DNA of 64,000 bases from Mustelus asterias (lineage: Eukaryota): assembly GCF_964213995.1 (NCBI RefSeq), contig NC_135830.1, positions 16,430,001-16,494,000 on the forward strand. The letters are read 5' to 3'. Both the position numbers and the translations under genes were made by a program. Each line of letters begins with the position of its first letter. Positions within the stretch are counted from its first letter, which is position 1. The notes under the pieces were generated by a model that had not been told where the DNA came from, did no database searches, and saw nothing but the letters and a program-made list of their open reading frames with translations. Below are positions 1 through 64,000 of this stretch, one piece after another.

Positions 1-237
1 ATATCTCTGAACTTCCTCACACCCGGTCACTCTGTGATCCTTGTGAAATCTGAAACCAGATATTCACAACAAGACTCAAAGAGCATCAGCCCACTGGAGG
101 CAAAGTCGTGAGACCGGCCAGTCCAGCAGAAAGAAACCCCCCGACCCTCCCCATTGACCAACTGTGAGAATGAACAAAATGCAGTCCTGGATGTAATTGA
201 GAGCAGAAACAATAACAGCAGAATCCAACCCCTGGAA

Positions 238-1080
238 TCACTCGTGAACCTGTTGGTGTCTCAGCAGCTGGGATGAAACTCTGAAACCCTTCCCACACTG
301 AGAGCAGGTGAACGGTCTCTCCCCAGTGTGAACTTGCTGGTGTGTCTGCAGATTGGATGACTGAGTGAATCCCCTTCCACACTGAGAGCAGGTGAATGGC
401 CTCTCCCCAGTGTGAACTCGCTGGTGTCTCCGCAGGGTGGATGACAGAGTGAATCCCTTCCCACACTGAGAGCAGGTGAACGGTTTCCCCCCAGTGTGAA
501 CCCGCTGGTGTATCTGCAGATTGGATGACTGACTGAATCCCTTCCCACATTGAGAGCAGGTGAACGGTTTCTCCCCAGTGTGAACTCGCTGGTGCTTCTG
601 CAGGGTGGATGACTGAGTGAATCCCTTCCCACACTGAGAGCAGGTGAATGGCCTCTCCCCAGTGTGAACTCTCTGGTGTGACCGTAGGCTGGATAAGTCA
701 GTGAATCCCTCCCCACACTGAGAGCAGATGAATGGCCTCTCCCCAGTGTGAACTCGCTGGTGTGTCTGCAGCTGGGATAACCGAGTGAATCCCTTCTCAC
801 ACTGAGAGCAGGTGAATGGTTTCTCCCCAGTGTGAACCTGCTTGTGTCTCCACAGAGCAGATGCCTGAGTGAATCCCTCCCCACACTTAGAGCAAGTGAA
901 CGGCCTCTCCCCAGTGTGAACTCGCTGGTGTTGCTTCAGGATGGATAACCGAGTGAATCCCTCTCTACAGTGAGAGCAGATGAACGGCCTCTCCCCAGTG
1001 TGGCTGCGCCGATGAGCTTCCAGCTGGGATGGGGTTCTGTATCTCTTCCCACAGTCCGCACATTTCCATGGTTTCTCCAT
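238..1080 (-). CDS. C2H2 zinc-finger protein (ZNF-A), 10 tandem fingers
   Basis: ATG at 1080 (MEKPWKC...; the ORF track starts at an upstream TTG). Ten C-x2-C...H-x3-H fingers with TGERPF linkers; stop at 238. Confidence 0.9.
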
Positions 1081-2097
1081 GGTACAGGTGTCCTTGCCTC
1101 TCTCTTGGGTGGACAATCAGTTGAAGCCTCGTACACACACAGAACACGAGTACAGTCTCTCCCTGCTGTGAATGATGTGATATTTATTCAGGCTGTGTAA
1201 CTGGTTAAAGCTCTTTAGTCCGTGCGCTGGAACACTCTCACTCGAGTGTGGCAGTGTGTTGGTGCTTTTCCAGTCACACTGATGTTTGAAATCTTTTCAA
1301 ATCGACAGACTGGACAATCATTTCTCCTTCTGGATTCAAAGGCTGATGATATTCAGCTCCCAAGGAATATGACTCTGTCAGATCTAGACGTGACGTTTGA
1401 GATTTCGGAATGCGATTCCTCTTTCAATATCCTGTAAAATGAGTTTATTAAAGCCATCACTGTCGGAACAGGATAGAAATTCAGAAGATACAATTCCAGT
1501 TTCTATAGAACATTATTTCCTCCCTCATTTCCCAAAAGTTGTAAATCTCCATCCCACACACTCTCCCTCCATTCTCACTCTGCTGTATCTAGTATTCACC
1601 CTCCCATTCTCCTGAAGGTGCTGATTGAGGCTGATTGACAGATCCATGCTCACTGCTTCCTCTCCAGCACATAGAAATTATAAGAAACAGGAGCTGCAGT
1701 TGGCCATTCAGCCCATCAAACTGCCTCAATCATTGATTGAGAATTGGCCAATCTACCTCAGCGTGGGGTGCATAATTCCAAAACTACGCCACATACTTGA
1801 GTGAGGAAATCCCTCCTCATCTTAACTTTCTCTCCCTTTTTCTCCCTGTTCCCCATAACGCTTGACGCCTTTATCAATCAAAAATCAGTTTAACTCACCC
1901 TGGAATATATTCAATGACTCTCACCCTCCACTCATCCCTGTGGAAAAGAAATCCAAACACTAATGACTCTAATAGGCAAGAGACGAATGACTGGAAATAT
2001 CTAAGGTCGCTACAGTACAATATTAATCTGTCTGAAGCTCAATCTTCATTCAGAGAGGAGCAGTTTAGCTGGGCCGGAATGGAGGAAGCTGCATACA

Positions 2098-2455
2098 AGT
2101 CCCGGACTTTGATTGGCTGGAGGACCAGCGCCCATCCGGTCCTCCACGGGTTGCCATTGGTCAATCTGCCGCATGTGGACAATGTGGGGGCGGAACCCGA
2201 GCCCACGTGGGTTTGGGCGGGGCTTTGACCGCCAGCCGCGCTGAGCTGGTGTCCAATCCGCAGTGTTTTTCTTCTGTAACCAGTGATATTGCTGCCAATG
2301 GGACACTGTGTGCTGGGAACGCCCCTCTGAGTCATTGTGACCGCACAATGGAGCCCTGCCTGAATCAGCCAATAGCATTCACTGTGCTCCGCGGTGACGT
2401 CTCCGGGTTCAGGCGCGCGGACCCGGGAGCCCCGCCCCCACCCATTGTTCCCCCA
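2098..2455 (-). promoter_or_regulatory. CpG-rich promoter module (CCAAT boxes, GC boxes, TGACGT) 5' of ZNF-A
   Basis: Several ATTGG/CCAAT, GGGGCGG and GTGACGTC motifs. Near-identical copy at 36981-37335 and partial reverse copy at 27305-27445, each 5' of a ZNF gene. Confidence 0.6.
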
Positions 2456-2959
2456 GTCTGTACATTCCACACATTGTTAGTCCAGTCAGATAGACATATA
2501 TCTGTCTGGCAGCCTGCATGGAGATTTCCAGCTCTCTGTGTCCAGGACATGGATCTGTCATTCAGCTTGAATCAGCATCTTCAGGAGAATTGGGAGGGTG
2601 AATATTAGATACAGCAGAGTGAGAATGGAGGGAGAGTGTGTGGGATAGGGATTCACAGCTTTTGGGGAATGAGAATTGCTACATCCATCAACCATCCCTG
2701 AGCCTTCACAATGAATCTCTTTTCTCAGGACACTCTTACCTCTGACTTTGTCTCTACTTGTAGCTGTCTTACAAAGCAGCTGCCTGTCTGCTGATACGAG
2801 AGGCCCTGCTGGGCAAGTTTAATGCTCCATGATTGTGTCTTTAATGACTGAATAGCTATAGGAATGTGGTCAAGCCTGCTAAATCCCATGATGCTTTATA
2901 TATCAGTCAGTAATTCATTTGTTAACACAGTCCACAAGGATATATAAATACATTTAAAG

Positions 2960-3090
2960 GCAAAATATTGCGGATGCTGCGATCTGAAACAAAAACAGCA
3001 AATGCTGGAAAATATAGCGGGTCTGACAGCATCTGTGGAGAACTCTGACAAAAGGGTCATCCACACTCGAAACGTTGGTCTATTCTCTTT
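2960..3090. mobile_element. Penelope-like terminal repeat fragment
   Basis: Matches the 'atgctggaaaa...cagcatctgtggag' terminus also seen at 7195-7290, 16445-16530, 30110-30285, 31378-31510 and 41875-42000. Confidence 0.5.
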
Positions 3091-3329
3091 TTAAAATATA
3101 TATCACACAGCTGCCTCAGCCTTGGCCCACTCTAACACATACAATTGTGCAATGGTGACTGGCAGGTCAGACAACTGGTCAGAATATTAAAAATGGCCAA
3201 GAATGATGAAAAGAATGATAAGGGAGGAAACATTTGAGTATGAGAGAAAGCTTGTTCGAAGTATAAAGACCGATAACAAATGGAGCACTGGCCATAGAGC
3301 AATAAAGCACAGAAACAGGTACTTGGCCC

Positions 3330-4030
3330 AACTGGTCCATGCTGACCACTGAACTTGTCCCTCAGAATTCTCTCCAGTAACTTATCCACCACTGACGTCA
3401 GGCTCAGCGGCCTTAAATTACCAGGCTTCTCTTTGCTACTCGTCTTAAACAACGGAACAACATGAGCCACGCTTCAATCTTCCAGAACTTTGCCAGTGGA
3501 AGAGAAGAAGCAAATATCTCTGCAAGGGCCTCTGTAATTTCTTCCCTCGCCTCGCAAAAGATCCGAGAATACACTTGATCAGGCCCAGGGGATTTATCCA
3601 CCTTAAAGTGCATTAAGGCTGAAGATATTTCCACCCAAGTAACATGTGTGTGGCCCAATACATAACCTCTTATTTCTTTAGCACCCATGATATTCTCCTC
3701 AGTAAACATGGGGAGAAATATTCATTAAAAATCTCAGCCATCTCCTGTGGCTCCACACACAGACAGCTACGCTGATTTTTAAGAAGATCTATTCTCTCTG
3801 TAGCCACACTTTTATTCTTAATATAGCTATAGAGCCTCTTGGGATTTTCTTTAACCTTACCTGCCAGATCTATATCATACCCTCTTTCTGCCCTCCTGAT
3901 TGCTCTCTGAAGTGTTCTCTTACACTTTTTAATCACATCAAGTGATTCACTTGTCCCCGATTGCCTAAACCCAATGTATGCTTCCTTCTTTTACCTGACC
4001 AGAGCCTCAATATCCCTTGTCAGCCAGGGA
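3330..4030 (-). mobile_element. CR1-type LINE ORF2 fragment
   Basis: Frameshifted peptides KENPKRLYSYIK, KSPGPDQVYSRI and VVPLFK...NLRPLSLTSVV typical of CR1 reverse transcriptase. Confidence 0.85.
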
Positions 4031-4279
4031 TCCCTGGCTACATGACCTGAGCAAAGATAACAAGCCTGTACTGTGTTGTCAGCCAGCAGGCTGCTGTGGA
4101 AGCTTTCTTCATAACAGAGCAAGGGCGAGCCCTTTCTATATATTTAATTCAAGATTTTATAAGAGATTAGAGGGCAATTTATTTCGTCCATTACTTCAAT
4201 TGGACTCGTCTCCATTCCCGGTATTTCTGGACCAGACGGGACCATTTCCCTTTTTTCTGGTGGATAATGGAAGTGTCAC

Positions 4280-4695
4280 TGATTCTGATTTGATTTATTA
4301 TTATGTGTATTAGTATACAGTGAAAAGCATTGTTTCTTGCGTGTTATACAAAGCATACCGTTCATAGAGAAGGAAAGGAGAGGGTGCAGAACGTAGTGTT
4401 ACAGTCATAGTAGGGTGTAGAGAAAGATCAACTTAATGCAATGCAGGACCATTCAATAGTCTGTTGGCAGCAGGGAAGAAACTGTTCTTGAGTCAGTTGG
4501 TACTTGACCTCAGACTTGTGTATCTTTTTCCCGACAGAAGAGAGTATGTCTGGGGTGCGTGAGGTCCTTAATTATTATAGCTGCTTTGCCGAGGCAGAGG
4601 GAAGTGTAGACAGAGTCAATGGATGGGAGGCTAGGTTGTGTGATGGATTGGGCTACATTCACGACCTTTTGTAGTTCCTTGTGGTCTTGGGCAGA
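4280..4695 (-). mobile_element. Rex1/Babar-like LINE 3' end truncating ZNF-B
   Basis: Reverse copy of 10470-10913, ending in an (AAATC)n tail; it abuts the finger array at ~4696. Confidence 0.8.
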
Positions 4696-5075
4696 ATGAA
4701 TCTCTTCCCACACACAGAATAGGTGACAGGCCCCTCCCCAGTGTGAACTCGATGGTGTCTCAGCAGGTGGGATGACCAAGTGAATCCCCTCCTACACACA
4801 GTGCAGGTAAATGGTTTCTCCCCAGTGTGAACTTGCTGATGTACAATGAGGTTGGATGAATACCTAAACATTTTCCCACAGGATGTGCAGCAGAATAGCT
4901 TAACCTCAGCGTCAGCTTGCAAGTGTGACTGGAGGCAGAATGAGTCAGCAAATCCCTTCCCACACATGGAGCAGGTGAATGGTCTCTCTCCTGTGTGACT
5001 GCGTCGATGCTTTTCCAGCTGGGATGGGTAATTGAATCCCTTCCCACAGTCCTCACATTTCTGAGGTTTCTCCAT
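4659..5075 (-). pseudogene. Truncated C2H2 zinc-finger gene (ZNF-B)
   Basis: About 4 fingers (one lacking a His), then the frame runs into LINE sequence (LPKTTRNYKRS). Confidence 0.8.
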
Positions 5076-5547
5076 GGTATCAGGGTCCTTGTGTCTCTCC
5101 AGGTTGGATGATCAGTTGAAATCTCCTCCACACACAGAATACATGTACAGTTTCTCCTCACTGAATGGTGTGATTTTTTTTCAGGCTGTGTAACTGGTTA
5201 AAGCTCTTTCCACAGTCAGTTCACTGGAGCACTCTCACTCGTGTGTGTGTGTGTGAGAGAGAGAGACTCGGTGCTTTTCCAGTCACACGAATTCTTCAAA
5301 CCTCTACCCAAGTCAAATCAGAACAAACATTTCTCCTTCCACATTTAAAATCTGATGATATTCAGATCCTGATGAATTGAGCCACTCTGTTTGATCTTGA
5401 TGTGATGTTTGGTTTGAACTTTTGGCTGTAAATCCTCACTTCCAATATTCTGCAAAAGTTTACAAATTTAATCACTGTCAGAACAGGATAGAAATTCTGA
5501 ACAGACAATTCCAGTTTCTCTGGAACATTTTTTCCTCTCTTTTAAAT

Positions 5548-5866
5548 GTCGGTCCCACACACTCTCCCTCCTCCTTGGGCTGAGGTCCCAGTTCAGATGC
5601 TGGTCCCACATTCTCTCTCTCTCCCTGGGCTGAGATCCCAGTTCAGATGCTGGTCCCACACACTCTCTCTCCCCTCCCTGGGCTGAGGTCCCAGTTCAGA
5701 TGCTGGTCCCACACTCTCCCTCCTCCCTGGGCTGAGGTCCCAGTTCAGATGCCGCTCCCACACACTCTCTCTCTCTCTCCTTCCTGAGCTAAGATCCCAG
5801 TTCAGATGCCGGTCCCACACACTCTCTCTCTCTCTCTCTCATCCCTGGGCTGAGATCCCAGTTCAG
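5548..5866. repeat. Minisatellite, ~55-60 bp unit, ~6 copies
   Basis: Repeated 'cctgggctgaggtcccagttcagatgctggtcccacacactctc'. Confidence 0.9.
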
Positions 5867-5889
5867 TGTTTGGATGAGTCTCTCTGTGT

Positions 5890-6480
5890 CCCCAGGCGGT
5901 GCATTGAGAATCCGATCGCCTTCATCCCGATACCGCACCGACACTGCGCATGTTTCACTCTCAGCCCGACCCCGCCCCTCATTTAGTCCGATTGGTTGGA
6001 GCATCAGCCGCTCACACTCTAACCTCCAGCATCGCCTCCTCCGATTGGTCCGGAATCGGTGTCAATCATTGTGTGTTGGCACATGCGCAGTCGGTAGAGA
6101 CGGAAGGCAAGAGCTCGAGCGAGAGGTTTTAAAATGCGAGATTTACAAAGGGCGAGTGCGGATCCAGAGTCAAAATTAAATCCGTAAACATAAATAGAGC
6201 CAGCAGGTAAGTTAGAGAGGCTTCATAAGCTTACTGTGCCGTCACTAATCCCTCCATAAGCTTTCGGTCCCGCGTTTGCTCGGCGAGGCGATCTTTCTCC
6301 AGGAGAGACCCCAGATACCGGCCACCATCTTTATAGAGGCAATCTGCACCAAAGCGCATGCGCTGCTGCCACCTTTATACAGGGCAATGTGCACCAAAGG
6401 GCATGCGCACCAAAGGGCATGCGCTGCCGCCATCTTTATGCGGGGCAATGTGCACTCAAGTGCATGCGCAATCTCCATGC
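5890..6480. promoter_or_regulatory. CpG island, candidate bidirectional promoter between ZNF-B (-) and ZNF-C (+)
   Basis: NRF1-like GCGCATGCGC repeats, YY1-like GCCATCTTT motifs and CCAAT boxes; splice donor CAG|GTAAGT at ~6207. Confidence 0.6.
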
Positions 6481-6489
6481 AATCGCAGA

Positions 6490-7292
6490 ATGTGCAACAT
6501 CTGCCTCTTTACCTGCTCATTGCCCAAGGAGAAATACTCCTTTCAGGTGATGCAGCATTTCACTAGTACTTCCTCCAACTTGGTGAATTATATTCACTGC
6601 TCCCTTTGTGGTCTCCTCTACATTGGGGATATTAAACATACACTGGGTGACTGCTTTGTGGAAACATCTTTCACTCCAGCCCCAAGCTTGACCCCAACCT
6701 TCCGGTCACTTACCATTTCAACTCAGCGTCTTGCTCTCATGCCCACCCTTGGTCTGCTGCAATGCTTCAGTGATACACAATGCAAACTGAATGAAAAACA
6801 CCTCATCTTCCAATTGGGCAAGTTACAGTCTTCTGGACTCAACATTGCATTCAACATCTTTAGAATGTGAACTTTCCCTTCCATCTTCACTCTCCTTTTT
6901 TGTTTTCTGCTATTCAGTTCCTCTTGGCTTGTCCCAACACAACTGCCCTGCATGGCCACTGTCCCTTGTTGTTCAGTTTTGCTCCCACTGAGTACTGACC
7001 TCTGATCTTCCATTAACACATTCCGTATCTAACCTTTGCCACAGTCAACATTCTTCAATCCCTAATGATTCCATTAACACCCTCTTTTTTCTCAAGCCCC
7101 TGACATCATTATCAATCTCTCCTTAACTCTGACCGATCACTAGCTTTCCATTCTGCCCCACCCCTCTTCAAGTTTATCATTTATATCTTTTTTATGTTCT
7201 GTAGAAGGGTCACATGGACTCAAACATTAACTTTGTTTCTCTCCACAATTGCTCCCATTCTTGCTGAGTTTATCCAGCATTTTCTGTTTTTA
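6490..7292 (+). mobile_element. Decayed Penelope-like retroelement (GIY-YIG C-terminus)
   Basis: SSNLVNYIHCSLCGLLYIGDIK...HLIFQLGKLQSSGLNIAF followed by the terminal repeat. Confidence 0.75.
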
Positions 7293-8527
7293 TGCATGAT
7301 CTTTATAGGTGGCAATAAGCCATTCATAAAATGTGCGTTCACTGGGACTTTCAGATCAGCAATAATAGAATTGTAAACCCATGGTCGCTCAGTAGTATGG
7401 AATTTAAGTATTGCTGATTGAAAGAGATGTGTTTTTGAAGCTTTTCATCTTGCACTCCTCCAGACAGATGCAGAAATACAATTTTTCAAAGCAAACAACA
7501 ATTGCTGCTGCATGAGGAACATGTATTGACTGGTTCGACAGTCAGTTCTGATTGGTTAGGATGTTGCCATGGAGAATGCACCAGGGAACTATCACTCCTG
7601 CCTTTGTTTAGTTTCAGAAAAGGCCCATTGCTTGGACATGTTCCTTCTACATGCAGAGGACAGCTCCCTGTGTTTGACTATATATAGCTGCTCGCAAGTG
7701 TAAGTAAAACACTTCACAAGTCCAACTGATAATCTTTACAATTTGGTATGTTTGTGTCTGTCCAGATGAGTATAAGATACAAAAGGTTTTTAGCAATACT
7801 CCAGTGCCTTAAAGGACAAAAATACAGCAGCTAGAGGGAGAGGTGAAGGGGGAGGGTTTCAGAGTTTGGGGATGAGAGACTGAAGGCATGGTCTCAAATG
7901 GTGGAGCAATTAAATAGTGAATGTACAAGAGGCCAGAATTAGAGCAGCACAGATATCTCAGCGGGTTGCGGGGCTGGAGGATAATATAGAGATAGGGAGG
8001 GATGAAGCCCTGGAGAGATTTGAACACAAAGAGGAAAATTTTAAACTAAAGACATGAGTGGGACAGGAATTTGCAACTTTGGGGATCAAGAGATCAAAGT
8101 GTTCCATAGGAACTAGAATTTCCTGTTCTTCCGGTGACGACTTTGTAAACTCTTTTTGCAGAGAATTAAAACGGGAGGATTTGCAGACGAGAAACTCAAA
8201 CCAAGTATCATGTAAAGAGCCGACAGAGTCACTCGATTAATCAGGATTTGAATATCATCAGTCTTCGAATGTGGAAGGAGAAATGTTTGTCTGTTCTGCC
8301 TGTGGGAAAAGGTTTGAAATATCAGTGTGAATGGAAAAGCACCGAGACACACACACACCCGAGTGAGAGTGTTCCAGTGAACTGACTGTGGAAAGAGCTT
8401 TAACCAGTTACACAGCCTGAAAAAACATCACACAGTTCACAGTGAGGAGAAATTGTCCACGTGTTCTGTGTGTTCATGAGGCTTCAACTGATCATCCAAC
8501 CTGGAGGGACACAAGGACACCAACACC

Positions 8528-9286
8528 ATGGAGAAACCGTGGAAATGTGGGGAGTGTGGGAAAGGATTCAATTCTCCATCCCTGCTGGAAATTCATCAGC
8601 GCAGTCACACTGGGGAGAGGCCGTTCATCTGCTCAGAGTGTGGGAAAGGATTCACTCAGTCATCCCAATTGCTAACACACCAGCGGTTTCACACTGGAGA
8701 GAGACCATTCATCTGCTTGGAGTGTGGAAAGAGATTCACTCAGTTATCTGACCTGTCGAGACACCAGCGAGTTCACACTGGGGAGACACAGTTCACCTGC
8801 CCTGAGTGTGGAAAAGGATTCATTCAGTCATCCAATCTGCTGAAACACCAGCAAGTTCACACTGGGGAGAGACCATTCACCTGCCCTGTATGTGGGAAAG
8901 GATTCACTGGGCCCTCTGATTTGCTAAGTCACCAGCGAATTCACACTGAGGAAAAGCTGTTCAGCTGCACTTCCTGTGGAAAGAGATTCAGGTCTTCAGC
9001 CCAGCTCAGTGTACACCAGCGAGTTCACACTGGGGAGAAGCCATTCATCTGCTCTGAGTGTGGGAATAAATTTTCTCAGTTATCTCACCTGCAGACACAC
9101 CAGCGAACACACACTGGAGAGAGACCATTCACCTGCTCTGAGTGTGGGAACAAATTCACTTGTTCATCGCACCTGAGGAGACACCAGCATGTTCACACAA
9201 GGGAGAGGCCATTCACCTGCTCCGAGTGTGGGAAGGGATTCACTCAGTCTGGCAGCCTGCTGCGGCACCAACGAGTTCACAATTAA
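8528..9286 (+). CDS. C2H2 zinc-finger protein (ZNF-C), 9 fingers
   Basis: 252-aa ORF, MEKPWKC start, canonical linkers. Confidence 0.9.
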
Positions 9287-9337
9287 CTGCAGGGATTGGA
9301 TTCTGCTGTTAGTGCAGTTCAATACTGACAGTTCATA

Positions 9338-9622
9338 AGTCCATAAGACATAGGAGCAGAATTAGGCCATTCGGCCCATCGAGTCTGCTCCGCCATTCAA
9401 TCATGGCTGATTTTTTTCTCATGCCCATTCTCCTGCCTTTTCCCCATAACCCCTGATCTCTGATCTATCTCTGTCTTAAAGACACTCAATGACCTGACCT
9501 CCACAGCCTTCTGTGGCAAAGAGTTCCACAGATTCACCATTTCCTGGCTGAAGAAATTCCTCCTCATCTCTGTTTTAAAGGATTGTCCCTTTAGCCTGAG
9601 GTTGTGGCCTCTGGTTCTAGTT
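9338..9622 (-). mobile_element. CR1 LINE 3' end
   Basis: TRGHNLRLKGQSFKTEMRRNFFSQEMVNLWNSLP, followed by the CR1 3' tail. Confidence 0.85.
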
Positions 9623-10046
9623 TTATCTAGTTTGGATTTTGTTTTGTTGATGTTAATAATCCCTGTAACTGGGCTGAAGTTTAAAATTCTCGATCTAGAG
9701 CTGATTGTGTTCTCAGGGCTGCAGCTTCCCTTTAAGAACCGCTGCCTCTGATCTTTCCCCATAACTCAGCAACTCTCATCAGAAATTAGTTTACAACAAG
9801 ATTCTGAACTTTTACTTCAATCCTAAATTGATCTTTGGTACAAACTCTACAATTCAGTGTCTGAGAGGTTCCACTGATGAACATCTCCAATTAGAAAGTG
9901 CTGATTAATCCTTGCTGACAATTCTTACTGACTTGCACATTACACACAGTGCCACCTTCATTATCCACCAGAAAGAAGGGGAATGAGAATTGATGGAGAA
10001 TCGTGAGTTCCCAAATCTTACCCCTCCTGTGGGTCCAGAATTTCGA

Positions 10047-10913
10047 TTTTCAAGTTTGCTGACGACACCACCATAGTGGGTCGGATCTCAAACAATGACG
10101 AGACAGAGAACAGGAATGAGATAGAGAATCTGGTGAACTGGTACGGCAACAATAATCTCTCCCTCAATGTCAACAAAACAAAGGAGATTGTCATCGACTT
10201 CAGGAAGCGTAAAGAAGAACATGTCCCTGTCTACATCAACGGGGACGAAGTAGAAAGGGTCGAGAGCTTCAAGTTTTTACATGTCCAGATCACCAACAAC
10301 CTGTCCTGGTCCCCCCATGCCGACACTATAGTTAAGAAAGCTCACCAGTGCCTCTACTTTCTCAGAAGACTGAGGAAATTTGGCATGTCAGTTACGACTC
10401 TCACCAACTTTTACAGATGCACCAAAGAAAGCATTCTTTCTGGTTGTATCACAGCTTGGTATGGCTCCTGCTCTGCCCAAGACGCAAGAAACTACAAAAG
10501 GTCGTGAATGTAGCCCAATCCATCACGCAAACCAGCCTCCCATCCATTGACTCTGTCTACACTTCCCGCTGCCTCGGCAAAGCAGCCAGCATAATTAAGG
10601 ACCCCATGCACCCCAGACATACTTTCTTCCACCTTCTTTCCTCGGGGAAAAAGATACAAAAGTTTGAGGTCACATACAACTGACTCAAGAACAGCTTCTT
10701 CCCTGCTGCCATCAGACTTTTGAATGCACCTACCTCACATTAAGTTGATCCTTCTCTGCACCCTAGCTATGACTGGCTGTGATTGTAACACTACATTCTG
10801 CACTCTCTCGTTTCCTTCTTTATGAACAGTATGCTTGTCTGTATAGCGCACAAGAAACAATACTTTTCACTGTATACTAATACATGTGACAATAAATCAA
10901 ATCAAATCAAAAA
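10047..10913 (+). mobile_element. Rex1/Babar-like LINE 3' part
   Basis: KFADDTTIVGRISNNDE...LNVNKTKEIVIDFRK reverse-transcriptase C-terminus; AATAAA followed by (TCAAA)n tail. Confidence 0.85.
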
Positions 10914-11128
10914 AGTATTCCCCTCAGCTCGGGAGTGCACACAAGTTCCAATCCAAGTACTAGGCTGTAAAAAAAAAATCACTGTCCGATAACCCTATAA
11001 AATCTTAAGAAATTTCTGGATTATTATAGAAGTAGCTCACTGTCTTATGAAGAAAGCTTCTACAGCAGGTTACTGGCTGACAAACACAGGACAGACCAGT
11101 TAACTCTGTTTGCAGCACAGGCCTTCGA

Positions 11129-12400
11129 TCTCATGACCCTCATGTAATCTAACTGTCTGCGTGAAGGTTAAAACAGGCTCTCGAGAGCGAAGAGATTTTG
11201 AAGTGATCCGTACTGGCTTCAGCCCAACACCCGCACTCTGGCTCACAACAGTTAACCATTCAGAGGAGACTGCAGCCACCAGCTACAGAGACCAGCACTC
11301 TCTCTGTGTCACCCTGTTTGTCCTCTGGGACTGGTAAATCATTCTCACCTGTCAGTTTGTGGGTTTTTCCTGTTTATTTGCCTTCTGCATCACACTTAAA
11401 CTGTTGTTCCTCAATGAACTACTTTAAGTCACTTCTGAGCTCAACACCCTTTTTGGGTAATCTGTGATTTGTGAAGCTAAATCTTACAAGTGGTGTTCGG
11501 AGTGGGATCAGTTTTCGTTAAACATGAATGGAGAAGTTCCTAAGTGAAGCCAGGACGATACAATGGCACTGCCTCATTACAGGGAATGACTGATAGATAG
11601 TCTGAGAGAAAACAGGCCGGCCGGGGGTGAGAGATATCCTGTGGATTGGAGAAGAGGGTGACACGGATTACGAGTATATCCTCAATAGGATTTCTAAACC
11701 GGTTCACAAAGGACAAATTGATGAGGTCCAGAATCAGTTAGAAAATATCCACAAGGTGGATACAAGTGAACAGAGACCTGGAGAATCTTTAAAGTTCGTG
11801 CATGAACGTGTGTTTGAACCAGATGTATTTACAGCATGTCAATAATTTAGAATTGTGAAAGATGATCTGCAGGTGGGGAGGATGAATCGAAGTCAACAGT
11901 TATCACACTTACTGGAAAAGTTTTGACATTTACTCTCGATGGCAGCTTATGGATTTGTGTGGCTGATTCTGATCATTCGAGTAGCTTCAGTCTGTTATCC
12001 AGGGAATGTCATTCAGAAATTAGGAAAGCAAGCTTGGAAACAGCTTAAAATGGTGAGGTTCGTCTGAAATCAGTTGAGATGTCAATAAGGATAATCCCTC
12101 TCTTGGTGGGGACATCTTTAAGAAATCACCAATAACCTTATATAAATCTTTGGAAATGTATTGACTATTATGGGGGTCTCTCTCTCACTCCTTTTCTTAT
12201 CAGGAAAGCTTCCTGGGTTGATAAACACAGGACAGTGTGGACCTGTTGTCTCTGCCAAAGACACTTCTGTAGCACAGAACCTGAAACAAGACAAACTTGA
12301 TCGGCTTGGGGGGTTGTCATGACCCACGTGGAAACCAACTGTCTGAGTAACGATTAAGCCGGATGTCCGAGCAAGCAATGAGCCACAAAATGACTTCATG
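11129..12400 (+). mobile_element. Decayed, internally deleted LTR retrotransposon
   Basis: LTR end '...CTTACA' (11488); PBS-like TGGTGTTCGGAGTGGGAT at 11491-11508 (complementary to the tRNA-Leu 3' end); G-run before TGTCATGACCC at 12315, which resembles TCTCATGACCC at 11129. Confidence 0.55.
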
Positions 12401-13847
12401 AATATTCGATGGGAATAGGAGGGATTACCTTGATTATCTGTGCTTGACTAATGGACAATTGAATAAGTGATTGATGTAAGACCCCAAAAATAAGGTTTAT
12501 GAATGGGCCTTTGAGAGGGTAAATCACATCAGACAGCAAAGAACTTCTCAAAGTGATCCATCCATCCACACTTGTCCCTCTTCACTGGACATGTGAGAAA
12601 CAGGTTTATAGATGTGGCCTAATGTACAATGAATGATGACACTTTAAAATGGAAATTCCACGCAAGTTGCTGAAATCGAGTGTCTGTTGCCATGGCTACT
12701 GAGTAGGTTTGTGAATGTGCCAAAGACTCACAAGCAGAGCGATCAGTCTAAATCACTTCTGAAAGTTACTGTTGGATCTCCACCAGTCATTCAGACAATG
12801 TGTTCCAGATCGTCATAATTCACTGAGTAAAATAATCTCTCATCTCCATCCTGGATATTTTGCTAATTATTTTAAATCCGGGTTCTGTGGTTACCAACCA
12901 TCCCCACAATGGAAACAATTTCTCCCGATGGAGATGGAAAATGTTTTTTTTAAATCCACACCTCTATTAAATCATTCCTTAACCTTCTCAGCTTGAATAA
13001 GAACAATCCCAGCTGCTGCAGTCTCTCCACAGAACTAAAACGTCTCATCCCTGATACTATTCTGGGAAATTTTCCCTGCCCCCTCTCCAAGACCTTGACA
13101 TCTTTCCCAAAGTGCGGTGCTCAGCATTGAACACAATATTTCAGCTGGGGATTAATCAGTGATTTATAAAGATTTACTATAATTGTCTTGCTTTTGTACT
13201 CCATGTCTCCATTAATAAACGGAGGACCTATTAGTTTTATATTTAAACAGATTGATCAACTTGTCCTGTCACAGTAAAGCATTTGTGTACATCCACTCCC
13301 AGGTCACTGCATTCCTGCACTCTGTTTAAAATTGTCCCACTTAGTTTATTCTGCCTCTCCTCATTCTTCCTTCCAAAATCTATCATTGATTGTGAATCAC
13401 TTTGGGATGTTCTAAGGGTGTAAATGTTTCTGAATGAACACAAGAACTTTCTTTCTCTTTTACAGCTGATTTTGATTTTGTAGATTTTGCTCCAAAGATT
13501 AAGTAGGGATTGATATTCAAAGTTAATTACGTGACTGATCAGGAACAACTTTAGCTGGGAGTGAGTGAATTGAAATTTAAGTTAGTTTATTTGGTTGGCC
13601 AAAAAGATTTGAATCAGTGAATTGAGAGGAAAGATCCCAGACAGCGGTTCTTCAAGGTCCACTGCAGGCCTGACAGCTCGATCAGCTCAGGAGAGCTCAA
13701 CAACTCCACATACTGTCCACAGGGGAGTTCCCCTGCTGCAGTGGGACCAACATTCCTGTCTTAACTAACACTACCATGGGTTAATCGGTCTGACTGCTGT
13801 TTGTGGAATCTTACTGTGTACAAACTGACTTGAGAAACAGTAACAGC

Positions 13848-14412
13848 TTGTATAAGGTGTTGGTGAGGCCACACCTGGAGTACTATGTACAGTTTTGGTC
13901 TCCTTATTTGAGAAAGGATATCCTGACACTGGAGGGGGTGCAGAGGAAATTCATGAGGTTGATTCTGGAATTGAGGGGGTTGGCTTATGGGGAAAGACTT
14001 TGTGAACTGGGACTATACTCATTGGAATTCAGAAGAATGAGGGGAGATCTTATAGAAACATATCAAAGATTATGAAGGGAATGGATAAGATAGAAATAAG
14101 GAGGTTGTTTCCATTGGCAGGTGAAACTAGAACTAGGGGTCATGGCCTCAAAATAAGGCAGAGCAGATTTAGGACTGAGTTGAGGAGGAACTTGTGAATC
14201 AGTGGAATTCCCTGCCCACTGAAGCAGTTGAGGCTACCTCATTGAATGTTTTTAAGGCCAGATAGATAAGTTTGAACAGTAAATGAATTAAGGGTTATGG
14301 ACAGTGGGCGGGTAAGTGGAGCTGAGTCCACAAAAAGATCAATGATCTTATTAAATGGCAGAGCAGGCTCAAGGGACCAGATGACCTACACCTGCTCTTA
14401 GTTCTTATGTCT
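13848..14412 (+). mobile_element. CR1 LINE 3' end
   Basis: LYKVLVRPHLEYYVQFWSPYLRKDI...RRMRGDLIETY. Confidence 0.9.
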
Positions 14413-14798
14413 TTATAGAACGTGTTTAATGTAACAAAACATTCCACTATGCTTCAGAGGAGTTTGAGAAAGAAAAAACTGACACGGAGTCACATGGGAC
14501 AATATTCGGATAAATGGACAAAACCTTCATTGGAGAGGCAGATTTTAACAATCACCCTTAACCAGGAGAGAGTGTTGGAGAGGACAGAGAGCTTGAGGGA
14601 GCCTTTGAAAAGGAACTAACTTGTGTTTGTGATGTTAAAAGATTCAGACATTGGTATTTAACACAAAGCTGATTTATTTGACTTTTATCGAGAATATTAA
14701 CATCTATAAGTGGGCTGGAGTTTATTATCAGCAGAAATAGACCCTGATCAGCAATGTTCATTCCTGACTTGATTAACCACAAAATCTAATCATTGTAG

Positions 14799-15722
14799 TT
14801 ACTCATGAATTCGCTGGTGGGTCAGCAGGTCAGATGACTGAGTGAATCCCTTCCCACACTCGGAGCAGATGAACCGCCTCTCGCCAGAGTGAATTCGCTG
14901 GTGTCTCAGCAAGTGCGATGAGGTAGTGAATCCCTTTCCACACTTGGAGCATGTGAACGGTCTCTCCCCAGTGTGAACAAGCTGATGTGTCAGGAGGTCA
15001 GATGATCGAGTGAATCCCTTCCCACATTGGGAACAGGTAAACGGTTTCTCTTCAGTGTGGCCTCGCTGGTGTGTCAGCAGGTTGCATAACTGAGTGAATC
15101 CCTTCCCACAGTCAGAGCAGGTGAACGGCCTCTCCCCAGTGCGAACTCTCTGGTGTACAGTGAGATGAGATGAATGTCTGAACCCAGTCCCACAATGAGA
15201 GCACCTGAATGGTTTCTCATCAGTGTGAACACGTTGATGGGACAACAGTTCCCTGGAACTTTTAAAACATTTCCCGCAGTCTGAACATTTAAAAGGTTTC
15301 TGGTCAGTGTGAACTTGCTGGTGAGCCAGCAGATGAGACAAATGAGGGAATTTCTTTCCACATCTGGAGCAGGTAAATGGTTTCTCCCCTGAGTGAACTC
15401 GCTGGTGTGTCCGTAAGTTGGATGACTGAGTGAATCCCTTCCCACACTCAGAACAGGTGAATGGTCTCTCCCCAGTGTGAACTCGCTGGTGTATAATTAG
15501 CTGGGATAAGTGACTGAATCCTTTCCCACACTCAGAGCAGCTGATTGGTCTTTCCCCAGTGTGAGCACACTGGTGAGTTTCCAGCTCAGCTGAGGAGCTG
15601 AATACTTCTGCACATTCCTCACATTTGTGCTTTGACAGATCAGATGATTGGTTGAAGCCTCGTCCACACACAGAACACGTGTATGGTTTCTCCCCACTGT
15701 GACGAATGCTTTCTCCTTCCAT
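14799..15722 (-). CDS. C2H2 zinc-finger protein (ZNF-D), ~9-11 fingers
   Basis: ATG at 15722 (MEGES...), open finger array; the first two fingers are fused or degenerate. Confidence 0.85.
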
Positions 15723-17254
15723 GTTCAAAATCCAATAACATTCAGGCTACGATATTAAGGGTGACTCCGTCAGATCCTGATGTGATGTTTTGTTTGAGAC
15801 CAGACTGCAAATCCTCCCCTTCTAAAACCCTGTGAAATTGATTTAAAACAGAAAAAAGGGAGTGAGAGAGAACTCACAACAACACAAAGGCAGGTTGTCA
15901 AATTGAGCTGAATGAATCTGGTAATTTCTGGGGCCAGCAGGAGGAAAAAGTCACCATGAAGCTGCTGGATTGTCATAAAAACCCAGTTGCTTCTCCATGT
16001 GGACATGGAGAGAATGTGCAAATTCCACATAAAGTCAAATAGAAATATTCAGAATGTCACAAAGACGAGTGAACTGTCCAATTAATCCCATTCACTCTGC
16101 CAATTTACCTTCTGCAAGTATTTATCCCATTCCCTTTGAAAGTTACTATCAAACCTGCTTCTAGCACCTGTCAGTTTGTGCATTCCAGATCACATCAAAT
16201 TATTGTGTAAAACAATCTCCTTATCATGCCCTAAAGTTAGGCTGTCAATTATGTTAAATCTCTGTGTCCTCTGCTTACAGACCCTCCTGCTCCTGGGAAA
16301 TAGATTCTCTCCATTGACAGACCCTCCTGTTCCTGGGAAACAGTTCCTCTCCATTGACACTATCATAAATCATTTGTCATTTTAAACATCTCTATTAAAT
16401 CTCCCCATCATATTCCCTGATCTAAAAACCCGCGTTTTTCCTGTCCTGAAGAATCATATGGACTCAAAATGTTAACTGTTTCTCTCTGAACAGATGCTGC
16501 AGGACCTGCCGAGGTTTTCTGTTTTTCTCCCTGATTTTCCTTCCATAATCAATCAGAAACCCTTCATGATTTTGAACATCTTGATTAAATAGGAACACAC
16601 AAAGCCTGAGAAAGATACAGAGGAGAGACAGAAAGACTGAGAGAAAAATTGAGAGAGATTTTAAAAAGCAGAAAGTTGAGGTTGTCAAAGATAAAAGCTG
16701 AGAAACAGAGGAAACAAGCAACACAGAATGATATAAAATATAAAGGAGCAGGCTATCAGTTCCCGGCTATGGGGATCAGAGCGAACTCTGACTGATCCAC
16801 AAACACAGCCGGTTATATCTGGGAATGGAAACTCTGAACAGAAATAATAGGCTCATTTGTAAATGTCACCACAATGTGACCTGTGAGACTCTGCCCTGAC
16901 TCTGTGGACAGATATCGGCCGCATTGACAGATGTTCTCACGAGATTCTGGTCCCTGGATTTATTTTCTGCTCAGAAGTGAGATGTGAGGTTTGGAACCGG
17001 CAGCAGAGAAACAGGAAGTTGTGTTACCTGAGAATGAAACAGCCAGAGTCAGTTTGATGTTATCACCATGAACGGTCTTCCTGTCTGTGAGGGTGAACTC
17101 ACCCTGACAGCATCAAGAACAACCACATAGATTGCTACTGGTCTCAGCATTACATTCACCTCCATTCCCATGTTAAACAATAAATATGCATTCTCTCTAC
17201 TTTCTGACAGCCAATCTTCTATCAGAAGCAGTGCAGGGGGTAATATGTTACCCC

Positions 17255-18122
17255 CTGCACTACTAGCTTTTGTTTTCCATGATAACCTTTGCTGTGGCAC
17301 CTTATCACATGTTTTCTGGAATTCAATTCAGCAGATCCACAGGTTCCCTTCTATCCACACGTTACTTCTTCAAAGAACTACAATTGGTTAAACACAATTT
17401 CCCTTTCATTAAACTATGCTAACTCTTCCTGATTACCTTGAGTTTTTCAAAGTGGCCAGCTATAATCTCTTTAATGATTGATTCTAACATCTTCCCCACA
17501 ACAGATGTCTATCGAACTGGCCTAAATTTCCTGTCTTATGCCACCATCGTTCTTGAATTAGAGGGCTTATATTTGCTACTTTCCAGTCTGATGGAACCTC
17601 TCCAGAATCTAGGGAACTTTGGAAAATTAACACCAACAAATCTACTGTCACTATCTCATTAACCACCTTCTTAAGATGCTAGAATGAATTCCATCATGAC
17701 CCAGAGACTTGTCAGTTGCAGCTCCATCAGTTTGCTCAGTACAGCTTCCCACGTCATTGTAATTTCTCCTAGTTCCTCTCTCCCTTCCACCTCCCGATTT
17801 ACAGCTAGGACTGGCTGGTTTTGTATTTTCTATAGTGAAGATAGAAGCAAAGATTTGTTTATTTCATTGGCCATTTATTATCTATTATTACTCCCCATTC
17901 TCAAGAGAGCCAACACTCACCTTATTCCTCTTTTCCTTTTTAATGCCTATAGAAACTCTTGCTATTCATTTTTACATTCACAGCTAACTTCCTCTCATAC
18001 TCTAATGTTTTTCTTCCAATTAACCTTTTAGTCATTCTCTGCTTTTCTTTATATTCCAGCCAATCATCTGACCTGCCGCTCACCTCTGTGTAGCTATACA
18101 CTTTTCCCTTAAGTTTGATGCT
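17255..18122 (-). mobile_element. CR1 LINE ORF2 fragment
   Basis: IFQSSLDSGEVPSDWKVANISPL; EYERKLAVNVKMNSKSFYRH. Confidence 0.8.
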
Positions 18123-18789
18123 TTGAGGAAGAAGGAGACAGGGAGATGGAGAGCCCTTCAAAAGGAACTATTTAAAAATAATAACAATTCGTGGGGTGCG
18201 GGCATTGCTGGCAAGACCAGCATTTGTTGCCCAACTTTTGAGATTCCCATCGGAGCTGTAAACATTTAGATTAAATCCCACCATCAAAAAATTATTTCCC
18301 AGCTGAATGTGAAAATTGACTCACTCAGTCATCCCATTTACTGATACAACAGCACAATTACACCAGAGCAAGACCACTCAAACACTTAACATTTGCAAAG
18401 GGATTTCCTCAGTAGTTAACTTTAAAAGCTCAAAGCATTTTAAATACTCCTCTTATTGGCGAGGGATAGATTAACTGTTCTGTCTATGAGGGCACAAATC
18501 ACTTGTTCACCCCAACGAGTTCACATTTAAATGCAGGTGATTGTAATGTTATCAATCACACCCAGGACAGAAGTGTGCTGGAATACCTATGCTGCTTAGT
18601 TGCTGTATGAAGTGATGTAACACATTTGAACCTTGGCCTAATGGTACCAATCATAATCAGATCGCAAATCATATTTTCTATTGAACGACATGCGTTTGAA
18701 TGGCGAGGTGGTTACCCAACATTCTCTGCGGGTGAGACTGTGCCCTATCCAACAGTACTGCAATTGTTACGCAAGCGGGGTACCTGGCA

Positions 18790-19120
18790 CTGACTGGAAC
18801 ATGCGCAGTGTCTGACTCTGACCAGAGCATGCGCATTCCGGGCTGCGACTGGAGCTGCGAGGAGCCGGAAAGAAACAATGGAGTGAGGTTCAGTAATGGA
18901 GCCGCTGGGTGACCGGGGAGGGATAGAAGCAGCGGAATGGGCTGGGAGGCTTCATAAATACCTGTGGATGCCTCAATCCAGATAACATGTTCCCGGTATC
19001 GTTTCAAGCGGTACAGAACATGGTCGGAGCTGAGCGGCTCCAGGCCCGGGTTACCGGCCGCCATCTTTATAGGAACAATGTGCAGCAGGGCGCATACGCT
19101 GTGAGCCTGGACCGGTTACC
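18790..19120. promoter_or_regulatory. CpG island, candidate bidirectional promoter between ZNF-D (-) and ZNF-E (+)
   Basis: CATGCGCA motifs, CCGCCATCTTT (YY1-like) and locally high CpG density. Confidence 0.5.
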
Positions 19121-20631
19121 AACTCTCCCGGATTGGACTGGAGTCTCCAGGAATTTTCTATTTGTCCAGGGAATGTGGGAATTGCTGGCTGGACCAGTAT
19201 TTATTGTCCATCCCTAATTGTCCTTGAATTGAGTGGTTTGCTAGGCCATCTCAGAGGGCATTTTAAGAGGCACCCACATTGCTGTGGAGATATATTTAGA
19301 CTCGAACGGGTAAGGATGGCAGATATTTTTCCTAATTCATTCACACTGTGGGTGTCCCTGGCTGGGCCAGCATTCATCACCCATTTCTATTTGTCCTTGA
19401 ACTAAGTTTCAGAGGACATTTTAAGAGTCAACCACATTGCAGTGGATCTCGAGTCACATATAGACTAGACCAGGTAAGGAGAGCAGATTTCCTTCCCTCA
19501 AAGACATTAGTGAACTAGATGGGTTTTTACAACAACGAACAATGATTTCATGGTCATCAGTAGGCTTTTAGTTCCAGATTTTAATTATATTCAAAATTCA
19601 CCATACCATAGGATCATAGAATCCCCGCAGTGCAGAAGGAAGCCATTTGGCCCATCACCCAGCCCTATCCGTGTAACCCTGTACATTTAGCATAGCTAGT
19701 CCACCTAACCTACACATCTTTGAACTGTGGGATTCAAACCTGCATCTCTGGAAAATTGTCTGGACATTAAAAAATATACTTTTTTGTAATTTCGTTTGAA
19801 TATTTCTCTTCACTGGGTATTAAAATATTGACAATAGATAAAAGTTGTTTGGTTGACCATCAATCGTCCTGTAACGTGATGAGTCTTTTTGCTTTCCAAT
19901 TGGCCTAGGAAGGCAGTGTGGAATGAGGTTGGACGATGGGGGCAACATAAAAGATGTGATAAAACCTCCAGGAATACATTTAATCACAGTTGGCGATTAT
20001 GGAGTAGAGAATGTTGTGAATTTCTATCCTGGACAGACAGTGATGGTTTCTGTAAATTTACAGGGTGCTGGAAGTGGAGAATTGACAGACGCGAAACACA
20101 AATCAAACATCACATCGTGATCTGATGGAGTCACTCGAAAAAATCAGGACCTGGATATCAGCAGCTTCTGAATGTGGAAGGTAACAGGTTTGTCGATTCT
20201 GTCTGAGAGAGAAGATTTCAGGTCTCAGTGTGACTGGAAAAGCCCTGAGATTCACAAATCCTGGAGAACTGTGCTTGGTTCTGAGCAACATACCTTAGGA
20301 AGGACAGAATGGCTTTGGAGGGAGTGTAGCACAGATTTGCCTGAGTGATATTTGAACTCCCCAGGTTAAATCACAAGGTGAGATTACAGGAAGTCATTAT
20401 AGCACAGAGGAGGCCATTTGGCCCATTGAGTCCATGTCATCTGTCTAGAGCAATCCAGTCCCATTCCCCTGCTCTATCCTCATATCTTTGCAGATTTCTT
20501 TTCCTCCAATGTCTATCCAATTTCCTTTTGAAATTATTCATCATGTCCATTTCCACCCCAATCATGGGCAGCAAGTTTTGGGTCATTAGCCCTCACTGTC
20601 TAAAAACACTCTTCCTCACATCTCCTGTACT

Positions 20632-21390
20632 AAAGAACAAAACAAAGAACAAAGAAAATTATAGTGCAGGAACAGGCCCTTTGGCCCTCCAAGCCTGCAT
20701 CACCTTGCTGCCTGACTGAACTAAAACCCCCTACCCTTCCAGGGACCATATCCCTCTATTCCCATCCTATTCATGTATTTGTCAAGACACCCCTTAAAAG
20801 TCACTATCAGATCTGCTTCCACTACCTCACCCGGCAGTGAGTTCCAAGCACCCACCACCCTCTGTGTAAAAAAACTTGCCTCGTACATTTCCTTTAAAAC
20901 TTGCCCCTCGCACCTAAACCTGTGACCCCTAATAATTGACTCTTCCACCCTGGGAAAAAGCTTCTGATTATCCACTCTATCCATGCCCCTCATAATCTTG
21001 TAGACTTGTATCAAGTCATCCCTCAACCTCCATCGTTCCAGTGAGAATAAACCAAGTTTCTCCAACCTCTCCTCATAGCTAATGCCCTCCATACCAGGCA
21101 ACATCCTGATAAATCTTTTCTGTACCTTCTCCAAAGCCTCCACATCCTTCTGGTAGTGTGGCGACCAGAATTGAACACTATATTCCAAGTGTGGCCTAAC
21201 CAAGGTTCTATAAAGCTGCAACATTACTTGCCAATTTTTAATCTCAATGCCCTGGCCGATGAAGACAAGCACGCTATTTGCCTTCTTGACTACCTTCTCC
21301 ACCTGCATTGCCACTTTCAGTAACCTGTGTGCCTGTACACCCAGATCCCTCTGCCTATCAATACCCTTAAGGGTTCTGCCATTTACTGTA
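20632..21390 (-). mobile_element. CR1 LINE 3' end
   Basis: MLQLYRTLVRPHLEYSVQFWSPHY...FFTQRVVGAWNSLP; (TTCTTTG)n tail. Confidence 0.9.
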
Positions 21391-21482
21391 AAGGAGCATT
21401 TGAGTTGATGTAACATTGAGATTCGCAAAATGTTGAGCAATCATGTAGACTTTGCTCATGTTTAATGAGAAAGATCCAACAG

Positions 21483-21549
21483 TGTTTCGGCCCGATTTCG
21501 AACCGGGCACATTTCGTGTGTGAAGCGAACGTGATAACACGACAGAAAC
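21483..21549 (-). pseudogene. tRNA-Val(CAC) pseudogene
   Basis: Aligns to vertebrate tRNA-Val with a 6-nt deletion in the D arm and substitutions. Confidence 0.75.
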
Positions 21550-22634
21550 AACTGTTTACATACAAATTAGGAGCAGCAGTCGGCCACTCGGCCCCGCTCT
21601 CCCATTCAGTAAGATTGTGGCTGATCTCATTTTAATCTCAACTTCACGTTCCTGCCTACTCCCGATAACCTTCCACCTCCTTGCTTATCAAGAATCTATC
21701 CAGCTCTGCTGTAAGATATTCAAGGACTCTGCCTCAACCACCTTTGCAGGAAGAATATTCCAAAGTCTCACAATCCTTTGAGAAAAAAAATCCTCATCTC
21801 TAATTTAGACGGGTGACCCCTTACTTTGTGGTGCCGAGTTTAAAATTCTCCCACAAGAGGAAATGTCCTTTCCACATCCACCCTGTCAAGTCCCCTCAGG
21901 ATCTTATATGGTTCAATCAAGGTTTTACCCAAAACCTTAAATCTGTCCCCCTGGTCCTTGTACGATCAGCAAATGGAAACAGATTTTCTTTATCCACCTG
22001 ATCGAAACCTGTCAGAATCTTGTGTACCTGAATCAAATCTCCCCTCAACTTCCTTTACTGGAACCATTCCGGTAAATCTCTGCACCTTCTCAAGGATCTT
22101 TATATCCTTCCTGAAGAGCGGGGACCAGAGCTTTATAAATATTCAGAATAACTTCCCTGTTTATATATCAATATCACACTTTATGAAGCTCGGGGTCAAA
22201 TTTGCTTTGCTAATTACTCTCTTAATATGTCTTGTAGAAATACAAAATCCCTCTCCTTCACCTCTTTCTCCTCCCAGAGAGGCCAGTTGGGTTTTTGTGA
22301 CAATCCGGCAGTTTTCATGGTCAATGTTTCTCAGCGCCGACCCCACAAATTCCCAGATTCATTCAGATCAATTTGACAAGCTGCCTGTGTGTTTCTGTGG
22401 GCTCTCTCTCTCTCACTCCGTGTCTCCTGTTTTAAATCAGTTTTACAGGGTGTTAGAAGGGGAGAGTTTGACAAGCTGCCTGTGTGTTTCTGTGGGCTCT
22501 CTCTCTCTCACTCCGTGTCTCCTGTTTTAAATCAGTTTTACAGGGTGTTAGAAGGGGAGAGTTTGACAAGCTGCCTGTGTGTTTCTGTGGGCTCTCTCTC
22601 TCTCACTCCGTGTCTCCTGTTTTAAATCAGTTTT

Positions 22635-23421
22635 GATGTGGAGATGCCGGCGTTGGACTGGGGTAAACACAGTAAGAAGTTTAACAACACCAGGTTAAAG
22701 TCCAACAGGTTTATTTGGTAGCAAAAGCCAACGTTGTCTACCTGATACGCTGCAAGAAAGGATGTCCCGAGGCATGGTACATTGGGGAAACTATGCAGAC
22801 GCTGCGACAACGGATGAATGAACACCGCTCGACAATCACCAGGCAAGACTGTTCTCTTCCTGTTGGGGAGCACTTCAGCGGTCACGGGCATTCGGCCTCT
22901 GATATTCGGGTAAGCGTTCTCCAAGGCGGCCTTCGCAACACACGACAGCGCAGAGTCGCTGAGCAGAAACTGATAGCCAGGTTCCGCACACACAAGGACG
23001 GCCTCAACCGGGATATTGGGTTTATGTCACACTATTTCACATAAATATTTCTGCTTTTTTCCTCCTGAGTCTTTATCATGCGATCCTAGAATCAGAATTT
23101 ATGTCACACTATTTGTAACTCCCACAGTTGCGTGGACCTGCAGAGTTTCACTGGCTGTCTTGTCTGGAGACAATACACATCTTTTTAGCCTGTCTTGATG
23201 CTCTCTCCACTCCCATTGTTTTGTTTCTTAAAGACTGGATTAGTTGTAAGTATTCGCATTCCAACCATTATTCATGTAAATTGAGTCTGTGTCTTATAAG
23301 TTCTGTTTGTGAACAGAATTCCCACTCACCTGAAGAAGGGGCTCAGAGCCTCGAAAGCTTGTGTGGCTTTTGCTACCAAATAAACCTGTTGGACTTTAAC
23401 CTGGTGTTGTTAAACTTCTTA
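22635..23421 (+). mobile_element. Penelope-like retroelement, 5'-truncated, with inverted terminal repeat and 13-bp target-site duplication
   Basis: GIY-YIG peptide ANVVYLIRC...WYIGET...RMNEHR...GLNRD. Inverted repeat at ~22673-22730 / 23365-23421. TSD TTAAATCAGTTTT at 22622-22634 and 23422-23434. Confidence 0.9.
23326..23364 (+). ncRNA. Minimal hammerhead-ribozyme motif in the Penelope pseudo-LTR
   Basis: TCAC-CTGAAGA-A-GGGGCT/CAG/AGCCTC-GAAA-GCTT-GTGT; palindromic AAGCTT stem III. Confidence 0.6.
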
Positions 23422-23803
23422 TTAAATCAGTTTTACAGGGTGTTAGAAGGGGAGAGTTTGACAAGCTGCCTGTGTGTTTCTGTGGGCTCTCTCTCTCTCA
23501 CTCCGTGTCTCCTGTTTTAAATCAGTTTTACAGGGTGTTAGAAGGGGAGAGTTTGACAAGCTGCCTGTGTGTTTCTGTGGGCTCTCTCTCTCTCACTCCG
23601 TGTCTCCTGTTTTAAATCAGTTTTACAGGGTGTTAGAAGGGGAGAGTTTGACAAGCTGCCTGTGTGTTTCTGTGGGCTCTCTCTCACTCCGTGTCTCCTG
23701 TTTTAAATCAGTTTTACAGGGTATCAGAAGTGGAGAGTTTGCCGCTGGGAAGCTCACGGAGTGGCTCAATTTATCGTAACTTTGATATCATCAGATTTGG
23801 AAC

Positions 23804-24673
23804 ATGGAAGGAAAAAGCACATTTCACAGTGGGAAGAATCCGTACACGTGTTGTGTGTGTGGACACGGCTTCAGACAATCATCTGACCTCTGGAGACACA
23901 ATTGCAGTCACACTGAGGAGAAACTGTGGAAATGTGGTGACTGTGGGAAGGGATTCATTTCCCCATCCAAGCTGGAAATGCATTGGCGCAGTCACACTGG
24001 GGAGAGGCCATTTACCTGCCCCACATGTGGGAAGGGATTCACTCAGTCATCCTCTCTGTTCACACACCAGCGAGTTCACTCCAGCGAGAGACCATTCACC
24101 TGCTCCGAGTGTGGGAAGGGATTCACTATTTCAGCCCACCTGCTGAGTCACCAGCGAGTTCACACTGAGGAGAGACCTTTCAAATGTCCAGACTGTGGAA
24201 AGTGCTATAAAAGTTCTGGGGAGCTGATGCGCCATCAACGTGTTCACACTGATGAGAGACCGTTCCGGTGCTCTCACTGTGGGACTGGGTTCAGACGATC
24301 GTCTGACCTCACTGTTCACCAGCGGGTTCACTCTGGGGAGAGACCGTTCACCTGCTCTGAGTGTGGGAAGGGATTCATTCAGTCATCTGACCTGCTGAAA
24401 CACCAGCGAGTTCACACTGGGGAGAGGCCATTTATCTGCTCTGAATGTGGGAAGGGATTCACTACCTCATCGATCCTGCTGACACACCAGCGAGTTCACA
24501 CAGACAAGAAACCTTTTAAATGTCCAAACTGTGAGAAATGCTACAAAACCTCTGAGAAACTGATGTCCCATCAACGTGTTCACACTGACGAGAGACCTTT
24601 CAGATGCTCTCACTGTGGGACTGCGTTCAGACAAATCAACTCAACTAACTGCACACCAGCGAGTTCACACTGA
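23804..24673 (+). CDS. C2H2 zinc-finger protein (ZNF-E), 9 intact fingers then a frameshift
   Basis: 289-aa ORF; a frameshift at ~24635 ends it, while decayed fingers continue to ~24918. Confidence 0.75.
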
Positions 24674-25117
24674 CCAGAGACCTTTTAAATGCCCAGACTG
24701 TGAGAAGTGCTATAAACGTTCTGGGGAACTGACGCGACATCAACGTGTTCACACTGATTCAGGTGCTCTCACTGTGGGACTGGTGCGATCTTGTGCGATC
24801 TTCTCAACTCTCTGTACACCAACGAATTCACACTGGGGAGAGACCATTCACCTGCTCTGAGTGTGGGAATGAATGTACGACTTCATCCCACCTGCTGAGA
24901 CTCCAGTGAGTTCACAAGTAACGACAGTGATTGGATGTTGCTGTTACTCACATTCAGGATTGAACCATCTTCATTAGGGTCCGTTTACACTGGTAATAAA
25001 CCCCAACCACTTTAGGGGCTAATATTCTCACTAAAAGTCAAATAAATCAGCTTTGCGTCAAACTCACACACTGTGTTGACTCTTTTTAATATCTCAAACA
25101 TAATAACAGATAACACA

Positions 25118-25630
25118 TACATGGCCACTCTCCTCACTGTGAATCCTTCAATCTTTTCCAGGCTGTGTAACTGGTCAAAGCTCTTTCCACAGTCAGTTCA
25201 CTGGAATACTCTCACTCGAGTGTATGTGTCTCAGTGATTTTCCAGTCACGCTGATGTTTAAACAGTTTGAAGGAACAGACAAACATTTCCCATTCTAGTT
25301 TCAAATGCCGATGGTATTCAGATCCTGAATAATTGGGTGACTCTGTCAGATCCTAACGTCATGTTTGTTGAGATTTGTGTCTGTAAATTCTCCCCTTCTA
25401 ATAACCTGTGAAAGAAATTCACAAAAATCATTGCTGTCAGTACAGGATAAAAACTCAGAACAGACAATTCTAGTTTCTGTGGAACATTTTTTCCTCTCAT
25501 TCTTGAAAATTTGTAAATCTCCATCCCAAACACTCTCCCTCCATTCTCACTTTGCTGGACCTGAAATAGACATTGTCCTGAGGGTGCTGATTCATCCTAA
25601 TCGACAGATCCGTGCTGACTGTTTCATGTA
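25118..25630 (-). pseudogene. Orphan ZNF 5' module (acceptor and degenerate fingers) with no finger array
   Basis: Homologous to 1150-1660 and 39240-39760 but lacks the coding array. Confidence 0.7.
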
Positions 25631-26075
25631 CAGGACACATATTCCTGAAATCTTCACACAGGCTTGTGTCTAAGCATATCAAAAATTTGCATATTTAGTG
25701 AAGTAAAAATGTATGCAATATTCAGAACTCTATTACATGATTAGAGATACAGATGGGTGCGGAAGAACTTGACTTAGGGAGCAAGCAATCATGTTCTGGA
25801 ACTCACTGACGATGAGAGTGGTGGAAGTGGAGACGACCAGTGATTTCAAAATAAAATTGGTCGGGCACTTGAAGGAATTAAACATACTGGGGAACAGGGA
25901 TATCGAGGAAAAATGGCACTGAGTGGATTCCCCGACAGAGACTTGGCACGGACTCAAGTTGCTGAATTGATTTATCTTGTGCTCTGATGACTCTTTGACT
26001 GGAAAATATACAGTGTAGTTACAACATCAACTGTAATACAAATCCATAAATAACATACCTATTATGCACCATATA

Positions 26076-26276
26076 GTAAGAAGTATCACAACACCAGGTT
26101 AAAGTCCAACAGGTTTATTTGGAATCACAAGCTTTCAGAGTGCTGCCTCTTCATCAGGTGAGAAGGAGCAGCGCTCTGAAAGCTCGTGATTCCAAATAAA
26201 CCCGTTGGATTTTAACCAGGTGTAGTGAGCCTTCTTACTGTGCCCACCCCAGTCCAACACCGGCATCTCCACATCA
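26076..26276. mobile_element. Penelope-derived hairpin mini-element with 13-bp target-site duplication
   Basis: Two inverted pseudo-LTR copies; TSD TATGCACCATATA at 26063-26075 and 26277-26289; hammerhead motif on the minus strand at 26125-26161. Confidence 0.8.
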
Positions 26277-26636
26277 TATGCACCATATAACAACACCAGA
26301 CATATTAATGTTGTTATGATCCTCATGGTCACCTTATAATAAGCAAATTCCCACAAATCACAATGGAATAAACTGAAAGACAATGTTTCATTTTTTTAAA
26401 AATTTACTTTAAAAATTAATCTAAAATTAACATCACTGATCATGCATTAAGAAACAGTATTTGAATAGACAAGATAAATTACACTTTAAAAAGCTCAGAC
26501 AATAAAAACAGGTTCCACAAAATCACAAACCCCCTCAGTATATTTAGCTCTAATTCCAGTTCCAGAGAATTTCTCTGTCTCTGTATTTCCCAGGGGGAGA
26601 AAGAAAGTGTTTTCCTCACAGATGTTGTCCAGAGGA

Positions 26637-26921
26637 TGAAGTTTGAGTCTGTGTGTGAAGTTTGAGTCTGTGTGTGAAGTTTGAGTCTGTGGTGAAGTTT
26701 GAGTCTGTGTGTGAAGTTTGAGTCTGTGTGTGAAGTTTGAGTCTGTGTGTGAAGTTTGAGTCTGTGGTGAAGTTTGAGTCTGTGTGTGAAGTTTGAGTCT
26801 GTGGTGAAGTTTGAGTCTGTGGTGAAGTTTGAGTCTGTGTGTGAAGTTTGAGTCTGTGTGTGAAGTTTGAGTCTGTGTGTGAAGTTTGAGTCTGTGTGTG
26901 AAGTTTGAGTCTGTGGTGAAG
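26637..26921. repeat. Minisatellite, 18/19-bp unit (gaagtttgagtctgtg[t]gt), ~15 copies
   Basis: Direct inspection. Confidence 0.95.
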
Positions 26922-27035
26922 CTACAAACAGAAGCTGTTCTGTTTCAAATCAAACTGCGGGACTTGGAAGAAAATGATGGGAAGAGATTTTGCAAAGTCC
27001 CCTCCCCCACTCCATCAGCTGGCAGCCCAGCACGC

Positions 27036-27155
27036 AGGCGCAGAGAGCGCTGAGCCCAGCTGTCCGGAGCAGGTGCAGAGAGCGCTGCTGAGCCGAGCTG
27101 TCCGGAGCAGGCGCAGAGAGCGCTGCTGAGCCGAGCTGTCCGGAGCAGGCGCAGT
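27036..27155. repeat. 38-bp GC-rich tandem repeat (x3) in a CpG island
   Basis: caggcgcagagagcgctgctgagccgagctgtccggag repeated. Confidence 0.85.
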
Positions 27156-27705
27156 GCGGCTGCCGCCAGCGGTCGCTCTCGATCTCTTTTTGGAGCCGCA
27201 GGAGAGAGAGGGGGGAGGGGAAGATCACCGAGCGGCTTCTCGCTCTGGCCGGAGCCGCCAGCCGGTTGCCTGGAAACCTTGGCTGGAGGAGGTGCAGGGG
27301 GAGGGGAACAATGGGGGGGGGGGGGAGGGGGGGCTCCCGGGTCGGCGAGCCGGGCCTGCGCCATGGAACCCCGACACGTCACTGCGGAGCCGAGTAATTC
27401 CTATTGGCTGATTCAGGCAGCGCTCCATTGTGACGTCTCAATGCGGAAGTTGGCCACCGAGCTTCAGATTAAAGCTTCCACTTCGATTTGAAAAGACTTC
27501 GGCCATCAGTGAGTGGAAAAGCAGCAACACACTGCCACACCCGAGTGAGAGTGTTCCAGTGCACTGACTAAAGAGCTTTAACCAGTTACACAGCCTGAAT
27601 AAATATCACACCATTCACAGCAGGGAGAGACGGTACCCGTGTTCTGTGTGTGGACAAGGCTTCAACTGATTGGCCACCCAAGGGAGAGGCAAGGACACCT
27701 GCACC

Positions 27706-28608
27706 ATGGAGAAACCATGGAAATGTGCAGACTGTGGAAAGAGATACAGATACCCCTCTCTGCTCGATGCTCATCGGCGCAGCCACACTGGGGAGAGGCC
27801 ATTCATCTGCTCTCAGTGTGGGGAGGGATTCGCTCTGTTGCCCAGCCTGCTGACACACAAGCGAGTTCACACCGGAGAGAGACCGTTCACCTGCTCTCAG
27901 TGTGGAAAGGGATTCACTGTGTTATCCACTTTGCAGAGACACCAGCGAATTCACACTGGGGAGAGGCTGTTTATCTGCTCTCGGTGTAGGAAGGGATTCA
28001 ACCAGTTATCCAATCTATGGACACACATGCGAATTCACACTGGGGAGAGGCCATTCATCTGCTCTCGTTGTGGGAAGAGATTCACTCGGTCATCCGACCT
28101 GCGGACACATCAGCACGTTCACACCGGGGAGAGGCCATTCACCTGCTCTCAGTGTGGGAAGGGATTCACTCGGTCATCCGACCTGCGGACACACCAGCGA
28201 GTTCACACTGGGGAGAGGCCATTCACCTGCTCTCAGTGTGGGAAGAGATTCACTCGGTCATCCGAGCTGCGGACACACCAGCGAGTTCACACTGGGGAGA
28301 GGCCATTTACCTGCTCTCAGTGTGGGAAGGGTTTCAGTCACTTATCCACCCAGCAGAAACACCAGCACATTCACACTGGAGAGAGGCCGTTCACCTGCTC
28401 ACAGTGTGGGAAGAGATTCACTCAGTCATCCCACCTGCGGAGACACCAGCGAGTTCACACTGGGGAGAGGCCATTTACCTGCTCTCAGTGTGGGAAGGGT
28501 TTCAGTCAGTTATCCAACCTGCAGAGACACCAGCGAATTCACATGGAGAGAGACCATTCACCTGCTCTGAGTGTGGGAAGGAATTCACTCAGTTATCCCA
28601 CCTGTTGA
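27706..28608 (+). CDS. C2H2 zinc-finger protein (ZNF-F), 10 fingers, close paralog of ZNF-A
   Basis: ATG at 27706. A 1-nt deletion at ~28543 shifts the frame; decayed fingers continue to ~28710. The 3' UTR matches the reverse complement of 1-240. Confidence 0.85.
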
Positions 28609-31600
28609 GACATCAGTGAGGTTACACTGGGGAGAAACTGTCCACCTGCTCAGTGTATAAAAAGTGTTCGGAATTTCATCACAGCTGCTGAGGCACCAAC
28701 AAGTTCACAGGGGTTGGATTCTGCTGTTATTGTTTCTGCTCTCAATTACATCCAGGACTGCATTTTGTTCATTCTCACAGTTGGTCAATGGGGAGGGTCG
28801 GAGGGTTTCTTTCTGCTGGACTGGCCGGTCTCACAACTTTACCTCCAGTGAGCTGATGTTCTTTGAGTCTTGTTGCGAATACCTTGTTTTAAATTTCAGA
28901 GTGACCGGGTGTGAGGAAATTGAGAGATATTTAGTCAGCATTTCTGTTTGAAACTCCCCCAGATGCCCATCTCATTTCCTTTGTAATTGTTTATTGTCTC
29001 CACTTCCTCCTCCCTCGTAGGCAGTGAGTTCCAGGTCATTACCATTCGCTGCATCAAAATATTCTTCCTCACATCCCTCCCTACATCTCTGACCTGAAAC
29101 TTTTAATCTGTGTCCCCCTCGTACTTGTCCCATCAGCTAATGGGAACAGCTTTTCTTTGTCCACCTTATCTAAACCTGTCAGAATCTTGTCCACCTCTAT
29201 CAAATCTCACCTCAACCTCCTTTGCTCCAAGGGAAAAAACCCCAGCCTGACATTGACAATAAAGAACAAACTAACAGAATATGTTAGTACCTGAAACCAA
29301 ATGGGAATGTTTAATTCCTGTTTTAAAAATATTGTGAATATATTGTCCTGGACAATAAAGGAATTGGAATAACTCACCTTGGGAGTGGTAGAATGGAATA
29401 TGTCAATCTGGTATCCATCTACAGTCCAGTGAAAGTTTGGAATGTGTAGCTGGAAATCCCTCCCTAACAGCACTGTGGGTGTACCTACACCTCAGGCATT
29501 ATAACAGTTCAGGAAGGCAGTGTTGGGGTTGACCATGGCCGAGGCAGCTACATACAGCCACATATTCTGTTATAATTGAAGGACAGCAGATTGAATGTGA
29601 GGCATTATGGGACTGGACTATCTTGACCACATTCCTGTGACTGCTCAGTTTCTGCAATCATGAACCATTAAAGCTGCTTAGCAGGGCCCCGACAGAGGAC
29701 CTGGTGAGAATATTTACTCAGAATGAGTTAGAATTAAACTTATTCCAGGACCGGCTGATGTTCAGCGGCTGAGATACCCAAATCTGTGAAGAGGAGGTCT
29801 GACCAATCAACAAACAGTGGCAGATAGTTGGTTAAGAAGTTAAAAAGCGTTCTCAGGCATTGTTTAATTTATTTTACCCCAAATTTGTGATAAGAACTGT
29901 GAGGGACATGTGACCCGTTAGTCGGTGAAGTAACGGTATACTCCAAATAGCACTGGACTGAAAAGCAGACCTCTGAGAGTAGATTCTAATGGTTATAATC
30001 CGACCCAAGCATGGCCAGTGAAAAAGTCAGAGCTCGAGTGAGGACTGGACAGATCTCTTACCTGCTATTTGGAAACGAAGAACAAGAAACTTATCGATAA
30101 AATTATTAGAATAGAGCCAACATTTTGAGTCTGGAAGACATTTCATAACAGCTCTTATGAAGGGTCATCCATACCTGAAACATTGGCTCCATTCTATCTC
30201 CACAGATGCTGCCAGACCTGCTGAGCTTTTCCAGTATTTTCTGTTGTTGTTTCAGATTCCAGCATCCGCAGTATTTAACTTTTATGATAAAATTATTAGT
30301 TCTGATTGGAAACCCCACGACCCTCCCGCAAAACAGAGGGAGTGGTGGCAAAGGGAGAAAAAGGATAAGGATGATAAAGTCTGGGTTCTGATTTTCTGAG
30401 CCCATGTAGAATAAACAAAATGAGTGAAGCAGTTTATAAAGAACTGAAGTTACCCATCCCTAACAAAAACTGATCAAATAAAAATAATTAGGTTGTGGAA
30501 TATAACAAAAAAATTAAGAGATGAAGTTTACAATCGAGTTTGTTTTGATTTTTATACTTGTGTAAAGTGGTATTATTGTGTGCCAATTTTTTTCTGCTCA
30601 CTCCCCATCCCTTTAGGTTCTGTAGAAAAGTTAACCCTTTCAGCAGACAGTTCATTTCTTTTCAAATCATCTGAAAACTCATGTCTATTTTAGTTTATAA
30701 TTGAAGATTTATGGGAATTGGCTAAGATGGGCTTTCGACATTTTTAAAGTATAAAGAAGTGGTCTTGAGAAGCCAATTTGGTAGAGAGAGGTGGAGGGAG
30801 ATATGTTTACAGAGAGGTGTTGAGAGGTGTTGAGAGCTGTTGGTTTTACAAGTTATCCATGTTTTTGGAGCGGTCACTTCATGTCCTGGTCTGAGAGGGA
30901 TGGAGAGAAGCCTGTTCAATTGTTAATGTTAAACTTTCTATATTAACTGTTAATCGACACTGTTTTTTATCTTTCTGACTTGTTACATTTTTAATGGTTA
31001 ATTAACTTTCTGAATTCACCATTTAAAGTGTTCTTTCTTGCCACATGGTTAAGACACTGGAACCTGGCGTGATTTATGATTAGGGAGGTTATTGTAAACA
31101 AGAGAACCCCATAAATCTCGATACAAATAGATTAAACTTCTTACAAATGGAATGCAATCCTTTATTATGAGAGAAATTGAACAAAGAAGTAAAGATGTTG
31201 TACTTCAGTTATACAGGGTGTTGCTGAGACTGCATCTTGAACACTGGGTGCAGCTTTGTCTCCTATTTAAGAAATGATACAAACGCATTGAAAGTGGTTC
31301 AGAGGAGGTTTAATAATTGCTTCCCAATTCTTGACCCTCACAGGATAAATTTTGTCCGATTTTCCTTGTATTCACCTCTGACAAAGAATCATCCTGACTC
31401 AAAATGTTGTCTCTATTCTCTCTCTGCAGATGCTGTCAGACTTGCTGAGATTGTCCAGCATTTTCTGTTTATATTTCAGATTCCAGCAGCAGCAGAATTT
31501 TGCCTTTATACCAATTCTTGTTGGTAAGGGAATCTAAAGTATCGGCTGTAGAATGACAGTGTGGAATGCAACACAAACAGATCAGCCATGATCTCAATCA

Positions 31601-32899
31601 ATGGTGGAGCAAACTCAAAGGGCCAAATGGCCGACTTCTGCTCTGATGTCGAATGTTGGTCGCAATTTCCTGAGAATTGCGAAGTAAGGCTGGAAGATTC
31701 ACCTTGCTTGTGTTAAAACCATCACTGTGAAATTCAGTTCTGGGATTAAAGGTTGCCAGACTGGAAAAGGAAAACAATGGAAATACACTTTTGGGGAGTG
31801 AAAAGTCACCTTGCCGGACACATTCTTGGAGAATTGAGTGTCAACATTCCAAGGCAGAGTAAAACATAACCATTGAGTGGGATATTTGAGTGTGTTGAGA
31901 GTAAAAGGGCAAAGTTCAACTTTACAGCTTAAGAGCTGTTTCTACAAAAAGTGTTTACTCATTGTTGCTTCCAGTTTGTCGGAGTAAAAGTCATAAAACT
32001 TGAAGTTTTGTCTTGTGATTCTTTCATTTACTCAATGGGTTTAAATTCATTTCTTTAAATTATTGATCATTACAGAGATCTTAATAATTCATTTAAAGCC
32101 CCAAGTTTCGACATCCCATTTGAGCCTGGGGCACCTTTCTGTCTCTCTATTGCTCGTGTCAATGAGAGCCAGGCGACGGAGCTGAGGGCTGAATTTAGCT
32201 GAGAATAACGAGGCCTGCGCCCCAGTTGGGAAACTGCCATGGGGATCGCACTAATAGAGAGACTGGGAGGTGCTGGAGGACTGAGTGGGAAATGGGCCTC
32301 CAACCAATTGTTATATCTGTCTCTCAGAGCGAAAGAGAAACCTGTCTCTTTAAATACATATACAGGGAAAAGGCTGCACTGAAATCTGTCCCTTTTAACC
32401 TGCACAGAAGCAGGAGGCTGAGAATGACAGGCTGCAGGAGGAGTCCATTCAGCCCATCGTGCCCCTGCTATCTCTTTGAAAGGACTCTCTGATTCATCCA
32501 ACTGCTCTGTTCTTTCCCCACAGCCCTGCAAATTCTTCCCATTCAAGTCTTTACCCGTTGGAAAGATTCTATTGAATCTGCTTTCAGGCAGATCAGAACA
32601 ACTCGCTGTGTCAAACAATAAAATAAAATCTCATCTCCCCCTCTGGCTCCTTTGCCAATTACCTTAGAGGGAGTCACTTTCTGTTAAAGAGCCTGCCAAC
32701 CCCTCTCACCTGCTTTCCCGAAAGTGCATCAATATAGTCAGAAAAAGTCCAGCAAAATCAAATTTTTACTGATAAAAGTTTATTAATGAAACAGAACATG
32801 GTTAAAACAAACAGAAAGTGACTTGAGGATCAAAGACAACCAGAGTAAAAGGATGTTCACAATGTTCTGGACACAAATTGTTTCTCTTTAATTCACCTG

Positions 32900-33650
32900 C
32901 AGCCTGTTCCCTGTCCTCTTTGTGGAACACCTCCGCTCAGTCCACAAGCATGACCCTGACCTTCCGCTTGCTTGCCATTAGAATTCACCACCTTGCTCTC
33001 ACACTCACATTACTGTCCTCGGCCTGCTGCAATGTTCCGGAGAAGCCCAACACAAGCTGGGCAAACAGCCCCTCATCTTCCGATGAGGCACTTTACAGAC
33101 TTCTGGACTCAACATTGAGTTCAACAACTTCACACCCTGAACTCTCTCCTACATTTTGATTTGTTTTTTATTTGCCGAGTGCCAGTCTGCATCTTGTTTT
33201 CATGTTTTTTTGCTTCCAGACAGAGCTGTCCTTTATTCTACCATTAACACTTACTCTGGGCCAATGCTTTGTTTCTTTACGATGTGGAGATGCCGGCGTT
33301 GGACTGGGGTAAACACATGAAGAGTTTTAACAACACCAGGTTCCTGTTGGACTTTAACCTGCTGTTGTTAAATCTTCTTATTGTTTCTTTCCAACAACCA
33401 TTACCTCTCCCTTTGCCTTTTGTTCCGGGACATTTTTGTCATTTAATCTCACCCGCCCTCTAACCAATCCCTGACTTTCCCTTTTGTTCTCCCTGCCCCT
33501 CCCCCCTTTCTCACCAGCATCAAACCCATTACATTTCTCCCTCTCTTTAGTTCTGAAGTAGAGTTACATTGGACGTGAAACATTAACTCTGTTTCTCTCT
33601 CCACAGATGCTGCCAGACCTGCTGCGTTTTTTCAGTTCTTTCTGTATTTA
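32900..33650 (+). mobile_element. Decayed Penelope-like 3' end with a nested hairpin mini-element (33281-33380)
   Basis: Similar to 6650-7292; the nested element is flanked by TTGTTTCTTT direct repeats. Confidence 0.65.
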
Positions 33651-33918
33651 TTTTAAATCTACCTTAGTCGTAGGAAAAGCACTCTTTACTATCCAGGATA
33701 AAAAAATGTCCTTCATCAGTTTTTGTGGATCATTTCAGTGGAAATGTGCTCTCCCAGGCTCAAAGAGCATCAGCCCATTGGAAGCAAAGTTGTGAGACCG
33801 GCCAGTCCAGCAGAAAAAAACCCTCCAACCCTCCCACTTCACCAACTGTCAGAATGAACACTGTTCAGTCCTGGATGTGATTAACAGCAGCAATAACAGC
33901 AGAATCCAACACCAGTAA

Positions 33919-35265
33919 TCACTTGTGAATTCGCTGGTGTCTCCGCAGGAGGGATGAATCACTAAATCCTTTCCCACACTGAGAGCGGGTGAATGGCCTC
34001 TCCCCGGTGTGAACTCGCTGGTGTTCTCGCAGGTTGCATGAATCACTGAATCCCTTCCCACACAGAGAGCATGTGAACGGTTTCGCTCCGGTGTGAACTC
34101 GCTCATGTTTCCGCAGGTTGGATGAAGTTCTGAAGCTCTTTGGGCAGTGAGAGCAGCTGAACGGTCTCTCCTCAGTGTGAATGCGCTGGTGGGACACCAG
34201 ATCCGGAGACCTTTTGAAGCCACTCCCACAGTCAGAGCATTTAAAGGGTCGCTCATTGGTGTGAACTCGCTGGTGTTCCCACAGGTAGGATGGTGTTGTA
34301 AACCTCTTTGTGCAGTGAGAGCAGCTGAATGGTCTCTCCTCAGTGTGAATGCGCTGGTGGACCAACAGTTGGTGAGAGCTTTTGAAATCTTTCCCGCAGT
34401 CAGAGCATTTAAAGGGTCGCTCATTGCTGTGAGTGACTTTGTGTCTCTGCAGGCTGGATGACTGAGTGAATCCCCTCCCACACACTGAGCAGGGGAATGG
34501 CCGCTCCCTCGTGTGAACTCGTTGGTGATTCCGCAGGTGGGATGATCTTCTAAATGTCTTTGAGCAGTGAGAGCAGCTGAACGGTCTCTCCACAGTGTGA
34601 GTGCGCTGGTGATCCATCAGATCCTGAGACCTTTTGAATCCGCTCCCACAGTCAGAGCATTTAAAGGGTCTCTCGCTGTTGTGAATGACGTTGTGTCTCT
34701 GCAGGCTGGATAACTGGGTGAATCTGCTCCCACACTCGGAGCAGGTGAATGGTCTCTCCCCAGTGTGAACTTGCTGGTGTCTCAGCAGATTGGATGACAG
34801 AGTGAATCTCTTCCCACACACAGAGCAGGTGAATGGCCACTCCTCGGTGTGAACTTGCTGGTGTTTCCGCAGGTTGGATGATGTTTGAAACTGCTTTGTG
34901 CAGTGAGAGCAGCTAAACAGTCCCCCCTCAGTGTGAATGCGCTGGTGTGACAGCAGGTGGGATGACCTTCTAAACCTCTTTGGGCAGTGAGAGCAGCTGA
35001 ACGGTCTCTCCCCGGTGTGAATGCGCTGGTGGGACACCAGATCCTGAGACCTTTTGAAACCAGTCCCACAGTCAGAGCATTTAAAGGGTCTCTCATTGGT
35101 ATGAGTGAGATTGTGACTCAGCAGATTGGATGACCGAGTGAATCCCTTCCCACACACAGGGCAGGTGAATGGCCGCTCCCCAGTGTGATTGTGTCGATGT
35201 GTTTCCAGCTGAGATGGGAAACTGAATCCCTTCCCACAGTCTCCACATTTCCACGGTTTCCCCAT
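33919..35265 (-). CDS. C2H2 zinc-finger protein (ZNF-G), 16 fingers
   Basis: ATG at 35265, open array; the last finger lacks its first Cys. Confidence 0.9.
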   Translation of the reverse strand: MGKPWKCGDCGKGFSFPSQLETHRHNHTGERPFTCPVCGKGFTRSSNLLSHNLTHTNERPFKCSDCGTGFKRSQDLVSHQRIHTGERPFSCSHCPKRFRRSSHLLSHQRIHTEGGLFSCSHCTKQFQTSSNLRKHQQVHTEEWPFTCSVCGKRFTLSSNLLRHQQVHTGERPFTCSECGSRFTQLSSLQRHNVIHNSERPFKCSDCGSGFKRSQDLMDHQRTHTVERPFSCSHCSKTFRRSSHLRNHQRVHTRERPFPCSVCGRGFTQSSSLQRHKVTHSNERPFKCSDCGKDFKSSHQLLVHQRIHTEERPFSCSHCTKRFTTPSYLWEHQRVHTNERPFKCSDCGSGFKRSPDLVSHQRIHTEERPFSCSHCPKSFRTSSNLRKHERVHTGAKPFTCSLCGKGFSDSCNLREHQRVHTGERPFTRSQCGKGFSDSSLLRRHQRIHK

Positions 35266-36059
35266 GGTGCGGGTGTCCTTGCGACTCTCCAGGTTAAACA
35301 ATCAGTTAAATCTCACACAGAACACGGGTACAGTCTCTCCCCGCTGTGAATGCTGCGATGTATTTTCAGGCTGTGTAACTGGTTAAAGCTCTTTCCACAC
35401 TCAGTGCACTGGAACGCTCTCACTCTGGTGTGTGTGTGTCTTGGTGCTTTCCAGTCACACTGATGTTTAAACATTCTGAAGCAGAAAAAACAGAAATATT
35501 TCTCCTTCCAGATTCAAAGGTCGATGATGTTGAGGTCCAGATGAATTGAGCGACTGTCAGATCTTGATGTGATGTTTGGTTTGGGATTTCCGTCTATGGA
35601 TCTTAACCTTCTGATATCCTGTAAAGGAGTTGCAGCAGAAATCACCATCAATACAGAATCAAAATTCAGAACGAAAATTCTAGTTTCTAAGGAACATTCT
35701 TTCCCCACTCATTCCCCTAAATCTGTAAATTGGTTAAGATACAGGGGGTTGTGATTGGTCATGTTCTTGACCTTGCTGCCTATGAGGGGAGTCAAGCAGA
35801 GATGGTCAGTAATTTTGAATGTGATTGGATGGGTGCTGCAGGGTTACAGAATGGGACCCACTCCAGACTGACAGAATTGCTCGGCAGGAACTGGAGTTGT
35901 CCAATGAACTCCTCCTGTGCTGTAATGACTCTGACTGGAAATATATGACATAGCTACAGTACTATATTACAAGACTAGAAATAATAATAAATGTACTTTA
36001 TTGCAGAACCATCCGATATTTATCACATAACAACACTGGTCATATTTCTGTCCTCAGAG

Positions 36060-36950
36060 TTTTAAAGCACAGCAAGAGGCCCTTTGGCCCATCGAATTTG
36101 TGCCAGCTCTCAAGCATCGATCTGTTCTAATCCCACCTTCCACCATTTGGTCAGTAGTAGCCTTGTAAGCGATGGCATTTCAAGTGCTCATCTAAATGCT
36201 TCTTAATGTTGAGCGTTCCCACCTCTACCACCCTTTCAGGCAGTGAGTTCCTGATTCCATAACCCTCTGGGTGAAAATCTTTTCCCTCAAATCCCCTCTA
36301 AATCTCCTTCCCCTCACCTTAAATCTGGATGTTGACCCAGCTACTAAAGTTACTTGAACTAAGGGTTCATATTTTTGTACATCCCAATCAGGGCCCCCTC
36401 AGCCTTCTCTGAATTAGGGAGAACAATTCCAGCCTCACCAGCCTTTCTTCATGGCTGAAACTTTCCAGCCCAGGCAGCATCCTGGTGAATCTGCTCTGCA
36501 CCTTCTCTAGCGCAATCACATCCTTGGTAAAATGTGGCGACCCGAATTGCAGACAGTACTCTAGCTTTTTATACAGCTCAATCATAACTTGTTTGCTCTA
36601 ATATTCTATGCCTCGGTTAAAAAAGGCAAGAATCCCATATCCTTCTTAACCACTTTATCAATTTGTCCTGCTGTCTTCAGGCTCTGATGGACATGCACCC
36701 CAAGGTCCCTCTGGTCTTCTGCACTTCCTGGCGTCCTATTGTTCATTGTCTATTCCCTTGCCTTGTTAGTCCTCCCAAAATGCCTCACCACGGACTTTAG
36801 GGGGTTAAATTACATTTGCCACTGTTCTGTCCATCTAACCAGCTCGTCCACATCATCCTGTAATCTAAGGTTTTCCTCCTCGCTATTTACCACATCACCA
36901 ATTTTTGGACCATCAGCAAACTTACTGATCGAACCCCCCACATTCAGGTC
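36060..36950 (-). mobile_element. CR1 LINE 3' part
   Basis: ISKFADGPKIG...LQDDVDELVRW; LEYCLQFGSPHFTKDVIALEKVQSRF. Confidence 0.85.
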
Positions 36951-36980
36951 CACAGGGAGCTCCACGCGGTCATTGATACA

Positions 36981-37335
36981 AAGCCCGGACTCTGATTGGC
37001 TGGAGGACCAGCGCCCATCCGGTCCTCCACGCGTTGCCATTGGTCAATCTGCTGCATGTAGACAATGAGGGGGCGGAACCCGAGCACACATGCGGTTGGG
37101 GAGGCTTTGACCGCCAGCCGCGCTGAGCTGGTGTCCAATCCGCAGTGTTTTGCTTCTGTAACCAGTGATATTGCTGCCAATGGGACACTGTGTGCTGTGA
37201 ACGCCCCTCTGAGTCATTGTGACGGCACAATGGAGCCCTGCCTGAATCGGCCAATAGCAATCACTCTGCTCTGCGGTGACGTCTCCGGGTTCAGGCGCGC
37301 GGACCTGGGAGCCCCGCCCCCTCCCACTGTTCCCC
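36981..37335 (-). promoter_or_regulatory. Second copy of the ZNF promoter module, 5' of ZNF-G
   Basis: Near-identical to 2098-2455. Confidence 0.6.
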
Positions 37336-37841
37336 CTTCCCCTACACACAAGATAATTTGTGTGTCTGCTTCCTTGTAATAAAAGGACGTGTGGTGTCAC
37401 TTCCTGATGATTGATGTTCCTCAGGCTCATCGACCTCACTGCTACATCTGAGGTGTGATGTTTCATTTCTCAGTGACTGCTGACGCCTGAAGCAAGTTAC
37501 TGAAAGACAAATAACTAAAAGTACAAGAGCTACACAAACTTAAACTAATACAATTATTACAGAACATAGAAAATCTACGCAGAAAGGTGACAGGTGTGCT
37601 AAAGCTCAGGAAGCAACATACACATTATAAAATACCATTTTTATTTTATTTTCATAAGAAATAAAAGTAACAGAAAATACATCACAACAACACCATGACA
37701 GAAACTGATAATCAAACCCACACTAATCTGTGTGTGTCGAAGGAAAGTGACTATTTCTCTTTAAGTTAAAAAGGGAATACAATTTAAGACATAGCATTTC
37801 TCCAGCACTGACATTCACAATTAAACTACAAGAAGCTTCAT

Positions 37842-38072
37842 GGGGTGGCACGGTAGCACAGTCGTTAGCACTGTTGCTTCACAGCTCCAGGGACCTGGGT
37901 TCGATTCCTGGTTTGGGTCACTGTCTGTGTGGAGTTTGCACATTCTCTTCGTGTCTGCGTGGGTTTGCTCCGGTTTCCTCCCACAGTCCAAAGATGTGCA
38001 GGTTAGGTTGATTGGCCATGCTAAAATTGCCCTTAGTGTCCTGGGATGCGTAGGTTAGAGGGATTAGCAGGG
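37842..38072 (+). mobile_element. tRNA-derived V-SINE (HE1-like)
   Basis: A/B-box head followed by the 'gtgtggagtttgcac...ctgcgtgggttt' V-SINE core. Other copies at ~41165-41465, 47560-47860, 48970-49265, 50725-50960(-), 56805-57135(-), 60495-60785 and 62430-62750(-). Confidence 0.8.
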
Positions 38073-38169
38073 GAATGGTTTCTCCTCAGTGTGAACTCGC
38101 TGGTGTTTCCACAGATTGGATAAACTTTTAAATCTCTTTGTGCAGTGAGAGCAGCTGAACGGTCTCTCC

Positions 38170-39177
38170 TCACTGAGTGCGCTGGTGAATCATCAGATCC
38201 GCAGCACTTTTGAAGCCACGCCCACAGTCAGAGCATTTAAAAGGTCTCTCATTGCTGTGAGTGACTTTGTGTGTTGTCAGACCAGATGACTGAGTGAATC
38301 CCTTCCCACACACAGAGCAAGTGAATGGCCTCTTCCCAGTGTGAACTCGCTGGTGTACCTGCAGATTGGATGAGGTTTTGAACCTCTTTGTGCAGTGAGA
38401 GCAGCTGAACGGTCTCCCCTCAGTGTGAATGCGCTGGTGGATATTCAGATCCGCAGCACTTTTGAAGCCACTCCCACAGTCAGAACATTTAAAGGGTCTC
38501 TCATTGCTGTGAGTGACTTTGTGATTCTGTAGGTGGGATGACTCAGTGAATCCCTTTCCACACACACAGCAGGTGAATGGTCTCTCCCCAGTATGAACTC
38601 GCTGGTGTGTCTGCAGGTGGGATGACCGATTGAATCCCTTCCCACACACAGAGCAGGTGAACAGTCCCTCTGCAGTGTGAAAGCGTTTGTGGGACATCAG
38701 TTCACCAGAGCTTTTGAAGCCTCTCCCACAGTCAGAGCATTTAAAGGGTCTCTCCTGGGTGTGAGTGACTTTGTGTTTCAGCAGGCTGGATGACTGAGTG
38801 AATCCCTTCCCACACACAGAGCAGGTGAACGGTCTCTCCCCAGTGTGAACTCGCTGGTGTTGCCGCAGGTTGGATGATGTTCTGAATGTCTTTGTGCAGT
38901 GAGAGCAGCTGAACGGTCTCTCCTCAGTGTGAATGCGCTCGTGCTCTCTCAGATCCGCAGCATGTTTGAAGGTGCTTCCACAGTCAGAACATTTAAAGGG
39001 TCTCTCATTGCTGTGAGTGACTTTGTGTCTGAGCAGGTGGGATAACTGAATGTATCCCTTCCCACACACAGAGCAGGTAAATGGCCTCTCTCCGGTGTGA
39101 CTGCGTCGATGGATTTCCAGGTCACAGGGGGCTCTGTATCTCTTCCCACAGTCCCCACATTTCCACCGTTTCTCCAT
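38170..39177 (-). CDS. C2H2 zinc-finger protein (ZNF-H), 11-12 fingers, tandem paralog of ZNF-G
   Basis: ATG at 39177. A small deletion creates the stop at 38170; one more finger follows, then the array abuts a SINE. Confidence 0.8.
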
Positions 39178-39227
39178 GGTGCGGGTGTCCTTGTGACTCT
39201 CCAGGTTAAACAATCAGTTAAATCTCA

Positions 39228-39446
<219 letters not shown>

Positions 39447-39773
39447 TCAGGTTTGATGAATTGAGTGAGGGTGTCAGATGCTGGTGTGATGTTTGTTTCA
39501 AGATTTTGGTCTGTTAATCCTCACCTTCTCATATCCTGTAAACGAGTTTGAAAAATTCAACAATGTCAGCACAGGATAGAAATTCAGAACAGACAATTCT
39601 AGTTTCTACGGAACATTCTTTCCTCTCTCATTCCCCAAAAGCTGTAAATCTCCATCCCACACACTCTCCCTCCATTCTCACTCTGCTGTATCTAATATTC
39701 ACCCTCCCAATTCTCCTGAAGGTGCTGATTGAGGCTGATTGACAGATCCATGCTCACTGCTTCCTGTCCTGGG

Positions 39774-51998: not shown

Positions 51999-53652
51999 GC
52001 CTTTGGATTGTTGGTGCGAGCTCTGTTCTGTTGAGCCTTAAGTTGGACTGCAGCTGTTGCAGTGCAGCGGCGCTCGCAAGCGCTCAGAGACACACCGAGA
52101 GGAAACCAAATTAACCTCGGTCGAACCGTCACCCAACAGTTAGCAGGAGAGACTGAGAAAATGAACTGCATAACTGCAGTGGAACAGGGAAACATCACAT
52201 AATCATCATAGAAACCCTACAGTGCAGAAGGAGGCCATTCGGCCCATCGAGTCTGCATCGGCCACAATCCCACCCAGGCCGCCCCAACTTCATAACTGAA
52301 GCCACCCGTTATAATCCCCGCCCTCAATGATCCGACGTCCTGAGTGAGCTGGATGTCAGTGAAAGGAAACACCTCGATCTGTGCTGCAGCCAATGTCCTG
52401 GTGGGAGACAGCGTTCTGCTGTGTGGGTTGGTTTGTTAATGATCATCAGAAAAACAATAGTTAAAGGAAAAGGGGAAACAAGATTAGCCTCAGGAGACAC
52501 CCTGACGCACAGGCAGCTCATTCTCAATTCTCAGTTACTACTCTGTGGAACATGTTGATTGCAGATACGCTGTTTCTGATCCAGTAACACACACTGATTA
52601 AATATACCTCTGAACAGGCCAGTTGTAAGCTGCTGGAGAGTGAGAGAGGAGATGATAAATGGTTGTTTCATAGGCGGGCAGGCGGGGAATGGGTAGTAAA
52701 GGACACAAAAAGCACATTAAAATATCATGAGCGCATTTATGACGTTTAACTTCTGCATAAAGGCGACTTGTAATCAACTAATGTAATAAGTCCACTGGTG
52801 GCCATGTGAACATACAAATTCGGAGCTGGAGTAGGCAACCGTGCCACCTCGAGACTGCCCGACATTTGATAAGATCCTGGCGGATTGAATTGTGACATCT
52901 CTATTTCCATGTCTCCCCTGTACACTCTGACTCCCTGGTCATTCAATAATCGACCTCACCCCGTCCTAATTCTTTTCAATGAACTTGCCACCACTGATTT
53001 CTGGGGAAGAGGATATCACAGACCAAAGAACATCATGGTGACAAAAAGGCATAATCTCATCATTTCTGAGGAGACCTTGAGGAGTTTATTAACATTATCT
53101 CCCAAGTTTTTGTCCCTGTCACAAAGGAAACATCCTTTTAGTTTGAAATTAACCTCTGCACATTCTATACTGACCCAGCGATAATAACGGAAAAACAGTA
53201 TAATTCCAGGAATGAATGATACGGATTTTTTCTGTTTTATTCAAATAGGTTATGTATTTTTTATATATCTTTACCACTATGCTATATTACTCTGCACACA
53301 ACTGGCCTTGACAGGCCGGAAGGAGATTTATTGGAATGGTATTTGTGATCAGGGAGCTCTCCAAATTTGGTCAGCTCAAACAGTGTAAAACTGATAGCAA
53401 TTCCGCACCACTCGAGGTCACTGGGGGACGAGACACCAAAACTATCTCCAAAACAAACCATTTTAAAATTAATTTGACCGAGTGTGGGATTCGTTGCTGA
53501 GTCCACAATTTATTGTATTCCCTAATTGCTTTTCAAATGGTGGTGATGATGTTGGGGCTGCCCTCTTCCAGGCCAGCTGATATCAAGAAAACCAAACTCA
53601 GCTGTGAGTTCAAACTGCAGTTTCACTATCTTGTGATTAAACTAATACAATA

Positions 53653-53666
53653 TCACCATCTGGTGG
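53653..53666 (-). promoter_or_regulatory. CTCF core motif
   Basis: Reverse complement CCACCAGATGGTGA, preceded by a TGCAA upstream-module-like sequence. Confidence 0.5.
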
Positions 53667-53849
53667 TGACTTGCACTTACGGCAGGCGCTGGCCTCTGTG
53701 AGTCTCGGGGAAGGTCAGTCACTGGATGGCTGGAACTGGCATCCGGTTGATGAAGTGCCAATATGGAATAACATTGTTCATTCCCTGTTGCAAACTTTCA
53801 TACCTAAATTGGAATGGAAGTTTGCAACATGTGCTCGGGTGGTGCATTC

Positions 53850-54151
53850 GCCTATTTGTCACCAGGCACTGTATAAGAATTTTGTGACCCATTCCCCATG
53901 GGAGATATTGTCTGGAGTTGCAGTTCGGGATTATTGTGTACATTAATATTTAAAATAAATATTATTGAAGATATATGGCACGGGAGATACGTTTCAACAT
54001 CTACCGGACAGGTGTTCTTGCTGTTTTGCGCAAAGGAAATAAAACTGTTCTTTTTAATGTTGCCGGGATGCTTCTCTCTGACACCGCCGTGTATCACTGT
54101 GCCACGGAGCCCACACTGCTGCAGAGATAGAGCGGATCCCAGACAATAAGC
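53850..54151 (+). pseudogene. V pseudogene V2 with degenerate RSS
   Basis: ...GMLLSDTAVYHCATE, then CACACTG (54112-54118), a 24-nt spacer and ACAATAAGC; stops and frameshifts upstream. Confidence 0.7.
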
Positions 54152-54177
54152 CCACACATGGGAGTTCCAGTTAGGTA

Positions 54178-54191
54178 CCACTAGAGGGCGG
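54178..54191 (+). promoter_or_regulatory. CTCF core motif 26 bp after the V2 nonamer
   Basis: CCACTAGAGGGCGG. Confidence 0.65.
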
Positions 54192-54965
54192 ACTTACGCT
54201 GATAAACATAATCAATAATTCACTCTCCATGTGAGTCACAGGGACCTTCCCAAGAGATCAGAAGAAAACCACAACCTCAACAAGAGGTGAGCAACATTTG
54301 AGGAGTTATATTAGTTTATTTTAACTTGCATTTGTGCTATCGCCGATCTTCTTAAATCTATTCCATTTAGCTCAGTTGTTGCCCTTGGATGAAGTTTCCG
54401 TGTCTCTAATATTGAACAACTCAATCCCCCTCTCCCCTGACAGGTTTCTGAAGTCTACTACCGCGGCCTGGTCACTGGGTTTATTTGATCCGAGAGATGT
54501 ACTGCTTCCGAGAAAGTGTAGACACAATGAAGAAATTTCACAATGAAGTGACTGTGATCTTTTAAATAGACATTGAGCACAGAATTCCCCCAATGACCAG
54601 TGAACTTCAGAATGTTTCCTCAATGATGTTTGTTACTATAAGCAACCAAGAATTTGCAGCTGCCAATTAACAGAGCAGGGTTTCATCCCCGCAACCCGAT
54701 CCGGAAAAGTGCACCCGTTCCCCTATCGAGGTGCTGAAATCAGCTCGGATCGAGGGATTTCCTTTCGATATCAGCCAGCTCACAACTGAGAGATCTCACA
54801 GACTCATAGAGACACAATGATTGAAGTGGCAGGATACTGGAAACACTTGGGCTGATCACAGGTTAATGAGCAATCTTGCATAACTGACAGTCACATTATG
54901 GCTGCATCTGCCCGCGATTCTGAGCAACCCGCAGCAGACAGGATTTTCAACCTATAGTTAAAGAC

Positions 54966-55449
54966 AGTTTTTGTGCAGCAGTCAGACTGCTTTCTATCAC
55001 TGTGAGTTTCAGTGAGAGCGCAGAAATACAAGGCAGCGTCAGTCAGCTGCAGACCCGAGATGGTCAAACTGGTGAATTGAAGTTCTCCAGAGAAACGGCT
55101 TTCAGCAAAATCTGCTACATCTTCACCAAACATCGAGTTCTTCCCCACTGTAACACAGGGTGTTGCCGGTACCAGTATAAATTGTAGTTGCTCATTCTAG
55201 TATCATGGGTACAGTTCAAAGTCACAGTTTTTCCTTCTGTCTGTTATTCTGAGGACAGCGACTGAGTAACAGAATCTCCATGACTCAGATCTGAAAATCA
55301 TGTTCGAACGAAAACAGATCAGACCGACTGAGTCCGTAAAATTCAGTTCAAAAACAAGTTTGTAAAATTAAAGTAAATATGAAATGCGTTTGGTCCATAA
55401 TTCCCTGTCAGGAATGTTCCCGCACAATCCAGAAGCTGAGTAGCAGCAT
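54966..55449 (-). pseudogene. V pseudogene V3 (inverted paralog of V1) with intact 23-RSS
   Basis: Leader ATG at 55449 with donor GT changed to GG; TAA in FR1; frameshift after WYRQHP; LTISGLQLTDAALYFCALTE; CACAGTG (55004-54998), 23-nt spacer, ACAAAAACT. Confidence 0.9.
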
Positions 55450-55963
55450 CGTTGTTGTCTGCTCAGTAAAAGTGGAGTTGGATATTTGAAGACACCCTTT
55501 CCAAACTTCACCCTGTATATTTTGCTGTCGTGTCTCGGAATGCTCTCACTGCATTTCCCTGTATCCGCTGTGGTGCTGTGGGGTTGGTAGCTGGTGAGCT
55601 GTCTGCCAGTGAATGGATTCACCTCGTGCTGGGTTCAGTCAGAGTTCCGATCGGACGAAATAGTTTCCTAGTTAGACACGTGGGAAGAGATTTGTAACCG
55701 GAAACATGGGGTCACTGATGGGGTTTATTTATTCCGGCTTCAATTCTTCATCTCCGATTCCAGTAGAATCGATGTCAGCGAGTGTGGGCGGATAAAACCC
55801 GAGTCTCAGCTTCTTTGATCAGTTCGACAGATAGGCGCCTCAGTTGGACACGAAGCAGGCGTTTTACTCCTTGTAAACTCTTCCGAATATTAAACCCAGG
55901 TCCTGGTTCTCATCTGAACTCCCTGGACAACTGCATCAGCAGAAATTTCATATGATCTGAAAA

Positions 55964-56296
55964 ATGCTCCGAATTCACAGACTCTGTTTGCTGTGTTTCG
56001 CTCTGACCTGCACTGGGGTGACTGGAGCAGATGAGGTGATGCAGCTTCCTCGGCGGAAGGTTGTTAGTGAAGGGGGAACCGTATCCATGAACTGCACCAC
56101 GACCACTACATTTAGCAACGTATATTGGTCCCGACAGTCCCCGCATCAGCCACCCCAGTATCTGGTGATGGCCAGAACAGAAACCGATCAACGCGAGAGG
56201 ATCACTGCCTCAATCGGCGGAGGCAGCAAATTCAGCGCCCTGACTGTGAGAGACGCCAAAGTTACAGACACTGCCACCTATCTCTGCGCCGTGAGC
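55964..56296 (+). CDS. TCR-type V segment V4, intact, leader and V in a single exon
   Basis: Continuous ORF MLRIHRLCLLCFALTCTGVTG-ADEVMQ...SMNC...VYWSRQ...LTVRDAKVTDTATYLCAVS. Confidence 0.9.
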
Positions 56297-56335
56297 CACA
56301 GTGTGACAAACATAGGGTGAGCCCATACAAAAACC
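56297..56335 (+). other. Perfect-consensus 23-RSS of V4
   Basis: CACAGTG, 23-nt spacer, ACAAAAACC. Confidence 0.97.
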
Positions 56336-58364
56336 TGCACAGACTGCGGGAGCAACTCTGCTGAGTCCGGAGTGTCGGCAGAGTGAATGGAATTATAAAA
56401 AGTCCATTAGTAAAGGAAATGAGCGCAACACAAAATAAAATATAGAATCTACTGATTAAAATTCCGTCAGAAATGAAGATAGATGAAAACAGACATGGAG
56501 AAGAAAAAAGAAGGAAGATGTAAACCGCAATGAACGAGCAGCAAATAGAAATAGAAACGTTCAATCTTCATAGGAGAGATAGACAGAAAATGAGGGAACT
56601 ATCGAAAGGGAAATTGAAGAGACTGAAAAGCACTGAGAGTGATAAACGGGTTGAAGATCAGGTTAAATCATAAATAAAGAGAAGCTTTAATAAAGTAGCA
56701 TGTGTTTTTTCTTTAACATTTCTAATATTTACTTGCTATTTAAATAGTTGAATGTTCTGAAACATGTCACCGAATGACCGGCCACTGCAAGTTGCCCGAC
56801 CGGTATAGAATCATAGAAACCCTACAGTGCAGAAGGAGGCCATTCGGCCCATCGAGTCTGCACCGACCACAATCCCACCCAGGCCCTATCCCCACATATT
56901 CACCCGCTAACCCCTCTATCCCAGGACTCTAAGGGGCAATTTTTAAACCTGGCCAATCAACCTAACCCGCACATCTTTGGACTGTGGGAGGAAACCGGAG
57001 CACCCGGAGGAAACCCACGCAGACACGAGGAGAATGTGCAAACTCCACACAGACAGTGACCCGAGCCGGGAATCGAACCCGGGACCCTGGAGCTGTGAAG
57101 CAGCAGTGCTAACCACTGTGCTACCGTGCCGCCCGTGGTATATTTGGGCTTTACTCATTATCCCAACTAGGGGATTTCACATTCACTTCATTGCAGTGTT
57201 AATGTAACCTTTCTTGTGACAATGATCAATAAACTTTAAAATAAAAAACCGGAGAATAAGCTACCGATGGCATTGAACAGATACAGCACCTGAGGTTTAT
57301 TAACATGGACGCAGATTTCAGAACACAAGGGGACACGTGTAAGTCTGTACACATCATTGTTGAGAACGCAATTCAAACACTTAGATCCGTGTAGCGACTT
57401 TTCGTTCCTTTGGCGTTAATCTCAGTGACAGTGCGGAAGCGTTACTGGGAAATATGAAGTGGGGATGAGAGAGCACCACATTAAGCGGAGGCTCGTCAAT
57501 CGATTCGTGTTAACCTCAGAGACTGTGTAAGAAAGACTGGGAAGGATACAGTGGGGATGAGAGAGCACAGCGCTCAGCGGAGACTTGAGCAACTGGCGAT
57601 ATTTTCAATGGAGCAGTAATTCTGCTCAGAAGTAGTTGGCAGATTTGTATCCAATCAAGTTTGAGAACGGTTGAAAAGAAAGAGAGTTAATCGGCTGGTC
57701 TCTCAGTGCGTGACTGGATGGCGGCATTTCAGGTGATCTTTATGAAACGGAGGGAGCGATTAGAAGACTTTTGTGTTTTGAGCAGTCGACTGTGAGAGGT
57801 TGCAATGGTCCATGCCAATCTGTAATAGAGAGAGAGTCTACCAGTAATTGTCAGAGGCAGGTGGATTACTGTTTGACTAGCAAACGGAAATTTTAAGAAT
57901 ATAAGATTTATTGAATGCAAGTTGCCTATAAAGAATAAGTGGATTATCCATCAATACAGACAGTACGTGAGCAATGGCCAGAATGATCTCTGTTAGTGCT
58001 ACAACGATTCTAAGATTATGAATGGCTCTTTTCATTTTGAAAGAGAACAGAGCACCAACCTCGTGAAACAATTTACGCTGTTGCTACACACAGGAAGCGA
58101 AGAAGTTCGGAAGCAGTGACAGTTCAATTGGTCTCTGGATTGAGAAACAACTAATCGCTCAGTGGCACCGTCAGTAACGTCAGGTACCGACATCCCATAA
58201 GAGCCCAGTCGGTGATAATATGGACCTTCAATGTCGCATTCAAGAGGAGAAAGTACAGCTCACTCCTCCCAGTCCCTTCCCCACCATTCAGAGTCCTGGA
58301 CTCGGCATCAAGTCCCAGTCTCGAAATCAGACTCGGATTGATCCTCTCGTGCATCCTCATCATC

Positions 58365-58831
58365 ATGAAGCGAAACCCAAGCAAAGAACTGCTTCCTGTT
58401 GGAGCTCTGTTACTGCTGATATTGTGTGAGTTCATTTTTCTAATCAGATGTGTTGATTCTAATAATCTCTTAATACCGTGCAATTTGTGAGTGATTATTT
58501 TCCTTCATAGCCGTTCAGTGTCAGGGTCCGAGCTCCCACCCCGAGCAGGTTGAGTCTCGGGAAGGGACATGCATTGAACTGATGTGTGAGCTCTCCATTG
58601 GATCTGGCTATTCTGTGGCCTGGTGCAGACAAATGCTGCCGGGGCTGCGATATTTATCGTCTCCATTTACGATGGGAATGTGATCGCAGGACGTTACAAA
58701 ACTGTCCTTTGACCAAGTAAAGAATTCCAGCACCATATTTATCGATGACACGGCTGCCCAGGACTCCGGAATGTATCGCTGTGCGAAGCAGACACAGTGA
58801 GATAGAGAGCGGATCCAGCTGGACAATATTT
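58365..58831 (+). pseudogene. V pseudogene V5 (leader 58365-58425, V exon 58511-58792, 23-RSS)
   Basis: MKRNPSKELLPVGALLLLIL|SVQCQ...LMC...VAWCRQ, then frameshifts, then QDSGMYRCAKQ; CACAGTG, 23-nt spacer, ACAATATTT. Confidence 0.8.
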
Positions 58832-59279
58832 TGTTCTCTGGCCTGTCTCCACAGCATTTTGAAACTTTCCCCAAATCAGGGGAAGTCATGTCGGTGATAC
58901 TAGAAGCTGGGACATCCCACGTTTAACCTCCAATTGGATAGATTTACCACGTCCTATAACTATCATTACAGATGCAATGTGCGAAACATATCCAGTCATC
59001 TATTTTGATTCGTTGTTAGACACACAACGTAAAATGCAGATAGGAAAGAATAACTACCTTTCAGATATCTAGGCAGATAGGTGTGCGAGAGAAAATTCTA
59101 AACAAGAATATAGAAATATGAAAATGTCGATAATAATTAGATGAATGGATAGAGGCACAGATAGGCAGACAGATCGATAGATAGACGCACAGATTAATTA
59201 CTTCCGTCTATGTACACAGACTCTTTATTTAATTATCCCTGTATAAACCTTAATGCTGATTTTATTCTTGTTTTGACAG

Positions 59280-59593
59280 CTGTTCCTTGTCGTTCGGAGA
59301 CAGTTCAGATATCGATGTATCGGGTAAAGCAATGAAAAATCATCTTTCTTCATCACAATATTACTGTCACTGCAAGTGACTTTGTATTCTCGTACTGGCA
59401 ATTCACCGATCAAACTACAGAGTATCTTTTATCCACATTCAGAGATGAAACAGCTGTGGGAAGGTTTCAAGTATCTGTGGACCGTGAGAAAGGCTCCACG
59501 ACTCTCCCTGTTAACACGGTTGAGCTGTCAGACGCTGCAGTGTATTACCGGGCAATGAGGCACGGTGAGAGAGAAGGATACTGCACAATAACT
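59280..59593 (+). pseudogene. V pseudogene V6
   Basis: Acceptor at 59279; in-frame TGA; both Cys and the Trp are lost; GRFQVSVD...ELSDAAVYYRAMR; CACGGTG, 17-nt spacer, ACAATAACT. Confidence 0.8.
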
Positions 59594-61998
59594 CGCTCGA
59601 CATGGGGACTGTGGACACAATACACAATCACTTTAGAGGTGAGCATGATTCAAGCAATACCGATACAAAATGTTCTTCTTGCGAGTAATATGATGGAATT
59701 AAAACATATTTTATTATTTATCGTAATAAAACTTGCAGATTAACCCTCAGTAGAAGCATATAACTCACTCTTTGATACATTTGCTTATTGAAATTTGGTT
59801 GGCATACTTGTTTGATTATCAGCCAGCGTCCAAAGCTTACGTTCTTTCGAAATGAACAACACAGACTTATCAGTTGTGGGTGTATGAGTTTATTAAAATG
59901 AAATTGATCCATCGACTCAGTTAAACAGGTACTGTGCTAATGGCGCAGGCGCCTCCGGAAACGGAGGCAAATGATTTGGTATCAATACTAAACAGCAAAT
60001 GTAGCTACATTATAATAATGAGAAAGTTATCAGATGCAGTAGCACTATCATCAAACTAATAAAACCCATAATAAACTGCTACACTAAAAATCCCGCAATA
60101 TCATGCAGCAATGTTAACAAAATTGAGAATTGCTGTTTCACAGATGACGGTCCCAGACCTCATCTTTCGTTAAAACCGGCAAAGCCGTCAGTACCCCTGT
60201 CACAGGTGACAGCTGGACTTACAGGAGGTATCTGTGCGTCTTCATGCCACCGCAAACCACAGTGCATTTCGGACAAGAATTTATATGTGAATTTCAGAAG
60301 CTCCGGCACAGAAACAGGTTTTCTGGACCAGAAGCTCTCGAACTTAAACCCACTTCGAGGCTTTATACTTACAGGAGAAGTGATCCGGTCCGAATATCAG
60401 CCTGCAAATTCTTCCAATATGCCTAATGACAGCTGACAAGATCTGGTGAGTTCCCACGTCACAGATATTGCACGAGTTAATAGAAAACACTCAGGTTAGC
60501 ACTGCTGCCTTACAACGCCAGGGACCCGGGTTCAATTCCCAGCTTGGGTCACTGTCTGTGCGGAGTCTGCACGTTATTCCCGTGTCTGCGTGGGTTTCCT
60601 CCGGGTACTTCGGTTTCCTCCCATCGTCCGAAAGATGTGTTGGTTAGGTGCATTGGCCATGCTAAATTCTCCCTCAGTGTACCCCAACAGACGCCAGAGT
60701 GTGGCAACTTGGGGATTTTTACAGTAACGTCATTGCATTGTTAATGTAAGCCGACTTGTCACACTAATAAATAATCTTTAAACTTAGCACTTTGTCATGC
60801 ATGATCATGCACCAATCTAATTAAGTCCCTGGTCAACTAGTGCCACCTCAGGGTATGTAATTGGAGGATGAGGATGGAGGCACAGAGAACTTAGAGAGTG
60901 AACTCTATTGATCATTGCATTTCAGTGTCACTGGATAATTTGAATAAGACGTTTAGCACATTATTTCTAATCAATGTGGTCCCTCAATGAATCATAAAGA
61001 GAAGGATAGTGTGTGAGTGCGGTGTGTGTGTGAGTGCGTGTGTGTGTGCGTGTGTGTGTGTGTGTGTGTTTGTGTGTGAGAGAGATATTTCAAAGTAATC
61101 GGAAAATATCTGGACTCCTCAACGTCTTTACTCCAGGATCAGTGTAGCAACCCTTTTGGACAGAGAATTAAACATTCCCACTGATTTTTGTGTTAATAAC
61201 GTTCCTAACATCACCACAGCGACTACAGTACAAATGAGTTTCTTTGGGTTAGAAAGTGCTTTGGGATATCTGAAGTCTGTAAAAGACTGTCAATAAAAGT
61301 ATTTCCTTCTGTTTTCGAGTGAAATTTCTTTCTGGAGATTAACTTCATTGTCCATATGCTTCCATGGTCCCAGTAAAGTTTATTTTTAATTTCATTTTCT
61401 TTAGTTCAGTCCGTTTGTCTCCCGAATTGGGTTAATGAATGTTCACCACCTCCTCTGATTTCCCGGGTTCTGTCTGCAGTCTGTTCAGAAATTCTTTGCA
61501 CTCCAGAGGACATCGGCAGTCTGGCATGAATGAGAATCCGGGAATTTCCCGAAGGGACACTGTAGTGCTCAAGGAATGCTGCACCGTCAGAGCTGCCAGC
61601 CCCTCGATGACCTGTGAAATCTTCCGTCTTTCCTCTTAGGTGGAGGTGACATATCACATGTTCACTGTTTTCAAGAAGAGTAGGCGAAATGTCCTGCTTG
61701 ATATCTGTTCACCAATCACAATTACTGAAACAGTCAGAAAGCTGCAATATTATTGAATGAAATGACACGCTGATGCCAAATTGGCTGCTGTGTTTCCCAC
61801 AGTGACAGGGAAACAGTTTGGGAGATCAAACTCTAGAAATATTCTAATGCCCATTCTCTAAACTGCCCCCATTGTTTTAGTTTGGTAATATATTTAATAA
61901 TAAAAAAGTGTATTAGAATTAAATTTTTAAGATGCCAACAAGACTCACTCTGATCACAACGTTCGTCTAATGCGCTGTTATGTTGAATGAGGCTCTGA

Positions 61999-62037
61999 CA
62001 GTTTTGTACAGGTTCAGCCCAGCTGTGAGTCTCTGTG
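61999..62037 (-). other. 23-RSS of V7
   Basis: CACAGAG, 23-nt spacer, ACAAAACTG. Confidence 0.85.
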
Positions 62038-62341
62038 GGTCTCAGTGCGCAGTAATACACCACGGAGTCTGCCAGCTCTGTTTTAGACACCTTCAGTGGG
62101 ACGGTGCGGGCTGTATCATTGAGCTCCGCAGAAAAACGGTACTCTGAAGACCTGTCTGTGTTCCCGGTGTATTTATTTGTCTGCACCAGATACTCCATGG
62201 ACCCGCTGGGATACTGACGGTACCAGAATAGATAAATGTGGTTGCTTGTCGTTGTATAATTACAGAACAACCTAACATCATCTCCTTCAGTGACAGTGAC
62301 TGCAGTCGGTGTCTGTGTAACAGAATCTTCTCGGGAATGTC
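62038..62341 (-). CDS. TCR alpha/delta-type V exon V7, open; leader exon not identified
   Basis: Acceptor TTACAG, then GHSREDSVTQ...LFCNY...LFWYRQ...RFSAEL...ELADSVVYYCALR. Confidence 0.85.
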
Positions 62342-64000
62342 CTGTAAGGGTACAAATAAATATTAACTTACACAATGCGACTTGACTGTTTCGGCCCAGA
62401 ATCTGCCCGCCATGTTGAACAACAAAGTCATAAAGTCACGACAGTGCAGAAGGAGGCCATTCGACTTATCGAGTCTGCACTGACAACAATCTTACGGAGG
62501 CCCTATCCCCGTACCTCCACATATTTACCCTGCTAATCCATCTAACCTACGTATCCCAGGGCACAAAGGGTCTCAAACTCTCAAACTTAGCATGGCCAAT
62601 GCAACTAACCCGCACATCTTTGGAATGGGAGGAAACCAGAGGGAAGAACGTGCAAACTCCACACAGACAGTGACCTAAACCGGGAATCGAACCCAGTTTC
62701 CTGGAGCTGTGAGGAAGCAATGCTAACCACTGTCTCACCGTACCGCCCACAATAATAACCTCAAAGACAAATCAGACAACTGAACAGAAAGATATTTTTC
62801 ACAGTATATTCGCTGGAACGGGAAGGTGCTTGTGGTGATCGAATAAAACTTCCATCATAAACATTCCACACTTACTAACGAGATCAGTTCCTCTGTTACT
62901 GTAACAGGAACTGCTCACTCTCTGTGTTTAAAAGTCTGGCGTTTGCAAAGACATTCACTGGCACCAGAGGAGTTTGAATCTCAGCCTAACTATTCCTCTC
63001 TCATTCCCTGGGGTAAATGTGCCAACTCCCAACAAACAGTGTTCTGTTTTGAGACCAGCGAGATCCGAATGACTTTTCGAAATTGGGATCAATCCATTTC
63101 CCCGATCACCCACCCCTCGCCCGTTGCATTGACCCCATTGAGCTCAACAGAATATAATGTGTGGTAAAGATGTGAAACACAGAATTGAGTAACTTGTGAA
63201 CCTACGGCTTAAAAGAGCTGACGCTGTGAGGAATAAGTACAGCGTAACAGGAGACATGTTTGACGGGAGCTCGGACGGATTTGACCAGAGCTGGTTGAAG
63301 CTGAAATTGTTTGCGGCAAGAAATGGGTAGAAGTTGAGTCACATCCTGGCTCCTGCTGATTGGTTCATTGCCAACAACGTCATCACGTGGCATCCAATCG
63401 ACTCAAGCTCCTGTTTTCCTGAATTCAACCAATAATTTCACAGCTCCTTTACCTCCAGTTAGTTCTATTGGTGGAGGGACGAAAGGGACAAAGTGAATTT
63501 CTTTATCGCACGACAGGGAATTTGACAGGAATTGAAAGGATTTTTGGCTGTTTAACCCTTCCAATCACTCGGGTGAAGATAACGGAAGGAAACAGCGTTT
63601 GATTTTTCAGTACCTGTGCCTGAGGTCTCAATTAAATTAGCTTCTCTCTAACGATGAAAAATCTCCACAGCCGTAAGCTGCAGCCCGGGAGTCATGAGGG
63701 ATTGGAATAGAACAATGTGTTAAATAGATAAACGCCACATTGTAAATGAAATAAATGATTGAAGGGAGTTCATTGTGTGTTTGATGCATATGCGCAGAAT
63801 GGGCATGTGTGTTCAACGCACGGGCTCAGTGATGTTGGAGTGAGATGTTATTTAGAAATATTTATAGGTTTCTTCCTTTAAAAATAACTATGTTTACAAT
63901 AACTTAATATTAACTAACAGAGCCACAGGCTTCCACTGAAAATTGTTGTTTGCATTTAAACCTATTTGATTCAATACACTGGTCAAACCTTCTTTCACAG

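Follow-up and report, generated by a model that had tools for sequence, protein, structure and literature searches.

In passages of PMC12227049, a split leader is called canonical and 'found in all AgR genes', and TCR alpha/delta-type V exons are placed between the IgH clusters of the elasmobranch antigen-receptor complex. Single-exon leaders are known from the chicken, in which, according to passages of PMC10972964, 45 of 48 TRAV1 genes and most TRGV1 genes have them. The original prediction about the shark DNA that is the subject of this report had named chicken V-alpha-1 as a precedent, and correctly so. The shark element lies at 55964-56335 of the window (the whole stretch of DNA that was analysed, 64 kb long; C71:16,430,001-16,494,000), and it is a TCR alpha/delta V segment with a single-exon leader.

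Leader and V domain form a single open frame on the forward strand (55964-56296, with the ATG at 55964) that is followed directly, on its 3' side, by a consensus 23-RSS (56297-56335; CACAGTG-23-ACAAAAACC): heptamer CACAGTG at 56297-56303, a 23-nt spacer, and nonamer ACAAAAACC at 56327-56335. This is the only perfect 23-RSS of the window; none of 100 shuffles yielded one. The leader of 22 uninterrupted codons (55964-56029) is a predicted signal peptide, with a basic n-region and a hydrophobic core and, judged by eye, likely cleavage after Ala22. The V region (56030-56296) is a Pfam V-set domain (E 2e-11) in which the first Cys, the conserved Trp and the second Cys are all present, with 86 amino acids to the second Cys and a short CDR2/C'' region. 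TCR alpha chains make up most of its top PDB matches, the Atlas clusters that it matches carry TRAV names, indicating affinity to TRAV rather than Ig V, and in the tree described below it falls together with a Callorhinchus record named as a TCR alpha chain. The position that matches the intron of split relatives is 56015|56016. There is no AG acceptor at that position in the 55964 copy, and the phase-1 AGs nearby are not preceded by a pyrimidine tract (3-5 pyrimidines of 13); the phase-1 leader intron of a canonical split-leader V gene is absent. The central claim of the original prediction, one ORF for leader and V ending in a consensus 23-RSS, thus stands. The 75 nt ahead of the ATG (55889-55963) resemble the pre-ATG region of an intron-bearing sister family and are covered colinearly by a contig of putative RNA origin from a related organism.

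The 55964 gene is one member of a large family, a point that the original prediction missed. Among the best 150 of 1389 candidate genome matches, at least 66 read from leader through V in one frame (a match from query residue <=4 to >=109), 59 of them without a stop by hand count, and at least 15 of these one-frame matches lie on C71. Of the intronless clade, 41 distinct genes were compared, which fall into subfamilies A, B, C and D; 34 are intact, and all but one of those (33/34) have a near-consensus 23-RSS. The distance from the ATG to the virtual splice site is 52 nt in 39 of the 41 genes and 58 nt in two. The 58-nt leader of subfamily D was considered as the ancestral form and dropped: D groups with 52-nt members, and its extra codons are explicable by an upstream ATG. 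Subfamily A has an upstream ORF of two codons (55952-55960 in the 55964 gene) in frame with the main ATG; ORFs of this type are open in L018/L019/L024, and one may have been the origin of the longer D leader. A search with the junction pattern, which misses a 12-copy tandem array, hit 93 sites (3 with the control), and 68 of the 93 are on C71 or on small V-bearing contigs; the other 25, outside V-bearing contigs and probably due to chance, were set aside. Since the small contigs are possibly alternative haplotypes, copy counts should not be taken as haploid numbers. Five regions, chosen for holding family members and so giving proportions that are no estimate for the genome, contain 44 V rows: 18 intronless, 17 split (two doubtfully, with introns of 999 and 1097 nt), 4 unclear and 5 broken. 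All 18 intronless rows belong to the 55964 clade. The tandem array has 12 intronless V genes at ~2.5 kb spacing (C71:19,363,814-19,397,248; L045-L049), seven of them with a CACACTG heptamer; it lies downstream of TRAC and inverted, so that joining to J-alpha would be by inversion. One orphon, L079 (C14:97,891,534-97,891,698, reverse strand), lies outside the receptor complex on a large chromosome; only the 3' half of this intronless-clade V is left, in decayed form.

The neighbours of the 55964 gene in the window are V segments of other anatomy. V1 (51505-51998, forward strand) is an intact split V of another family, with exon 1 at 51505-51550, a 100-nt phase-1 intron (51551-51650) and its 23-RSS at 51960-51998. 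V5 (61999-63257, reverse strand) is also split (exon 1 at 63257-63206), with an 864-nt intron containing a repeat, a CACAGAG heptamer and a weakened nonamer. The third neighbour, V3 (54966-55449, reverse strand), had likewise been predicted to have a phase-1 leader intron; it is a V1-type pseudogene of split anatomy, in which the leader contains a stop, the donor is GG and the V is broken, its RSS kept. Three more broken V relics with decayed RSSs lie at window positions 53,850-54,150, 58,500-58,800 and 59,280-59,570, and the V island is immediately preceded by about ten C2H2 zinc-finger ORFs (238-39,213); genes of this type are also found beside the J-alpha cluster. The island is duplicated on C107 (window 32,875-64,000 and beyond) at 97-99.8% identity and, from ~49.9 kb, at C71:7.33-7.36 Mb at 91-98%, there beside an IgH-type terminal constant exon.

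On a larger scale, C1-set exons are numerous on C71 and on many small contigs. The J cluster at C71 18.370-18.414 Mb, of 34 motifs (a scan found 12-RSSs for 31 of the 34) is followed on the same strand, at 18.419 Mb, by a TRAC-like exon that we take to be TRAC from its features; it came from a motif scan, and a search with Pfam DUF1968 found no TRAC. As assembled, this J-alpha cluster and TRAC are on the contig and strand of the 55964 V segment, ~1.88 Mb downstream of it. The layout of C71 fits the elasmobranch antigen-receptor complex. Another J-alpha cluster lies at C546:179,911-240,500, accompanied by a TRAC-like exon that differs from the C71 copy (18.37-18.42 Mb) at many residues; this would be either a second locus or a divergent haplotype.

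Transcripts bear directly on the question of leader splicing. The runs X1-X4 (which are RNA by an automated guess and are probably two samples of a single study, each filed twice) are from a related organism, organism A; among runs recorded as RNA, none has a close match to the 55964 sequence itself. The depth of X1 is about 20-160 over window positions 55884-56323 and 0-4 outside. The virtual splice site is bridged by uninterrupted contigs of X1 and X2, one contig of X2 is colinear with the window from 55885 to the ATG, and an X1 contig leaves the window at 56296 to enter an in-frame J (...KLVFGSG). Around the intronless gene of locus L080, similarly, a contig runs from ahead of the ATG through V without any joint in the leader, and the same locus provides the controls: the 188-nt intron of a sister gene is skipped in X1 and X4, and all four runs skip a GT-AG intron of 532 nt in another V. 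In organism A the family is transcribed without a leader splice and rearranges to J-alpha. A separate upstream leader exon spliced into the ORF, which would have told against the original prediction, does not appear in the X1/X2 contigs, in which the leader runs on into V. The proposed look for V-J-C reads produced one in-frame V-J contig of the family from organism A and none closely matching the 55964 copy; since the contigs are those of another organism, they document use of the family rather than of that copy.

The closest relatives within the genome (~40% identity) form a sister family of which all 12 genes are split, with a 58-nt exon 1, a phase-1 intron of 171-189 nt and an L-part2 of 14 nt. 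In split sisters (L062-L065; C546, C1126), the 3' end of the intron can be read in frame, from a Met into a hydrophobic stretch; it may be an alternative leader and is an annotation trap: model P0171 and several Callorhinchus models start in this way. Single-sequence protein searches gave no matches, and an alignment-based search gave relatives. IQ-TREE analysis of V domains (about 90 columns) places the intronless genes in one clade with support of 98/96 in a first tree, from which three anchors were missing, and 100/100 in a second, which lacked one anchor and from which four rows (T_P0131 and three near-duplicates) had been dropped. The clade is nested with the split elasmobranch sisters (99/100); Callorhinchus relatives lie outside, and the tetrapod TRAVs that were sampled, with no row identified as chicken, fall elsewhere. 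Two Chiloscyllium punctatum models and one IMG protein, proteins only, fall inside the clade and have the same leader layout. Intron status in Chiloscyllium and Callorhinchus is read from protein models: the full V-J-C TCR alpha chain of Callorhinchus, AFK11483.1, has 19 leader codons ahead of the site; model P0189 continues from such a leader through G-E-C, which is the translation of a GTGAGT donor, into ~28 residues of apparent intron, so that Callorhinchus relatives apparently have a split leader. With the intronless clade nested in split elasmobranch genes and Callorhinchus outside, the split state was likely ancestral, and the leader intron was likely lost once, in an ancestral elasmobranch. 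The phylogeny that the original prediction had called for places the intronless shark genes among split sisters.

Our reading, to which we give a probability of about 80%, is that the element is a shark TCR alpha/delta V segment with leader and V in one exon, one of dozens in a clade that expanded after what was likely a single loss of the leader intron in an ancestral elasmobranch. The original prediction had offered an ancient intronless V-alpha lineage as one possibility; a lineage of that kind, common to sharks and birds, would accommodate the single-exon leaders of chicken TRAV1 (in passages of PMC10972964), and no row of the tree is identified as chicken, but a position inside split elasmobranch genes, with an apparently split Callorhinchus outside and the sampled tetrapod TRAVs elsewhere, makes it the least probable of the alternatives that we have weighed. 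On the tree, the intronless state appears old only within elasmobranchs, and vertebrate-wide antiquity finds no support. Scarcely more credible is the notion that the family consists of retroposed, non-functional processed copies, or that the 55964 copy is a dead orphon. The copy does lie 1.9 Mb from J-alpha, among relics beside zinc-finger genes, and its two closest duplicates are broken, L002 by a stop and L003 by change of the second Cys to Tyr. It shares with both the motif WSRQ, in which a Ser codon (56129-56131) replaces the family's Tyr after the conserved Trp, as in only these three of the 41 family genes; at 56130 all covering X1/X2 contigs of organism A have A for C, that is, Tyr. 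Of the features for which the sequence had been called divergent, only WSRQ is rare: YLC and a short CDR2 region are common to the whole intronless clade and its relatives, and ATYLC occurs also in mammalian TRAV matches. Against a processed family stand the 33 of 41 genes that are intact with an RSS, the location of the copies among other TCR V genes, the excess of dS over dN over V in 20 of 21 pairs and, already contradicting the family version, the in-frame transcripts joined to J. A processed V would be expected pre-joined as V(D)J and lacking an RSS, and the 55964 segment is neither. The 55964 copy is intact, but the V island around it was duplicated recently, and the copy may be drifting under relaxed selection.

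How the intron disappeared is a separate matter. In subfamily A, to which the 55964 gene belongs (6 of its 23 genes against 6 of the 12 sisters, in pairs that are not independent), the 75 nt ahead of the ATG match the sister pre-ATG region with a mean z of 2.24 (z>3 in 10/36 pairs), compared with -0.76 against the sister intron at the matching distance (0/36) and 0.51 against other families (1/42). That tells against exonisation, in which a new signal peptide would have arisen from the pyrimidine-rich intron 3' end after loss of the old leader exon, as does the leader itself, which over 52 nt is nearer to exon 1 (identity 0.42-0.45) than to the intron end (0.35), and the missing AG in the 55964 copy. 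Exonisation draws on the Met-started hydrophobic frame at the intron end of several split sisters, on the last 15-30 nt, which the intron end and exon 1 match about equally well (0.43 vs 0.33; 0.44 vs 0.46), and on subfamilies B and D, which align no better to the spliced sister and in global alignments have scores as high or slightly higher with the intron side. No pre-ATG similarity to the sister was seen in B, C or D, and local alignment of 400 nt upstream with sister genes gave no signal (z<=0.7). We regard exonisation as improbable, and the pre-ATG and leader comparisons favour, weakly to moderately, removal of the intron in place. Clean intron loss is usually explained by cDNA-mediated conversion. 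Deletion at the DNA level by end joining, with the frame kept by chance, possibly two leader codons lost and no cDNA involved, is the most serious competitor, unlikely as it is in our estimate; it concerns the route only, and is compatible with the rest of our reading. It would account for a leader 6 nt shorter than that of split relatives (52 vs 58 nt to the site) in 39 of 41 genes and for the lack of any visible trace of a cDNA step, but the 14-nt L-part2 is kept exactly, together with the frame, and identity of the leader to exon 1 is lowest when the 6-nt gap is put at the junction (0.32-0.34, compared with 0.42-0.45 for a gap in the N-terminal half), a difference that is not significant against codon shuffles, 58 of 300 of which did as well.

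Precise loss through a spliced germ-line transcript, as originally suggested, is possible: frame and L-part2 are preserved, but the leader lacks two codons and the alignment test falls short of significance. Clean loss and a cDNA route are plausible, and we give conversion in the germ line by a reverse-transcribed spliced transcript, the likeliest route, about even odds. Such a cDNA would have replaced leader, intron and V in place, leaving promoter and RSS, and the clade would have expanded after this single loss. It had been argued that retention of the RSS implies an unrearranged template; that does not follow, since conversion that stopped within the V exon would also leave the RSS, although an unrearranged template is likely, given a germ-line event. 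More tentative is the scenario as a whole, in which the germ-line transcript of an unrearranged V, once spliced, was copied into cDNA there and converted the locus from which it came, giving rise, independently in sharks, to a large rearranging clade. By established V(D)J biology, deletional joining by RAG would link the 23-RSS of the 55964 segment to a 12-RSS J-alpha ~1.9 Mb downstream, and the J-to-C junction would be the first point at which the mRNA has to be spliced.

The intronless TRAV clade of sharks is real: it is likely derived, and it is expanded and rearranging, and larger than first noted. Germ-line RAG joining occurs in sharks, and the germ-line cDNA route, if true, would be a parallel to it, a fossil of germ-line transcription of a TCR locus. 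No core mechanism is altered. Split sisters in the same locus offer a natural comparison for effects of the intron on expression, repertoire use and shark TCR alpha hypermutation. Dozens of shark V segments would escape any annotation that demands a splice acceptor; the chicken needed the same handling. In passages of PMC12227049 the split leader counts as a hallmark of V genes, yet a transcribed, rearranging shark clade does without its intron, which is in that sense dispensable. Convergence with chicken TRAV1, if true, would allow the purpose of the near-universal leader intron to be tested.

Our literature search, which was not exhaustive for key papers and supplements, found no report of intronless V genes in sharks, and hence no prior description that would undo the original prediction. 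Passages of PMC12227049 do not mention them, nor do passages of PMC5931798 (in which the word 'intron' does not occur), PMC5278385, PMC12529555 and PMC2193156. The elasmobranch TCR alpha/delta V genes in passages of PMC12227049 share with the 55964 clade their scatter among IgH clusters, the 23-RSS and linked TRAJ and TRAC, and differ from it in having the split leader. The marsupial (opossum) TCR mu element TRMVj is also a V without a leader intron, for which retro-processing has been proposed; as described in passages of PMC2275272, it is germline-joined V-D-J and does not rearrange, whereas the shark segment is unjoined and has a perfect RSS. Callorhinchus milii short-CDR2 TRAVs (AFK11483.1 and UniRef models) are of the same V lineage (~40% identity, HLV/RITA motifs, ATYLC) and, from protein models, apparently have a split leader with a 19-codon exon 1, in contrast to the unsplit shark clade. 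The closest counterparts in anatomy are chicken TRAV1 and TRGV1, with leader and V in one exon and the RSS retained, and TRAV1 has likewise expanded. In passages of PMC10972964, TRAV1 has mostly weak RSSs, in contrast to the near-consensus RSSs of the shark clade, TRAV1 and TRAV3 together supply <10% of splenic alpha chains, and TRGV1 leaders have poor signal-peptide scores. The QVQQ motif of chicken TRAV1 is absent from the 55964 V, and nesting among split shark genes speaks against common descent with TRAV1; the shark loss is likely independent of that in chicken TRAV1, and the two lineages would then have converged on a V gene in a single exon.
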